In this document: piece after piece, positions 1-64,000 of the stretch
Layout: every line of letters starts with the position of its first letter
How positions within the stretch are numbered: position 1 is the first letter of the stretch
Assembly: GCA_049512315.1 (NCBI GenBank)
Contig: JBEKXF010000016.1
Coordinates: 1-64,000, forward strand
DNA from: Candidatus Aminicenantales bacterium
GTDB taxonomy: Bacteria > Acidobacteriota > Aminicenantia > Aminicenantales > Saccharicenantaceae
DNA length: 64,000 nucleotides
Direction of reading: 5' to 3'
Translations under genes and position numbers: made by a program
Notes under the pieces: generated by a model
What the model saw: the letters and a program-made list of their open reading frames with translations, nothing else
What the model was told of the DNA's origin: nothing
Databases searched by the model: none

Positions 1-2088
1 CGGAACGAGCTCAAACTGGCCCGCCGCATCTCCCACAAGAACGTTTGCCGCATCTACGACCTCGGGAACTGCGAGGGGACCTATTTCATCTCCATGGAAT
101 ACATCCCGGGCGACAACCTCAAGAGCATCATCCAGATGATGGGCCCGCTCTCCCCGGCCCGCGCCCTGGCGATCGCCGGGCAGGTCTGCGACGGGATGGC
201 GGAGGCCCACCGCCTCGGCGTCGTCCACCGGGACCTCAAGACGTCCAACATCATGATCGACCGCGAGGGGAGCGCCCGGATCACGGACTTCGGCATCGCC
301 CGCACTGCCGGGACCAAGGGCCTCACGGACCGGGGCACGCTAATCGGGACGCCCGAATACATGGCCCCAGAGCAGATCGAGGGGGAAGGGGTCGACCATC
401 GGTCCGACATTTACTCCCTGGGCATCATCCTCTTCGAGATGATGACCGGCCGGGTCCCGTTCGAGGGAAACACGCCTCTGAGCGTCGCCCTGATGCAGAA
501 GTCCGCCCATCCCCCGAACCCCCGGGACCTCAACGCCCAGACGCCCGAAGCCCTGAGCGCCGTGATCGCCAAATGCCTGGAAAAGGACCAGGCCGGGCGA
601 TACCAGAGGGTCGAGGCGCTCGCCTCGGACCTCCACGACGTCGCCGAGGGGCTGTCCGAGTCCGCGAAAGGCTTCCGTCCCGGGAAAGCCGAGAGTCTCA
701 CGCCCGGCGGGACGAGGATCATGAACTCCATCGCCGTCCTGCCGTTCACAGACCTCAGCCCGCAGAAGGACCAGGAGTATTTCTGCGAAGGCCTGGCCGA
801 GGAGATCATCACCGACCTGGCGAAGGTCAAGGACCTCGAGGTCGCGGCCAAGAGCTCCGCCTTCTCCGCCGGGTTCAAGAACATGGACGTCCGCGAGATC
901 GGCCGCCAGCTCGGCGTCTCCGCCGTGCTCGAGGGGAGCGTCCGCAAGGGCGAGAACCGGCTCCGCGTCACGGCCCAGCTCATCAACGTGGCGACCGGCT
1001 ACCATTTCTGGTCCGAGAAGTACGAGCGGAGCTTCGAGGACGTCTTCGCCATCCAGGACGAGATCACCCTGGCCATCGTCAACCGGCTCAAGGTCAAGCT
1101 CCTGGGGGAGGAGAAAGCCGCGCTCCTCAAGCGGCACACGGACAATCCGGAGGCCTACAACCTCTACCTGATGGGCCGCTTTTTCTGGAACAAGAGGACG
1201 TCGGAGGGCATGAAGCGGGGACTCGAGTGCTTCGCCCAGGCCATCGCCAAGGACCCCTCCTACGCCCGGGCCTACGCGGGCATCTCGGACTGTTACGGGA
1301 TCTTCGCTTATTACTACATGCCGCCGCGGCCCACCCTCATGAAGGCCTGCGAGGCCGCCGCCAAAGCCCTCGAGCTCGACGAGACCCTGCCCGAGGCCCA
1401 CACGTCCATGGCCTTCGTCAAGGAGAACCTGGAATGGGATTGGGCGGGTGCGGAACGGGAATACCGCCGCGCCATCGAGCTCGATCCCGAATATACCTGG
1501 GCCCACCACTGGTATTCCGTGTTCCTGGCAGCTATGGGCCGCCACCAGGAGTCCTTCGTCGAGATCAAGCGGGCCCTGGACGTCGACCCGACGTCGGCCC
1601 AGTTGAACATGGTCCACGGCATGCTCCTCTACCTGGCCCGATTCTATGACCGCGCGGTCGAAGAACTCGCAAAGGTCGTCGAGATGGAACCCCATCATGT
1701 CCTGGCCACTTTTTACCTCGGCCTGGCCCACCTGGAGAGCGGGAGATACGAAGACGCCCTGGCTCTGGTCAAGCGGTCCGCCGAGCTGGGCAATGCGCCG
1801 TTCTTCGTCCAGGGGATCGGCTATGCCCACGCCTCCGGGGGGCGGAAAGAGCTGGCCCATGAGGTGCTGGCGCGACTGGGCGAGATGATGACCAAGGCCT
1901 ACGTCTCGCCCTTTTTCATGGCCCTGATCCATTTCCAGCTGACCGAGAACGACCGCGGGTTCGAGTGGCTGGACAAAGCCTACGCGGACGGGGACCACTG
2001 GCTGGAATATATCAAGGTCTTCCCCGGATTCGATAGAGTGCGGACCGACCCGCGCTACGCCGCGCTGCTCAAGAAGCTCAAGCTCTAA
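1..2088 (+). CDS. Ser/Thr protein kinase with TolB-like domain and TPR repeats (5'-truncated by window)
   Basis: Frame open from base 1 (RNELKLARRISHKNVCRIYD); HRDLKTSN, DFG, GTPEYMAPE motifs; SIAVLPF TolB-like domain; TPR repeats. Confidence 0.93.
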   Translation, partial: RNELKLARRISHKNVCRIYDLGNCEGTYFISMEYIPGDNLKSIIQMMGPLSPARALAIAGQVCDGMAEAHRLGVVHRDLKTSNIMIDREGSARITDFGIARTAGTKGLTDRGTLIGTPEYMAPEQIEGEGVDHRSDIYSLGIILFEMMTGRVPFEGNTPLSVALMQKSAHPPNPRDLNAQTPEALSAVIAKCLEKDQAGRYQRVEALASDLHDVAEGLSESAKGFRPGKAESLTPGGTRIMNSIAVLPFTDLSPQKDQEYFCEGLAEEIITDLAKVKDLEVAAKSSAFSAGFKNMDVREIGRQLGVSAVLEGSVRKGENRLRVTAQLINVATGYHFWSEKYERSFEDVFAIQDEITLAIVNRLKVKLLGEEKAALLKRHTDNPEAYNLYLMGRFFWNKRTSEGMKRGLECFAQAIAKDPSYARAYAGISDCYGIFAYYYMPPRPTLMKACEAAAKALELDETLPEAHTSMAFVKENLEWDWAGAEREYRRAIELDPEYTWAHHWYSVFLAAMGRHQESFVEIKRALDVDPTSAQLNMVHGMLLYLARFYDRAVEELAKVVEMEPHHVLATFYLGLAHLESGRYEDALALVKRSAELGNAPFFVQGIGYAHASGGRKELAHEVLARLGEMMTKAYVSPFFMALIHFQLTENDRGFEWLDKAYADGDHWLEYIKVFPGFDRVRTDPRYAALLKKLKL

Positions 2089-2117
2089 TAGCCGAATTTC
2101 CCGCCCGTACGGCCAAT

Positions 2118-2199
2118 TTCGGTGACACACAACTAATTACCGAAATAGGCACAATCCTCTATCGTTATTAGTTTTGGTAATTAGTTGTGTGTCACCGAA
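2118..2199. repeat. Inverted-repeat element family 1, copy 1 (REP/MITE-like)
   Basis: Perfect 24-bp IR TTCGGTGACACACAACTAATTACC (2118-2141 / 2176-2199), 34-nt AT-rich spacer; second copy at 11736. Confidence 0.85.
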
Positions 2200-2253
2200 T
2201 TAAAAAGGAACCTTTTCCCCATATGGAACGTATATATAATTTCAGGAGAATAC

Positions 2254-4968
2254 ATGAAGAGAATCGCCGGGCTCATTGCCATAAGCTTCGTTATCGCGGG
2301 CCTTTTCCCGCTCGCCCTCCCGGCCAAGGATAAAGCGAAGCAGAACCAGAATCCCGCCCCGAAGCTTGCCCCGCAGAGAGTCGTCCACGCGGTCAGGGCC
2401 ATGTCTCCCATCACAGTTGACGGCCGGCTGGACGAGGACGTCTGGAAAGGCGAGGCCGCCGAGGGATTCACTCAGAACGACCCCAAGGAAGGAGCCCCCG
2501 CCTCGGAGCGGACCAAAGTCTGGGTCGCCTACGATGACAAAGCGCTCTACGTGGCCGCGTTCTGCTACGATTCCGAGCCGGCCAAGATCGTGAGCCTCAT
2601 GGGGCGGCGCGATGCCCAGATCGACTCCGACTGGTTCATGTTCGCGGTCGACCCGTACTTCGACAAACGGTCCGGATACCTCTTCGGGGTCAACCCCGCC
2701 GGCTCGATCCAGGACTCGGTCCTCTCGAACGACGTCAACGAGGACGATAGCTGGGACGGGGTCTGGGAGGCCAAGGCTGCGGTCAACGGCCAGGGCTGGA
2801 CCGTCGAGATGCGGATCCCCTTCAACGAGATCCGCTTCCCGAAAAAAGACGATTACACCTGGGGCGTGAACTTCACCCGGGTCATCAAGCGGAAGAACGA
2901 GAGAGCGACCTTCAGCTGGGTGCCGAAAGTCGACGCGGCTTACGTCTCCCGGTTCGCCCGGCTCGAGGGCATCCGCGGCATCAGCCCGGGGCGGCACGTG
3001 GAGTTCATGCCCTACGCCGTCGGCAGCGCCCAGTTGCGGCCCGTTCAGGCGGGTAACCCCTTCGAGACCGGCCACCGCGCCCTGGGCAACGCCGGCTTCG
3101 ACCTCAAAGTCGGGCTCAAGAGCAGCCTGACCCTGGACGCCACCGTCAATCCCGACTTCGGGCAGGTCGAGGTCGACCCGGCCGTCATCAACCTCTCGGC
3201 CTACGAAACCTACTACCAGGAGAAGCGGCCGTTCTTCATCGAAGGGGCGTCGCTTTTCCAGAACTTCGGCCGCGGCGGCATCTACCTCAACGCCAACATC
3301 AACTGGCCCCAGCCGACATTTTTCTACAGCCGCCGGATCGGCCGTGCGCCGGAGGGCCCTGTCACCGTGGACGGCTACGCGCGGGTCCCCGACAGGACGG
3401 CCATCCTCGGCGCCGCCAAGCTCACCGGGAACCTCGGGGACGGCTGGAACGTGGGCTTTCTCAGCGCCCTCACGGGCCGGGAATCCGCGGAAATAGACCA
3501 GGCGGGGACGAGGCTGGCGGAGGACGTCGAACCGTTCACGTATTACGGCGCCTTCCGCGCCCAGAAGGACATCCAGGGAGGGAAGAGCGGCTACGGGATC
3601 ATCGCCACGGGCGTCCTGCGCGACATCAACTCGCCGACGCTGGCCGGGATCCTCAACAAGGACGCGTTCAGCCTGGCGGCGGACGGCTGGGCCTTCCTCG
3701 ATAAAAAGCGCGACTGGGTCGTCGGCGGATGGGCCGGGGGGACCAGGGTCGAGGGGACGGTCGACGATATCACCCGGCTGCAGACATCCAGCATGCACTA
3801 TTTCCAGCGGCCCGACGCGACCCACGTCAGCGTCGACCCGGCAGCGACCTCGCTTTCGGGCTGGGGGACGCGGCTGAACCTCTCCAAGCAGAATGGCAGT
3901 TTCCTCTTCCTGACGAGCGCGGGGGTGCTTTCGCCGGGATTCGACCCGAACGACGCCGGGTTCCAGTACAGCGGTTCCGATATCATCCAGTTCCAGGTTG
4001 TGCCCGGGTACCAGTGGACGAAGCCGGGGAAAATCTTCCAGAACGTCCTGGTCATCGGCGCGATGTGTCGGAACTATGATTTCGGGGGCAACAGGATCTA
4101 TGAAGGGGAACTCCTGTCTGTCCAGGGCACGTTCAGGAATTTCTGGCAGTTCAACACGATGTTCGCCTACAACCCCTGGACGGTCAGCAACAGCCGGACG
4201 CGCGGCGGGCCCCTGTCGCTCACGCCCTGGGGATACGAGATCGATACGACCGTTTCGACCGACACGCGGCGGCCGATCGTCCTCGAGGGCGTATCGTCCT
4301 TCTATAGGCAGCCGGCGACGGGAAATCAGTGGAACGGGCAGCTCTCGATCCGCTGGAAGGCGATGTCGAACCTGACCTTGTCGATCGGGCCCTCGCTGGC
4401 TTTCCAAACGAACACCATCCAGTGGGTGACGAGCGTCGCCGACCCGCTGATGACGGCGACCTACGGCAGCCGCTACGTTTTCGGCCGGATCGACGAAAAG
4501 GTCCTCGGAAGCGAGATCCGGGTGGATTGGACGTTCACGCCGAAGCTCACCCTCCAGGCCTACATCCAGCCGTTCATCGCGGTCGGGAAATACGACCAGT
4601 TCAAGGAGCTGGCGCGGCCCAAGAGCTTCGATTACACGACATACGGGATAGGTGGGAGCGCGGGCGGGAACGGGTCGACGATCGGGTACGCGGACGGGGC
4701 GTATACCGTGGACCCGGACGGCGCGGCGGGGCCGGCGGCGCCCTTCACCTTCGGCAACCCCGATTTCAACTACAAGTCCGTGCGGGGGACGGTTGTTTTC
4801 AGGTGGGAATACATGCCCGGCTCGCTCATCTACTTCGTTTGGACGCAGAACCGGGCCGATTACTCGAATCCGGGGAACCTGCGGCTGGGGCGCGACCTGG
4901 GCGACTTATTCTCGGCGCCCGGCGACAACATCTTCCTCCTCAAGGTCTCCTACCGCTGGAATATGTAA
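2254..4968 (+). CDS. CBM9-like/DUF5916 outer-membrane protein
   Basis: AGGAG RBS before ATG 2254; signal peptide; ITVDGRLDEDVW, TVNPDFGQVEVD, EKRPFF, FYSRRIG motifs; barrel-like C-terminus. Confidence 0.85.
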   Translation: MKRIAGLIAISFVIAGLFPLALPAKDKAKQNQNPAPKLAPQRVVHAVRAMSPITVDGRLDEDVWKGEAAEGFTQNDPKEGAPASERTKVWVAYDDKALYVAAFCYDSEPAKIVSLMGRRDAQIDSDWFMFAVDPYFDKRSGYLFGVNPAGSIQDSVLSNDVNEDDSWDGVWEAKAAVNGQGWTVEMRIPFNEIRFPKKDDYTWGVNFTRVIKRKNERATFSWVPKVDAAYVSRFARLEGIRGISPGRHVEFMPYAVGSAQLRPVQAGNPFETGHRALGNAGFDLKVGLKSSLTLDATVNPDFGQVEVDPAVINLSAYETYYQEKRPFFIEGASLFQNFGRGGIYLNANINWPQPTFFYSRRIGRAPEGPVTVDGYARVPDRTAILGAAKLTGNLGDGWNVGFLSALTGRESAEIDQAGTRLAEDVEPFTYYGAFRAQKDIQGGKSGYGIIATGVLRDINSPTLAGILNKDAFSLAADGWAFLDKKRDWVVGGWAGGTRVEGTVDDITRLQTSSMHYFQRPDATHVSVDPAATSLSGWGTRLNLSKQNGSFLFLTSAGVLSPGFDPNDAGFQYSGSDIIQFQVVPGYQWTKPGKIFQNVLVIGAMCRNYDFGGNRIYEGELLSVQGTFRNFWQFNTMFAYNPWTVSNSRTRGGPLSLTPWGYEIDTTVSTDTRRPIVLEGVSSFYRQPATGNQWNGQLSIRWKAMSNLTLSIGPSLAFQTNTIQWVTSVADPLMTATYGSRYVFGRIDEKVLGSEIRVDWTFTPKLTLQAYIQPFIAVGKYDQFKELARPKSFDYTTYGIGGSAGGNGSTIGYADGAYTVDPDGAAGPAAPFTFGNPDFNYKSVRGTVVFRWEYMPGSLIYFVWTQNRADYSNPGNLRLGRDLGDLFSAPGDNIFLLKVSYRWNM

Positions 4969-4980
4969 CATCAAATAAAA

Positions 4981-5103
4981 CGGGGTCAAATCTTCATTCT
5001 TGCACTTTTTGAGAGGGTTTTTTGGCCCATTTTTTATTTATCTTTAATTATTACTGCAACATACATGGGGTCAGGTTTTCATTTGACCCCGATCCTTGAC
5101 CCC
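4981..5103. repeat. Inverted-repeat element family 2, copy 1
   Basis: CGGGGTCAAATCTTCATTCTTGCA...ATGGGGTCAGG...TTTGACCCCG; colinear with 7688-7828; lies between convergent stops. Confidence 0.75.
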
Positions 5104-6371
5104 TATCCTATTCTCACAGGCTTATCGAGCGCGGGGCGAAGCAGGGAGAACGCCCCGGCCAGGGCGAATCCGGTGGCGGCACAGCCGAACCAGAGCGCGT
5201 TCCCTCCAAACCGGCCGTAGACGGCGGTCCCGGCCGGAGGCGCGATGATGAAGGCTAGCGAGAAAACGAAGCTGAAAATACCCATGTAGCGTCCGCGTGT
5301 CGCGTCCACGGCCCGGCCGGCGATGAGGGCCGTGACGAGAGGCATGCTCAGCATCTCGCCGAAGGTCCACACAGCCACCGTGAACGCCGCGAACGCGAAC
5401 CCCCGGCCGAGGGGCAAGAGCCCGAGTCCGGCGCCGATCAGGACGAACGAGATATTGATCATCCGGGTCAGCGGGTATTTCCTGATCTTCTCCATCAGGA
5501 CCATCTCGAGGACGACGATCATGACGGTGTTCACGGCGAGGAGCTGACCGATGTGGTTTTCGGCCAGGCCGTAAACGTCACGCATGTAGAGAGGGAATGT
5601 CGTCAGGACCTGGATGAAGATGGAGCACCAGACGATGAAGAGAAGCATGAGGAGAAGGAAAGGACCGTCGCGCCACGGGGAACGGTCGGCGGGGCGGGGG
5701 CGGCTCACGTCGCTGATCCCGGGTCTCGCGCTCCTCGGGCCCGCACCCGCAGGACTCCCGTCCTCGGCCGCTCGCGGCTCCTTCCCCGAGCCCTTCCACA
5801 TCAGGGCGAAGACGACGGCCGCCGCGAGCGATGTCAGCCCGTCCGCCCAGAAGAGGAGCCGGTAGTCGCGCAGAGCCAAGAGCCCGCCTACGGCCGGCCC
5901 GATGGTCACGCCGAGATTATTGGCCAGCCGGTTGAGCGCGAAGCCCTTGACCTGGAGGTCCGGCGGGCAGATCCGCGCCATCGACGTGGAGTTCACCGGA
6001 TAGAGCGAGCCCGCGGCCACGGCAAACAAAAAGAGCAGCGGGAAGAGAACCGGAGGTTGTCGCACCTGGCCGAGGGCGATGAGGAAGCCTCCGGCGAGAG
6101 CGAGGCCCGCCTTCTGGACGACGATCGAACCCACCTTGTCAGCCAGCCAGCCGCCGCCGTAGGCGCCCAGGAGCGAGCCGATCCCGTACAGGCTCAACGT
6201 CCCGCCGGCCCGGACCGGGCTGAAGCCGAGCTTCCGGGTCAGGTAGAGGGTCAGGAAAAAGATGACCATCGATCCCGAGGAATTGACCAGGTTGACCGTG
6301 AACAGGATCCAGGCTTTGCGCGGCAGGCCGCTGTACGCCTGGCGGTACGTGTCCCTAATCTTGCCGAACAT
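5103..6371 (-). CDS. MFS transporter
   Basis: About 12 hydrophobic segments, GGWLADKVG motif A, RGRYMG. Confidence 0.9.
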   Translation of the reverse strand: MFGKIRDTYRQAYSGLPRKAWILFTVNLVNSSGSMVIFFLTLYLTRKLGFSPVRAGGTLSLYGIGSLLGAYGGGWLADKVGSIVVQKAGLALAGGFLIALGQVRQPPVLFPLLFLFAVAAGSLYPVNSTSMARICPPDLQVKGFALNRLANNLGVTIGPAVGGLLALRDYRLLFWADGLTSLAAAVVFALMWKGSGKEPRAAEDGSPAGAGPRSARPGISDVSRPRPADRSPWRDGPFLLLMLLFIVWCSIFIQVLTTFPLYMRDVYGLAENHIGQLLAVNTVMIVVLEMVLMEKIRKYPLTRMINISFVLIGAGLGLLPLGRGFAFAAFTVAVWTFGEMLSMPLVTALIAGRAVDATRGRYMGIFSFVFSLAFIIAPPAGTAVYGRFGGNALWFGCAATGFALAGAFSLLRPALDKPVRIG

Positions 6372-6436
6372 GGACGTTAAACGCGTATTACACCAAGACG
6401 GGTGGAAACGTCAAAGAAAAGAACGGGATCAAATCT

Positions 6437-7504
6437 TCAGACGTTGAAGCGGATACTCAGGATGTCGCCGTCCTTGACGCTGTAATCCCGGCCCGCGAGG
6501 AGGAACTTACCTTTGTCCTTGACGGCCTTCTCGGAGCCCCAGGCGACCAGATCCTCATACTTAAAGCATTCGGCGGCGATGAACCCCCGGGCCAGGTCGG
6601 AATGGATGGCGGCGGCAGCCTCGACGGCCGTGGCGTTCCGTCGCACATTCCAGGCGCGGACCTCGTCGTCCCCGACCGTGAAGAAGCTGATGTAGCCCAG
6701 AGCGTCATAGGCCAGGGCCGTGAGCCGGTCGCGGGCCGACTCCCGGATGCCCATGTCCTCCATGAAAGCCCGGGCCGACTCCTCGTCGAGCCGGGAGAGC
6801 TCCATTTCGAACTCGCCGGCGAACTCCACGGCCCGGTACCTCTCCCCTATTTCCGCGAGGACGGTGCCGTTCCGGCCGAAGAGCGCCTCGTGGGAGTTCA
6901 CGATGACCAGGGCTTGCTTCATCGTCAGGAACTGGAAGCCGCGGAGGAGGGTTTCACCGTCTGCGTTCAGGCCGAGCTCGCGGACCGGACGGCCGGCGTT
7001 GAGCCCTTCGACGACCCGGCGCAGGACTTTTTCCTCGGCCCCGAGGGCGCGCGTCACTTGTCCCTTTTTAAGCCCGGCCTCGATCTTCTCCAGCCGTTTC
7101 TCGGCGATGATCAGGTCCGCGATCAGGAGCTCGTCCTCGATCTTTTTCAGGTCGGCGAGCGGCATCGGATCGCCCAGAAGATCGCTCCCGAATCCCCGCA
7201 GGACGACGGCCAGGGCATCGCAGGTGCGGACGAGCTTCATCATGTCGCCCGAAAAAGCGTCGGCCCGGGCCTCCTCCTCGCTGACCCCGGCGAGGTCCAC
7301 GATATCGATCGTCGGATAGACGATCCGCTTCGGGCGATAGATGGCGGAGAGGGCTGTGACGCGCTCGTCGCCGACTTTGACCGCCGCCAGGTTGGGACCG
7401 ACGCGGCCAGTGCTGAAAGCGGAAACGGAGGCGGCCGAGCCCGTCAGGGCGTTGAACAGCGTCGTTTTCCCCGACTTCGGCAGCCCGATAAACCCGATCT
7501 TCAT
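6437..7504 (-). CDS. ychF: YchF/OLA1-family ATPase
   Basis: GLPKSGKTTLFNALT P-loop, DLAG, ISFFTVGDDEVRAW, IHSDLARGFI, C-terminal RFNV; GGAGG RBS before ATG 7504. Confidence 0.85.
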   Translation of the reverse strand: MKIGFIGLPKSGKTTLFNALTGSAASVSAFSTGRVGPNLAAVKVGDERVTALSAIYRPKRIVYPTIDIVDLAGVSEEEARADAFSGDMMKLVRTCDALAVVLRGFGSDLLGDPMPLADLKKIEDELLIADLIIAEKRLEKIEAGLKKGQVTRALGAEEKVLRRVVEGLNAGRPVRELGLNADGETLLRGFQFLTMKQALVIVNSHEALFGRNGTVLAEIGERYRAVEFAGEFEMELSRLDEESARAFMEDMGIRESARDRLTALAYDALGYISFFTVGDDEVRAWNVRRNATAVEAAAAIHSDLARGFIAAECFKYEDLVAWGSEKAVKDKGKFLLAGRDYSVKDGDILSIRFNV

Positions 7505-7687
7505 GTCTCCTCCGGCCGGCCCGCGATTTCCGCCTGTGCTCATACACAGGCCGGGGCGCCGGCAAAACTCTGTTCGCCTTTTTAACCTCTTGGATCCGCG
7601 GGAAGGCGGATAAGGGGAAGGCTCAAATGCCTCAAACGAAAGAAGTTAGTATAGCAGAACCGCTCCGGCCTGTCGAGCCGGAAAAAT

Positions 7688-7828
7688 CGGGGTCAAATCT
7701 TCATTTTTGCATTTTTGGCAAGAGTTTTTTGTCTGTTTTTGTTCTAACTCTAATCATTACTGGGGGATAGATGGGGTCAGGTCTACACTTTTTCTGGGTA
7801 AAACTGCAAGAATGAAGATTTGACCCCG
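7688..7828. repeat. Inverted-repeat element family 2, copy 2 (141 bp, MITE-like)
   Basis: 24-bp terminal IRs 7688-7711 and 7805-7828 (1 mismatch); internal ATGGGGTCAGG. Confidence 0.85.
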
Positions 7829-7830
7829 TC

Positions 7831-9420
7831 TTATTTTCGCACCGGCCTAAGCAGGAGGTCCTGGAAATCATAGCTGAAATCCACATTCGGCGAGGCCGGG
7901 ACCATCTTCGCCTCTTCGATCGTGCCGTCCGGGTTGAGAGTGAACGTGACATAGGCGTCGGCCCGGAGCTCCCGATCCCTCCAGCGGACGAGGAAGGTGT
8001 CGTGCTGCCAGTGCTCGAGGTCGCCGACGAGCTGGGGCGATTTCGTGAAGTGGATGACGAACTTGCCGTTCTCGGCCGCGACCTCGATGTCGCCGTACCA
8101 GGCGTCATTGTACGTCCCCGCGTATTTCTCGAGCGCGAGCGACGGCTTCGAATTCACGTCCCGGGCGGCGCTCGCCTTTTTCAGTATCTCCTCGGTCCGG
8201 GCGTCGCCCCGGGCCTTGACCTTGAGGTAGGCGTCGAGCCAATCGGTTTTCGGCGCCTCGAGGTAATGGTCGGCGACAAACATCGTGAGCGCGGCGAAGG
8301 CCTCGTCCGCTTCCTGGTTGGTGAGAACGGCGATGCCCAGGTTGCGCTCGGGAATGAGCCAGACCTGGGAAACATAGCCCGCCAGCCCGCCGGTGTGGGT
8401 GACGACCTTGAGGCCGCGGTAGTCCTTGACGTGCAATCCCAGGGCATAGCCGTTGAAGTTGGCTTTCAAGGCCGCCAGCTCGGGCGCCGGCACCGGGTTG
8501 GGCATGGGCGTCACCAGTGTCGTGAGCTCCCGGTACGTCCGCTCCGAGAAAAGCCGCGTCCCGTCGGCGACCTGTCCGCGGCCGAGCAGGACCAGCATCC
8601 ACTTGGCCATGTCCTCGGCGCACGAGTTGATGCCCCCGGCCGGATTCGTATTGTCATTCGTGGAGGGCTTGACGATCCGGACGACGCCGTCGACGTTGGC
8701 GTGCGTGGCCGCGACATTGCCGCCCTCGGTCGCCGCGGAATGGCGGACGTTCGACCAGGTCATCCCGACCTTGGCCAGGATCCGTTCCTTGACGAAATCC
8801 TCCCAGACCTTGCCGCTGACGGCCTCGATGACTTCCCCGGCCACGGAGTAGAGCAGGTTGTCATAAGCGTAGGTGTACCTGAACGAGGTCGCCGGCTTGA
8901 TGTAGCGCAGGCGCCGAACGATCTCCTTCCGGTCATAGGTCGTCGGCGGCCAGAAGAGAAGGTCACCGGCGCCGAGCCCCAGGCCGCTCCTGTGGACGAG
9001 GAGGTCACGGACAGTGATCTCCCGCGTCACGTACGGGTCGTACATAGCGAACCATGGCAGGTAATTGATGACCGGCGCATCCCAGGCGATCTTGCCTTCC
9101 TCGACGAGAAGGCCCAGCGCTGTGGCCGTAAAGATCTTGGTGTTCGAGGCGATGCCGAAGAGCGTCCGGGCGTCAACGGGCGCCGGATCGCCGATCTTTC
9201 GGACCCCGTAGCCCTTGGCCACGATCACCTCTCCGTCCTTGACGATGGCCAGGGCCATGCCCGGCACCTCGAAGGCCTTCATGATCCGGGCGGCCTCGGC
9301 GTCGAGGCCGGACGGCGGGGACGTCGGCTTCGGGGTCAGGGCGGAACCCGCCCAGGGCAATATCAGCGATAAGGCCAACACGGCAAAAAGGACGTTCCGG
9401 AACCGGCGGCACGATGACAT
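7831..9420 (-). CDS. Serine hydrolase (beta-lactamase/AmpC-like with DUF3471)
   Basis: SNTK (SxxK), YDN (YxN), HTGG motifs; signal peptide; AAGGAGG RBS before ATG 9420. Confidence 0.9.
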   Translation of the reverse strand: MSSCRRFRNVLFAVLALSLILPWAGSALTPKPTSPPSGLDAEAARIMKAFEVPGMALAIVKDGEVIVAKGYGVRKIGDPAPVDARTLFGIASNTKIFTATALGLLVEEGKIAWDAPVINYLPWFAMYDPYVTREITVRDLLVHRSGLGLGAGDLLFWPPTTYDRKEIVRRLRYIKPATSFRYTYAYDNLLYSVAGEVIEAVSGKVWEDFVKERILAKVGMTWSNVRHSAATEGGNVAATHANVDGVVRIVKPSTNDNTNPAGGINSCAEDMAKWMLVLLGRGQVADGTRLFSERTYRELTTLVTPMPNPVPAPELAALKANFNGYALGLHVKDYRGLKVVTHTGGLAGYVSQVWLIPERNLGIAVLTNQEADEAFAALTMFVADHYLEAPKTDWLDAYLKVKARGDARTEEILKKASAARDVNSKPSLALEKYAGTYNDAWYGDIEVAAENGKFVIHFTKSPQLVGDLEHWQHDTFLVRWRDRELRADAYVTFTLNPDGTIEEAKMVPASPNVDFSYDFQDLLLRPVRK

Positions 9421-9541
9421 GGCTGACCTCCTTGAGTTCAAAGCTGAAGCCATTTTTATACACTATCCGCGGCTTAATAGGAAGCCTCATTGCGGCGAAC
9501 GGAGAATTTCTTTTCCTGCGACTTTATTGGGAAAGATAATG

Positions 9542-9756
9542 ATGGGTGGCACGGTGCCAGTCCCCCCCGCCCGAGGCGGAAGGGGCTTGCGCGAGAGCGC
9601 TGGGGGTTCCAAGGGGCGGCTTCCCCCTGGTCGGAGTACTCGGCTGAAGCAGCCGAGTGCGGAGAGGGGAGGTTCAGGAGGGGGCCTTTTCCCCTCCGCC
9701 CTCGGGGGGATGGGTGGAACTGAGGCCGAACGGGGACGCACCAGGCCAGGACCCAT
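9542..9756. other. Highly self-complementary intergenic element (candidate structured RNA or repeat)
   Basis: Outer stem GGTGC-CA-GTCCCC/GGGGAC-GCACC; hairpins GCGC-GAGA-GCGC and GTACTCGGCTG-AAG-CAGCCGAGTGC; begins GGGTGGCACGGT like elements at 13159 and 18541. Confidence 0.5.
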
Positions 9757-9859
9757 TGCTCCTTTATCATTTTCGCAGGAAGAAAAGTGTCCCGCAGGGG
9801 GGAAGAAAATCCGGCGGCCGGCGTCTAAACATTGATAATCTTATGAGGAGAAATACCGT

Positions 9860-11680
9860 ATGAAAAAGCCCGCCCTGGCTGTCCTGCTCGTTGCCCTCCT
9901 GAGCTTCTCCATCAACGCTCAGGTCGCCCAGCAGCCGCAGCCCAAGCCCGAGGACCTCGCCAAGAACCTGGTTCTTGTCGAGAAAGCCCAACCCGTCCCC
10001 GACGTCATGAAGGCCGGTTTCGAGTCCATCACGGCCAAGGACTCGATCGCCATGCTGAGCTATCTCGCGTCCGACCTCTTGGAAGGCCGCGAGACCGGCA
10101 CCCGGGGCTACCAGCTGGCCGCCGATTACGCGGCCTCGCTCTTCGCCCTGTGGAAGCTCAAGCCCGCCGGCGACCTTCCGAGCCGCGGTTTCGGCCGGCG
10201 GATGATGGGCGCCCCCGCGCCCCAGGCCGCGACCCCGTCCGAGAAGACTTATCTGCAGGACTTCGCCCTCCAGGAGACCTCGGAGTCCTCGAGCCAGATG
10301 GCCTTCGAGGTCCACAAGGGAGATACCGTCAAGACGCATCCGTTCCTGCCCGGGATCGATTACTCGAGCATGTTCTCGACCGGCGAAACCATCACCGCGC
10401 CTGTCGTCTTCGCCGGCTACGGGATCCAGGAGAAGTCGATCGGTTTCGACGATTTCAAGATGCTCGACGTCAAGGGCAAGATCGTCCTCGTCATCTCCGA
10501 GGCGCCCGGCCGCGACAACCCCGAATCTCCCTTCCAGAAGAATAAGGAGCTCAAGGACAAGTATTTCCCGCAGGCTCCGGCCGGCCCGCCGATGATGATG
10601 GGCGGTCCGCGTTTCAATAAGATCCAGGAGATCGCGAAACTCGGCCCGGCCGCCATCCTGCAGGTCCAGAACATGGGCAAGGACGCCGACTTCTTCAAGA
10701 ATCAGCTCCCGGCGAAGCACATCAACGATGACCGGCCGATCAACACCCGGCCGCGCCGCCGGCTTACCGTCCCCGGCGCCGCCCCGATGCCGTTCGAACG
10801 CTCGTCCGTTATTACCATCACGCAAGAAATGGCCGACGCCCTGCTCGAGCCGACGGGACAGAAGCTCGAGGACCTGCAGAAAAAGATCGAAACGACGGGC
10901 AAGCCCGCCTCGATGGCCATCCCCGGCGCGACCCTAAAGATCTCGACGACGGTCAAGTCCCAGTTCGTCCGCGGCACCAACGTCATCGGCTACATCGAGG
11001 GCTCCGACCCCAAGCTCAAGGATGAGTTCGTCATCGTGGGCGCGCACCTGGACCACCTCGGCGCGTTCGACAGCTACGTGTACAATGGCGCCGACGACAA
11101 CGGCTCCGGCTCCGTGGGCGTCATGAACGCGGCCCTCGCCCTGGCCACGAATCCCCAGAAACCCAAGCGGACCGTCGTCTTCTGTCTCTGGACGGGCGAG
11201 GAAGAAGGCCTCCTCGGGTCCCGCTATTACACCATGAACCCGGAGTTCCCCATCGGCAAGACCGTGGCCTACCTCAACATGGACATGATCAGCCGGCCGT
11301 ACACCGAGCAGACCATGGCCGCGGCGGCCCGCATGTTCAACTTCCCGGGCGGGCAGGACCTGATGAAAAAGGTCAAGCCGGCCAACTTCCTGACGGTCTC
11401 GTTCACGACCGCGGGCGGCTTCGGCGATATCGTCCGGGCCGTCGACCAGTATGTCGGGCTCGACCTCTTCCTCCGGGAGTCGACCGGACAGGAACGGGGC
11501 GGCGGCGGCAGCGACCACTCGTCGTTCGGCGCGGTCAAGGTGCCGTGGTTCTACACCATGGCGGCCATGACCGATGACTACCACCAGACAAGCGACAGCG
11601 TCGATAAGGTGAGCGGCGACCTGATCGCGAAGGTTTCGCAGCTGACCTACGCGACAGCTTACATATTGGCTGATAAATAA
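9860..11680 (+). CDS. M28 family aminopeptidase with PA domain
   Basis: GAHLDHLG, GADDNGSG, GEEEGLLGS, NMDMI, SDH, YH motifs; signal peptide. Confidence 0.92.
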   Translation: MKKPALAVLLVALLSFSINAQVAQQPQPKPEDLAKNLVLVEKAQPVPDVMKAGFESITAKDSIAMLSYLASDLLEGRETGTRGYQLAADYAASLFALWKLKPAGDLPSRGFGRRMMGAPAPQAATPSEKTYLQDFALQETSESSSQMAFEVHKGDTVKTHPFLPGIDYSSMFSTGETITAPVVFAGYGIQEKSIGFDDFKMLDVKGKIVLVISEAPGRDNPESPFQKNKELKDKYFPQAPAGPPMMMGGPRFNKIQEIAKLGPAAILQVQNMGKDADFFKNQLPAKHINDDRPINTRPRRRLTVPGAAPMPFERSSVITITQEMADALLEPTGQKLEDLQKKIETTGKPASMAIPGATLKISTTVKSQFVRGTNVIGYIEGSDPKLKDEFVIVGAHLDHLGAFDSYVYNGADDNGSGSVGVMNAALALATNPQKPKRTVVFCLWTGEEEGLLGSRYYTMNPEFPIGKTVAYLNMDMISRPYTEQTMAAAARMFNFPGGQDLMKKVKPANFLTVSFTTAGGFGDIVRAVDQYVGLDLFLRESTGQERGGGGSDHSSFGAVKVPWFYTMAAMTDDYHQTSDSVDKVSGDLIAKVSQLTYATAYILADK

Positions 11681-11735
11681 GTTCATCATTCTTCCCCCTA
11701 CCCCCCCGTCCAGCAGGGATCGAATCCAAGAATAA

Positions 11736-11808
11736 CGGTGACACACAACTAAATACCTAAATAAGGGGGTTACGCCTATTCCGGTAATTAGTTATGTGTC
11801 ACCGAAAT
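11736..11808. repeat. Inverted-repeat element family 1, copy 2 (inverted relative to copy 1)
   Basis: Arms 11736-11757 / 11783-11804; reverse complement of 11774-11808 matches 2116-2150 at 33/35. Confidence 0.85.
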
Positions 11809-11930
11809 AAGCAATGAGGTCATTTCCGTCGGAAGGGAATTGCTGGAATCCGTGGCCGCGGAAGTGTATATTGAAGCCAATTTGGGACCGGCTGGAACGT
11901 GCGTTCCGGTCCGTTGAAGGAGGTTCGAGG

Positions 11931-13148
11931 ATGGACCAGGAAAAACCCAAGGTTTACGGCTACCGCTGGCTGGTCTTGCTCGCCTTTATGCTGATCGCCC
12001 TGATGACCCAGGTGTTGTGGATCACGTTCGCCCCGGTCACCAGCGCCGCGGCCCAGTTCTACGGGAAGTCGGACCTGATGATCGGCCTGTTATCCATGAG
12101 CTTCATGATCGTCTACATCCTGATGGTCCTGCCGTCGGCCTGGGCGATCGACACCTGGGGCTTCAAGGCGGCGGTCGGCCTCGGCGCCGTCCTGAGCGCC
12201 GTCTTCGCCCTGACCCGGGGGATCTTCGCCTCGAGCTTCACTGTCGTCCTGCTCTCGACGGTCGGCATCGCGATCGGCCAGCCGTTCGTCATCGGGGCCA
12301 TCACCAAGGTCGCGGCCCGCTGGTTCCCGGCTGAGGAGCGGGCGACGGCCTCCGGACTGGGCACGCTGGCCCTTTACCTAGGCCCCCTGGCGGCCATGCT
12401 CCTCGGCCCATACCTCGTCCTGCACGTCGGCCTGCCCCGCATGCTCCTCATCTACGGCATCGCCACGGCCGCGGCGGCGGTCATCTTCCTCGTCGTGGCC
12501 CGCGAGCACCCGCCCACCCCGGCGGGGCGCGACGAGCGGGTCCTGATGTTCGACGGCCTCAAGTCCATGCTCCGCCAGCGTGACTTCATCATCCTCCTGT
12601 TCATGTTTTTTGTGGGACTTGGCCTGTTCAACAGCGTCTCGACATGGGTCGAAGACATTATCCGCCCGCGCGGCTTTTCCATCACCCAGGCCGGAACGCT
12701 CGGCGGCCTGATGCTCGTCGGCGGGATCGTCGGCGCCGTCGTCGTCCCTCTCTTCTCCGACAAGCTCCGGCGCCGGAAGCCCTTCATCCTCCTGGCGCTC
12801 TCCGGTCTCCTCCCCGGCCTCCTAGGGATCACTTTCGCCGGGAGCTATGGGCTTTTGCTTCTGTCCGGATTCGCCTTCGGGTTCTTCCTGCTGAGCGCCG
12901 GGCCGATCGGCTTTCAGTACGGGGCCGAGATCACCCACCCGGCCCCGGAAGGGACGTCCAACAGCCTGCTCATGGTCATGGGGCAGGTCTCGGGGATTAT
13001 CTTCATCATGGGCATGGATGCGCTCAAGTCGCCGGCGACCAAATCCATGACCGTCCCGCTCCTGGCCCAGGCCGGGCTGATCGTCCTCGCCATCGTCTTC
13101 GCGGCCATGCTCCACGAGTCCCCGATCCACGCCAAGCAGGCGAGTTAG
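11931..13148 (+). CDS. MFS transporter
   Basis: GYRWLVL start, about 12 TM segments, RWFPAEERATASG; AAGGAGG RBS. Confidence 0.9.
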   Translation: MDQEKPKVYGYRWLVLLAFMLIALMTQVLWITFAPVTSAAAQFYGKSDLMIGLLSMSFMIVYILMVLPSAWAIDTWGFKAAVGLGAVLSAVFALTRGIFASSFTVVLLSTVGIAIGQPFVIGAITKVAARWFPAEERATASGLGTLALYLGPLAAMLLGPYLVLHVGLPRMLLIYGIATAAAAVIFLVVAREHPPTPAGRDERVLMFDGLKSMLRQRDFIILLFMFFVGLGLFNSVSTWVEDIIRPRGFSITQAGTLGGLMLVGGIVGAVVVPLFSDKLRRRKPFILLALSGLLPGLLGITFAGSYGLLLLSGFAFGFFLLSAGPIGFQYGAEITHPAPEGTSNSLLMVMGQVSGIIFIMGMDALKSPATKSMTVPLLAQAGLIVLAIVFAAMLHESPIHAKQAS

Positions 13149-13158
13149 ATCATTCGGG

Positions 13159-13398
13159 CGGGTGGCCCGGTGTATAAGAAGGGGCCGCGGGGAATGGCGG
13201 GAACATGATAAAACTGCTTGGCCATGCCAGGCGTTTTTTGATGAATCAGCGGACGCAGGGGGGATGTCCCGGAGAAAACATTGAGCGCGACGCGGGCACG
13301 GTTCCTCGACCAGCGGGAGAGGAGAGCGGAGCGATCACAGAGTGGGATTCCTCGCTGGGGAATCCCACGCTTTTCGGAGGGACTCCCTCCGAGTCCGC
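13159..13398 (+). ncRNA. Candidate structured ncRNA / structured repeat, copy A
   Basis: Homologous to 18541-18815 with compensatory stem changes; G-U pairs favour + strand. Confidence 0.5.
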
Positions 13399-13413
13399 AA
13401 CTTCTTTAAAGAA

Positions 13414-16400
13414 TCAGTTCGTTTGCGCCGCCTGGATCGGGTCGAGGCGGACCGAAACCTTGCCAGTGTAAGTCTTGCCGCCGACGGTCAGCTTGATGAC
13501 GTAAACCCCCGGCTCGGCCAGCTGCCCGCCCATGCCTCGGCCTCCGAAGCCCATCCCTCCTCCCGGGAACCCACCCATACCGGTGCGGATGATGGGCATG
13601 ACGCTGCGCTGGATTTCGGCGTACTTCCGGAAGTTCGTTCCGAACTGTTCGAGCCCGGTCTGGGCATTCTGGAGGGTTGTTTTCTGCTCGGCCGTGAGGT
13701 CGGCCCTCAGGAGAGCGGCCTCGATCTGCTTTTTGAGGTTCGAAACCATCCCCTGGACGGTCTGCGCGGGAGGGTCGAACCTGAGGTCCCAGGCGACCCG
13801 GATGATGCCGGGCTCGGCCGTGTCCAGGAGATAGGTCGTTTTGAGGGCTCCGGTGGCGTCCGCGATCTCGAGAGTGCCCGGCTTCTCGGGCTTGGCCTTG
13901 AGGTAGATGTGAATGAGGGCGCCGGCCGGCGGGTTCTCTCCCTTGAAGAACAGGTCGCCCCGGCTGTATCCGCCGCGGCCGATCTGGAGCCAGCGCGTGC
14001 CCGGCTTGCTGACCTCGAAGACGGCGGCGTCCTGGCCGAGGATGCTGTCGGTCACACCGCGGAGGGCCGTGATATCGTCCATGATCCAAATCCCGCGTCC
14101 GTGTGTCGCCGCGATGAGGTCGTTGTCGCGCGGGTGGATGAGGAGGTCGTGGACGGGGACCGTCGGCAGGTTGAGGCTCAGGCTCGACCAGGCCTTGCCG
14201 CCGTCGCGGCTGAAATACGCGCCGTACTCGGTCCCGAGGAAGAGAAGGTCCTTGTTCTTGAGATCCTCCCGGATGACGTAGACGGGCTGGCTGGCGGGCA
14301 GGTTCGCCATGATATTCGTCCAGGTCTTGCCGTAGTCCGTCGTCTTGAACACATAGGTGTGGAAATCGTCGCTGCGGTGCCCGTCGAAAGTCACGTAGCA
14401 CGTGCCGGCATCGAAATGCGAGGCCTCGACCCGGCTGACCCAGGTCTCCTTCGGGACGAGCGTGATCGCGGCCCGGACATTGGCCCAGGCAACCCCGTCG
14501 TTCCGGGTGAGCTGGACATTGCCGTCGTCCGTCCCGACCCAGATGAGGCCGGGGACGAGAGGTGATTCGGAGATGGTGATGATCGTGCAGTGCGTTTCGG
14601 CGCCGGTCACGTCGCGGGTGATGCCGCCGGAGGGCTTCGCGGGCGCGTACTTCGTCTTGTCGTTCGTCGTCAGGTCGGGGCTGATGATCATCCACTTGTC
14701 GCCGCGGTCCAGGGACCGGAAGAGGTTGTTGCCGCCGAAATAGACCGTCCTCGGATTGTGCGGGGACATGACGATGGGTGTGCTCCAGTTGAACCGGAAG
14801 GGCCCGGCCTGCCGCCCGGCCATGGCCATCATCGCCTCTTCGGGCGACGGCACCGGCTCGGCCTTGGCCGCGGGCTTCTGGCCGGGTGCCGGTGGCTTGG
14901 CCGCGGGCTTCGCGGCCGTTTTGGCCGAGGGCTTCGCGGCCGGCTTATCGGGATAATAGTCTTTGTAATTGACGACGTTCGCCTGCGTCGGCCGGATGCT
15001 CTTCATCTCCCGGGTCTCGACGTTCACCCGCAGGACCGATCCACCCTGGCTCTCGCAGTAGACGGTTCGCCAGTCGGTCGGGTCATTCTGGGTGTGGAAG
15101 CCGTCGCCGCCGCCGATATTGAACCAGAAGTCGGTCAGGATCGTGCCTTCGCGGCTCATCGAGGGGCCGCCCCAGGTGCCGTTGTCCTGGAGGCCGCCGT
15201 AAACGTAGTAGGGATCGCGCATGTCGGCGCTCACGGCATAGAACTGGGCGAGACAGAGGTTGTCGTAGAACACCCAGGTCTTGCCGTTGTCGTAGGTGAT
15301 GGACGCCCCGCCGTCCTGGCCGACGTAGAAGCGGTTCTTGTTCGTCGGGTCGAGCCACATGGCGTGGAAGTCGGGATGGAGCCCCCCGACTTGGGACCAG
15401 GTCTTGCCGCCGTCGTTCGAAAAGTTCAGGTTCGACGTCAGGAAGTAGGCCCACTTGTCCTCGAGAGGATTGATATAGATGTGGCTGTAGTAGAACGGCC
15501 GGTTGTTCATTCGATTCACGAACTGCCAGGTCGACCCGCCGTCTTCCGTCCGGTAAACGCCCGTGCCGAGCTTGGTCATGTCGGCGTAATCCGGGTTGGG
15601 CTTGGTCTGGTTGTCGGAAGACCGGATCTGGGCCGTCGGCTGGAAGGCGGCCTCGACGGCGGCCATGAGGACCTTCGGGTTCGAGCGGGAGATGGCCAGG
15701 CCGATCCGGCCCGTGTCGCCCGAGGGGAGCCCTTTAGTGAGCTTGGCCCAGGTCGCCCCACCGTCGGTCGTCTTGAAGATGCCACCGTTCGGGCCGCCGG
15801 AATCGAAGCGCCAGGGCTGGCGGAGCCGCTGCCAGAACGAGACATAGAGGATGTCCGGGTTCGTCGGGTCCATGACCAGGTCGATGGCGCCCGTCTTCCC
15901 GTCGTTGGGCAGTCCGCCGCCGAGCTTGGTCCACGTCTTGCCGCCGTCGGTCGTCTTGAACAGGCCGCGGTCCCCCGTGTATCCCCAGGGATGGCCGGAG
16001 GCGGCCGCGTAGACGATATTGGGATCGGTCGGGTGGGTCCGGATGCGGCCGATCGTCTGCGTCGTCTCCAGGCCCATCCGAGTGAAGGTCTTGCCGCCGT
16101 CGGTCGATTTATAGATGCCGTCGCCCCAGGAGACACTGTTCCGGACGCAGGCTTCGCCCGTCCCGACCCAGATGATGTTCGGGTCCTTCTGGAAGAACTT
16201 CACGTCGCCGATGGAGGACGAGCCGTACTTGTCGAAGATCGGCTCCCAGGTCGTGCCGGCGTTTACGGACTTGAAAACGCCGCCGGCCGCCCCGGCGACG
16301 AGGACGTTGGTGAAGTCGCTTTCGGCCGCCTCGAAGGCTGAGATGCGGCCGATCATGTTGGCCGGCCCGATGCTGCGCCATCTGAGGTGCTTGGCCAGGG

Positions 16401-16509
16401 CCTGGTTCTGGTCCTGGGGCGCGTTCTGGGCCGAGAACGGCCCGGCCAGGGCCAGGGTGATGAGCAGGAGCAAAGTCACGCGAAGCGCGGTTTTCAGCCG
16501 GTTTTTCAT
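13414..16509 (-). CDS. BNR/Asp-box (VPS10/sialidase-like beta-propeller) secreted protein
   Basis: Many SxDGGKTW Asp-box repeats; WRSIGPAN start; signal peptide. Confidence 0.88.
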   Translation of the reverse strand: MKNRLKTALRVTLLLLITLALAGPFSAQNAPQDQNQALAKHLRWRSIGPANMIGRISAFEAAESDFTNVLVAGAAGGVFKSVNAGTTWEPIFDKYGSSSIGDVKFFQKDPNIIWVGTGEACVRNSVSWGDGIYKSTDGGKTFTRMGLETTQTIGRIRTHPTDPNIVYAAASGHPWGYTGDRGLFKTTDGGKTWTKLGGGLPNDGKTGAIDLVMDPTNPDILYVSFWQRLRQPWRFDSGGPNGGIFKTTDGGATWAKLTKGLPSGDTGRIGLAISRSNPKVLMAAVEAAFQPTAQIRSSDNQTKPNPDYADMTKLGTGVYRTEDGGSTWQFVNRMNNRPFYYSHIYINPLEDKWAYFLTSNLNFSNDGGKTWSQVGGLHPDFHAMWLDPTNKNRFYVGQDGGASITYDNGKTWVFYDNLCLAQFYAVSADMRDPYYVYGGLQDNGTWGGPSMSREGTILTDFWFNIGGGDGFHTQNDPTDWRTVYCESQGGSVLRVNVETREMKSIRPTQANVVNYKDYYPDKPAAKPSAKTAAKPAAKPPAPGQKPAAKAEPVPSPEEAMMAMAGRQAGPFRFNWSTPIVMSPHNPRTVYFGGNNLFRSLDRGDKWMIISPDLTTNDKTKYAPAKPSGGITRDVTGAETHCTIITISESPLVPGLIWVGTDDGNVQLTRNDGVAWANVRAAITLVPKETWVSRVEASHFDAGTCYVTFDGHRSDDFHTYVFKTTDYGKTWTNIMANLPASQPVYVIREDLKNKDLLFLGTEYGAYFSRDGGKAWSSLSLNLPTVPVHDLLIHPRDNDLIAATHGRGIWIMDDITALRGVTDSILGQDAAVFEVSKPGTRWLQIGRGGYSRGDLFFKGENPPAGALIHIYLKAKPEKPGTLEIADATGALKTTYLLDTAEPGIIRVAWDLRFDPPAQTVQGMVSNLKKQIEAALLRADLTAEQKTTLQNAQTGLEQFGTNFRKYAEIQRSVMPIIRTGMGGFPGGGMGFGGRGMGGQLAEPGVYVIKLTVGGKTYTGKVSVRLDPIQAAQTN

Positions 16510-16574
16510 GGGGTCCTCCTTGGGGAAACTAGGGGCGAATTATAACGAAGCTCAGGTTCGGTGCGCAAGGGCTG

Positions 16575-17213
16575 CTAGCGACGATTGATCAGCTTCAGGA
16601 CGGCTTCTAGCGAAGCCACGTCCGGCTGCCCTTCGGCCGTCTCCTTGCCCGGGGCGAGAGAGGCATAGGTCAGGGGCGCGCCGAAGAAAGGTCCGGCGAT
16701 CCTGGTGATGAGGCCGAGCTCGCCGAGGCCAAGGGCGACGACGTTCTTCCGCGTTTCGTAAAGGGAGAAAAGCCGGGCGCAATCCTGGACGCTCTGAACG
16801 CGGCAGATGATCTTGGCGATGCTGGCCCCCAGGTCAAAGCATTCCTCGATCATAAGAAGAAGGATCTGTTTTAACGGTGTCTCGGTGTAGTTGTGGTAGG
16901 TGACGATGATCCGGCAATGATTCTCCCTGGCGGCCGCCAATATCGGATCCCGGAATTGCGGGGAGGACTCGAGCTCGATATCCACGTAAGCCGCTCCGGC
17001 CGAGATCGCGGTCAGGAGGGCCGCCATTCTGGCGTCGTCGGGACGCGTCCCCGGACGGCACGTGGCGACCAGCTTGAGCGGGGCGGAAAAAAGCTCCTTG
17101 ATCTCGACGAGCGACAGGCCGGTCTTGTCGATCCGGATCTCGGCCAGCTCGAGCCCCTTCAGCGCGGCCCGGCATTCATCGAGGGTGGGTTCGGCGATGC
17201 TGACACAGATCAT
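16575..17213 (-). CDS. aroD: Type I 3-dehydroquinate dehydratase
   Basis: MICVSI, EIRID, ATCR, YVDIE, YHNYTETP, AKI, TAEGQ motifs; GGAGGAG RBS. Confidence 0.85.
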   Translation of the reverse strand: MICVSIAEPTLDECRAALKGLELAEIRIDKTGLSLVEIKELFSAPLKLVATCRPGTRPDDARMAALLTAISAGAAYVDIELESSPQFRDPILAAARENHCRIIVTYHNYTETPLKQILLLMIEECFDLGASIAKIICRVQSVQDCARLFSLYETRKNVVALGLGELGLITRIAGPFFGAPLTYASLAPGKETAEGQPDVASLEAVLKLINRR

Positions 17214-17328
17214 GAGTTTACTCCTCCCCACTTATTAGACGGCGAGACAGCCGCTTTCTTCCACGTCGGGGCGGAAGGATCATATCACATGACTTTTCCC
17301 GAGAATAGGCCTGGCCGGGACGTCCCGG

Positions 17329-18412
17329 CTAGGATCTGTCCGCTTTCAAAGCCGCGAGGCTCAGGATGAGGATCGCCGCGGCGCACATTACTTTGGCGGC
17401 GTCGATCGCGAAGACCCCGGCGGCGAGCGCGATCCTCCTGAAAACGTCCACGTAGTGAAACGAAAGGGCCCCGGCCAAAGACCCGCCCAGGTAAAGGGCC
17501 AGCACCGCCCCGACCGCGGTGATATGGGGCCGGACCCGTTTTCGCTTGACTGCCCTCACGGCCAGGAAAAGAAGGCCGACCATCACGGCCGCGATGAGGG
17601 CCAGGAGGACCCTCTGGTAGGACTGCCGGGCATAATAGACGTCCATCCCGACGATGATTTTTCTCCCCCATTCCGACAAGCGTCCTCCGACATGGAAGGC
17701 CTCACAGAAGACGCCCAGAAAGAGAACGGCGGCAGAGGCCGCCCAGAGCCGCCACTCCCCTTCCGCGCCGGGGAGACGGGCCGACCGCCGGCGGGCCGGG
17801 TTGGCCGCGCAGACCAGTCCGCCTGAAACGATCAGGACGAGGAGGGCAAGCCGGAACGCGGCGGCTGAATTGCGGAAGACCTCGGGCTCGGGCGGCCGTG
17901 AGCCGGGCCGGAAGGGGGTCTCCGGATTGGGTGTGTTCGAGTTCAAGAAGGCCCGGACTCTCCGGAAGATCGTCTCGCCGGCGCGTCCTTGTATCCGCTT
18001 GACCGGGATGCCCTCAGTGTTGGCGCCATGCGTCCTCGTCCGCCAATCTCCCGTCGCTGACACCCATATGACCAGCTGGACGAAGGCCATCTTCTCCTGC
18101 TCCGTACGGATACGTGCCGCTGCTTTGAACGGGGATAGGCGGGCTTGGCGCCAGCAGGCGTCCGACCGCCATATAGTTTTTACCCAGCAGGTAGACATTT
18201 ACCACGAGATGAGATGATTCCGGCACGTTCCCGAGCGTAACGCGGACATCCATGGGGCTGCCCACAACGGCATATCGGGGCGCTTCAACGGTCAGCTAGT
18301 CCGCATAGGGAGAGTGGAACAGCTTGAGGAAAGCCCAAACGGCAAGAAAGGCAAATACGAAAAGAGCCAGGAGAAGGAAGCCCCTCCGGGTTTTATTACG
18401 TTTCGGCTCCAT
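17329..18412 (-). pseudogene. Disrupted membrane-protein gene (in-frame TAG plus frameshift)
   Basis: ATG 18412 MEPKRNKTRRGFLLLALFVFAFLAVWAF; TAG at 18298-18296; reading continues, then shifts frame near 18100 into a TM-rich C-terminus ending 17329. Confidence 0.6.
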
Positions 18413-18540
18413 TTTTTGCCCTAGATCCGTCGGGGCAAAACATCTCGAAGTCCATCGAAAGCCCCGCCGGCACTCGAGATGTTAATTCACCGCCTCCGCG
18501 GAAGTCAAACCGCAACTTAATTCGTTTATAAATGAGAAGA

Positions 18541-18815
18541 CGGGTGGCACGGTACATAAAGAGGGGCTTTGGGGAATGGTCGGAACGTCATTCGCGGTTA
18601 GGTCTTCCCAAAGCGTTTTTTAAAGATTGAGGCTTCGGGGGCGGCTGAAGCGATAGAAAAAAAGTGCGCAGGGGGTGTTCCCGGAGGAGGGCGTGTGGAG
18701 GGCCGAGCGGGCACGGATCCTCGACCAGAGGGCGAGGAGAGCGAGGCCTGGAACCGAAGCGGGTTTGGCTCGGCGGGACAAACCCGCGACCCGACGGAGG
18801 GAATCCCCCGAGCTC
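18541..18815 (+). ncRNA. Candidate structured ncRNA / structured repeat, copy B
   Basis: 39/51 identity to 13159-13209 and 34/37 to 13292-13328; covarying stems. Confidence 0.5.
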
Positions 18816-18861
18816 AACCTCATTTGAAGGCTGAAGCCGTCACCGAAGCTCGACAACCTCA

Positions 18862-18891
18862 TTGACAGGACGCGGCGGCCGGCGCTATAGT
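18862..18891 (+). promoter_or_regulatory. Sigma70-type promoter of pyrB
   Basis: TTGACA-18 nt-TATAGT upstream of AAGGAG/ATG 18915. Confidence 0.65.
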
Positions 18892-18914
18892 CCTTGCGGA
18901 CAAAAGGAGCCAAC

Positions 18915-19895
18915 ATGCCCACGAAAGCCAAGAGCCCCCACCTCCCCTTCGGCGACCAGCAGACGGCACCGTGGTACGGCAAGGATATCCTTTCGGTCAA
19001 GCAGTTCAGCCGGGCGGACCTCGAATACATCTTCGGCGTCGCCCACGAGATGCGGAACATGGTCGAGCGGGTCGGCACCTTCGACCTCCTCAAGGGCAAG
19101 ATCCTGGCGAACCTGTTTTACGAGCCGTCCACGCGGACCTCGTCGTCCTTCATGGCGGCCATGCAGCGGCTCGGCGGGGCCGTGATCCCCATCAGCGAAG
19201 TGAAATATTCTTCTGTCGCCAAGGGCGAGAGCCTGCCCGACACGGTCCGGACGCTCGGATGCTACGCCGATGTGATCGTCATCCGGCATCCCGAGGTCGG
19301 CTCGGCCGCCCTGGCCGCCAAGCATGCCAAAAAGCCGGTCATCAACGCGGGCGACGGTGTCGGCGAGCATCCGACCCAGGCCCTCCTCGACACCTTCACG
19401 ATCCGCGAGGAGCTGGGGACCCTCGACGACCTGACCGTGACCATGCTCGGCGACCTCAAGTACGGCCGAACGGTCCATTCCCTGGCCCGGCTCATGACGC
19501 GGTTCGACGGGACCCGTCTGAACTATGTCTCTCCCGACATCCTGCGGATGCCCAAGGACGTCATGGACGAAGTCGCGTCAAAGGACGTACCCCAGGCCGA
19601 ATACACGTCGCTCGAAAAGGCCCTTCCCGAAACCGACGTCCTCTACGTGACCCGCGTCCAGAGGGAGCGATTCGAGGACCCGGCCGTCTACGAGAGGGTG
19701 AAGGATGCTTTCGTCGTCAACCCCGAGGTCATGAAGCCGTCCAAGGACCGGATGATCGTCATGCACCCCCTGCCCCGCGTCACCGAGATCAGCCAGGATT
19801 TCGACGATGATCCGCGGGCGGCCTATTTCCGTCAGATGGAGTACGGGCTCTACGTCCGGATGGCCCTCCTGGCCATGGTCCTCGGCAAGGCCTGA
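18915..19895 (+). CDS. pyrB: Aspartate carbamoyltransferase catalytic subunit
   Basis: [47 protein letters not shown]. Confidence 0.96.
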
Positions 19896-19908
19896 AAAGA
19901 GCGGCGGA

Positions 19909-21591
19909 CTAGACCTCGATCTCGCGGTACCGTTTTTCGGCGAATTTCAAAAGGGCCGCGCAGCCTAAGCCCGCGAGCGCCGTCAGGATCACGAAGAGCA
20001 GGCCCAGGACCGTCCCTCCCGAAAATCCCGCCTTGACCAGAAAGCGGATCATGAAAAATAGCCCCGTCACGATGCCGATGTCCGCACACATCGCCAGGAG
20101 AACATTCAGGTTCTGTTTGATCGCCTTCTGGGGGTTCGTCCAGTCGAGGAGAGGCCGGGCCAGGTCGATCATCATGCCCACGGCCGTGAGCAGGACGCCC
20201 GCGACGAGCGAGAGTCCGGCGGCCGCCGCCAGGTGCGCGGCTTTGAGGTGGAGAAGCCACGCGGCGACGGCGGAGGCCGTGACCGTGCCCAGAATGGCGA
20301 CCAGATAAGAGTGCAGGAATTTAGCCGCGACCTGATCGCGCGGCGCGACGGGGATGACCCGGGAGATCCAGAATTGCCCGCCTTCCCGCGACAGGGCGGA
20401 CGACGATGTCCCGTTCAGGCTGCCGCAGAGGATCATGAAGGCCGCCGACGCCAAGATGACGAAAAGCGGGTTCGCGGACGTCATGATCTTGAGAATGGCG
20501 CCGGCGTCCCCCCGACCCGACCCCGCCCTGGCCATCAGGATGAAGACGACCGGGACGATGACGACCACGAGGGTTCCATTCAGAAGGAAGATCGGGGTGC
20601 GGTTCATGATCCGCCATTCCCGGGCGAAGATCGCCCGCACGGGGTGACGGCCCGAAGAGACGCGCTGCGACATTTGCGCGCGGGACAGGGCCCTTTTCCG
20701 GCCCGAGACCTCGCCGAGGCCCACGAGTCCCCGGTAAAAGAGCTTCTCGGAAAGAATCAGGATAGCGGCGAAAAGGAGCAGCGACGTCCCGACGAAAAGG
20801 GCCAGGTTCAGGAGGCCGCCGGCCGAAAAGCCGTCGGCAATGGCTTTCGTCGCCCAGATGCTCGGCGGAAACCTCGCCCCGACACGGTTGAGCAGGCTGT
20901 CCGGCGAAGTAAAGAAGCTCGTCATCGCCCCCCCGTCGAGCCCGCCGTGGCCGGAACGGCCCAACAAGAACTGGAGGCCCATGCTCACGGTGATCAGGAC
21001 AACGCTGCCGACGAGGATCAGGGCATCTTTCTTCCGGCTAAGGTTGACGAAACGCATCAGGAGGACGACGAGAATCGAGACGACGGCCAGGGGGATGACC
21101 GGCAGGAAGAGATAGACGAGGACGCCGTTCGTCCAGTACGGCAGACCTCCGCGGGCCAGGACCCCGTAGCCGACGAGGACCGGCAGGACGATGACCATGA
21201 CCGTGAGATATTCATTGATCATGATCACGGCGAATTTCGAGGCCATGACCTCGAACGGCTTGAGCGGCAGGGGGATGAGGAACTCGAGGTCCCGCGAAAA
21301 ATAGAAGGCCGAGATCACGTAGTAGAGCCCGAAGAGCAGGATGAAAAGCTGGCCGCCCATGATGCCCAGGGTCAGGAGGGCGCGCTCCTGGCCAAGGGGC
21401 TTGAGGGCCAGGTAGATGTTCTGGACAAGGAGGACGAGGCCGTAGACCGAAGGCAAGACCGCGAGGAACGCGACACCGACGAGGGGGACGAGCCAGCGGT
21501 CCTTTTTCTCTTTGAACAGCCGGTAACGGAGGATGGACAGGCCAAAATTCGACTTCAGGCCGGCCCGGATGAGGGTCAGGAGTCGCTTCAT
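19909..21591 (-). CDS. ABC transporter permease (ABC-2-like)
   Basis: Many TM segments; ATGA overlap with ATPase stop; SRDLEFLIPLPL, SREG motifs. Confidence 0.85.
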   Translation of the reverse strand: MKRLLTLIRAGLKSNFGLSILRYRLFKEKKDRWLVPLVGVAFLAVLPSVYGLVLLVQNIYLALKPLGQERALLTLGIMGGQLFILLFGLYYVISAFYFSRDLEFLIPLPLKPFEVMASKFAVIMINEYLTVMVIVLPVLVGYGVLARGGLPYWTNGVLVYLFLPVIPLAVVSILVVLLMRFVNLSRKKDALILVGSVVLITVSMGLQFLLGRSGHGGLDGGAMTSFFTSPDSLLNRVGARFPPSIWATKAIADGFSAGGLLNLALFVGTSLLLFAAILILSEKLFYRGLVGLGEVSGRKRALSRAQMSQRVSSGRHPVRAIFAREWRIMNRTPIFLLNGTLVVVIVPVVFILMARAGSGRGDAGAILKIMTSANPLFVILASAAFMILCGSLNGTSSSALSREGGQFWISRVIPVAPRDQVAAKFLHSYLVAILGTVTASAVAAWLLHLKAAHLAAAAGLSLVAGVLLTAVGMMIDLARPLLDWTNPQKAIKQNLNVLLAMCADIGIVTGLFFMIRFLVKAGFSGGTVLGLLFVILTALAGLGCAALLKFAEKRYREIEV

Positions 21592-22313
21592 TTCTCGGTC
21601 AGCTCCAGGAAGATCGTCTCGAGGGACTGGCCCGACCTGTCGAGCCGTTTCAGCTCGTCCATCGTCCCGCAGGCGATGAGGCGGCCCTTGTTGATGATCC
21701 CGATCCGGTCGCAGAGCTTTTCGGCGACCTCCATGATATGGGTCGAGAAGAAAAGCGTCTTGCCCTGGTCGCAGTGCTCGCGCATGAGCTCCTTGAGGGA
21801 GTGGGCGGCCCTCGGGTCGAGCCCGACCAGAGGTTCGTCGAGGACCATAACCCGGGGCGCGGGGAGGAGGGCGGCGGTCAGGACGATCTTCTGCTTCATG
21901 CCGTGGGAGTAGCTCTGGATGGGATCCGTGACGGCCTGGCCGAGCTCGAAGATCTCGAGCCATTTCCCGATCCGGTCGAGGCGCTCGGCCTTCGGGACGC
22001 CGTAGACGTCGCCGATAAAGTTCAGGTACTCGAGGCCGGTCAGCCGTTCATAGACGGCGGGATAATCCGGGACGTAGGTCGTGATCTCCTTGCATCTCAG
22101 GCTCTCTTTCTGGGTGTCGAGGCCGTCGACGGCGATCGTCCCGGCGTCGGGTTTGAGCAGGCCGACGATCAGTTTGATCGTCGTCGTCTTGCCCGCGCCG
22201 TTGGGCCCGAGGAAGCCGAAGATCTCGCCGGACTTGACGGTCAGGGTCAAGTCGTCGACGGCCTTGATCCTGCCCTTGTTGTAACTCTTGGAAACATGGT
22301 TGAGTTCGATCAC
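21588..22313 (-). CDS. ABC transporter ATP-binding protein
   Basis: GPNGAGKTT, YSHGMKQK, LDEP, STH. Confidence 0.95.
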   Translation of the reverse strand: MIELNHVSKSYNKGRIKAVDDLTLTVKSGEIFGFLGPNGAGKTTTIKLIVGLLKPDAGTIAVDGLDTQKESLRCKEITTYVPDYPAVYERLTGLEYLNFIGDVYGVPKAERLDRIGKWLEIFELGQAVTDPIQSYSHGMKQKIVLTAALLPAPRVMVLDEPLVGLDPRAAHSLKELMREHCDQGKTLFFSTHIMEVAEKLCDRIGIINKGRLIACGTMDELKRLDRSGQSLETIFLELTEK

Positions 22314-22372
22314 GGGCCGCTCCTTCAGGAATTCTTATAACACAGATGGCAGGGGATGTTGATGGTTCGGCC

Positions 22373-22984
22373 TCACTTCGCCGGCTTCGGATAGCGGAAG
22401 CACGTGACGAGATGGTCGTTCACGATGCCCGTGGCCTGGAGATGCGAGTAGACGATCGTCGAACCGACGAATTTGAAGCCCCGGGCCTTGAGGTCTTTGC
22501 TGATGAGGTCGGAGAGGGGTGTTCGGGCGGGCATCTCGGAGAATGACTTCAAGCGGTTGACGACCGGCTTCCCGCCGACAAAGCCCCAGATGTAGCGGTC
22601 GAACGACCCGAACTCCTTCCGCACTTCGAGAAAGCGCTTGGCGTTGTTGATCGCCGCGAGGATCTTCTGCTTGTTCCGGATGATCCCGGCATCACCAAGC
22701 AGCCCCCGGACATCGCGCGCCATGTAGCGGGCCACTTTGACGGGATCGAAATCGTGGAAGGCCCTCCTGAAATTCTCCCGCTTGTAGAGGATCGTCCGCC
22801 AGCTCAGCCCGGCCTGCATCCCTTCGAGAATCAGGAACTCGAAGATCTTCCTGTCGTCGTGGAGCGGTCTCCCCCATTCCTGATCGTGATAGGCGGCCAT
22901 GCGCGGGTCGTCGCCGTCGCCCCAGCAGCGGGCCCATTTCTTTTTCGTTGTGCTTTTCTCTTTCAGTTTTATAGGCTCAGCCAT
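22373..22984 (-). CDS. tag: DNA-3-methyladenine glycosylase I
   Basis: RCW, YHDQEWG, LEGMQAGLSW, GIIRNKQKI, GFKFVG, VNDHLVTC. Confidence 0.95.
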   Translation of the reverse strand: MAEPIKLKEKSTTKKKWARCWGDGDDPRMAAYHDQEWGRPLHDDRKIFEFLILEGMQAGLSWRTILYKRENFRRAFHDFDPVKVARYMARDVRGLLGDAGIIRNKQKILAAINNAKRFLEVRKEFGSFDRYIWGFVGGKPVVNRLKSFSEMPARTPLSDLISKDLKARGFKFVGSTIVYSHLQATGIVNDHLVTCFRYPKPAK

Positions 22985-23135
22985 TCATGCCCTCGCCCCG
23001 CGCGGATGCCCGAGACGATTCTACCCGAATGCCGCGGGGAAAGGAAGAATGCGCCGACGGGAGTTCAGGACCCGGGCGAAGAAGAACTGGCCTTCGGCCC
23101 GCTTCCGGATATAAAATGAGCCCGAGGGGAAAGTC

Positions 23136-25166
23136 ATGGTCCGGAGGTTCGTTCCCGCCGCCTTATTCTCCAGCCTGCTCGCCATTCCCCTTCTCATCTT
23201 CCCCCTGCGTCTTCGAGGGGAAATACGGGACGTCCGGGTCAAGATCGTGGCCGATGAAGAGTGGCGGCACGACCCCGATTGGGTCCAAAAGGCCGAAGCC
23301 GGCCTGAGAGCGATATCGACCGACTTCGAGCGGTTGTTCGAAATCCGTCTCCTGCCCGGGAAGTTCGGATCGTGGGAGTCGGACGATTCCGTCGCCTCCA
23401 TGGAGAGGCTGGCGAACGACCTGGATTCCCGCTCCGACAAAGAGGACTGCGACATCCTCGTCGCCCTGACCGCCCAGCCTAACCTGAGCCATGGCCTCCT
23501 CGGCTATTCGCTCTTCAAGGAGGGCTTGGTCATGGTCCGGGCTGCAGACGACGCGACCTCGTTTGCCAGAACCATGAAACACGAAATCGGCCACGTTTTC
23601 GGGGCCGTGCACGTTTCCGACCCGGCCTCGATCATGGATGTCTTCCTCAAGGGGAAGGATTTCGACGACCTCAACCGGGAAGCGATCCGGCTCGTCCGGG
23701 GCCGCCTTTTCAATACCGTCGAATTCCCGATCCCCAAGCCGGTCCGCCCCGGGGCGATCGAACTCTACAGCCGGATCTGCGCCGTCATAGAATCCTCAGA
23801 ACGCCAGCGGAAACTGGGCTGGAGAGACCTCCCGGGAATCCGCGCATCCCTCGACGAAAACGGTCGGCGGAAAGCCCCTGAGCTCGGCGACGCCCATCTC
23901 CTCCTGGCCCAGATTTGCATCGAGGAAAAGCGTTATGACGAGGCCGCCCGGGCCTGCCTGGCGGGGCTGAAAATCAACCGCGGGAACCTCGAAGCCCAGA
24001 ACCTCCTCGGGATCATCGACCGGAAGCAGGGCCGGATCGACCAGGCCATCCGGAGGTACCAGGCCGTCCTCAAGGCCGATCCCGGGCATCCCCGGGTCCA
24101 CTACAACCTCGGCATCGCCTACGCCAGAAAAGGAGACCTCGAATCCGCCCGGGGGGCATACGAGAAGGCGGTCGAGCTCAAGCCCCGTTCCGCCGAAGCC
24201 CATAACAACCTGGGAGAAACGCTCCTCCGCCAGGGGAACATCGGTGAGGCGGAGAAGGAGCTGGGCTTGGCCGCTTCCCTGAACCCCCAGTTTGCCCTGG
24301 CCTTGGCCAATCTGGCCGACCTGGCCCTGAGAAAAGGGGATTTCGCGAAAGCCCGCGAGCTCCTCGACAGGGCCCTGAAGATCGATTCCGAGATCCCGAG
24401 CGCCTGGATCATCTCCGGCAACCTGGCTTTTCGGGAGGGCCGGCCGGCGGAGGCTGTTCAGCACTGCCTGAGGGCCCTCGCGATCGACCCGGATTACGAC
24501 AAGGGCTGGTTCAACCTGGGCGTCTTTCAGTTCGGGACGAATGAGCCCGCCTCAGCCAGGGCCAGTTTTGAAAAGGCTGTCGGCATCAATCCGTACTTCG
24601 CCGAGGCCCACGCCAGCCTCGGCTGCTGCCTGATCAAGCAAGGCATCGTCGACGACGGAGTCGCGGAGATCCTTGTCGCCCGGAAGCTCGGCTTCCACTC
24701 GGCCGTCACCCACCTCAACCTGAGCTTCGCCTACATCACGAAGAATAAGCTCGACGAAGCCATCGCCGAGGCCGAGCAGGCCATCGCTCTCGACGCTTCG
24801 CAGCCGATGGCCTACAACAACCTGGGGGTCGCTTTCACGAAAAAGGGGATGCTCCCCGAGGCCGAGCGGCAATTCGAGAAGGCCGTCCGGGCCGACCCCC
24901 GCTGCAGGGACGGCTGGCTCAACCTGGGGATTCTCTGTTACCAGACGGGAAGGGCCGACCTGGCCCTGGAGCACCTGCTGGAGGCTTTCATGCTCGGCCC
25001 GAAAGACGGGGCCCTCTGCAACAACATCGCAGTGCTCTATTTCCGGAGGGGAGAATTCCGGGCCGCCCTGGAATACGCCGAGAAAGCCGGGGCCGCGGGT
25101 TTCAAGGTCGACCCCGACTTCCTGGCCAGCATCAAAAAAAGGCTCAACGGACGCGACGGTACTTGA
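23136..25166 (+). CDS. Metzincin (M12-like) zinc metallopeptidase domain plus TPR array
   Basis: HEIGHVFGAVH (HExxHxxGxxH) and SIM Met-turn; more than 10 TPR-like repeats; N-terminal signal/TM. Confidence 0.85.
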   Translation: MVRRFVPAALFSSLLAIPLLIFPLRLRGEIRDVRVKIVADEEWRHDPDWVQKAEAGLRAISTDFERLFEIRLLPGKFGSWESDDSVASMERLANDLDSRSDKEDCDILVALTAQPNLSHGLLGYSLFKEGLVMVRAADDATSFARTMKHEIGHVFGAVHVSDPASIMDVFLKGKDFDDLNREAIRLVRGRLFNTVEFPIPKPVRPGAIELYSRICAVIESSERQRKLGWRDLPGIRASLDENGRRKAPELGDAHLLLAQICIEEKRYDEAARACLAGLKINRGNLEAQNLLGIIDRKQGRIDQAIRRYQAVLKADPGHPRVHYNLGIAYARKGDLESARGAYEKAVELKPRSAEAHNNLGETLLRQGNIGEAEKELGLAASLNPQFALALANLADLALRKGDFAKARELLDRALKIDSEIPSAWIISGNLAFREGRPAEAVQHCLRALAIDPDYDKGWFNLGVFQFGTNEPASARASFEKAVGINPYFAEAHASLGCCLIKQGIVDDGVAEILVARKLGFHSAVTHLNLSFAYITKNKLDEAIAEAEQAIALDASQPMAYNNLGVAFTKKGMLPEAERQFEKAVRADPRCRDGWLNLGILCYQTGRADLALEHLLEAFMLGPKDGALCNNIAVLYFRRGEFRAALEYAEKAGAAGFKVDPDFLASIKKRLNGRDGT

Positions 25167-27174
25167 TAAGGAGTGAGCCGGGCGATTCGGGGATCTTGAT
25201 CGAGAGCCCGGCGGCGAGCTCGCGTCCGCTCTTGACGAGCGCCAGGCCGTAATCCTCATAGCTCACTTCGTAATCGGCGCCAAGTTCGAGCCCGCCAAGC
25301 TTGACAGTGATCGACGCTTCGGGCGCCAGCGGCCGCCGGAAGGCCAGGACGATTCCGTCGCGCTCCTCGGGCCGGTCCCATTGGAAAGCCGCCCAGGCCT
25401 CGTCGGAGGTCGAATATTCCGTCAGCGGGTAATAGTCGCCGTAGAGATAGGCGCGCAGGGCCCGGAACTCGGCGACATCCTCGATGGCCAGGGCCGTATT
25501 GAAGGTCCCGGTGAGCTCCCAGCCCATGACTACGGCGCCGCCCATCGAGCTCCGGAAATAATATTTCTGGGGGTTGTTGTTGCCGGTCCCGCTCGCGGGC
25601 AGGAAGAAATGGAGGCCGTAGGTGTGGCACTGGTAGCCGCTCGGCTCGTAGTACTGGTAGTCGGTCCGCCAGAGGGGAATGCTCCGGCCGATCGTCTCGA
25701 GGTCGATGCGCCGACCGCCCGAGGCGCAGTTGTCGATGAGCAGCCCGGGGTTGCGCGCGAGGAGCGCGTCCCAATAGGCGTAGAGCCCCTCGGTGTGCTT
25801 CATCTCGGCGATGCCGACGCGGTCCGGCGCGTCCATGGCTTTCCAGTAGGGTGCGGGGTCGAAGTTGAAATCCTGCCGGTAGATCGTCACGCCCTCGTCC
25901 CGGATGAAGTTCGAGATGTGGTCGGTGAGCCAGGCCAGGGCCTTCGGGTTGCCCAGGTCGAGCAGGCGGTTGCGGTCCCCGGGGAGTTTCGTCAGCCAGT
26001 CGGCATGTTCGCGGTCGAGGCGCGTCCCCTCGTAGACGCGCTCGGGCTCGAACCAGACGACGAACCCCTGGCCGTACTTTTTCGCCGCCTCCGTCACGGG
26101 CTTGAGGCCGCGGGGGAAGTTGGCCTTGTTGACGACCCAGTTGCCGACGCCCTGCCACCAGTTCCGGGTGGCGTTCTCGTACCAGCCGGCGTCGATCCAG
26201 CAGGCGTCAGGGACGATGCCGAACTGGTGGAGCCGGTCGATCATCCCGATGGCGTAGCTTTCCGTGGCGCAGACGTATTCGTTGCATGGGAACGGTCCCC
26301 CGAAGCCGACGCCGTGGTTGATGGGCAGGGGGATGGGCTTTCCTTGGACCTGGGGCGTGTGGTGGGCCAGGACGAAACGCCGGAAGAGGTTGTGGCCGGA
26401 CATGCGGTCGGCGCCCTTCCAGAAAAGGAGGGCGGCCGAAGGCGTCCGGACTTCCTCGCCGGGATGAAGCTTGAAATGGGTGGCAGCCATCCCGGCCGTG
26501 AGGTCGAGCGCGCGAGGGTTCCTGCGGCCGATGACGGCCTGCCAGCTCCCGCTCCAGCCGATGGCGACGACGATGCCGCGGCCGGCCGAGGCGATGTTGA
26601 AGAACGGCAGGGCGTTCGTATCGGAGGAGCGTCCGCCCGCGGGGCCGAAGCGGACCACCGCCTTCTCGGCAAGAGTATCCGTGACCGGGGCGAAATCGGT
26701 GCGCTCGGCGTTGCTGCCCAGGGCGCGATAGAGCATGACGGGACCGGGCCCGGCGGCGAATTCGGGGAACGAAACGGCGCAGGCCTGGACGTTCTCGATG
26801 ATCGGCGTGTCGGCCGCGCCTTCGTTCTTGAGCCGGACGACCCACTCGATAACCGGATAATCATGGAAGATCGTGTAGACGACCGTGACCCGAAACCCGG
26901 TCGAAGGGTCGGAATAGACGGCGGTTCTGACCGTCTTGGCGCCCTCCGCCTTCTCATCCAAGGTCACTTTCCATTTTCCGACGAGCCCGGACAAGGCCTT
27001 GCCGCCGTAGACAAACGCGAAGGGCGGGGCCACCGTCTTTCCCGCGTGGGACCCGACGAAAGCGTCGAGGCTCGCCCGGTCGTGGGAGGCCGCGGCGTCC
27101 CACCCGGCCAGATCGCTCGATGAAACGGCGGCCGAAACGATCACCGCGATAAAACTTATCCAGACCCGCTTCAT
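25144..27174 (-). CDS. Alpha-galactosidase-like glycoside hydrolase (GH36)
   Basis: WIDAGW, FPRGLKP, WFEPE, RQDFN, IDNCASGGRRIDLE; signal peptide. Confidence 0.85.
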   Translation of the reverse strand: MKRVWISFIAVIVSAAVSSSDLAGWDAAASHDRASLDAFVGSHAGKTVAPPFAFVYGGKALSGLVGKWKVTLDEKAEGAKTVRTAVYSDPSTGFRVTVVYTIFHDYPVIEWVVRLKNEGAADTPIIENVQACAVSFPEFAAGPGPVMLYRALGSNAERTDFAPVTDTLAEKAVVRFGPAGGRSSDTNALPFFNIASAGRGIVVAIGWSGSWQAVIGRRNPRALDLTAGMAATHFKLHPGEEVRTPSAALLFWKGADRMSGHNLFRRFVLAHHTPQVQGKPIPLPINHGVGFGGPFPCNEYVCATESYAIGMIDRLHQFGIVPDACWIDAGWYENATRNWWQGVGNWVVNKANFPRGLKPVTEAAKKYGQGFVVWFEPERVYEGTRLDREHADWLTKLPGDRNRLLDLGNPKALAWLTDHISNFIRDEGVTIYRQDFNFDPAPYWKAMDAPDRVGIAEMKHTEGLYAYWDALLARNPGLLIDNCASGGRRIDLETIGRSIPLWRTDYQYYEPSGYQCHTYGLHFFLPASGTGNNNPQKYYFRSSMGGAVVMGWELTGTFNTALAIEDVAEFRALRAYLYGDYYPLTEYSTSDEAWAAFQWDRPEERDGIVLAFRRPLAPEASITVKLGGLELGADYEVSYEDYGLALVKSGRELAAGLSIKIPESPGSLLIKYRRVR

Positions 27175-27201
27175 ACTCCTTCTCCTCCGCTCAATTCCTC
27201 T

Positions 27202-28869
27202 TTATTTTACTGAAGATTTCTCGCCCGGATCGCGGTGAACAGGTCCCGTAGCCGGGATTTCCGCCGTCGCCAGAAAGCGCGGCGCCTTCCGCATCTGAAG
27301 CGTCCGTTCGAGGCCGTAAGCCAGCCTGATGAGCACGGGCTCGCTCCAGGCCCTCCCGATGAACGAGATCCCCACCGGCAGGCCATGGATCCAGCCGGCC
27401 GGCAGGGTGATGGTGGGGTAACCCGCCACGGCCGCCAGCGAGGAGCTGCTCCCCGAGGACGAGTCGCCGTTGATGAGGTCGGTCAGATGGGCGGGGCCGT
27501 CGGTCAGGACGACGAGCGCGTCGAGCTTGTGTTTGGCCATCACCGCGTCGATACCCTTCGTCCGCATGAGGTCGTGGTCCTTCGTCAGGGCGTTGCGGTA
27601 GGCCTTGTCCGTCAGGGGGCCCTTTTTCGCCGCCGCCTCGAGGATCTCCTGGCCGAAAAACGGCATCTCCCGGTCCGCGTTCTTCAGGTCGAAGGCGATG
27701 AGGTCCGGCAGGCCTCGGATGGCGGCGCCCGGCCTGGCCGCGAGATAGGCCTCAAGGTCGGCCTTGAACTCGTAGAGAAGGACCTGGTACTCAGAGCCGT
27801 CGGTCTTGCCGAGCGTCGGGAATTCGACGGGATCGATGACCTCGGCCCCCTCCCTCTTCATCGCCTCGACCGCGCTCTGCAGGACGGGGTCGAGCTTCCT
27901 CGCGAAATTGAAGGAATCCGAGCGCAGGACGCCGATCCGGGCCCCGCGGAGTCCGTCCGGTTTGAGGAACTCCCGATAGTCCGTCAGGAAGCGGCCCTTG
28001 CTGCCCTTGGTCGCGGCGTCGGCCGGGTCGGGCCCGGTCATCGCTCCGAGGAGCGTCGCGGCGTCGGCGACCGTCCGGGCCATGGGCCCCGCCGTATCCT
28101 GGGAGTGGGCGATCGGGATGATGCCCGAGCGGCTGACCAGCCCGACCGTCGGCTTGATCCCGACGATGCCGCAGGCCGATGACGGCGAAACGATCGAGCC
28201 GTCGGTCTCGGTGCCCACCCCGGCGGCCGCCAAGCTGGCCGCCACGGCCGCGGCCGAGCCCGAGCTCGACCCGGAGGGGTTCCGGTCCAGGGCGTAAGGG
28301 TTTCGTGTCTGGCCGCCGCGGCCGCTCCAGCCGCTCGTCGACCGGGACGACCGGAAGTTCGCCCACTCGCTGAGGTTCGTCTTGCCGATGATCACGGCGC
28401 CGGCGGCCCGGAGGCGCGCGACGACGAACGCGTCACGGACGGGCTTTGATCCGAGGAGGGCAAGAGAGCCGGCGGTCGTCTCCATGTTGTCGGCCGTATC
28501 GATATTGTCCTTGATGAGGATCGGGATGCCGTGGAGCGGCCCCCGCGGGCCTTTGTCCCGGCGCTCGCGGTCGAGCTCGCGGGCGATGGCCAGGGCGGCG
28601 GGGTTCGTTTGGATGACGGCGTTCAACTGCGGCCTGCCGCGGTCGATCTCGTCGATCCGTTTCAGGTAAAGGGAGACCAGGCTTTCCGAAGTCGCCGCCC
28701 CGGCAGTCATCATCTCCTGGAGGCCGGAGATAGTCGCCTCCTCGAGCGGGAACTTGACGGGGCCCGCCTTCTCGGGCGGCTGTTTGGTCCCGGGCGAACA
28801 GGTCACACCCAGCATCGCCACGAGAATGGCCGCCACCGGCAGGATCCAGGCTCTCGTGAATCTCAACAT
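27202..28869 (-). CDS. Amidase-signature family enzyme (secreted/lipoprotein)
   Basis: LHGIPILIKDN, GKTNLSEW, SGSSSGS, GTETDGSI. Confidence 0.93.
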   Translation of the reverse strand: MLRFTRAWILPVAAILVAMLGVTCSPGTKQPPEKAGPVKFPLEEATISGLQEMMTAGAATSESLVSLYLKRIDEIDRGRPQLNAVIQTNPAALAIARELDRERRDKGPRGPLHGIPILIKDNIDTADNMETTAGSLALLGSKPVRDAFVVARLRAAGAVIIGKTNLSEWANFRSSRSTSGWSGRGGQTRNPYALDRNPSGSSSGSAAAVAASLAAAGVGTETDGSIVSPSSACGIVGIKPTVGLVSRSGIIPIAHSQDTAGPMARTVADAATLLGAMTGPDPADAATKGSKGRFLTDYREFLKPDGLRGARIGVLRSDSFNFARKLDPVLQSAVEAMKREGAEVIDPVEFPTLGKTDGSEYQVLLYEFKADLEAYLAARPGAAIRGLPDLIAFDLKNADREMPFFGQEILEAAAKKGPLTDKAYRNALTKDHDLMRTKGIDAVMAKHKLDALVVLTDGPAHLTDLINGDSSSGSSSSLAAVAGYPTITLPAGWIHGLPVGISFIGRAWSEPVLIRLAYGLERTLQMRKAPRFLATAEIPATGPVHRDPGEKSSVK

Positions 28870-29080
28870 CGCGTCACTCCTTTAACGGACCGAAGTGGAT
28901 CCCCGGAAGCTCCGTCCGGGTCCCGCCTTTCTTTCCCGCTCAACATACCTCAAAACGGCGCCGGGCTCAATTGCTTCCCGGGCTTCTACAAGCCGTCGGC
29001 CGGGGGTGGTCGACAGGGAAATGTCCCTCGATGCGAAGGCCAACCGCGTCGCCATCCATTCGAGGAAATAGGCCGCCGCG

Positions 29081-30577
29081 CTATTTGTACGGCGCGATGT
29101 GCAGGAGCTCGGGCAGGGTCACGAACCGGTACCCCTCGTCTTTGAGCTCGGCGATGATGACCGGAAGGGCCTTGACCGTGTTGCTCCGGTCGATCCCGTG
29201 AATCACGTCTTTCCCGTCGTGAAGGTCGATAATGCCTCCGGGCCGGGCTTTGGCGATGATCCTCCTGACGATCTCGTCGGGGGGCGTTTTCAAGTTGTAA
29301 TCGTTGGTCATGTCGGTCCACGTGATGACGCTATAGTGGAGCTCTTTCAGGTCCTTCACGAACCACGGAGTCCTCAGGCCGTGAGGGGGGCGGAAAAGGT
29401 CCGTCCGGAGGCCGGTCAGCCCGAAGATGACTTTTTCCGTCCGGTCAATGTCCTTCTTGACCCCGATGATGCCCTCGAACGGCAGCCGGTAGGAATGACT
29501 GTAAGTGTGGTTGCCGACGATGTGGCCGTCCCGGACGATCTCCTTGATAGTCTCCGGATAGGCCTCCGCGTTCTCCCCGATCACGAAGAACGTCGCCTTG
29601 ATCCCGTTATGATCCAGGATGTCAAGGACTTCGGACGTGTAAGGCTCGTTGGGCCCGTCGTCGAAGGTCAGGGCGATCACTTTTTCGCCGTTTTTCGGCC
29701 CGCCCGTCAAGACCTTTCCATAAGTCTGGGCTGAAGGGTTGAACGCCAGATAGGCGGCCCCAGCCAAGAGGCACAGTAGGACCAGGATAAGAAGAATACT
29801 CACTGTCCCCCGGCGCACAAAGTGCTTGGGAGGCCGTCGGCGCTCGGCCCACCGGCCGTCGGTCACGACCAGCCGGATGAAGGTCCAGGCGATCATCCCG
29901 GCCGTGCGGAGCGATCCCCCTCTCTCGAATCTGCGGGGAGACGACTCGACCACGATCTTTTTCTCGAACTTGACCCGGCCGACCTTGCGGAGCCGGAGGG
30001 AAAGCTCCGTGTCATCACCGTAGAACTGGATATTCCTGTTGAATCCCCCGGCCTTGATCAACGCATTCCTGCGGACGGCAAAGTTCGCTCCCCAGAGGCT
30101 CCCGGTCTTCCCGCAAACAAGCCTCAGGGCCTTGTCGCCGAAGAGGGTCAGGGCGTTCGACCAGCGATGGAGGTTCCCCTGCCAGTTCCGGCCCTTGGAG
30201 AACGAGACGCCGCCGCTGACGGCCGCCGCCCGGGGATTCCTGTCAAGGGTATCCCACAGGCGCTCCAGCCAGTCGGGCGGGACGCGGGTGTCCGCGTCCA
30301 CATAGGCCAGGACCTCACTCCGGGACGCCTCGAGCCCCTTCTGGCGAGCCCAGGTGACCCCCTGGTGCGGTTCGGTCACGACGCGGGCCCCCATCTCGCG
30401 GGCCAGGTCCGCGGTTCTGTCCCGGCTGCCGTTGTCAACGACGATAATCTCATAGGGCAGGAAAAAGGTCTGGTGTTTCAGGCTTTCGAGACAGGAGGGG
30501 AGGAGCTGTTCCTCATTCCGCGCCGGCACGACCACGGAGATCTTGACGGATTCGCCGCATGAGTCCGCATCATTCAT
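29081..30577 (-). CDS. GT2 glycosyltransferase fused to NodB-type polysaccharide deacetylase
   Basis: VVVPARNEE, VVDNGSRD, VDAD; TM helix; then LTFDDGP, NHTYSH, FRPPHG, LHDG. Confidence 0.9.
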   Translation of the reverse strand: MNDADSCGESVKISVVVPARNEEQLLPSCLESLKHQTFFLPYEIIVVDNGSRDRTADLAREMGARVVTEPHQGVTWARQKGLEASRSEVLAYVDADTRVPPDWLERLWDTLDRNPRAAAVSGGVSFSKGRNWQGNLHRWSNALTLFGDKALRLVCGKTGSLWGANFAVRRNALIKAGGFNRNIQFYGDDTELSLRLRKVGRVKFEKKIVVESSPRRFERGGSLRTAGMIAWTFIRLVVTDGRWAERRRPPKHFVRRGTVSILLILVLLCLLAGAAYLAFNPSAQTYGKVLTGGPKNGEKVIALTFDDGPNEPYTSEVLDILDHNGIKATFFVIGENAEAYPETIKEIVRDGHIVGNHTYSHSYRLPFEGIIGVKKDIDRTEKVIFGLTGLRTDLFRPPHGLRTPWFVKDLKELHYSVITWTDMTNDYNLKTPPDEIVRRIIAKARPGGIIDLHDGKDVIHGIDRSNTVKALPVIIAELKDEGYRFVTLPELLHIAPYK

Positions 30578-30815
30578 TTTAACTTGTCCGCTTGAGAGGA
30601 TCTTCCAGATAGTAACCCCCTCCTCCCGATATTTTAATGGTCCTTGATGATGGCGTCAATTCTATGGGCGGCAGGGCCACCTTTTTTTCGTCTTCGATCA
30701 CGAGGATCGTCAAAGCGCGTCCTCCAGCGGCTCCGAATATAGCACCCGGCAAAGGATTCGGCTACTGAACTTTATCTGAAGGAATCTTCAGACTCCCGGC
30801 CGGCGCGGCGGGTTT

Positions 30816-31643
30816 TCAGATATCGAACGTTTCCCCCGAGAAGTGGACGAAGGAGAAACACTCCGGGATGTGGGAATCGTAGACGCCGTGGCGGTTGAGG
30901 GCCCAGCCCGGGTGCGGCTCGGCCTTTCCCCCGCAGAACTCGAGGAGCTCGAAGCGCGAAAAATCCATCCGCCAGACGTCGCCGGCGCGCGGCGGGACCG
31001 GGCGGTCCCCGGCGAGCATTCCCATTCCGCGCCAGGGAAAGGCGATCTCCGCCGTCCAGCCCCTGTCGATGTTCGAGGCGTCGTTGATCGTACCCGCCAC
31101 CTGGACGCCGGCCCGGAGGCCGGGAAAATCCCAGTCCATGAACGCCCAGCGGGCCCCGCGCGGATGCTTGCCGCAGCGTGAAGCGTCCTGGAAACCGCCG
31201 AGGACGTCTACGCGCCGCCCGAGCAGGTCGAGCTCGGGGACGTCGAACCGGCTCCCGCGCTTGTAGGCGTCCTGCCAGACATAGAGAACTTCATAGATCG
31301 TGCCGAGGGCGTTGATCTGGAACTCGTAGTAGCAATCCTCCCCGCCGATGAAGATCTCGACGTCGTTCTCGTTCCAGACGAAGGAATCCCGCTCGGTCAG
31401 GCGGGCCCGGACGTTGGGCTCCTCGACCCAGAAAGCCACGTAGAGGCTTTCGTCGTCCCAGAGCGAGGCCATCCGGGTCTCGAGGAAGCCGGGGACGCCG
31501 CTCACGAGATCGACGAAGTGCCGCGACTTCGGCGCCTTCTGCCATTCCGGGGTGTCCAGCCGGCCGTCGATCTCGATCCTGCGCGGTGTCCGGAGACAGG
31601 TGTAATGGGCCAGGTCTTTTTCCTCGCATCCGTACGTGGACAT
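30816..31643 (-). CDS. Carbohydrate-binding family 9-like protein
   Basis: IEIDGRLD..EW, WDDESLYVAF, NDVEIFI, YYEFQINALGT, GWTAEIAFPW. Confidence 0.8.
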   Translation of the reverse strand: MSTYGCEEKDLAHYTCLRTPRRIEIDGRLDTPEWQKAPKSRHFVDLVSGVPGFLETRMASLWDDESLYVAFWVEEPNVRARLTERDSFVWNENDVEIFIGGEDCYYEFQINALGTIYEVLYVWQDAYKRGSRFDVPELDLLGRRVDVLGGFQDASRCGKHPRGARWAFMDWDFPGLRAGVQVAGTINDASNIDRGWTAEIAFPWRGMGMLAGDRPVPPRAGDVWRMDFSRFELLEFCGGKAEPHPGWALNRHGVYDSHIPECFSFVHFSGETFDI

Positions 31644-31744
31644 TGTCTTTTCTCCCCTCCCGGCCTCGGCCGGATGGCCTTCACATTACACAAAGAATCC
31701 GGCGGGAGTCAAGGCGGCCGAACCGGCCCCGGGCACTAAACCCG

Positions 31745-31774
31745 TTGACTCCGATCACCCACCGGGGTCATAAT
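31745..31774 (+). promoter_or_regulatory. Sigma70-type promoter of tricorn-like protease gene
   Basis: TTGACT-18 nt-CATAAT upstream of AAGGAGG/ATG 31804. Confidence 0.5.
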
Positions 31775-31803
31775 TTTCCTTTGATTTCCCCAAGGAGGGT
31801 GAC

Positions 31804-34800
31804 ATGAACCTGCCCGGAAAGCGCTTTTCCCCATGGACGATCGGACTGTTCGTATGCCTTCTGGTCCTCTTGGCGCCGCCGGCCGTGACGGCCGATCCCG
31901 GCGCGCCCTGGCTTCTTCAGAAACCGGCCTTGTCCCAAACGGACATCGTGTTCGTGTTCGCCGGAGACCTGTGGAGCGTCCCCAGAGCTGGCGGGGAGGC
32001 CAAGCGCCTGACCTCGAGCCCCGGCTTCGAAACCAACCCCGTCTTCTCCCCCGACGGCTCCGAGATCGCGTTCACCGGCGAATATGACGGGAATGTCGAC
32101 GTGTTCGTCATGCCGGCCGGGGGCGGCGTCCCGAGGCGCCTGACCTGGCATCCCGCCGCGGACACCGTGCTCGGCTGGACACCCGACGGCCGGCGCGTCC
32201 TCTTCACATCGGCACGCAATTCCTATTCCCGTTTCAGCGAGCTCTATACGGTCGGCCTCGACGGCGGCCTCGAAGAGAAGGTCCCCCTCCCCATGGGCTA
32301 TGAGGCCGCGTTCTCCCCGGACGGAAAGCGCCTCGCCTACGTCCCCCTCCCCCGGGCCTTCGCCGCCTGGAAGCGGTACCGCGGCGGGCGGACAACGCCG
32401 GTCTGGATCGCCGGCCTGGCCGACTCCGTTGTCGAGAAGGTGCCCCGTGAGAATTCCAACGACTACAACCCGATATGGGCCGGCGACAAGGTCTACTTCC
32501 TGTCCGACCGCGCGGGCGCCGTGACGCTCTTCGCCTACGACCTGAAGTCAAAGAAGGTCTCCCGGGCCATCGAGAACCGCGGTCTGGACCTCAAATCGGC
32601 CGCCGCCGGGCCGGGGGCCATCGTTTACGAGCAGTTCGGAGGCCTCGGCCTCTACGATCTGAAGACCGGCCAAACCTCCCGCGTCCCCATCTCCGTGAGC
32701 GGGGACATGCCCGAAGTCCGCGAGCGCTACGTGCCCGCGGGCGACCGCCTGACCGGCGCCGGCCTGTCGCCCAACGCCGCCCGGGCCGTGTTCGAAGCCC
32801 GGGGCGAGATCGTCACGGTGCCCGCCGAAAAGGGCGACCCGCGCAACCTCACCAACACGACGGGCGTGATGGAACGCGACCCGGCCTGGTCGCCCGACGG
32901 GAAGACCATCGCCTATTTCTCGGACGAGTCGGGGGAGTACCAGCTCCACCTCAAGCCCCAGAGCGGGGCCGGTGAAGCCGTCAAGATCGCGCTCGCCGAG
33001 AAGCCTTCGTTCTACTTCGCGCCGCGCTGGTCGCCGGATTCAAAAAAAATCGCCTACGCCGACGCCCACCTGGAGATCTGGCATGTCGACCTCGCCGCGA
33101 AGAAGCCCATTCGCGTGGACAAGGACAGGTATTTGGGTGGCCTGGGCAAATCGCCTGTCTGGTCCCCCGACTCCAAGTGGCTCGCCTATGAGAAGAGCCT
33201 ACAGAACTACATGGGGGCTATTTTCCTCTACTCTGTCGATTCCGGAAAAAGCGTCCAGGTCACCGATGGAATGAGCGACGCCCGGTTCCCGGTCTTTGAC
33301 GCCGCCGGGAAATACCTGTACTTCGCCGCCAGTACGGATTCGGGCCAATCCCTCCAGCCGGACATCCATAGCTTCAGCCGGCCGGTGACGCGATCGATCT
33401 ACCTCGCCGTCCTGGCCAAGGACGAGCCCTCGCCGTTCGCTCCGGAGAGCGACGAGGAGAAGGGGGAAGTGAAGAAGGCGGAGGAGAACAAGGCGGGGAA
33501 CGACAAAACCACGGAGAAGAAGTCCGGTGAGAAGAAGCCCGGCGAAGTGGAGGCGGGGGCCGGCCCGGGAGTTCCGGCGACGCCGGCCGGCGCAAAGCCC
33601 GCCGAACCGGGCCTGGGGTCTGAGGCGAAGCCGGTTACGGTCAAAATCGATTTCGACGGCCTCCTCCAGCGGATCCTGGCCGTCCCCATGCCGGCCCGCA
33701 ACTACGTCAATCTCCAGCCGGGTAAGGCGGGAACGCTCCTGGCGTTCGAGGCGCCGGCCTCGCTCCCCGGCGTCGGAGGCGCCCCCGGCATGACGGTCCA
33801 CCGTTACGACCTCAAAGCCCGCCGCTCCGACGTCGTCATCGGCGGTGTGGGCTCTTTCGAAATCGCCCGGAATGGCGAGAAATACCTCTACAGCCAGGGC
33901 GACCGATGGTTCATCGCCGTCCTGAGGCCGATGCCCCCGGCCGGCGCGCCCGCGGGGCCTCCCCCCTCGCCCGGGACGTCAGGGGCCAATGCCTTGGCCA
34001 CCGACGCCATCCAGGTCCGGGCCAACCCCCGCGACGAATGGCGGCAGATGTACCACGAGACTTGGCGCGTCGAGCGCGATTTCTTTTACGATCCCAACGC
34101 CCACGGCTATGACCTCGCCGCGGCCGAGAAGGCGTATGCACCCTACCTCGAGAACATCGTTTCACGGCGCGACCTGAATTATCTCTTCGCCGAGATGCTG
34201 GGCGGGATCGAAGTCGGCCACCTGGGCGTGGGCGGCGGCGACCTGCCGGAAGTGAAGCGGGTCCCGGCCGGGCTGCTCGGCGCGGACTACAAGGTCGAGA
34301 ACGGCCGCTATCGCTTCGCCCGCGTTTACAGCGGCGAGAACTGGAACCCGCAACTCCGGGCGCCACTGACCCAGCCGGGAGTCAACGTCGCAGCCGGAGA
34401 TTACCTGATCGCGATCAGCGGCCGCGAGGTCGCGGGGCGCGACAACATCTACAGCTTCTTCGAGAACACCGCCGACAAGCAGGTCGTCCTCAGGGTCGGG
34501 CCGAAGCCCGACGGCAAGGGCGCCCGCGAAGTGACGGTGGTCCCCGTCCCCAGTGAAACGGCCCTCCGGAACTACGCCTGGATCGAGGACAACCGCCGTT
34601 ATGTGGACAAAGTCACGGGCGGCCGGGTGGCGTACGTCTACATGCCCGACACGTCCTTCGGAGGCTACACGAATTTCAACCGCTACTTCTTCGCCCAGGT
34701 GGGCAAGGACGCGGTCATCGTCGATGAGAGGTTCAACGCCGGCGGGGCCCTGGCCACCGACATCATCGAGTTCCTGCAGAGGAAGCTGCTGAGCCTGGTG

Positions 34801-35229
34801 GCCACGCGCGACGGCGAGGACGAGGTCCAGCCGCAGGGCGCCATTTTCGGCCCCAAGGTGATGCTCATCAACGAGTTCGCCGGGTCGGGCGGCGACGCCA
34901 TGCCCTATTATTTCAAGGCCGCGGGCGTCGGGCCGCTCATCGGCAAGACGACCTGGGGAGGGCTGGTCGGCCGGGCCGGCGGGCCCGCCCTCATGGACGG
35001 CGGGTTTGTCACGGCGCCGAGCTCGGGCGTCTGGAGCCCGAAGGACGGCTGGATCGCGGAGAACGTGGGCATCGCCCCGGACATCGAGGTCGAGCACGAC
35101 CCCGCCCTGGTTCGTCAAGGAAAAGACCCGCAGCTCGACAAGGCCATCGAGGTCGTCATGGCTGGGCTGACCAAGAACCCGCCGGTGAAACCCAAGCGCC
35201 CGGCCTACCCTGACCACTACAAAAAGTAG
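31804..35229 (+). CDS. Tricorn protease-like S41 peptidase
   Basis: PD40/WSPD propeller repeats, PDZ-like region, VDERFNAGG, AGSGGD, GKTTWGG. Confidence 0.93.
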   Translation: MNLPGKRFSPWTIGLFVCLLVLLAPPAVTADPGAPWLLQKPALSQTDIVFVFAGDLWSVPRAGGEAKRLTSSPGFETNPVFSPDGSEIAFTGEYDGNVDVFVMPAGGGVPRRLTWHPAADTVLGWTPDGRRVLFTSARNSYSRFSELYTVGLDGGLEEKVPLPMGYEAAFSPDGKRLAYVPLPRAFAAWKRYRGGRTTPVWIAGLADSVVEKVPRENSNDYNPIWAGDKVYFLSDRAGAVTLFAYDLKSKKVSRAIENRGLDLKSAAAGPGAIVYEQFGGLGLYDLKTGQTSRVPISVSGDMPEVRERYVPAGDRLTGAGLSPNAARAVFEARGEIVTVPAEKGDPRNLTNTTGVMERDPAWSPDGKTIAYFSDESGEYQLHLKPQSGAGEAVKIALAEKPSFYFAPRWSPDSKKIAYADAHLEIWHVDLAAKKPIRVDKDRYLGGLGKSPVWSPDSKWLAYEKSLQNYMGAIFLYSVDSGKSVQVTDGMSDARFPVFDAAGKYLYFAASTDSGQSLQPDIHSFSRPVTRSIYLAVLAKDEPSPFAPESDEEKGEVKKAEENKAGNDKTTEKKSGEKKPGEVEAGAGPGVPATPAGAKPAEPGLGSEAKPVTVKIDFDGLLQRILAVPMPARNYVNLQPGKAGTLLAFEAPASLPGVGGAPGMTVHRYDLKARRSDVVIGGVGSFEIARNGEKYLYSQGDRWFIAVLRPMPPAGAPAGPPPSPGTSGANALATDAIQVRANPRDEWRQMYHETWRVERDFFYDPNAHGYDLAAAEKAYAPYLENIVSRRDLNYLFAEMLGGIEVGHLGVGGGDLPEVKRVPAGLLGADYKVENGRYRFARVYSGENWNPQLRAPLTQPGVNVAAGDYLIAISGREVAGRDNIYSFFENTADKQVVLRVGPKPDGKGAREVTVVPVPSETALRNYAWIEDNRRYVDKVTGGRVAYVYMPDTSFGGYTNFNRYFFAQVGKDAVIVDERFNAGGALATDIIEFLQRKLLSLVATRDGEDEVQPQGAIFGPKVMLINEFAGSGGDAMPYYFKAAGVGPLIGKTTWGGLVGRAGGPALMDGGFVTAPSSGVWSPKDGWIAENVGIAPDIEVEHDPALVRQGKDPQLDKAIEVVMAGLTKNPPVKPKRPAYPDHYKK

Positions 35230-35299
35230 CAGGAGGCCTTTCGAGGCAGCGCGCGGGCGGTGAACCGGGCGGCGATGTCCAGGCCGGGGATGTCCTTGT

Positions 35300-36316
35300 T
35301 CATCTGCCGGTCAGGAACTGGCCTACCCGATATCCGGCGGCCAAATAGAACTGGAGATCGAAGGCGTTGTCCTCGAGGTCGATCGGCGTCGTCCCCGTCA
35401 GCCGCATGAATTCTTTCTCGACCTCGTGCGCCTTGCCGCGCGGGCGAGGGCCGGAGTCCGGCCCGAGCTCGCGCCAGAAAGCGGCCCACAGGTCCCGCGC
35501 CGCGGTCGGAAGGTCGCCTAGGCTCACGAAGGGCTTCCCCTGCGCGTCGATACGGATCCAGTTCTCCTTGAGGGCCCGGACGAGCGGATAGAGGTGCGGC
35601 TCCCCGGGGTCATCGAAGAAGTTGTGGAACCGCCGCGTATCGTCGATATAAGTGTAGTAAATGTCCCAGAGCGGCTCCTCGGACGCCAGCCAGGCGGTGC
35701 CGTATTTGGCGACCAAGTCAAATGCGTCCGAATAGCCGACGAGGGTCAGGTCCTTCGGGTCGAGGGTGCGGTCGCTGAAGTAGAACGGCACGTAGGATTC
35801 CGCTAGGGCCCGGACAGTCTCGAACCGGGCGGGCCGCCCGACGAGCCCCGGATAGCGCGACTGGGCATTCGAGCCGTAGAGCTTCGTGCGCAGGTCCTGA
35901 CACACGACGAGATTGTGGTCCGCGTCCTGGCTCGCCTCGAGCAGGACGAGGAGCGGCTTGTGGCTGTGGAGATAGTTAACGGCGTAGGCAAACATCGCGC
36001 CTTCAAAGCAATGGGCCATCCCCGTCTGGAGGACCCGGCGCGGCGGCATGACGGATTCGTCCTGGTCGACCGAGGCGTGGTCGTCGTTGTAGTAAAGCTC
36101 GGTGTCGAGGAAGTCCTGGAGCTTGGCGGGCGTATCGAGCGCGGCGATGACCGTCAGCTCGTCGTCGGAGAAAGCCAGGCCGAGCCCCCGGCAGCGCGCC
36201 TCGAGCCAGGCCCTCTGTGCGGGGTTGACCGAGCGGCGGTAGATGCCGGCAAAGAAGAGGAGCTGATCTTCGGGTGAACGGCGGAGGATGCCTTCGGCCG
36301 GGATCGGCTTGCTCAT
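35300..36316 (-). CDS. Transglutaminase-like (vasohibin-like) cysteine protease homologue
   Basis: AHCFEGA, DADHNLVV, YGSNAQSR: Cys-His-Ser spacing resembles vasohibins. Confidence 0.55.
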   Translation of the reverse strand: MSKPIPAEGILRRSPEDQLLFFAGIYRRSVNPAQRAWLEARCRGLGLAFSDDELTVIAALDTPAKLQDFLDTELYYNDDHASVDQDESVMPPRRVLQTGMAHCFEGAMFAYAVNYLHSHKPLLVLLEASQDADHNLVVCQDLRTKLYGSNAQSRYPGLVGRPARFETVRALAESYVPFYFSDRTLDPKDLTLVGYSDAFDLVAKYGTAWLASEEPLWDIYYTYIDDTRRFHNFFDDPGEPHLYPLVRALKENWIRIDAQGKPFVSLGDLPTAARDLWAAFWRELGPDSGPRPRGKAHEVEKEFMRLTGTTPIDLEDNAFDLQFYLAAGYRVGQFLTGR

Positions 36317-36564
36317 GTCGCCGGCAAATCGTACTCTCCCTGTCGATCAAAATCAAGGCCGGCTATTCGAGGTCGGCGTACAGCCCCTTGAAATCCGCGT
36401 CCCCTCGGATTTTTTCCAGGAATTGGAAAGCCCCGATTCCGCCGGCGGCTGAAGGAGATGGGGATCGCCCAGCGGTCGCTCGACGGGATCCGGACGCCTT
36501 GACCCGCGACCCGGAGATGGCCCCTGCGGGCCGTGCCCCCAAAGCCCTTCGTCCCAGTCCGAAC

Positions 36565-37761
36565 TCAGCTGATCTTTTGCGAAACGATCGGCGCATCGAA
36601 GGCCCGGTATTCCTCGACGCGACAGGCAGGGATGAGCCGATCCCGGTAGATCATCATATTGATGCAGTCATCGCAGACATTGGGCTCCCCGTCGATCAGC
36701 TCGAGCGGCTGCTCGATCGCGATAGGTTGGATATGGATCCCTTCGAAGGCGTGCCAGGGGCGGACGAAAAGGACGCGGAGGAAGCGGGCGAAGGCTCTCC
36801 CGACCTCCGGGTCCAGGGCCGCGAGCAGGAAGACCTTGCGCCCGACCTTCGTCCTTCTCGTGATCGATACGTAGCGTCCCTTGGCGAGATGCGTCACGAC
36901 CTGGATGACCTCGAGCGCCCGGGCGCCCAGTGATCCATAAAGGTGCCGGGGCGAACCGATGGCGACCGAGACCAGGTATTTATTGGTTTCCGGGAACGCG
37001 CCCCCGTTGAGGTACCCGCAGGGAGCAATGGACGGGAACCGCTCCCGGAGCGTATCAAAGATCTCGTCGGCCGTCAGGCTGACCTCACCGGCGTCCCTGG
37101 CCAGGCCCGGGATAAGGTCGGGCGGGAGCCTCTTCCCTTTCGCAAAGAGGGCGACGTCGTCCCCGACCACGAGCCCGCGGAGTGCGATCAGGGTCATGTG
37201 ATTGACGATCCGGATGTTCCGGACGGCCCAGCCGACGACATCGGGGACAGCCTCGAGGTTGGCCCGCGAGACCGTCACATTGAAGCCGCACCCGACGCCC
37301 TTGACGCCGGCGACCATCTCCGCATAGGATTGCCGCAGCTCGTTGAGCTCGACTTCGGTCCGCCCTTCCCAGCCGGGCCTGTCCTGGCTGCTGTCAACAT
37401 GGAAATTGAACCGGATGAGCCCGGCCCGGGCCAGATCGCGAACGAGGGGGCGGTCGAGGCCCAGGCCGCTCGTCATGAGGAACGGCTTCATCCCGCTCTT
37501 GGCGACGAACCTCACGACCTCGAGGAGATGCGGATAGATCAGGGGCTCGCCGCCCGAGATTTTCATGTCGTCGCAGTTCCGCATCGCCCCGCAGACGGCG
37601 ATATCGGACAGGACATCCTGGAGGGGCCGGTGCCCCTCGAGCCTGCGCCGATAGCAGTGGGAGCAGTGGAGACTGCAGACGTCGGTGACGTCCACCCAAC
37701 CGCCTGGATTGTCAGTGATGGACCAGGGAAAGCGATACAGCCGGCGACGATCGATGCCCAT
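36565..37761 (-). CDS. Radical SAM protein (paralogue 2)
   Basis: CSLHCSHC (CxxxCxxC), GGEPL, C-terminal CDDC...IPAC; AAGGAGG RBS before ATG 37761. Confidence 0.9.
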   Translation of the reverse strand: MGIDRRRLYRFPWSITDNPGGWVDVTDVCSLHCSHCYRRRLEGHRPLQDVLSDIAVCGAMRNCDDMKISGGEPLIYPHLLEVVRFVAKSGMKPFLMTSGLGLDRPLVRDLARAGLIRFNFHVDSSQDRPGWEGRTEVELNELRQSYAEMVAGVKGVGCGFNVTVSRANLEAVPDVVGWAVRNIRIVNHMTLIALRGLVVGDDVALFAKGKRLPPDLIPGLARDAGEVSLTADEIFDTLRERFPSIAPCGYLNGGAFPETNKYLVSVAIGSPRHLYGSLGARALEVIQVVTHLAKGRYVSITRRTKVGRKVFLLAALDPEVGRAFARFLRVLFVRPWHAFEGIHIQPIAIEQPLELIDGEPNVCDDCINMMIYRDRLIPACRVEEYRAFDAPIVSQKIS

Positions 37762-37845
37762 GAAGAACCTCCTTCGTTCGTCCCCCGCCGTCGAACGGCG
37801 CCCGGGACGGCCTTCGCCCTCCGCGTGCCCTGACGGCAAAGACGA

Positions 37846-38469
37846 CTAATTCGCCACGAGACCGTAAAGCAAAGCGATCGCGGCGGCAAACAACAGGCTG
37901 TCATTGACCACGTAGGCGTAAACTCTCCGATACAACGAGCGGGTGCCGTAATCCTTGAGCGCGTGGGCGGCAATGGCCCGGCCCCCGCAGGCGATCCAAT
38001 GGGCCGCGAACAGGCCGCCGAATATCAGGCTCGACCAGCCGATGACGCCGGGGAGGGAGCGGGCGAAGAACGACACGACGATCGAGAGGAGCGCCCAGTA
38101 GAAAACGCTGTCCGCGATGTTATCAAGCCACGCCCCGAGGCTGGACGTTTTCCGGCACCGGCGCGCCACCTCGCCATCCAGGCAATCCAGGAGCTGCCGG
38201 AGGAGGATGGCGGCGACAACCGCCCAGGTCCGCTTGTTCAGGTGGAAATAGGGGATCGCCGCCGAGAGTCCCAGGGCCAGGGCCGTGAGGACATTGGGGT
38301 GGATGTTCCGATCGCAGCAAAAACGGAGGAACTGGGGAAACAGGGTCGCCACGAACCATTCGTCAAAAAAATGGGTCAGAACGTAGGAACGGTCCTCCTC
38401 ACGGGCGCGTCCATCGCCGTTACGATTGCGGGGGACCCGGCGCTCCCGTTCGCCGCGTTCAAGTGACAT
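37846..38469 (-). CDS. CDP-alcohol phosphatidyltransferase family protein
   Basis: HPNVLT and DCLDGEVARRCRKTSSLGAWLDNIAD signature; TM helices. Confidence 0.9.
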   Translation of the reverse strand: MSLERGERERRVPRNRNGDGRAREEDRSYVLTHFFDEWFVATLFPQFLRFCCDRNIHPNVLTALALGLSAAIPYFHLNKRTWAVVAAILLRQLLDCLDGEVARRCRKTSSLGAWLDNIADSVFYWALLSIVVSFFARSLPGVIGWSSLIFGGLFAAHWIACGGRAIAAHALKDYGTRSLYRRVYAYVVNDSLLFAAAIALLYGLVAN

Positions 38470-38487
38470 CGGGCCCCGCTCCGCCGT

Positions 38488-39606
38488 TCAGAGATCTTTC
38501 CGATAGATACGGAATCTCTTGTAGATGGTCCCGCCGAGCTTCTCCATCTCCCCCCTGACCTTGAAATTGTATTCCAGCTCATGGTGGGTATCGGCGAAGC
38601 GGAATCCCGCCGCGGCCGCGGATTCCATGGTCGCGCACCCGAGGATAGCGTCCACCCCTCGTCCCCGGAAATCCTTCCGGATGCCGCCGACGAGACTGTC
38701 GAGCTGACGCGTCCGACGCCCGGCGCGCATGATCCAAAAAATGCCGAACGGTAACAGCTTTCCCTTGGCCTTGCGGAAGCCCTCGGCGAGGTTCGGCATG
38801 GCGATATTGAAACCTACGATCTCATCGCCGCTTACGGCAATCTTGATGAACCTGGGGTCGAGGACGGGGAGGAAGCGCTTCGCGAGGTCGGCCATCTCCT
38901 TATCGTCCAGGACGTGATAGCCGTAGAGCTCCCGGAAACACTCGTTCATGAGCTCCAGGACGGGCCGGATATAGCGCTTGAGCTCGCTCCGCCGCCCGAA
39001 CGTCAGGAGGCGGCAGACATTCCGGCGCATCGCCCGTTCGGTGATCTTTCGATAGAACTCCGGCACCCCGTGGGTCAAGTCCACCCGGTAGACGACATAA
39101 TCCATGTCTTTCCCGTATCCGGCCCGCTCGAGGAAGCCGTTGATGTTCTCGAAATTATAGGTCGTGCCGATCGTCGGCTCGTGCTCAAAGCCCTCAGTAA
39201 GAAAGCCTTGGGGGTCCTGGTCGGAAAAGCCCATCGGCCCGATGACCTTGGACATCCCCTTGCCCTTCGCCCAGCGTTCCACCCGGTCCAGGAGGAGCCG
39301 GGCCGCCTCCTCGTCGTCGCCGCATTCCAGAAACGCGAACCGGGCGTTCGTCTCTCCCCGCGCTTCGTTGTAACGGCGGTTGATGATGCCCATGATCCGG
39401 CCGACCGCCCTTCCGTCTCGGAAGGCCAGGACCAGGACGGTGTCCGAAAAGGCGAAAGCCCGGTTCTTCCCAGGGTTGAAGTATTTCCATTCTTCGGCAT
39501 ACACCGGAGGCACCCAGCGCGGGTGATGCCGGTGGATCTTGGCCGGCAGGCGGATGAACGCCCCCAGGTCCTTGCGGGTCTGAACGTCTCGTATATCAAG
39601 GGGCAT
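38488..39606 (-). CDS. GNAT-fold N-acyltransferase, bacterial ceramide synthase (bCerS)/YghO-like
   Basis: FIRLP..WVPP, VGRI, IGPMG, GKLLPFG, FRGRGV, YKRFRIYRKDL match the YghO/bCerS pattern; start ATG 39606 after GGAG. Confidence 0.75.
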   Translation of the reverse strand: MPLDIRDVQTRKDLGAFIRLPAKIHRHHPRWVPPVYAEEWKYFNPGKNRAFAFSDTVLVLAFRDGRAVGRIMGIINRRYNEARGETNARFAFLECGDDEEAARLLLDRVERWAKGKGMSKVIGPMGFSDQDPQGFLTEGFEHEPTIGTTYNFENINGFLERAGYGKDMDYVVYRVDLTHGVPEFYRKITERAMRRNVCRLLTFGRRSELKRYIRPVLELMNECFRELYGYHVLDDKEMADLAKRFLPVLDPRFIKIAVSGDEIVGFNIAMPNLAEGFRKAKGKLLPFGIFWIMRAGRRTRQLDSLVGGIRKDFRGRGVDAILGCATMESAAAAGFRFADTHHELEYNFKVRGEMEKLGGTIYKRFRIYRKDL

Positions 39607-39611
39607 CGTCT

Positions 39612-40835
39612 TCACTCCTCCAGGGGCTTTTTTGGGACCGCGACGACGGCCATCCCGTACCGCATGTACTCTTCGAGGACGCAGGCCGGTACGAGACGAT
39701 CCCTCCAGAGGGTCAGGTTCGGGCATCCGTCGCAGTGGTCCTGCTCTCCGTTCTGCAGGATGTCGAACGGCTGCTCGACGTTGATGGTCTGAATGGAGAG
39801 GCGACGGGCCAGGAGCCGCGGGTCTTTGAGGGCGGCCCGGAGATATCGGCCGCAGGCCCGGCGGATCTCGGGGTCGAAAAGCCCGAGCACGAACATGAGA
39901 CGGACCTTCCGGTTGAGGCTCGGCCGGCCGAAGGCGAAGTAGCGGCCCGTGAACCAGTGATGCCCGTTCTGGAGGAGCTCCATCGTTTTCGGCCCCAGGC
40001 ACCCGAAGACCTTCCTGGCGCCGACGATGAGGCAGGCCAGGCCCAGCTTCAAGGCGTCGGGCCGGACGGTCCCCCCGAGAAAAGCACACAGCCGGAAATC
40101 GGGGATGACCTTCCGGATCTCGGCCCTGATGTCCGCGGACATCAGGCGGCGATACGGGGTCGGCGAATAATACACCGTCTCGCTGACATCGATCTTACGG
40201 TCTCCCGCGTAATAATCGAAGCCCGAGTCCGCCTCGACCAGGCGAAGGACGGTCAGGGTGTAGGACTGGACGCGGTCGGCATTCCGGAGGGCCCAGGCCA
40301 CGATGTCCGGGACGTCGGCCAGCGTGTCCGGGAAGACGGTGACGTTGTAGCCGCAGATCATTCCCCCTTCGTCGTGGACCATGTCCGCCAGCTCCTGGCG
40401 CAGGGTGTTGAGCTCCCTCTCCGTCTTCCCTTTCCAACCGGGCCGCGACTGGTGGCTGTCGACATGGAAGGTGAACCCGAACAAGCCGGCTTTCTTGAGG
40501 TCGGAGAGCAAAGCAGGCGTCAGGCCCACTCCGTTCGTCACGAGGACAGGCTTGACCCCGTGGGCGGCGACGACCCGGACGATCTCGACGATCCGGGGAT
40601 GGGTCAGAGGCTCGCCGCCCGCGATGAACATCCCGTCCGAGCGCCGGAGCTTTAGGATAGCTTCGACCTCACGCTCGATCCGGTCGAGAGGTTTCTCACT
40701 TTTGGGATCGTTGGTCGCGAAACAGGCGTCGCAGGTGATGTTGCACCGGCGGGTCGGCTCGAGCCAGCTCATGGCGTTGTCGGACGACGTCCAGGGCATG
40801 CGGAAAAGCGACCTTGGATTCTCTTGTTCCGCCAT
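39612..40835 (-). CDS. Radical SAM protein (paralogue 1)
   Basis: CNITCDAC, GGEPL, TNG, C-terminal CDGC...VPAC. Confidence 0.9.
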   Translation of the reverse strand: MAEQENPRSLFRMPWTSSDNAMSWLEPTRRCNITCDACFATNDPKSEKPLDRIEREVEAILKLRRSDGMFIAGGEPLTHPRIVEIVRVVAAHGVKPVLVTNGVGLTPALLSDLKKAGLFGFTFHVDSHQSRPGWKGKTERELNTLRQELADMVHDEGGMICGYNVTVFPDTLADVPDIVAWALRNADRVQSYTLTVLRLVEADSGFDYYAGDRKIDVSETVYYSPTPYRRLMSADIRAEIRKVIPDFRLCAFLGGTVRPDALKLGLACLIVGARKVFGCLGPKTMELLQNGHHWFTGRYFAFGRPSLNRKVRLMFVLGLFDPEIRRACGRYLRAALKDPRLLARRLSIQTINVEQPFDILQNGEQDHCDGCPNLTLWRDRLVPACVLEEYMRYGMAVVAVPKKPLEE

Positions 40836-40874
40836 GTTCCTTCCCGCCTCCTTGCCGGCGCTCGACCCGCTACC

Positions 40875-41894
40875 TCAGTCGGACGGCCCGCCGCCCGGGA
40901 TCTTCCCGGCCTCCGGAGAGCCGCGGTAGCGGAAGGCCGCCGCACCGTAGTTCCATCCGGTGCCGAAGGCGACGAGCGCCACCAGGTCTCCCGCCCTGAG
41001 GCGGCCGTCTTCTTCGGCTTTGGCCAGGGCCATCTGGACCGCAGGCGCCCCCGTGTTCCCGACCTCCTGAAGACAAAGGTAGACCTTATCCCGGGGGACT
41101 CCCGCTAGCTCCATCCCCCTCTCGATGATTTTGATCCCCGCCTGGTGAGGGATGACAACGTCGAAGTCCTCGATCCTCAGGCCCGTCCTGGCCAGGAGGC
41201 CGTTCAAGGCCGCCTGGAATGCCAGGGGGGCGAATTCGGCCACGCGCTTCCGGTTGATGAAGAGCGTCCGATATTCAGGGTAGCAGCCGGCCAGGTATCC
41301 CCGGCCGTCCGTCATGCAGAAGATGCCGATGATCCCTTCGTCCGCGGACGGCCCGAGGATGCTCGCCGCAGCCCCGTCGCCGAACGTCATGGCAACGTTC
41401 TTATCTGTGTCTTCGAGAAAAAGGGAGTTGCAGGCAGCCCCCACGAGAAGCACATGCTTCTTCAGCCCCGACCGGATGAGCCCCATCGCCATCTGGGCGG
41501 AAAGGAGGAACGAAACGCAGCTCCCGCCGATGCACACGCATTCGCACGCCAGGGGGATCCCCTTTTCCCCAAGAAGGTATTGGATATGGGTGGAGATATC
41601 GTAATAAACCCGGCGATGGATGGCGCCCTCGGGAAGGACGGGCGGCGAGTCCGTATAGAAGATCAGGCTGTCGATCTCGGACGGGTCGAGCCCCGATCTT
41701 GTCACCGCATCCCGGCAGGCGTCGACGGCCAGGCTCTGGAGCGACTCACCCGGGGCCAGATACCTCCGGCGCTCGATGCCGGTCAGGCGTTGGATGACCC
41801 CCCGGCCAAGGCCCAACGAGCCATCCAGCTCTTCATTGGTCACGACCCGGCTTGGGGTACTGTAGGCGAGCGAGAGAAAAGAAACACCCTGCAA
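40875..41894 (-). CDS. 3-oxoacyl-ACP synthase III (FabH-like, divergent)
   Basis: VVTNEEL, TGIERRR, GSC (Cys), FGDGAAA, PHQAG (His), GNT (Asn), AFGTG; TTG start after AGGGAG. Confidence 0.88.
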   Translation of the reverse strand: MQGVSFLSLAYSTPSRVVTNEELDGSLGLGRGVIQRLTGIERRRYLAPGESLQSLAVDACRDAVTRSGLDPSEIDSLIFYTDSPPVLPEGAIHRRVYYDISTHIQYLLGEKGIPLACECVCIGGSCVSFLLSAQMAMGLIRSGLKKHVLLVGAACNSLFLEDTDKNVAMTFGDGAAASILGPSADEGIIGIFCMTDGRGYLAGCYPEYRTLFINRKRVAEFAPLAFQAALNGLLARTGLRIEDFDVVIPHQAGIKIIERGMELAGVPRDKVYLCLQEVGNTGAPAVQMALAKAEEDGRLRAGDLVALVAFGTGWNYGAAAFRYRGSPEAGKIPGGGPSD

Positions 41895-41943
41895 GGCGGA
41901 TCGTCTCCCTTTCCGGCTGACTACCCACGTGGTGGGCAGCTTG

Positions 41944-41973
41944 ATTCTAGGCGCGTTGGAGGAGCGATGTCAA
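41944..41973 (-). promoter_or_regulatory. Sigma70-type promoter of the KAS III-radical SAM operon
   Basis: TTGACA-18 nt-TAGAAT on minus strand, about 50 nt upstream of TTG start. Confidence 0.6.
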
Positions 41974-42021
41974 GACACGGCCCGCGGCTTTCTCTGTCGA
42001 TGGAGATCGTCCGCGGGAAGC

Positions 42022-42705
42022 TTATTTCTTCACGCCCCGCAGCCTGAGGTCGTCGAAACAGCCGGTGTCGTCGAACGAGCCGACCCCGACCAGGCCGTGA
42101 CCGAGCGTCCGGTCGCGAGCCGTGAGGACCGGCTTCCTCATGTCGTCCAGGTAGGCCCGGATCTCGCCCGAACCCGCGTCGCAGACAACCTTGAACTCGT
42201 GCCACGCCCTGTCGGTCATCCGGGCGACGGACGTCCCGGCCGGCTCGGCGTTGATCTTGACCCGGTCGGCCCCGTTGACGAGCCCGATGATGTTGTGGAC
42301 GTCGGCGCTCTCCCCGGAGAAGTGGACGTAATAAAAATGGGTCGGGTCCTGGAAATGAAAGAAGACGCACATGTCACGGCCGGGGACCGCCGGGTCGGTG
42401 TAGCATTTCATCCGTCCGGTGAACTCGAAGGACGTCACGCCGTGGCCGGCCCACACCGACCAGGAGGTCGGCGCGCGGACCCTTCCCTGCTCTCCGGCCG
42501 ACGCGAGCTCGTAGACGATCATCCCGTCCTTTCCGACAACGCGCCAGTGGGCCGGATCGTTCGGCCGCCAGCCCTCGGCTTGCCCTTTTTCGAAGTCGCT
42601 CGCGGCGAGGAGGGGAAGCTTCGGGGCTTTCCGGACGCAGGCGGCGGTTCCGGCGGCGAGCCAGAGGCCGGCCAGGGCGGGAACCAGGAGGGCGGCGGAT
42701 TTCAT
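42022..42705 (-). CDS. Hypothetical secreted/lipoprotein, ConA/DUF1080-like fold
   Basis: Signal with AAC; beta-rich; GLVGVGSFDDTGCFDDLRL end. Confidence 0.6.
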   Translation of the reverse strand: MKSAALLVPALAGLWLAAGTAACVRKAPKLPLLAASDFEKGQAEGWRPNDPAHWRVVGKDGMIVYELASAGEQGRVRAPTSWSVWAGHGVTSFEFTGRMKCYTDPAVPGRDMCVFFHFQDPTHFYYVHFSGESADVHNIIGLVNGADRVKINAEPAGTSVARMTDRAWHEFKVVCDAGSGEIRAYLDDMRKPVLTARDRTLGHGLVGVGSFDDTGCFDDLRLRGVKK

Positions 42706-42727
42706 GCGAGACTCCCTCCACCCGCGG

Positions 42728-43720
42728 TCAACACGCCTCTCCGTCCCGGTATCCCGGCCTCATCCAGGGCAAGTGGCTCCCGGCGAAGAACGGTTCGAGC
42801 TTAACCGTCAGCCGCTTCATCTCCTCCGGGGCCATCGGCTGGAAATTCCTGAGAAGCCCGGCGTTCCTTCGGACGACTTCGACGCTGTCCGTGCCCACGA
42901 CGGCGGCGTGGACGAGCGGCAAGCTGAGGGCGTAGCGCAGCAGGTCCTCGGCCGGGATGTCCTTCACGGTCTCGCGCGGCCGGATGGCCTTGATGATCAT
43001 GACGCCCATTTTGCGGGCCGCGGCCGCCGGAACGGCGCCGCCCTCGAAATCGCCCTTGCGCTCCTCGTAATGGTTGAGGGCGATGAGCATCGTGTCGAAA
43101 TCGTGGCGGCGGGCGGCCTCGGCCATGGCGGCGTCGTCGACATGGCCCGTGAAGCCGATGAAGCGGGCCACCTTTTCGTCCTTGATCTTCCGCAGCGCCT
43201 GGAGGGCGCCGCCGGGGGCGCCGAGCGTGTCCAGGTCCGCGAGCGACTCGATGAGGTGGACCTGATAGAGGTCGAGATGGTCGGTCTGGAGGCGCTTCAG
43301 GCTTTCCTCGAGCGCCCGCATGACGCCGTCGTAGGTCCGGGCCTCGAACTTCGTCGCCAGGAAGACCTCTTTCCGGCGGGCCTTCAGGACCATCCCCAGC
43401 CGCTCTTCGCTGACGACGTCCTTGTTTCGATAGTTATACGCCGTGTCCCAGTAGTAGAAGCCGTAGTCGAGCCCGGCATGGAGGATCTCGAGGGCCCGCT
43501 CTTCGCTCGAGACGGCGCAAAACCGGCTTCCCAGCCCGAGGCCGATCCGGGGGACCTTGACGCCCGTCTTCCCGAGCGTCGCCGTCGGCAGACCCTTGGC
43601 GTCGAGGCCGCGTTTCGGTTCGGCCCCGAGGAGTTTCCCGACGGAGACGGACTTCGCGGCCGCAGCGGCGGCGGCGAGCGACTTGAGGAAATCGCGGCGG
43701 GGAATACGTGTTCGGCTCAT
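42728..43720 (-). CDS. Aldo/keto reductase with Tat signal
   Basis: RRDFLK; LGKTGVKV, DTAYNY, SLKRLQTDHLDLYQVH. Confidence 0.9.
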   Translation of the reverse strand: MSRTRIPRRDFLKSLAAAAAAAKSVSVGKLLGAEPKRGLDAKGLPTATLGKTGVKVPRIGLGLGSRFCAVSSEERALEILHAGLDYGFYYWDTAYNYRNKDVVSEERLGMVLKARRKEVFLATKFEARTYDGVMRALEESLKRLQTDHLDLYQVHLIESLADLDTLGAPGGALQALRKIKDEKVARFIGFTGHVDDAAMAEAARRHDFDTMLIALNHYEERKGDFEGGAVPAAAARKMGVMIIKAIRPRETVKDIPAEDLLRYALSLPLVHAAVVGTDSVEVVRRNAGLLRNFQPMAPEEMKRLTVKLEPFFAGSHLPWMRPGYRDGEAC

Positions 43721-43831
43721 GCCTCCCTCCTATCGGATCCCGGATCCGGCGCTTTTTCGAGCACTCCGATTCTAAATGCAAGCGGGGGGTAAATCAATAA
43801 CCTGTCGCCGCGCCGTCCCGCCGTCACTCGC

Positions 43832-43860
43832 TTGCGCGGTTTCCCGCCCTCGGGTAGAAT
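43832..43860 (+). promoter_or_regulatory. Sigma70-type promoter
   Basis: TTGCGC-17 nt-TAGAAT upstream of 43906. Confidence 0.45.
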
Positions 43861-43905
43861 ACGCCAGATGGAACGGGCGGGCGTGACCGGCCAGCGGGCT
43901 TTCTG

Positions 43906-45138
43906 ATGAAGAACGGGAAAAAATATCTTGTTCCGGGACTTCTCGCCGCCTGCATTCTCACGAGCGTTGTCATGGCCGTCTTCAAGCCCGTTCCTCACGG
44001 ATACCGGTATAGCTACGCGGTCGTTTTATCGCTGGCCCTCGGCGCGATCTGGCTCCTCTCCCGGGCCCGGCCGGACCTCGTCCTGGGAAAAGCGTTCCTG
44101 ACCGCCGTTTTCATCACGGGGCTCTTCTTCATGGGCAGCGAATGTCTCCTCGTCAGGAACAAGCCCCGCCCGGAGATCGTCGAGTATTACAAGAGCGTAT
44201 TCCAGGCCCTCGAGGCCGGACAAAATCCTTACACCTGCGGGACCATCTTTCACCGGACGGAATTCCTGAAGCCGGTCTACGGAAACTTCAACTATCCTCC
44301 GCTCGAGATCTATCCTTATTATCTGGCCTACCGCCTGGCCGGGACGTGGACGAGCAGCGTCATGGCCGCCGTCAACATCGTCCTCCAGTCGCTGGCCTGC
44401 CTCGTTCTCCTCTGGACCTTCCCGGAGGTCAAGCGGAAGTACCTGCTCCCGTTTTTCCCGCTCTTCATCTTCCTCGAGATCCACCTCGATATCGCCCTGA
44501 CGCTTCTCGTCACGGCCCTCATCCTTCGCGTCGTCGTCAGGGATAGGGAGAGGCCAAGGCCGGCTGCCCGGTACCTGATCGCCGCACTTTTCGGGGCGGG
44601 GCTGATGACGAAATTCCTGATCATGCCGCTCATGGCGGCCTATTACGGACATCAGGTCGACTGGAAGAAGCCGAAGACGCTCGGGCGGATCGCTGTCGAC
44701 GTGAGCATCGCCCTCGGCGTCGCCCTCCTCATCATGGCCCCCTTCGGCGTCGCCGCCGTCTTCAGGAACACGATCGCCTTCAACCTTATCCTGAAGGACC
44801 GGGCGGTCCTGACGACGTTCTTTCCGAACGTCCTCTCGGGGCCGTTCTCCTGGGCGGGCCTCGAAGGCCTCTATCCTTTCGCCGCAGTCATCATCCTCGC
44901 CCTGTCGGTCCTCGCGGCGCCCCGGCTTCGCCTGTTCCCGGCCTTGTTGGCGGTGGCTTCCACGTTCCTTTTCGTCGCCCCCGTTCCCGAGCGCCAGTAC
45001 ATTCCCGTCGTTCTGTACATCGTCATCGTCGGGATCTTCCTGGACCTTCGAGAAGGCCGGCCGGATGTTCTGCGTCGCGCGGAGCCGGGCCTCAGGCGGC
45101 CCGCTCCTGCTTCCACACCCGCAGCCCGTGGCGGCTGA
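43906..45138 (+). CDS. Polytopic membrane protein, GT-C/GT87-like
   Basis: GQNPY, FNYPPL loop, GLMTK, QY near C-terminus; about 10 TM segments. Confidence 0.6.
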   Translation: MKNGKKYLVPGLLAACILTSVVMAVFKPVPHGYRYSYAVVLSLALGAIWLLSRARPDLVLGKAFLTAVFITGLFFMGSECLLVRNKPRPEIVEYYKSVFQALEAGQNPYTCGTIFHRTEFLKPVYGNFNYPPLEIYPYYLAYRLAGTWTSSVMAAVNIVLQSLACLVLLWTFPEVKRKYLLPFFPLFIFLEIHLDIALTLLVTALILRVVVRDRERPRPAARYLIAALFGAGLMTKFLIMPLMAAYYGHQVDWKKPKTLGRIAVDVSIALGVALLIMAPFGVAAVFRNTIAFNLILKDRAVLTTFFPNVLSGPFSWAGLEGLYPFAAVIILALSVLAAPRLRLFPALLAVASTFLFVAPVPERQYIPVVLYIVIVGIFLDLREGRPDVLRRAEPGLRRPAPASTPAARGG

Positions 45139-46150
45139 TGTAGATGGGGATGTTCTTGAAGAGCGGGTTCTCCCGCTCGATCTCGCGGACCATCGCCCGC
45201 TTCACCTGAGAGACGTCGCCGCCGAGGATCGTGACCGAGCCGCCGTCGCCGCCCGCTCCGTTGACCTTCCAGCCCAGGGCCCCGTGGGCCCGGGCGATGT
45301 CGATCACGCGTTGGTGCTCGGGGCTGACCAGGGCCGGATGGAGGCGGCGCTGCGCTTCGGTGTTGTCGACCATCGCCCGGCCCAGCGCGGCGAAGTCGCC
45401 GGCGTACACGGCGTCGCGCGATCGGGGCGCGGTGCCGCGCAGGTCCTCGAGCTGAGCGCAATCGGGCCCGGCCTTCTCCAGGCCCCGAATCACCATCTCG
45501 TGGACGGCCGAGGACAGGTGGGACTTGCCCAGGTAGACGAGCACCAGCCGCCGCTCGAGCTCCCACCAGGTCGCATCGGGCACGACGATCCGCGAAACGG
45601 AGGCGTGCGGATACTTGTCCATCTCGATGTAGTTGATCCCGCCGTAGGCCGCGCAGAGCTGGTCCTGGATGCCGCACTGCTGGTGGAGCATCTCGGTCTC
45701 GATGCGCTGGGCCGCGACGGCCACCTCGTGCGGGGTCAACCGGTCCGGGGTGAGCCAGTCCAGGGCACCGATCAGGGCCACCGTGACCGCGGCGGAAGTG
45801 CCGGTCGAGGCCCCGCCGGGCGCTTCCGAGAAGATCGTCACCTCGAAGCACAGGTCCTTCGGAATGCGCATGAACTCGATGGCGGCTTCGAGCAGCGGGT
45901 GCTTGTTCCAGCGCTCCTCGGGGTGGATGGCATAGCGCTCGCCGTAGTTCTCGGCATTGATGATGATCCGGCCGGCGGGGTCGTGCCCGCCCTCGGGAAA
46001 GACGGCGATCTGGGCTTCGGCGTAGGGATACACGCCGATGTTGAAGATACGTCCGTGGCCGGCGAACCAGGTGTCGGTCCAGCCGCCGTTGTCGCAGACG
46101 CGGATGGGCGCGACGCTGTTGATGATGGCCAGGGGCAGGCGCGCGATCAT
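45092..46150 (-). CDS. GHMP kinase, heptose-7-phosphate kinase (HddA)-like
   Basis: APIRV..GGWTD, PGGASTGTSAA, GIQDQ..AAYGG, KVNGAGGDGG. Confidence 0.82.
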   Translation of the reverse strand: MIARLPLAIINSVAPIRVCDNGGWTDTWFAGHGRIFNIGVYPYAEAQIAVFPEGGHDPAGRIIINAENYGERYAIHPEERWNKHPLLEAAIEFMRIPKDLCFEVTIFSEAPGGASTGTSAAVTVALIGALDWLTPDRLTPHEVAVAAQRIETEMLHQQCGIQDQLCAAYGGINYIEMDKYPHASVSRIVVPDATWWELERRLVLVYLGKSHLSSAVHEMVIRGLEKAGPDCAQLEDLRGTAPRSRDAVYAGDFAALGRAMVDNTEAQRRLHPALVSPEHQRVIDIARAHGALGWKVNGAGGDGGSVTILGGDVSQVKRAMVREIERENPLFKNIPIYISRHGLRVWKQERAA

Positions 46151-46155
46151 GCTCG

Positions 46156-46590
46156 TCAGAACCTGAAGGAGTCGTAGATCCTGACCTTCAGGAGGATCTT
46201 CAGGATCGAGTTGGTAAGGGCGATGACCTCGCCGATCATCCAGGCGGGCAGGAGGACCCGGTACTGGAATTTCCTGAGCCGGGGCCAGGGCCGGTCCTTG
46301 CCCTTGATCAGGAGGGCCAGAAGGACGGCGATGAAGCCGAACATGCCGAGCGTCGCGGTCGTGATGTGCAGAAGAAAAAGGGCGCTCCGCCAGGGGACGA
46401 CATGGGGGCCGGCCAGGGTCGTCGTCGGGGTTATTTTAAATGAGGCCAGGAAGGCCGTGGCGACGTCGAGAACGACGGCCACCGCGAGATAGCCCAGGAA
46501 CGGCTCCTCGCGGCGATAGAACCGGCCGCTCGCGAGGACGTAAAAATACAAAGTGGCGATGGCCAGGACGATGTTGATCAGGACCGACAT
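46156..46590 (-). CDS. Small 4-TM membrane protein
   Basis: Four hydrophobic segments; cotranscribed with GHMP kinase. Confidence 0.7.
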   Translation of the reverse strand: MSVLINIVLAIATLYFYVLASGRFYRREEPFLGYLAVAVVLDVATAFLASFKITPTTTLAGPHVVPWRSALFLLHITTATLGMFGFIAVLLALLIKGKDRPWPRLRKFQYRVLLPAWMIGEVIALTNSILKILLKVRIYDSFRF

Positions 46591-46605
46591 GCTCGCTCCG
46601 CCACG

Positions 46606-46634
46606 ATTCTAGGGAACGCACCGCCGCCTGTCAA
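46606..46634 (-). promoter_or_regulatory. Sigma70-type promoter
   Basis: TTGACA-17 nt-TAGAAT on minus strand. Confidence 0.6.
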
Positions 46635-46737
46635 GGACGGCTCGCCTTCTCGGAATCTGGCTTGACAAGAAAAGCCCCGGCATCGCCCCAGCCATAGGAT
46701 GGCGGCGGCGATCAGGCGGTCCCGCACGGGATCCGAG

Positions 46738-46779
46738 AAAATAAAAAAGGGCGGACGGCCCGATTCGGGCCGTCCGCCC
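46738..46779 (-). terminator. Intrinsic terminator of TonB receptor gene (RRM-terminator family copy 1)
   Basis: 14-bp perfect stem GGGCGGACGGCCCG/CGGGCCGTCCGCCC followed by a T-run on minus strand. Confidence 0.85.
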
Positions 46780-46809
46780 GTGCGCTCGAATGCCGGTCGA
46801 AAACTCCGG

Positions 46810-49800
46810 TCAGAAGCTGAGCTTCAATCCCAAACGCGCAGACCGGGATCCGAACCGGGACGCCCACTGTTTGAACGCGTTATTCGTGTCGCCTTCCGCC
46901 GCGATGATCGACAGGTAGTCCCGGGCGAACGTTCCGTTGAGGATCTCCGCGTCGTAGCCGGAGAAACCGTCCACGTTGGCGGCCTCGATGCTGCTTTGGA
47001 TCATCTTGCTGTCGGTTACGTTATCGATCTGGAGGTTGATGGAGACGCGGTACCTCCCGCCGAACTTCAGCGCGTATTCGAGGTAGAGGTCGGCCCAGAC
47101 GGTGAAGGGCAGCCGGCCCAGGTCCCCACGGCCGTTGGGATAGAAATACTTGGTGCCGTAATAGATCGTGGTCGTCAAGGGCAGGCCGCTCCTGCCGTAG
47201 GCGACGGCACCCACGGTCAGCCCGAACGGGAACGCATAGGTCCCGTAAGCCTTGAGGTAATGGGTCCTGTCCTGGGGCAAAGGACCGTTGAGCACATGGC
47301 CCAACGCGTCGTACGCCATGAACCAGCGGTCATAGTCCTGTTCGACGTTCGGCCCGAGGCGGCCGCCCTCGTCGGCACTAGCCAGCCCGGAATAGTCGCC
47401 CGCGACCCGGCTCAGGGTATAGTTGAGGCCGCCCTGCCAGTTGTGGCTGAACCTCTTTTCCAGGGAGACGTTGAGGCCGTAGTATTCCCTCGTCGCTTTC
47501 GGGCAGGCCCAGTAGGCGTCGGAGAACTCCCCGCCCTGGGATTGCTGCCTGGTCACGCCGAAGCCGGGGTTGGCGATCCAGAAGTCCTGGGAAACGGTCG
47601 TCGACCCATCCTCGTTGACGGTCACAGTCTGCACGCCGACGTCCTCGATCGTCCGGATGAGGTGCTTGTTGACGAAGCGGACGGAAACGGACAGATCCTC
47701 CATCAACTTCTTCTCGGCGCCAAAGGAGATCTCCCTCTGCGCGGTCGGCTTCAGGTTCGGATCGACCCGATTGAACGAAGGCGGCAGGAAGTCCATCGTC
47801 CCGGCATACGTGCCGCCGGCGCCCTGGCTGGCCGCGTCATTGAGCACGCCGCTCGCCGCGATCAACGTCCAATCCGGATTCTGGAGGGCGTAATAATCCT
47901 GCGTGCGCTTCCAGCCGCCGAAGGTGAGCTCGGCCATGTAGAGCTTCATGACGTCGTAATAGATGCCGAAGCTGGCGAAGACCTTCAGGCTCGAATCCCC
48001 AAACACGTCATAGGTCGCACCCAGCCGGGGGGCCAGCATCTGCCACGGATTGAACTTGACAGGCTTGGTCGTGAAACCCGCGTAGGACGTGTTGTTGGTC
48101 ATGGACGGGATGTACTGCCCCTCGGCCCGGACGCCGAAATTGAGCGTCAGCCTGCTCTTGATCGTCCAGGAATCTTGGAGATAGAACGACATGTTGTTGC
48201 TGTGGATATTCCAGATGCCTCCATAGGGGGAGGTGAAGGAGCCCCGGACGTAATAGTACCCGTACTGGCCGTAATAGGGGCTGCTCGGGTCGGCTCCGAC
48301 GCCGACGGGGAAGCCCAGCCCGGTGTACGTCCGGCCGAAATAGAGCCACGCCCTGGGGTGGGTGGAGGCGTCATTGACATTTTCATGGAGATATGTATAG
48401 CCGACGCCGGCCTTCAGGGCGTGCTCGCCCATCCAGTTGGCGTAATACGAGACGTCGATGTTGTTGCTGATCTTATCTTGGAGACGTTTCGTAGTTAAGA
48501 GATAGTTCCAGTCGTCCGTGGTATAGCCCCCATAATGGATAAGGTCCGGATGGGCCACATAGAACGGGTCGGTGCTGTAGCGCGAGTTGGAATAGACGAA
48601 ATAGTAATTTGAGCTGTCCGACGGCGGGAGCGTCTGGTTATCCGTGTTCTGCATGTGATAGCCGCCCCGGTAGCTGATGAGCAGGTTGTTGCCGACGGAG
48701 TAGTCCGCGGTCAGCGAGGCGGTCGAGTTGGGATAGTCGAATCCTTCCTGCTGAAATGCATAATTCGGGTAGCCGTCGCCAAGGATACTGGGGATGGCCC
48801 CCCGGTACTTGCTGAAATTGTTGATGAAACTGGCCGACAGGCGCAGGCCGTGGAGCGGTGCGGCCGATAGGCGGATCGACCCGTTCCAATCGGTATTCTT
48901 GTTCGTGAAGGCCGAGAAGGGACCTTCCCTCAGGTTGAAGTCCCGCAGGGCCACCGTCTGGTAATAGGTGGGATTGAACGAGCCGAAGAACCACAGCTTG
49001 TCCTTGATGATGTAGCCGCCGAGGCTGAAGACCCCTTCGTACCGGTTGTACTTGTCCCTGTCCTTGCCGCCGTTAAAATAGAGGTCGTCGTAGTTCACGT
49101 ACTGGAAATCGTAGTCGTCGTACGGGTTCTGCCTGAGGAAAGTCCTGGCCTTCCCCTGCATCAACCGCGTGTTGTTCTCGTAAAAGCCCATGATGTCGCC
49201 GTGGAACTCATTGCCCCCGGACCTCGTGATGACGTTGACGACGCCGCCCATCGAGCCGCCGTACTCGGCGTTGTAGCCGGAGGCCGTGACCTTGACCTCG
49301 TCCAGGAGCTCAAGGACGGCGTTCTGGCCCTTGATGCCCAGGTGGAAATCCGTTATGTCCGCGCCGTCGGCGTACCACATGTTCTCGGCGCCCGAGGCGC
49401 CGTCCACCGAGATACCCCCCGTGATGGGCTCGTTCTGGACGCCCGGAATGGTGCTGATGAGGGAATCGAAGGTCCTCCCCCTGGGAAGCTCAAGAAACAT
49501 TTCCTTGGTCATCGTCTGGCCCTTGACCGTGCTCTTGACGTCGATCAGGGGGGAATGGCCGACAACCGTGACTTGCTCTTCGACGGTGGCCTGTTCCATG
49601 GTCACGTCCAAGGCCAAGGTTTGCGATAATTCGAGATAAATTCCCTTTCTGATCAGGGTCTTGAAACCGGGTATCGAAAAGGTGATCTCATACGAGCCGG
49701 ACGGAAGGGCCATCAAACGATAGATCCCCGTTCCGTCCGTGACGGCCGTGGCCTTTCCGACGAGCTTGGGGCCCGTGGCCACGACGGCCACCCCGGGGAG

Positions 49801-49923
49801 AGGATTGCCCTGGTTGTCGGTGACCTTCCCGTTGACCCTGCCTTCGGGAGTGAGCTGGGCGAAAGCCGTGCCCGCAGCCAGAAACAGGACGATCAAAAGA
49901 AACAAAAGAGATTTGTTCTTCAT
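46810..49923 (-). CDS. TonB-dependent receptor (Oar-like, carboxypeptidase-regulatory N-domain)
   Basis: GKVTDNQGNPLPG, AEYGGSMGGVVNVITRSG, YLQDSW, APRLG, C-terminal LKLSF. Confidence 0.92.
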   Translation of the reverse strand: MKNKSLLFLLIVLFLAAGTAFAQLTPEGRVNGKVTDNQGNPLPGVAVVATGPKLVGKATAVTDGTGIYRLMALPSGSYEITFSIPGFKTLIRKGIYLELSQTLALDVTMEQATVEEQVTVVGHSPLIDVKSTVKGQTMTKEMFLELPRGRTFDSLISTIPGVQNEPITGGISVDGASGAENMWYADGADITDFHLGIKGQNAVLELLDEVKVTASGYNAEYGGSMGGVVNVITRSGGNEFHGDIMGFYENNTRLMQGKARTFLRQNPYDDYDFQYVNYDDLYFNGGKDRDKYNRYEGVFSLGGYIIKDKLWFFGSFNPTYYQTVALRDFNLREGPFSAFTNKNTDWNGSIRLSAAPLHGLRLSASFINNFSKYRGAIPSILGDGYPNYAFQQEGFDYPNSTASLTADYSVGNNLLISYRGGYHMQNTDNQTLPPSDSSNYYFVYSNSRYSTDPFYVAHPDLIHYGGYTTDDWNYLLTTKRLQDKISNNIDVSYYANWMGEHALKAGVGYTYLHENVNDASTHPRAWLYFGRTYTGLGFPVGVGADPSSPYYGQYGYYYVRGSFTSPYGGIWNIHSNNMSFYLQDSWTIKSRLTLNFGVRAEGQYIPSMTNNTSYAGFTTKPVKFNPWQMLAPRLGATYDVFGDSSLKVFASFGIYYDVMKLYMAELTFGGWKRTQDYYALQNPDWTLIAASGVLNDAASQGAGGTYAGTMDFLPPSFNRVDPNLKPTAQREISFGAEKKLMEDLSVSVRFVNKHLIRTIEDVGVQTVTVNEDGSTTVSQDFWIANPGFGVTRQQSQGGEFSDAYWACPKATREYYGLNVSLEKRFSHNWQGGLNYTLSRVAGDYSGLASADEGGRLGPNVEQDYDRWFMAYDALGHVLNGPLPQDRTHYLKAYGTYAFPFGLTVGAVAYGRSGLPLTTTIYYGTKYFYPNGRGDLGRLPFTVWADLYLEYALKFGGRYRVSINLQIDNVTDSKMIQSSIEAANVDGFSGYDAEILNGTFARDYLSIIAAEGDTNNAFKQWASRFGSRSARLGLKLSF

Positions 49924-50165
49924 GCGGATTTTACTTCCTTTCCTAAACACGACCTCTCATTCCCCCTTGCATGAGAATGAATTAGAACCCGACATTTTAA
50001 CCCGAAATCCACTCATTCTTCTCCGATTCGCGCCTCCATCAAAACGATCCTTACCATGTGTTGAAAATCATAATACAAATGGAGAATACAAATCAATAAA
50101 AAAACGCGAATTTATTTTTCTCGATCATTGGCCTCGGCGAAAGATCGCCCGTTCGAGTCGGGCTT

Positions 50166-51128
50166 TCACCCGCATGCGCGCGTAAGACGCGTAAGATGGG
50201 AAGATGACCACGTCTGGACCGATTGTCCCTCGCTCACCGGCCCGCGTTCTTCTCGAGGCTGCGATAGACCAATTCCAGCCATTGGGGGGGCCTTGAGAAA
50301 GCCTTTCGCCCAGGGTGCCAGCTTTTCCGGCAAGCCCGCGGCCTTGATCGCGTCCAACGTCTTCCCGGCTTTCATTTGTCTTCTGACGAGGTCGGCGAGG
50401 TCGGAGAGCATGTCGCGGAAGGCCTTGAGATCGGCGACGCCGGCCAGCGGGCCGTGGCCGGGGATGATCTTGGTATCCGAAGGCAGAGCGCCCAGGAGGA
50501 TATCCAGCTGCCGCACCCAGCTGTCGATGTCGCCGCCGTTGACGACGTCCAGGAACGGGAACATGCCGTTGAAGAACATGTCGCCCGTGTGCACGACCTT
50601 CCATGCGTCCAGGAAGACCGCGGTGTCCCCGCCGGTGTGGGCGTGAGGGAAATGGACCAACCGGATGGCCTCTCCGCCGGCATAGACCGTCATTTTATCT
50701 GAGAACGTGACGCTGGGCAGGGCGTTCGCCGGGAGGGCCTTTGTTTGTCCGCCCAGCAGGGTCTGGTCTTTCGCCAGAAGCGCCTGGACGTTCTCATGGG
50801 CGATGATGACCGCACCGGGACCGAAGGCCTTGTTCCCGTCCGTATGATCGGAGTGCCAGTGGGTGTTCACGAGGATCCGCACCCGGTCGCCTCCAGGCAG
50901 GGGCTTGATGGCCTCGCGGATCTCGCCGCTCACGCCCTCAAACATGGCGTCGATCATGAATATTCCCGCGGGGTCGGCCACGATGCCGATGTTCCCGCCG
51001 CCTCCTTGAATCATGGACACCGGCCCGGCCACCGGGATGAGCGTGATCTTGGGCGGATTCTGCTGGGACTGGAGATAGAGCCCGAGACAGAAGATCGAGA
51101 CAAAAATGCCGGAATATGTTCGTTTCAC
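50166..51128 (-). CDS. MBL-fold metallo-hydrolase (C-terminus probably frameshifted)
   Basis: NTHWHSDHTDGN, HTGGD, GD, IPGHG; GTG start after GGGAGG; C7 run at 50284-50290. Confidence 0.85.
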   Translation of the reverse strand: MKRTYSGIFVSIFCLGLYLQSQQNPPKITLIPVAGPVSMIQGGGGNIGIVADPAGIFMIDAMFEGVSGEIREAIKPLPGGDRVRILVNTHWHSDHTDGNKAFGPGAVIIAHENVQALLAKDQTLLGGQTKALPANALPSVTFSDKMTVYAGGEAIRLVHFPHAHTGGDTAVFLDAWKVVHTGDMFFNGMFPFLDVVNGGDIDSWVRQLDILLGALPSDTKIIPGHGPLAGVADLKAFRDMLSDLADLVRRQMKAGKTLDAIKAAGLPEKLAPWAKGFLKAPPMAGIGLSQPREERGPVSEGQSVQTWSSSHLTRLTRACG

Positions 51129-51209
51129 GACAGACCTCCCTTTTGACACGTCAAGGAATTTCCTTTTTTGATGATATCCCCGGCCGCGCGCCGGTGTCAA
51201 ACTCCCCGT

Positions 51210-51250
51210 AAAATAAAAAAGGGCGGACTGCCCGACCCGGGCATCCGCCC
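51210..51250 (-). terminator. Intrinsic terminator of RRM gene (family copy 2)
   Basis: GGGCGGA-C-TGCCCG/CGGGCA-TCCGCCC stem followed by TTTTTTATTTT on minus strand. Confidence 0.85.
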
Positions 51251-51291
51251 TTGCGTTCGAACTAAGGTTGACCGCTAAGCTAAATCAGCGA

Positions 51292-51591
51292 TCAGAACCG
51301 GCCGCGGCCGCCGCCGAAGCCGCCTCTGCCGCCGCCGCCGCCGCCGGCCGGGCGGGGCTGGGCTTCGTTGACCTTGAGGTTCCGGCCCTTGAGGTCCTTG
51401 CCGTTGAGACCGCTGATGGCCTTGACCGCCTCGTCCTTGTTCGGCATCTCGACGAAGCCGAAGCCGCGCGGCTGGCCGGTCATCTTGTCCGTGATGATGG
51501 CCGCTTTCTCGACCGCCCCGAAGGCCTGGAAGGCCGCCCGGAGGTCGTCCTCGGTCACCGTGAAGGAAAGGTTGCCTACGTAGATGTTCAT
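51292..51591 (-). CDS. RRM RNA-binding protein with Gly-rich tail
   Basis: IYVGNL (RNP2), RGFGFVEM (RNP1), RGG tail; AAGGAG RBS. Confidence 0.95.
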   Translation of the reverse strand: MNIYVGNLSFTVTEDDLRAAFQAFGAVEKAAIITDKMTGQPRGFGFVEMPNKDEAVKAISGLNGKDLKGRNLKVNEAQPRPAGGGGGGRGGFGGGRGRF

Positions 51592-51775
51592 ACTCGTCTC
51601 CTTTGACGAAGGGTCCGTCCGGGTGGCTTCCCCGACGCCCCGTCCCAAAAAATCGATCGCAATAAAGGAGAGGAGTATGTCGGCTGTTAGGGCCTCTGCC
51701 CTCTATACCTTTATCCGACCCGTGCCCCCTTAACGGGGGAATTTCACCCCATAGAGTACCATAAAAGGCCGCCCT

Positions 51776-51879
51776 CGTAAAATAAAAAAAGTAGTGGACG
51801 GCCCGACCCGGGCATTCGCTCTTGCGTTCGAATAGGGGTTGACCGGTAAGCTAAATCGGCGATCAGGGCCGGCCGCGGC
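51776..51879. repeat. Degenerate duplicate of RRM 3' end, 3'UTR and terminator (copy 3)
   Basis: Colinear with 51207-51309, including the last codons and stop. Confidence 0.85.
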
Positions 51880-51888
51880 AGGAGGGGG

Positions 51889-51923
51889 AAAAAGAGGGGA
51901 ACGCGATGCCTCGCGTTCCCCTC
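51889..51923 (-). terminator. Intrinsic terminator of M16 operon
   Basis: 13-bp stem GAGGGGAACGCGA/TCGCGTTCCCCTC plus T5. Confidence 0.75.
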
Positions 51924-51935
51924 GAGAGGCATTCG

Positions 51936-53387
51936 CTATTTCGTCTTGGCCGGAGGAGGGGGCGGGATGGAGATATCGATCGTTTTCACCTGGCCCAGCG
52001 TGGACAAGGGCTTGTCGAAATCGGCGGCCTTGCCCACGACCAGGATCTGGACCTGATCGGGCTTGAGGTACTTCTTGGCCACGCGCAGGACATCGGCCTT
52101 GGTGACCTTTTCCACACCTGATTTCACCTTTTCGGTGAAGTCCAGCGGATACCCGTAATAAGCGTAGGTGAGCATCCGGTTGATGATCTTGGCCCGGCTG
52201 TCGAAACGAAAGACAAAGGAGTTCAGATATTGGTCTTTGGCCTTGGCCAATTCCGGATCGGTCACCTCCTCCTCCGCCATGCGCTTCATCTCCTTGAGCA
52301 TGAGCTCGATGGCGTGGACCGTCGACTGGGACTTCGTCTGAGCGCCGCAGCTGAACGTTCCGGGGAAGTCCAGCCGCGAATCATAATCGCCCCAGACGCT
52401 GTAGGCCAGGCCTTCGTCCGTCCTGATCTTTTTGAACATCCGGTCGAAGGACAGGATGGAATTCATGACGGTCAGGGCCGGAAAGTCCGGGTTGCTCATC
52501 AGGCCGCCGATATGGCCGAGCATGATATTGGACTGGTTGACATCCGGCTTATCGATGTAGTTAACCGTGAACTTATCTTCGTAGGGCACGGCCGGCCAGG
52601 CCGGCACCGCGACCGAACCGGACTTCCAGCGCCCCAGAGTCTTGTTCAGCACGGCCTTCAGGGCGGCGCTGTTAAAGTCGCCCCAGACGGCCAGGAGGGT
52701 GTTGTTGGGATAAAAATAGGCCCGGTAGAACTTGACCACGTCGTCACGGGTTATGGACCGGACCGTGGCGTACTCGGGCTGGAGCGCGTACGGCGAGTCC
52801 TGTCCATAGATCAGCTTGCTGTATTCGCGCGAGGTGATCCCGCCGATGTCATCGTTGCGGCGCTGGATGAAGCTTTCGACCTCGATTCGAGCCAGGTCGA
52901 TCTTATTTTGGGCAAAAGCGGGATTGGTCAGCATATCGGCCAGGATCTCCAGGACCCGGTCGATGTCCTCCTTGAGCGCCGACGCCGTGACCGTGCCCGA
53001 GGTCTGGTCGATGCCGGTTTCGATCGTGGCGGCCAAAGTCTCCAGCTCTTTGTCGATCTCGTCTCCGGTGCGCGTGGCGGTGCCGCCCGTGCGCAGGGCC
53101 GTGCCGGTCAGGCCTGCCAGGCCCACCTGAGCTGCCGGTTCGAAGACCGAACCGGTGCGGACCATGGCTTTCAGGTCGACCGTGGGAAATTCATGATCCT
53201 CGACGAGGAAGACGGTCAGCCCGTTGGCCAGCTTGAATTGCTCGACCTTGGGCATGTGGATCGTGTTCAGGGGCGGGAACGAGAATTGATCCTTGGGATT
53301 CTTTTGGGCCGCGAGCGGTCCGCCCAGCAGAAGGAGGAGGACGGACAGTCCGGCCAGGGCCTTGAGAAAATGTTTGGGAATGTTCAT
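51936..53387 (-). CDS. M16 peptidase, non-catalytic subunit
   Basis: LANGLTV, no HxxEH, IRTDEGLAYSV; signal peptide. Confidence 0.88.
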   Translation of the reverse strand: MNIPKHFLKALAGLSVLLLLLGGPLAAQKNPKDQFSFPPLNTIHMPKVEQFKLANGLTVFLVEDHEFPTVDLKAMVRTGSVFEPAAQVGLAGLTGTALRTGGTATRTGDEIDKELETLAATIETGIDQTSGTVTASALKEDIDRVLEILADMLTNPAFAQNKIDLARIEVESFIQRRNDDIGGITSREYSKLIYGQDSPYALQPEYATVRSITRDDVVKFYRAYFYPNNTLLAVWGDFNSAALKAVLNKTLGRWKSGSVAVPAWPAVPYEDKFTVNYIDKPDVNQSNIMLGHIGGLMSNPDFPALTVMNSILSFDRMFKKIRTDEGLAYSVWGDYDSRLDFPGTFSCGAQTKSQSTVHAIELMLKEMKRMAEEEVTDPELAKAKDQYLNSFVFRFDSRAKIINRMLTYAYYGYPLDFTEKVKSGVEKVTKADVLRVAKKYLKPDQVQILVVGKAADFDKPLSTLGQVKTIDISIPPPPPAKTK

Positions 53388-53410
53388 CGTTTGGTCCTTT
53401 CTGCGGCGGT

Positions 53411-54916
53411 TCATTTCTGGGGAACGACCTCACCGATGACCCTGTGGGTCCGGATGAGGTAGGTGTTGGCCATGCGTTGGACGTCGGCGGTCGTGACGGC
53501 GTTGATGGCCGCGATCTGGTCGAAGGCCTGGTGCCAGTCGCCGAACACGACGTCGGAATTGGCCAGGAACTCGGCCAGTCCAGCGTTGCTCTGCATCCGA
53601 TCGATCAGCCCTTTGATGGCGGACCGTTTGTATTTGGTCAGCTCATCGGCCGTGACCGAATCCTTCTTGATCCGAGCGATCTCCTCGTCGATGAGGTTGA
53701 GGCATTCCTCGGAGGTGTGGCCGGGGGTCGAGGCCGCCAGGAAGGCGATCAGACTGGCCTGCTTCTGTCCGGGGAAGCCGTTAAAACCCTGGACGACCAC
53801 GGCCACTTTCTTGCTCTTGACGAGAGATTCGTAGAGCCGGGACGAGCGGCCCTGGCCGAGGATATTGGCCAGCGCGTCCAGGGCTTCATTGTCCTTATGC
53901 GCCGCGGGGGGGCGGTGGTAGCCGAGGATAAGAATGGGCATCGACATGGCCGTGACCGTGGCCGACCGTTCGCCCCACTGTTCCGGCTCTGTGGTCCGGA
54001 TGGGTTCGGGTTTGGGGCCGGAGGGGATGCGGCCGAAATACAGGTCCGCCAGGCGAAAGACCTCCTCGGGCTGGACATCGCCCACCACGGCCGCGGTCAG
54101 GTTGCCGGGGCTGTAGTATTTTTTGAAATAGTCCTCCACGTCCTGCCGGGTGATGGACAGCAGGTCGGACATGTGGCCGATGACGTGGTGATGGTAGGGG
54201 CTGGCCTTGAAGGCCGTGGCCAGGAAATCCTCGACCAGCCGGCCGACCGGCTGTGTTTCGACACTCAGCCGCCGCTCCTCCCGGATGACGCTCACCTCCT
54301 TGTAGAATTCGCGGAAGACCGGATGGAAAAAGCGGTCCGAGGTCAGGGACATCCAGAATTCGAGCCTGTTGGAGGGCAGACTGCTGATGTATTGGGTGGC
54401 GTCGAAGTTGGTGTAGGCGTTCAGGCCGGTATCGCCCTGTCGCATCAGCAGGTCGAAGCATTCGTTGTTGACCACGAAACTCTTGGCCTTGGCCTCCAGG
54501 TCGTCGAATTTTTTCTGCAGCTCCTGGACCTTGGCCGTGTCGGGCTGAAGCTTGGACTGCTCGGCTTTGAGGGCGGCGTGGGCCGAGTCCAATTGGGCCA
54601 GGACCTGCGATTCCTGTTCATAATTGGTCGTGCCCACGGTCTGGGTGCCCTTGAAAGCCATGTGTTCCAGGATGTGGGAGATCCCGGTGATGCCGTACGA
54701 TTCGTTGGCCGAACCGACATCGGCATAGACATGGAAGGAAGCGACGGGTGCCTCATGGCGCTCGAGAACGATGAATTTCATGCCGTTGGCCAGGACGTGA
54801 GTCTTGACCCTGCTTTTCAGGGCGTCGAAGCTCTGGGCTTGGACGATCGCCGCCGCCATCAGGAACAGAACAAGAGAGAGACCGGATCGAAATCGAGGAC
54901 GGGACCTCATCTGCAT
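53411..54916 (-). CDS. M16 peptidase, catalytic subunit
   Basis: GISHILEHMAFKG (HxxEH), LNAYT; GAGGAGG RBS before ATG 54916. Confidence 0.92.
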   Translation of the reverse strand: MQMRSRPRFRSGLSLVLFLMAAAIVQAQSFDALKSRVKTHVLANGMKFIVLERHEAPVASFHVYADVGSANESYGITGISHILEHMAFKGTQTVGTTNYEQESQVLAQLDSAHAALKAEQSKLQPDTAKVQELQKKFDDLEAKAKSFVVNNECFDLLMRQGDTGLNAYTNFDATQYISSLPSNRLEFWMSLTSDRFFHPVFREFYKEVSVIREERRLSVETQPVGRLVEDFLATAFKASPYHHHVIGHMSDLLSITRQDVEDYFKKYYSPGNLTAAVVGDVQPEEVFRLADLYFGRIPSGPKPEPIRTTEPEQWGERSATVTAMSMPILILGYHRPPAAHKDNEALDALANILGQGRSSRLYESLVKSKKVAVVVQGFNGFPGQKQASLIAFLAASTPGHTSEECLNLIDEEIARIKKDSVTADELTKYKRSAIKGLIDRMQSNAGLAEFLANSDVVFGDWHQAFDQIAAINAVTTADVQRMANTYLIRTHRVIGEVVPQK

Positions 54917-55290
54917 AGAAACCTCCTCAAAAAATTTTCTTTGATAAATTATGCGAAAATCATGGATAGGAACTGCGGCCCCCCAATACAAAATCATGAT
55001 ATTCTCAGTTGGGAGTCGGTGTCAACCTCTTTGCTTCTCGGCACCTTCAGGGTGATCGCCGCACCAGATGCGGCAATTCTCGATGAGCGTCCCACAGAGA
55101 TGATATTCGCAACCGCGGCTCCGCCTTAAGGACTCGGGAATCATGAATTGACTGAGGCATCGAAAGAGTCGATAAAGTGAGCTCTCTCGGTTCTTTCATG
55201 AAGCGGGAGACAGGATCACGAGAACCAAGGATCGGATCCGAGCCGCGTGCCGGGATGCCGTTTGGTCCGGGTATTCGAAGGGAGAATGAC

Positions 55291-55735
55291 ATGATAGAGA
55301 ACGATGACAAGAGCGAATCCGTATTCCAAAAAATGAAGGATAAGGCCAAGGGGGGTTCAGACCGGCATCGCCGGGAAGATCTCCAAGGCCTCCGAAGCCG
55401 GTTGGACAAAACTCAAGGAAACGATCGACGACGTGGACGAGGGCCTGCCTCTCATTCGTGAACTCGGATACTCGGTTGAAAGCATCCAGATCGGCGTCGG
55501 GCTGATTCCGGACATTGTCATCGAGATCAGCGGATTGTCCAAGACGATGGACAAAAAAGCCTATCATCGGATCGTTGAGGAAAAGAAGGACAAGAAGCTC
55601 CTTTGCAGCGTCCTCAAAACAGTTCAATCCGCGTCAGGGTTGCACGACAAGATCCATATCGCAGGAATGAAGTCCGATACCGCGGCCATCACTCTCGACA
55701 TGCCGCCGAAGATCAATCTGAAGTTCAAGAAATAA
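55291..55735 (+). CDS. Hypothetical protein split by +1 frameshift in G6 run
   Basis: AAGGGAG/ATG 55291; deleting one G at 55350-55355 joins to ...IDDVDEGLPLIRELGY...KFKK. Confidence 0.6.
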
Positions 55736-55884
55736 TAAGGCCCTTTGCCGAATTCTAATTGACAGGGAAGATCCAGGCTGGCCCCGTAGTATAGGAATTT
55801 CCTTTTTCGCCGTCGCACGTGTACGCCGACCCTTTGGCTCAGAACTGTAAATGACCGCTTCGCCAGGCCGGGAAAGCTCTCTCG

Positions 55885-55966
55885 GAAATAAAAAAGGGCG
55901 GACTGCCCTCCCCGGGCATCCGCCCTTACTTGCGAATAAAGGTCGACCGCTAGGCTAGATCAGCGA
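55885..55966. repeat. RRM 3'UTR/terminator duplicate (copy 4)
   Basis: AAATAAAAAAGGGCGGACTGCCC...GGGCATCCGCCCTT...GGTCGACCGCTAGGCTAGATCAGCGA. Confidence 0.85.
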
Positions 55967-56077
55967 TCAAAGCCGGCCGCCGCCGAAGCCGCTCGTCCGG
56001 AGACGATCGGTGCGGGGCCGGGTTTCGTTGACCGTCAGGCTGCGACACTTGAGGTCCTTGCCGTTCAGTCCGGAGAT
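55967..56077 (-). pseudogene. C-terminal remnant of an RRM protein paralogue
   Basis: ISGLNGKDLKCRSLTVNETRPR...GFGGGRL* versus ISGLNGKDLKGRNLKVNEAQPR...GFGGGRGRF*. Confidence 0.85.
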
Positions 56078-56121
56078 GGTCGTGCGCTTCTCCATAGCCA
56101 ATTGGTGATATACTTTGAAAT

Positions 56122-56940
56122 ATGGATCCCTCAGAAATAATACCTATCATCATTGTTGAGAACTTAACTAAACATTTTGGTGACTTAAAGGCGGTGGACC
56201 ATATCTCTTTTTCTGTGCAGAGAGGGGAGAGATTTGCCCTTCTTGGTCCGAACGGGGCCGGGAAAACCACGACCATTAAGATGCTCATCACCTTGCTCAA
56301 ACCGACGAGCGGTGAAGGGATCATTGCCGGCCACAATTTCGTCACCCAGCCGGCCGAGGTGCGTCGTTCCATCGGCTACGTGCCGCAGCTGATTTCCGTG
56401 GACGGCACCCTGACGGCCTATGAGAACCTGATGCTCATGGCCCGTCTTTACGATGTTCCGGCTCATGAAAGAAAGGATAGAGTCGAAGCGGCCCTGTCGT
56501 TCCTGAAATTAGAAAAATTCGCCCATTCCCTGGTGCGGACATTTTCGGGCGGCATGATCAGGAAGCTCGAGGTCGGGCAGGCCATTCTCCATCGGCCCCA
56601 GGTGCTGTTCTTGGACGAGCCCACGTCAGGACTCGATCCCGTGGCCAAAAACGATGTCTGGGAGAATCTCATGGAGTTGAAGACGAAATATCAGACGACG
56701 GTTTTTTTTACCACTCATAATATGGAAGAAGCCGACGAAGTCTCCAGCCGGGTGGCGATCATGAATCACGGACGTCTGGCTGTCATCGGCACAGCCGAGG
56801 AACTCAAAGAGAAAACCGGCCAGGGGAAGACCCTGGAGGATGCCTTTATCTTTTTTACGGGTGACGCGCTCGAGGACACCACGCCCGCCCGTTTTGGAGA
56901 GATCCGGCGGCAACGACAGAATGAACGAAAGCTGGGATAA
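56122..56940 (+). CDS. ABC transporter ATP-binding protein (DrrA-like)
   Basis: GPNGAGKTT, FSGGMIRKLE, LDEPTSGLDP, TTHNMEEA. Confidence 0.93.
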   Translation: MDPSEIIPIIIVENLTKHFGDLKAVDHISFSVQRGERFALLGPNGAGKTTTIKMLITLLKPTSGEGIIAGHNFVTQPAEVRRSIGYVPQLISVDGTLTAYENLMLMARLYDVPAHERKDRVEAALSFLKLEKFAHSLVRTFSGGMIRKLEVGQAILHRPQVLFLDEPTSGLDPVAKNDVWENLMELKTKYQTTVFFTTHNMEEADEVSSRVAIMNHGRLAVIGTAEELKEKTGQGKTLEDAFIFFTGDALEDTTPARFGEIRRQRQNERKLG

Positions 56941-56945
56941 AAAAC

Positions 56946-57722
56946 ATGATGAAATATGTCTTCGAAAGTTTGAAAAAAGCTCTCGTCATAGCCGGGACGG
57001 AGACACGAAAACTCCTCCATGATCCAACCGAACTTGTGTCCCGCGCCGTTCAGCCCATCCTCTGGCTCGGGATCTTCGGCGAGGCTTTGAGCAAGGTCCG
57101 GGCCATACCGACCGGAGGAGTCACATATCTCCAGTTCATCACTCCGGGCATTCTGACGCAGTCGGTGACCTTCGTGGCGATCTTTTACGGACTTTATATC
57201 ATCATGGATAGGGACGCCGGCATTCTCCAGAAATTCCTGGTGACACCCACCCCTCGATTGGCCTTGGTCTGGGGCAAGATGCTCTCCGCGACGGTCCGGG
57301 GGCTCAGCCAGGCCCTGATCGTTTTCATCTTTACTTTTATATTAGGGATCAAGCTCCACATCGGTTTTTGGACGATCCCTGGGGTCATGGTGATCGTCCT
57401 TCTCGGGGCAAGCTTTTTCACCGGCCTATCGATGGTCGTGGCGTCCATCGTCAAAACCCGGGAACGTTTCATGGGCATAGGTCAGGTCATTACCCTGCCG
57501 CTCTTTTTTGCCTCCAATGCCATCTATCCAATTCATATCATGCCTCAGTGGCTCCAGGTGGTGGCCAAGATCAATCCCTTGAGCTATATGGTCGAAGGCC
57601 TCCGGTCTTTATTGGTCAGCGGCGTGACGTCCGGGGTTCTGGTCGATATCGGTATTCTGCTGGCGGCCACTTTGGTCATTTCTTCGATCAGCGCGTACAT
57701 GTATCCCAAGGTGGTGATCTAA
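56946..57722 (+). CDS. ABC-2 permease (DrrB-like)
   Basis: About 6 TM segments, YLQFITPG, PLFFASNAIYP, NPLSYMV. Confidence 0.92.
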   Translation: MMKYVFESLKKALVIAGTETRKLLHDPTELVSRAVQPILWLGIFGEALSKVRAIPTGGVTYLQFITPGILTQSVTFVAIFYGLYIIMDRDAGILQKFLVTPTPRLALVWGKMLSATVRGLSQALIVFIFTFILGIKLHIGFWTIPGVMVIVLLGASFFTGLSMVVASIVKTRERFMGIGQVITLPLFFASNAIYPIHIMPQWLQVVAKINPLSYMVEGLRSLLVSGVTSGVLVDIGILLAATLVISSISAYMYPKVVI

Positions 57723-57764
57723 GGGCGGACTGCCCAACCCGGGCATCCGCCCTTTGCGGCGAAC
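57721..57764. repeat. RRM-terminator hairpin duplicate (copy 5)
   Basis: AAGGGCGGACTGCCCAACCCGGGCATCCGCCCTTTGCGGCGAAC overlapping the permease stop. Confidence 0.8.
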
Positions 57765-57841
57765 AAATGCTCTGTCGTGACCTCCTGGTCGAGTCTTTCC
57801 AATGACTTACTGAAATTTGATGATTTGATTCCGGAAAAGAA

Positions 57842-57870
57842 TTGTAATCGCTGCCGGAATGTGCTATAAA
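57842..57870 (+). promoter_or_regulatory. Putative promoter of cyclic glucan synthase gene
   Basis: TTGTAA-17 nt-TATAAA with TG extension in an AT-rich gap. Confidence 0.4.
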
Positions 57871-57995
57871 GAGGGATAAAGATTGGCCTTGCTTCGATGT
57901 AGATTGATTACGAAGCTCCACATTTCGAATTATCCTCTTTCGAATGCTATCCGTTGGTGTTCATTGTTCCCTTACATAAAAAGGAGATCCCGAAC

Positions 57996-60900
57996 TTGAA
58001 GGTGGACAGCCAGACCATTCGCAGGACCTTGCCCCATTTGTGGGCGCGTCTCCGCGGAAACGGCTTGGCCCAAAAATTTGCCGTTACCGAGCCACCGCTG
58101 CGATCGGAACTGTTCAGCAGCGACCAGATGAAGCAGCATGGCAAGGCCCTGGCGGAATCGCACACGCTGAGTTTGGGAGGCGCTCCGGACCGGCTGCTGG
58201 CGCGGCTCGCGGAGAATGAAGGAGTCCTGATTGGAACCTGCGATCTGCTTACCGCGGCGGTCCAGACCAATCGGAGGATCGCGCCGGCCGGGGAATGGCT
58301 GCTCGACAACTTCTATCTGATTGAAGAACAGATTCGCACGGCCAAGCGCCACTTGCCCAAGGGTTACAGCCAGGAACTCCCACGCTTGCTGAACGGTCCG
58401 TCGGCCGGCCTTCCCCGCGTGTATGACCTCGCGCTGGAGACGATCTCGCACGGTGATGGACGGTTCGACCTCGAAAGTCTCAGCAGTTTCGTGGCCGCCT
58501 ACCAAACGGTGACCGTCCTGAAGTTAGGCGAAATATGGGCCATCCCGATCATGCTGCGCCTGGCACTCATCGAGAATCTCCGACGCGTTGGAGCCAGGAT
58601 CGCCGCAGACAGGATCGACCGCAACCGCGCCGACTACTGGGCGGACCAGCTGACGAAGACCGCCGAGAAAGACCCGAAGAGTCTCATTCTCGTGATCGCG
58701 GATATGGCGCGGTCGAGCCCGCCCATGGTGAGTTCGTTTGTTGCGGAGTTGGCCCGGCGGTTGCAGGGACAGAGCCCCGCTTTGGCATTGCCCCTCACCT
58801 GGATTGAGCAGCGGCTCTCCGAGTCCGGCCTGACGATCGAGCAGTTGGTGCAGTCGGAGAACCAACAACAGGCCGCCGATCAGGTTTCCATCAGCAACAG
58901 CATCGGCAGCCTCCGCTTTCTGGGGGCGATGGACTGGCGCGAGTTCGTCGAGACGATGAGCGTTGTCGAGCAGGTTCTGCGGGAGGATCCTGGAGGAGTC
59001 TACGGCAAGATGGATTTTGCCACGCGTGATCGCTACCGTCATGTCGTGGAGAAGATCGCGAGGAGCAGCCTGCTGTCCGAAAGCGAGGTGGCCCGCAAAG
59101 CGGTCCAATTCGCCCGCGAAGGTGCGGCCAAGAAGGGCAGCGACGAACGAACGGCACATGTCGGGTACTACCTGATCGACAAGGGAGGGCGGCAGCTCGA
59201 ACGAACGGCGGAGGTCGGCCGCTCCATTCCTGAGGTTCTCCGGCGAATGAGCGACCGGTTTCCTTTGCTCCTTTATCTGGGCACGATCGCGCTGATTACG
59301 GCGATTTTCACCGGGAGTTTGTTGGCCAAGGCGCATGCCAGCGGGCTTCACGATTGGCAAGTTGTCCTGATCGGGTTCCCGTTGCTGCTGGGGGCAAGTC
59401 ATCTGGCGGTGGCGTTGGTGAATTGGCTGGCGACCTTGGTGGCGACGCCACGCTTGCTGCCGCGGATGGACTTTTCCGGGGGAATTCCGCCGGAATCGCG
59501 CTCTCTCGTGGTGATCCCGACGATGCTCACGAGCGCTCAAAACATCGAGGATCTGGTCGAGGCTCTGGAGGTTCGGTTTCTAGCCAATCGGGACGAAAAC
59601 TTGCACTTCGGCCTGCTGACGGATTTCCGGGACGCACGGGAGGAAACGATTCCGGAGGACGAGCCCCTGTTGCAGAGGGCCCAGAAGAGAATCGAAGAGT
59701 TGAATGAAAAGTACAAGAGCGCAAAAGGCGACACTTTCTTCCTCTTTCATCGCCCGCGTCGCTGGAACCCTCGGGAACGGCTTTGGATGGGTTACGAGCG
59801 CAAGCGAGGGAAGCTTGAGGAATTGAATTCGCTCCTGCGCGGTGGTTCAAAAGATCGCTTCTCCCTTATCGTTGGAGATATTGCCGTCTTAGCGAACGTG
59901 AAGTACGTGATCACCTTGGACACGGATACGCAACTCCCCCGCGATTCGGCATGGCAGTTTGTGGGAGCCATGGCCCACCCGCTGAATCGAGCGCGGTACG
60001 ATGAAGACAAGCAGCGGATCGGTGAGGGGTACGGCATCCTTCAGCCACGCATGGCCGTGAGCCTGCCCGGCATGAACCGCTCGCGGTATGCACGATTGTG
60101 CGGGAGTGAGCCAGGCATCGACCCGTACACCCGGATTGTCTCCGATGTCTACCAGGATGTGTTTGGTGAAGGCTCATTCATTGGCAAGGGGATCTATGAT
60201 GTCGATGTGTTCGAAGGGGTCCTCAAAGGGCGGTTTCCCGAAAACCGGATTCTCAGCCATGACCTTGTGGAAGGGTGCTACGCGCGGGCAGGGCTGTTGA
60301 GCGATGTCCTGTTGTACGAGGAATACCCATCCCGCTACAGCGTGGACGTGAACCGTCGGCACCGTTGGATTCGCGGGGATTGGCAAATTGCCCGCTGGCT
60401 GCTTCCGGGCGTTCCCGGTCCCGAGAGACGCCGCCGGAAGAATCCGCTCTCCGGGCTGTCCCGATGGAAGATTCTCGACAATCTTCGTCGGAGCCTCGTA
60501 TCGGCGGCGTTGACCCTGCTCTTGCTCCTCGGCTGGACCGTCTTGTCGCCACCCTGGTTATGGACCCTGGCCGCGATCGGAACCATCCTGATTCCTCCCT
60601 GGATGGCCTCTTTTCTGGCTCTGTTTCAGAAGCCGGGCGATGTGTTGCTGCGTCAGCACCTTGCTGCCGCGGTGCGCTCGGCTGGCCGGCACTCGGCTCA
60701 GGCGGCCTTTACGCTCGCCTGTCTCCCCTACGAGGCTTTCTTCAGTCTGGATGCGATTGGGCGCACGGTCTGGCGGATGTGGGTCACCCACAGACGACTT
60801 CTCGAATGGAATCCGTCGGGCAGCCCGGATCGCAAGAGCCGCACGGACCTCGCCGCCTCCTGGCGCACGATGTGGATCGCCCCCGTTTTGGCCACGGCCG

Positions 60901-63900
60901 GGGTGCTCTATCTGACGCTTTCGAGGCCGGCCGCGCTGGGTGTGGCCGGGCCTATCCTGGGCCTCTGGTTTGCATCCCCGGCTATCGAGTGGTGGATCAG
61001 CCGGCCGCTCGCTCGCCGCGAAACAAGGCTGACCGCCGACCAGATCCTCTTTCTCCGGAAGCTCTCCCGAAAGACCTGGGCGTTTTTCGAGATTTTCGTC
61101 GGTCCGGAAGATCATTGGCTGCCGCCGGATAACTATCAAGAGCATTCCGTTCCCGTGGTCAGGCATCGCACGTCGCCGACCAACATGGGACTGGCGTTAC
61201 TCGCGAATTTGTCCGCCTATGACTTCGGTTACATTCCGGCCGGACAACTCATCGAACGCACGGCGAATGCCTTCCATACGATGGAAGTTTTGGAACGGCA
61301 CCGGGGCCACTTCTACAACTGGTACGATACGCAGTCGCTGAAACCGCTGCCCCCCCTCTACGTTTCGACGGTGGACAGCGGGAACCTCGCGGGCCATCTG
61401 CTGACCTTGCGGCCGGGTCTGCTCGCCCTTCCCGATCGCCGGATCATGGAAGGGCGATGGTTTGACGGACTCAGCGACACCCTAAGGATTCTCGTGGACG
61501 CTGCGGGAGAAGCCGCTCCAGCCCGGCTCGCTCAACTTCAGAAGGACCTGGCGTCCCCATCCGCTTCCCGGCCAACGACGCTAGCGGGGGCGCGGCTGTG
61601 CCTCGACCGGCTGGCGACAGCCGTCGCGGAGATGGTGGACAGCCTCGAGGCTGACGCCGAGAGCCAGGCAATGGGGTGGGCGCGTGCCCTCGCTCGCCAA
61701 TGCCAGGGCACCCTCGACGAGCTGACTTTTCTCGCTCCGTGGACCTTGCTGCCGACCTCTCCGGATAGGCCAAACAACTTTCGCGGCCTCGATGAGATCC
61801 CCACGCTGCGCGAACTGGCCGGATTTGAGGGGGAGTGGCTGCCGGCCCTCGGGGATCGCCTCGGCTCGGAGGCGACCCCCGAGGAAAACGAGCGGTTGAG
61901 TGAGCTTCGCCGGCTCATCACCCAAGCCAGCCGCCGCGCTAAAGCGAGGATTGCGGCCATCGAACGCCTGGCGCGGCAATCCGGCGAACTGGCCGATATG
62001 GAGTATGACTTCCTGTTTGACAAGGCGCGTCACCTGCTGGCGATCGGCTACAACGTTGGTGAGCGACGTCGGGACTCGGGTTACTACGATCTGCTGGCTT
62101 CGGAAGCAAGATTGTCCACTTTCGTGGCGATCGCGCAGGGAAAACTGCCTCAGGAGAGCTGGTTTGCCCTGGGGCGCCTGCTCACCACCGCCGGCGGAAA
62201 ACCGGTCCTCCTTTCGTGGAGCGGTTCGATGTTTGAGTATCTTATGCCGCTTCTCGTGATGCCGACCTACGAAGACACCTTGCTCGACCAGACCTACCGG
62301 GCGGCGGTGGAAACGCAGGTCGAGTATGGAAGGCACCGTGGGGTACCGTGGGGGAGTTCGGAGTCCGGCTTCAATATGGTCGACGTTCATCTCAATTACC
62401 AATACCGAGCGTTTGGCGTGCCCGGCTTGGGCCTCAAACGCGGCCTCGCCGATGATTTGGTCATTGCCCCGTATGCCTCAGCGCTCGCCCTGATGGTGGC
62501 GCCCGAGGAGGCGTGCCTGAATTTGCAGCGACTCGCCGCTGAAGGGCTGGAAGGAGAATACGGTTTCTATGAAGCGATCGACTACACTCCGTCGCGCCTA
62601 CCCCGCGGGCAGTCGAGCGCCATGGTCCGGTCGTTCATGGCCCATCACGAGGGCATGAGCTTCCTCTCTCTGGCCTATCTGCTCCTGGACCGTCCGATGC
62701 AGAAGCGATTCGAGTCGGATCCTCTGTTCCAGGCAACCATGCTGTTGCTCCAGGAGCGGGTTCCCAAGGCCACAGCGTTCTATTGGCACACCGCCGAGCT
62801 CTCCGGGGTCCGTACGACTTCCAACGGTTCGGAGACGCCGGTCCGCGTTTTCAGCAGTCCGGACACGCCGATACCGGAAGTGCAGTTGTTGTCGAACGGC
62901 AGATACCACGTGATGATCACCAACGCCGGCGGCGGGTACAGCCGCTGGAAGGATATCGCCGTCACGCGCTGGCGCGAAGACAGCACCTGTGATAACTGGG
63001 GCGCGTTCTGTTACCTCCGCGACGTGGCCACCGGGGAGTTCTGGTCAACCGCCTATCAGCCGACGCTCAAAGGGCCGGAGAAATACGAAGCGATTTTCTC
63101 GGAGGCGCGCGTGGAGTTCCGCCGCCGCGACCACGAATTTGACACCCATACCGAGATCGCCGTTTCGCCCGAGGATGACATCGAGCTGCGCCGCATCACC
63201 CTCACCAACCGCTCTCGGACGCGCCGGGCGATCGATGTCACGAGTTACGCGGAAGTCGTTCTGGCCTCGCCGGCCGCAGACGCATTGCATCCGGTGTTCA
63301 GCAATCTCTTTGTTCAAACCGAGATCCTCCACCCCCAGCGGGCGATTCTCTGCACCCGCCGGCCCCGCTCCCTGGACGAGCACACGCCCTGGATGTTTCA
63401 TCTGCTGGCCGTGCATGGGGCGGAAATCGGAGAAATTTCCTATGAGACGGACCGCCTGAGGTTCATCGGCCGCGGCAACACCACCGCCAACCCCCAAGCG
63501 ATGAGCGGCGCCGCCGCGCTCTCGGGCAGCGAGGGCTCCGTGCTGGATCCGATTGTCGCCATCCGTTATCGAATTACGCTCGATCCGGAAGAAACCGCCA
63601 CGATCAATATTGTCTCCGGCATCGGGGACACTCGCGACGTGTGCCTGGGCCTGATCGGCAAATACCGGGATCGCCGCCTCGCGGATCGCGTCTTCGATCT
63701 GGCGTGGTCGCACAGCCAGGTGTTCTTGCGGCAGCTCAATGCCACCGAGGGCGACGCGCAACTCTACGGACGCCTGGCCAGCTCGGTCATCTATGCCAAT
63801 TCCTCGCTGCGAGCAGACCCGGGCCTCCTCATCCAGAACCGTCGCGGACAATCCGGTCTGTGGGGCTACTCCATCTCCGGAGACTTGCCGATCGTGCTGC

Positions 63901-64000
63901 TGCGAATTGGCGACCCGGCCAATATCGAGTTGGTGCGCCAACTCGTGCAGGCCCACGCCTACTGGCGCCTCAAAGGACTGGCCGTGGACCTCGTGATCTG
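57996..64000 (+). CDS. ndvB: Cyclic beta-1,2-glucan synthase (Cgs/NdvB/ChvB, GT84+GH94), 3'-truncated
   Basis: TTG after AAGGAG; PLRSELFS, EWLLDNFY, GYERKRGKL, LSHDLVEG, RWIRGDWQ, LPPDNYQE, SWSGSMFEYLMP, LLSNGRY; same frame at both ends. Confidence 0.92.
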   Translation, partial: MKVDSQTIRRTLPHLWARLRGNGLAQKFAVTEPPLRSELFSSDQMKQHGKALAESHTLSLGGAPDRLLARLAENEGVLIGTCDLLTAAVQTNRRIAPAGEWLLDNFYLIEEQIRTAKRHLPKGYSQELPRLLNGPSAGLPRVYDLALETISHGDGRFDLESLSSFVAAYQTVTVLKLGEIWAIPIMLRLALIENLRRVGARIAADRIDRNRADYWADQLTKTAEKDPKSLILVIADMARSSPPMVSSFVAELARRLQGQSPALALPLTWIEQRLSESGLTIEQLVQSENQQQAADQVSISNSIGSLRFLGAMDWREFVETMSVVEQVLREDPGGVYGKMDFATRDRYRHVVEKIARSSLLSESEVARKAVQFAREGAAKKGSDERTAHVGYYLIDKGGRQLERTAEVGRSIPEVLRRMSDRFPLLLYLGTIALITAIFTGSLLAKAHASGLHDWQVVLIGFPLLLGASHLAVALVNWLATLVATPRLLPRMDFSGGIPPESRSLVVIPTMLTSAQNIEDLVEALEVRFLANRDENLHFGLLTDFRDAREETIPEDEPLLQRAQKRIEELNEKYKSAKGDTFFLFHRPRRWNPRERLWMGYERKRGKLEELNSLLRGGSKDRFSLIVGDIAVLANVKYVITLDTDTQLPRDSAWQFVGAMAHPLNRARYDEDKQRIGEGYGILQPRMAVSLPGMNRSRYARLCGSEPGIDPYTRIVSDVYQDVFGEGSFIGKGIYDVDVFEGVLKGRFPENRILSHDLVEGCYARAGLLSDVLLYEEYPSRYSVDVNRRHRWIRGDWQIARWLLPGVPGPERRRRKNPLSGLSRWKILDNLRRSLVSAALTLLLLLGWTVLSPPWLWTLAAIGTILIPPWMASFLALFQKPGDVLLRQHLAAAVRSAGRHSAQAAFTLACLPYEAFFSLDAIGRTVWRMWVTHRRLLEWNPSGSPDRKSRTDLAASWRTMWIAPVLATAGVLYLTLSRPAALGVAGPILGLWFASPAIEWWISRPLARRETRLTADQILFLRKLSRKTWAFFEIFVGPEDHWLPPDNYQEHSVPVVRHRTSPTNMGLALLANLSAYDFGYIPAGQLIERTANAFHTMEVLERHRGHFYNWYDTQSLKPLPPLYVSTVDSGNLAGHLLTLRPGLLALPDRRIMEGRWFDGLSDTLRILVDAAGEAAPARLAQLQKDLASPSASRPTTLAGARLCLDRLATAVAEMVDSLEADAESQAMGWARALARQCQGTLDELTFLAPWTLLPTSPDRPNNFRGLDEIPTLRELAGFEGEWLPALGDRLGSEATPEENERLSELRRLITQASRRAKARIAAIERLARQSGELADMEYDFLFDKARHLLAIGYNVGERRRDSGYYDLLASEARLSTFVAIAQGKLPQESWFALGRLLTTAGGKPVLLSWSGSMFEYLMPLLVMPTYEDTLLDQTYRAAVETQVEYGRHRGVPWGSSESGFNMVDVHLNYQYRAFGVPGLGLKRGLADDLVIAPYASALALMVAPEEACLNLQRLAAEGLEGEYGFYEAIDYTPSRLPRGQSSAMVRSFMAHHEGMSFLSLAYLLLDRPMQKRFESDPLFQATMLLLQERVPKATAFYWHTAELSGVRTTSNGSETPVRVFSSPDTPIPEVQLLSNGRYHVMITNAGGGYSRWKDIAVTRWREDSTCDNWGAFCYLRDVATGEFWSTAYQPTLKGPEKYEAIFSEARVEFRRRDHEFDTHTEIAVSPEDDIELRRITLTNRSRTRRAIDVTSYAEVVLASPAADALHPVFSNLFVQTEILHPQRAILCTRRPRSLDEHTPWMFHLLAVHGAEIGEISYETDRLRFIGRGNTTANPQAMSGAAALSGSEGSVLDPIVAIRYRITLDPEETATINIVSGIGDTRDVCLGLIGKYRDRRLADRVFDLAWSHSQVFLRQLNATEGDAQLYGRLASSVIYANSSLRADPGLLIQNRRGQSGLWGYSISGDLPIVLLRIGDPANIELVRQLVQAHAYWRLKGLAVDLVI

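Follow-up and report, generated by a model that had tools for sequence, protein, structure and literature searches.

The described systems closest to the sequences analysed here are short non-coding repeats in the extragenic DNA of other bacteria. In the Bacillus cereus group, bcr1 is a dispersed, non-coding element of ~155 nt that is flanked by 5-bp direct repeats and transcribed, whose positions are not conserved between close relatives and whose branched, cruciform-like fold is kept by compensatory changes (PMC3184786, in the part of that article available to us). REPINs are non-autonomous, hairpin-forming extragenic repeats for which the hairpin, in single-stranded DNA or mRNA, is the replicative unit; the arms, which hold the conserved REP, are conserved together, and the spacer between them is variable (PMC3116915, from the available part of the article). 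A REP-RAYT system would be recognised by a RAYT (Y1 transposase) gene that the repeat itself flanks and accompanies in its distribution, and by conserved REP palindromes of 20-40 nt set as inverted doublets around a variable spacer. Mosaics of a few modules in extragenic space are formed by the BIMEs of enterobacteria and the NIMEs of Neisseria, the latter with constant short inverted ends and variable interiors. ERIC/IRU, Correia/NEMIS, RUP, BOX and SPRITE-type repeats are imperfect palindromes of 100-250 nt that form long stem-loops, lie in intergenic regions near convergent gene ends and are conserved across related species, and where the mechanics of such repeats are known, they involve cognate transposases and the duplication of a TA or other target (both groups as covered by the available part of PMC3184786; the details on ERIC are general background and not drawn from it).

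We analysed two sequences, copies A and B, in a stretch of 64,000 nt (hereafter the window) from a Candidatus Aminicenantales bacterium (GenBank assembly GCA_049512315.1, contig JBEKXF010000016.1). Both probably belong, A as an A-type and B as a B-type member, to a non-autonomous, hairpin-structured, mosaic family of intergenic repeats that extends across Aminicenantales and resembles REPINs, BIMEs and bcr1. The family is undescribed but of a familiar bacterial repeat kind, and its three-armed tip is unusually well conserved. As in bcr1, positions are not conserved between close relatives and a branched fold is maintained; in contrast to bcr1, no duplication was found at the ends, the two show no sequence relationship and come from different phyla, and only the present family is nested in outer palindromic arms. 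The copies are also similar to REPINs, including the joint conservation of both arms, but here it is the arms that vary and the tip that is conserved, and other repeat families flank the RAYT-like genes found in this genome. The mosaic build and the constant ends around variable interiors recall BIMEs and NIMEs, whose modules are unrelated in sequence to those found here; one long nested hairpin with a three-way-junction tip is seen only in the present family, for which no binding protein or phage link is known. Size, shape and intergenic placement near convergent gene ends are shared with the ERIC-like palindromes, as is conservation across related species, whereas neither target duplications nor cognate transposases were found here.

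Two copies in the window and their parts

The initial annotation of the window had described A and B as two diverged copies of a ~250-nt element sharing a 5' block and a core. A recount in the sequence gave the same identities, 39/51 for the 5' block (13159-13209 in A, 18541-18591 in B) and 34/37 for the core (13292-13328 and 18707-18743), and each pairing that had been named was located: the hairpin GTGGGATTC at 13342 with GAATCCCAC at 13360 in A and its variant GCGGGTTTG at 18759 with CAAACCCGC at 18779 in B, the closing stem GTCCC (13266)/GGGAC (13379) in A and TTCCC (18678)/GGGAA (18799) in B, the TCCTC/GAGGA hairpin in both copies, and the T6 runs (from 13234 in A and 18616 in B). This similarity is far beyond chance, and the family recurs elsewhere in the genome and in many others. 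The count of two copies did not hold, since the same 3.55-Mb genome carries 9 full cores, 2 partial cores and ~20 further related loci. Nor do the ~250 nt form a single unit; what had been read as one element consists of two separable parts, an outer arm (module 1) and the core (Table 1).

A has a 5' outer arm without a 3' counterpart, as the convergent gene directly adjoins it on that side. B has outer arms of its own B-type, and an unpaired module 1 lies further out. The B-type arms are partly complementary, which suggests that they may pair; the 5' arm is kept in the B orthologue of a same-genus genome, G003, and in other B-type copies. A direct repeat was also seen beside B, at 18816-18831 and 18854-18869 (CAACCTCATTTGAAGG and CAACCTCATTGACAGG). 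The first unit forms the conserved 3' end of the B-type element, and the second shares nucleotides with the -35 box of the promoter of the carbamoyltransferase gene. Chance, a duplication made at insertion and the remnant of another copy are possible explanations.

Table 1. Features of copies A and B and their neighbours in the window, with type ii interiors elsewhere in the same genome (G000).
Feature	Position	Strand	Remarks
MFS transporter gene	11814-13148	+	left of A
Copy A, module 1	13159-13240	+	5' outer arm of composite palindrome; from alignment with B and other copies
Module 1 of A, terminator-like stem and T6	13215-13233, then 13234-13239	+	directly after MFS stop codon
Copy A, core (A-type)	13249-13398	+	CM match 13249-13401, 95 bits, full model
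A core, P1	13249-13270 with 13379-13398		
A core, P2 tip hairpin	13303-13307 / 13319-13323		P2 with conserved internal loop
A core, P3 hairpin	13342-13353 / 13357-13368		
BNR/sortilin-like gene	13414-16509	-	right of A, convergent
Copy B, module 1	18541-18621	+	stem, then T6 18616-18621
Copy B, 5' outer arm (B-type-specific)	18626-18663	+	GAGGCTTCGG..GGCTGAAGCGATAGAA..
Copy B, core (B-type)	18664-18818	+	CM match 18662-18820, 123.6 bits
B core, P2 tip hairpin	~18717-18738		
B core, P3 hairpin	18759-18767 / 18779-18787		
Copy B, 3' outer arm	18819-18853	+	..GAAGGCTGAAGCCGTCACCGAAGCTC; kept in G003 and other B-type copies
Carbamoyltransferase promoter, sigma-70-like	18862-18891	+	TTGACA, 18 nt, TATAGT; 11/12 matches; kept in G003
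Type ii interiors (G000)	C6:31330-31577; C57:7855-8100; C3:89300-89529; others		

A covarying core with an invariant tip

The core follows the same plan across genera: a closing stem, P1, of at least 20 pairs, a short junction, P2, a second junction and P3. P2 consists of a 5-bp stem, a tandem G.A, two G-C pairs, an asymmetric loop with GCGGGCAnGG on its long side, and a tip hairpin, and the 11-nt loop of P3 contains CTCGCnGGG. The retention of stems by compensatory change, first claimed from A and B, was borne out by strong covariation in a larger alignment of 70 sequences, for which a structure of 47 pairs was set by hand. Paired cells made up 83.6%, against 70.8% in shuffles, and 415 double-change cells were counted against 127 ± 8.5 (none of 500 shuffles reached 415), statistics that overstate significance because the sequences are related. 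Controls with slid partners gave 67-123 double-change cells, and changes on both sides occurred in 35 of the 47 pairs, two of which had been set one column off (invariant G-C pairs, with helix 4 at 0% paired), as they also are in model R1.

Most rows of the 70-sequence alignment had been fetched with a pattern that fixes 25 bases of P2, and the invariance seen in it (alignment A3) is therefore partly by construction. An independent set was chosen to remove this circularity, comprising 20 covariance-model (CM) hits from 10 other genomes, only one of which fits the text pattern. Invariant in this set were the CGT of the junction, GCGGGCAnGG, the GAGC that follows the tip hairpin and the G..GGG of the P3 loop, and the P2 tip hairpin varied in sequence and length with its arms always complementary. 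Thus, the most conserved part of the element is its tip and not its ends, the arms varying between copies with compensatory change.

For A, the RNA fold of the core was predicted at -79.6 kcal/mol (z -5.5) on the + strand and -65.6 (z -3.1) on the opposite strand, and for B at -75.5 (z -2.4) and -60.0 (z -0.8), respectively. Two further ideas about P2 and P3 were dropped. First, a short peptide starting at the ATG that low-GC copies have in P2 was rejected, as A, B and numerous further copies have ACG in its place. Second, a kissing interaction between the P2 and P3 loops was seen, by reading, only in A and is not conserved.

One strand is favoured by the predicted fold, as RNA or as single-stranded DNA. 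With RNA parameters, 87 of the 88 copies fold more stably on the + strand (mean -81.6 vs -68.0 kcal/mol), and with DNA parameters 86 of the 88 do. The difference between strands was -14.3 kcal/mol against -8.3 in shuffles (z -6.9 for + and -5.7 for -), and base composition accounts for part of the + strand's advantage. The + strand had originally been preferred on the grounds of G-U pairs, an argument that proved weak: the non-Watson-Crick cells in 82 CM-aligned rows comprise 73 G-U against 44 A-C, next to 268 G.A/A.G and 85 others. The G.A cells fall at four fixed places (outer P1, mid P1, the P2 stem and the P2 tip), at each of which G.A alternates with Watson-Crick pairs. These mismatches are all purine-purine on the + strand and therefore pyrimidine-pyrimidine on the other.

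Modules combined within a nested palindrome

BLAST of A against its own genome (3.55 Mb in 77 contigs) matched 51 places, and iterated nhmmer searches recovered 36 loci starting from A and 41 from B; the full and partial cores given above were counted with a CM built from the 70 sequences. An alignment of 25 loci revealed a modular build in which ends are held in common and interiors are alternatives. The core is bounded by inverted ends, which in A-type copies are GCGGACGCAGGGGGGATGTCCC pairing with GGGACTCCCYCCGAGTCCGC (~20/23) and in B-type copies are related to these. Between the ends lies the short interior seen in A and B, a longer and unrelated "type ii" interior, or both together. Module 1 is found at only some loci, and some copies carry a further downstream module. 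Copies are thus put together in different ways from module 1, ends of the A- or B-type, the short core, the downstream module and the type ii interior, and several stem variants coexist in one genome.

The type ii interior is ~130 nt long and replaces P2-P3 between the same ends. It has hairpins of its own, GGGACAGTCCC and CAGAAGTGCGGCTCCGAGCCGC..CACTTCTG, and the motif GGGACAGTCCC also stands alone at the same sites in other species. An A+T-rich stretch (for example window 18520-18540; TTATAAATGAG, ATAATCTAAAATAAAAATAAC, CTTAATAAAAAC) regularly lies 5' of module 1 in this genome, which has ~60% G+C. It could reflect an insertion preference or a -10-like box; a scan for promoter consensus sequences found no full promoter there. 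A sigma-54 or sigma-70 promoter within module 1 was rejected, as the consensus scan was empty and the spacing is not conserved, because some copies carry insertions at that point.

The downstream module is an inverted repeat of module 1, with AGGGCC..GGGGATGGCC and GGCCATCCCC..GGCCCT as the outermost arms. On contig C4, a complete composite of 331 nt folds into one long hairpin that terminates in the P2/P3 tip (-175 kcal/mol, z -6.9). The complete unit is thus a nested imperfect palindrome of up to ~330 nt, made of outer arms, P1 and a non-palindromic two-hairpin tip. By itself, module 1 does not fold unusually well (z -1.05 and -0.5), and it holds the only terminator-like stem within the family. 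In low-GC MAGs, many copies consist of a full element inside an inverted, gutted copy of itself, and other copies have extra outer stems.

Distribution among Aminicenantes

A-like DNA was detected by BLAST in 17 of 40 relatives. With the CM, scoring up to 19 candidates per genome, the core was found in 34 of 151 genomes of the class, nearly all of one order: in 6/25 genomes of family f1, 13/19 of f6, 6/7 of f3, 5/5 of f7, 1/3 of f9 and the single genomes of f4 and f15, the last being the one match in another order. The CM search did not find the core in f11 (0/65), f5, f10, f12, f13 or f14. When all candidates were scored in four near-closed genomes, 39, 15, 10 and 7 matches were obtained, and a pattern scan of one genome per species gave at least 123 stretches. 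Among the stretches listed, record titles name Candidatus Aminicenantes or Aminicenantales MAGs, the others being "uncultured Eubacteriales", a loose label, and one "Saccharibacteria". The core pattern had no match among 2.9 million viral contigs, and carriage by phages was rejected on this result.

No Rfam (release 15) family matched the window at gathering scores, nor did any match window 12500-19500 at up to E=10, in agreement with the earlier statement that the element is not a known RNA family.

The core of low-GC Aminicenantes MAGs is in places interrupted by an unrelated G+C-rich element, which is inserted in either orientation at two fixed positions, inside P3 (L048, L070, L073, L132) and after P2 (L059, L125, L127, L069). 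It contains ..GGGGGAGCCGAGGGGGTGTGTCCCCTCGGTCGCAGGGCGCAAGCCCGAGAAGGGGAGG.., and 300 nt of it have been seen. An Rfam search of copies with this insert gave only sub-threshold chance matches.

Turnover between sister species

We compared 20 copies in G003, whose flanking genes are ~90% identical to those of the genome studied here, with their sites in the latter. Only four copies are common to both genomes, and two that are full in G003 are present here as mini forms. At one site joined outer arms alone are found here, and the remaining 13 sites have a far shorter gap here (3-187 nt vs 160-759 nt). The mini form (CGGACTCCCTCCGAGTCCGC) equals a full copy minus everything between two GGAC words, and such 20-nt hairpins occur at four further loci. 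The site of A in G003 has only a 31-nt hairpin of end sequences, without module 1. B, on the other hand, is orthologous in G003 (core ~94% identical by our own count on the alignment), with a compensatory change at the P2 tip from TCCTCG..CGAGGA to TCCCCG..CGGGGA, while its module 1 is replaced there by unrelated sequence.

The exchange of interiors is also seen over wider comparisons. A single 19-nt operon spacer was found in a different state in each of five species, being empty in one and holding an unrelated hairpin, a mini copy, a full core or module 1 with another interior and the downstream module in the others. At a second site, constant ends enclose the core, a type ii interior or nothing. 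The sites compared do not polarise the change between full and mini forms, which may be insertion into mini hairpins or deletion from full copies. No target-site duplication was found at the 8 readable of 10 filled-versus-empty junctions between G003 and the present genome; the alignments of L246 and L254, which were mis-oriented, were left out. Multiple copies, modularity, nesting and presence/absence at orthologous sites of sister species lend support to the earlier suggestion of a folded mobile unit.

Neighbouring genes, promoters and orientation

Gene calls (2628 genes, 84% coding, from a simple script of our own) and Pfam matches confirmed that A lies between convergent and B between divergent genes. 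The right-hand gene of B's divergent pair is an aspartate/ornithine carbamoyltransferase (pyrB), and its promoter lies downstream of B, which is therefore not part of that mRNA and not its leader. The original argument against a simple cis-leader holds more widely, as neighbours are unrelated and there is no orientation bias. On the other side of B, a promoter-like site for the leftward gene was observed on the - strand at 18508-18479 (TTGACT, 18 nt, TAACAT). A non-coding block of ~60 nt at 18454-18512 is ~88% identical in G003, where its surroundings are not conserved. The called start of the leftward gene (18198) is ~280 nt off, and there may therefore be a long leader or a small unannotated gene.

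In this genome, 22 copies have a called gene on either side: the neighbours are convergent for 8 copies and divergent for 4, and between co-directional genes 5 copies are sense and 5 antisense. Among 101 loci from other MAGs, 46 of which had no strand call on either flank, the upstream gene was on the same strand in 13 and the opposite strand in 17, and the downstream gene in 19 and 17, respectively. A bias towards one replication strand, as expected of HUH-type single-strand transposition, was rejected: in closed genomes, with replichores judged from sparse and noisy GC-skew samples, the folding strand was on the lagging-sequence strand in 7/7 copies of G025, 7/14 of G027 and 3/9 of G039, or 17/30 in total. 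Copies thus have no consistent orientation with respect to transcription or replication.

The 45 genes adjoining 23 copies are all ordinary, 39 of them with Pfam matches, and copies were shown to have no consistent part in the expression signals of neighbouring genes. Several candidate identities were rejected in this context. A riboswitch or a leader of a gene family does not fit downstream ORFs and neighbours that are unrelated housekeeping genes, nor the lack of a fixed orientation. An independent small-RNA gene is contradicted by a consensus scan that finds promoters only for the flanking genes, and the flanks of other copies are unrelated. An integron attC array was dismissed, as the copies occur singly among housekeeping genes and are scattered across many contigs.

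No mobilising enzyme found with the copies

A neighbouring nuclease, reverse transcriptase or transposase had been suggested as something to look for at other copies. None of the 45 proteins adjoining the 23 copies is a transposase, integrase or reverse transcriptase, no coding element with the same ends was seen, and in analyses that covered these neighbours and the Y1 and IS110 families no IS with these ends was found. The six Y1 (IS200/RAYT-like) genes of the genome have other short repeat families at their sides and none of the present repeats within 1.5 kb. Of the 151 class genomes, 123 have Y1 genes, including all 25 of f1, 19 of which are without the core; no Y1 gene was found in 4 of the 34 core-bearing genomes (87-92% complete). 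We thus rejected a RAYT link, with Y1 presence being independent of the core. A link to IS110 was rejected as well, since 13 of 23 core-bearing genomes in a separate sample had no IS110 match.

Two of the other short families have copies in the window, at 2110-2202 and 4982-5014. Both are found on many contigs of this genome and, as inverted pairs, on either side of RAYT-like Y1 genes (C18:60719-61042 and C6:22269-22592); they resemble classical REP/RAYT systems and differ from the folded family. A further observation concerns G027:C1, closed and of the same order, in which eleven near-identical IS200-like Y1 genes scored 136.8-137.2 bits. This IS200 family looks active and has no positional relation to the 15 cores of G027.

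Origin and possible function

The reading that we favour, a mosaic repeat family of the REPIN, BIME and bcr1 kind, would have these sequences spread and persist as selfish DNA by way of a folded single strand kept under selection, either single-stranded DNA at replication or repair or a transcript. The invariant tip would then be the recognition site of a trans-acting factor. Module exchange probably proceeds by template switching or gene conversion at shared arms: such events between dispersed copies could produce both the shuffling of modules and the full, mini and other-interior states, with conserved arms and short shared motifs serving as the homology for exchange. Individual copies may have acquired secondary roles, either in termination, for which module 1 of A is a candidate, or in insulation upstream of promoters. 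What sets the family apart from its analogues is a conserved tip rather than conserved ends, the lack of any duplication or cognate enzyme in our searches, and the exchange of interiors at constant ends.

Some findings look more like a functional RNA or a protein-binding fold than a selfish repeat, namely the conservation of unpaired bases across families and in one other order, and the ~94% identity of the B core with compensatory change. The core may accordingly be a functional structured RNA, a three-way-junction ncRNA or cis-acting module of ~150 nt (for example a protein-binding RNA, a self-cleaving ribozyme or an mRNA-end element) that rides on, or once was, a mobile repeat. We consider this unlikely, yet give it a real share because of the invariant unpaired bases, which stand as single strands between covarying helices of variable length. 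Also consistent with such an RNA are the placement of all four conserved tandem G.A sites on one strand, the excess of G-U over A-C cells, the greater + strand stability in all but one of the 88 copies, and the loss of module 1 next to the conserved B core, although base composition makes up part of the strand asymmetry. The reading is opposed by the absence of any orientation preference (5 sense and 5 antisense; 13/17 upstream and 19/17 downstream), by B lying upstream of the pyrB promoter, by the lack of a promoter in the repeated unit, by the fact that most copies are not common to sister species, and by interiors, P2 and P3 included, that are deleted or replaced at the same site. As no Rfam family matches the core, a functional RNA would be a new one.

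A bolder proposal, which we regard as doubtful for its two versions taken jointly, is that the invariant three-way-junction tip (the P3 loop, the four tandem G.A sites and P2 with its GCGGGCAnGG loop) constitutes an active nucleic-acid module. In one version it would be a functional RNA of a new class, with self-cleaving activity or a conserved protein partner, and would multiply through genomes. Alternatively, it might be the recognition element of a new kind of DNA movement independent of transposase families, a "hairpin-tip cassette exchange" in which existing hairpins would gain and lose cassettes at their tips; this would explain the occurrence of full, mini and other-interior states at the same site without target duplications.

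It is improbable that the copies are host elements acting in cis at the DNA level, cruciform-prone or protein-bound and independent of orientation, with roles as insulators upstream of promoters, bidirectional terminators between convergent genes or landmarks of recombination or replication. There is a precedent in BIMEs, which bind IHF and gyrase (PMC3184786, in its available part), and the lack of orientation bias towards transcription, the lack of a consistent bias towards replication (17/30 in three closed genomes) and the position of 8/22 copies between convergent genes and of others just upstream of promoters would all agree with it. The strands, though, fold unequally, since the purine-purine mismatches are on one strand only; the stem variants within one genome do not suit a single protein reading duplex sequence; and copies that turn over so readily between sister species are hard to reconcile with fixed host functions at particular loci. 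Finally, a classical MITE, that is a deletion derivative of a DDE-transposase IS moved in trans through its terminal inverted repeats with target-site duplications, is very improbable: the units are small, non-coding, multi-copy and polymorphic for presence and do have terminal inverted repeats (P1 arms and outer arms), but junctions lack a consistent duplication, arms differ within one genome with compensatory change and do not form one conserved transposase site, the tip and not the ends is most conserved, and neither a coding element with the same ends nor a transposase beside any of the 23 copies was seen.

Implications for Aminicenantes genomes

Aminicenantes are abundant and uncultured, and in the literature on their repetitive DNA and on intergenic repeats of Acidobacteria we found no published account of Aminicenantes repeats. 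If the mosaic repeat family is what it appears to be, it adds one more member to the REP/MITE-like families, to be masked when the intergenic regions of these genomes are screened for RNA genes. It also offers a marker for strain typing and for assembly breaks in Aminicenantes MAGs, and its core is a well-defined candidate motif of 150 nt, with strong covariation, for RNA or single-stranded DNA biochemistry. Should the tip prove to be a ribozyme, a protein-binding RNA or the handle of a new route of mobilisation, it would represent a new mechanism. Moreover, the family provides a clean natural experiment in which to study the maintenance, by selection, of a single-strand fold in selfish DNA.
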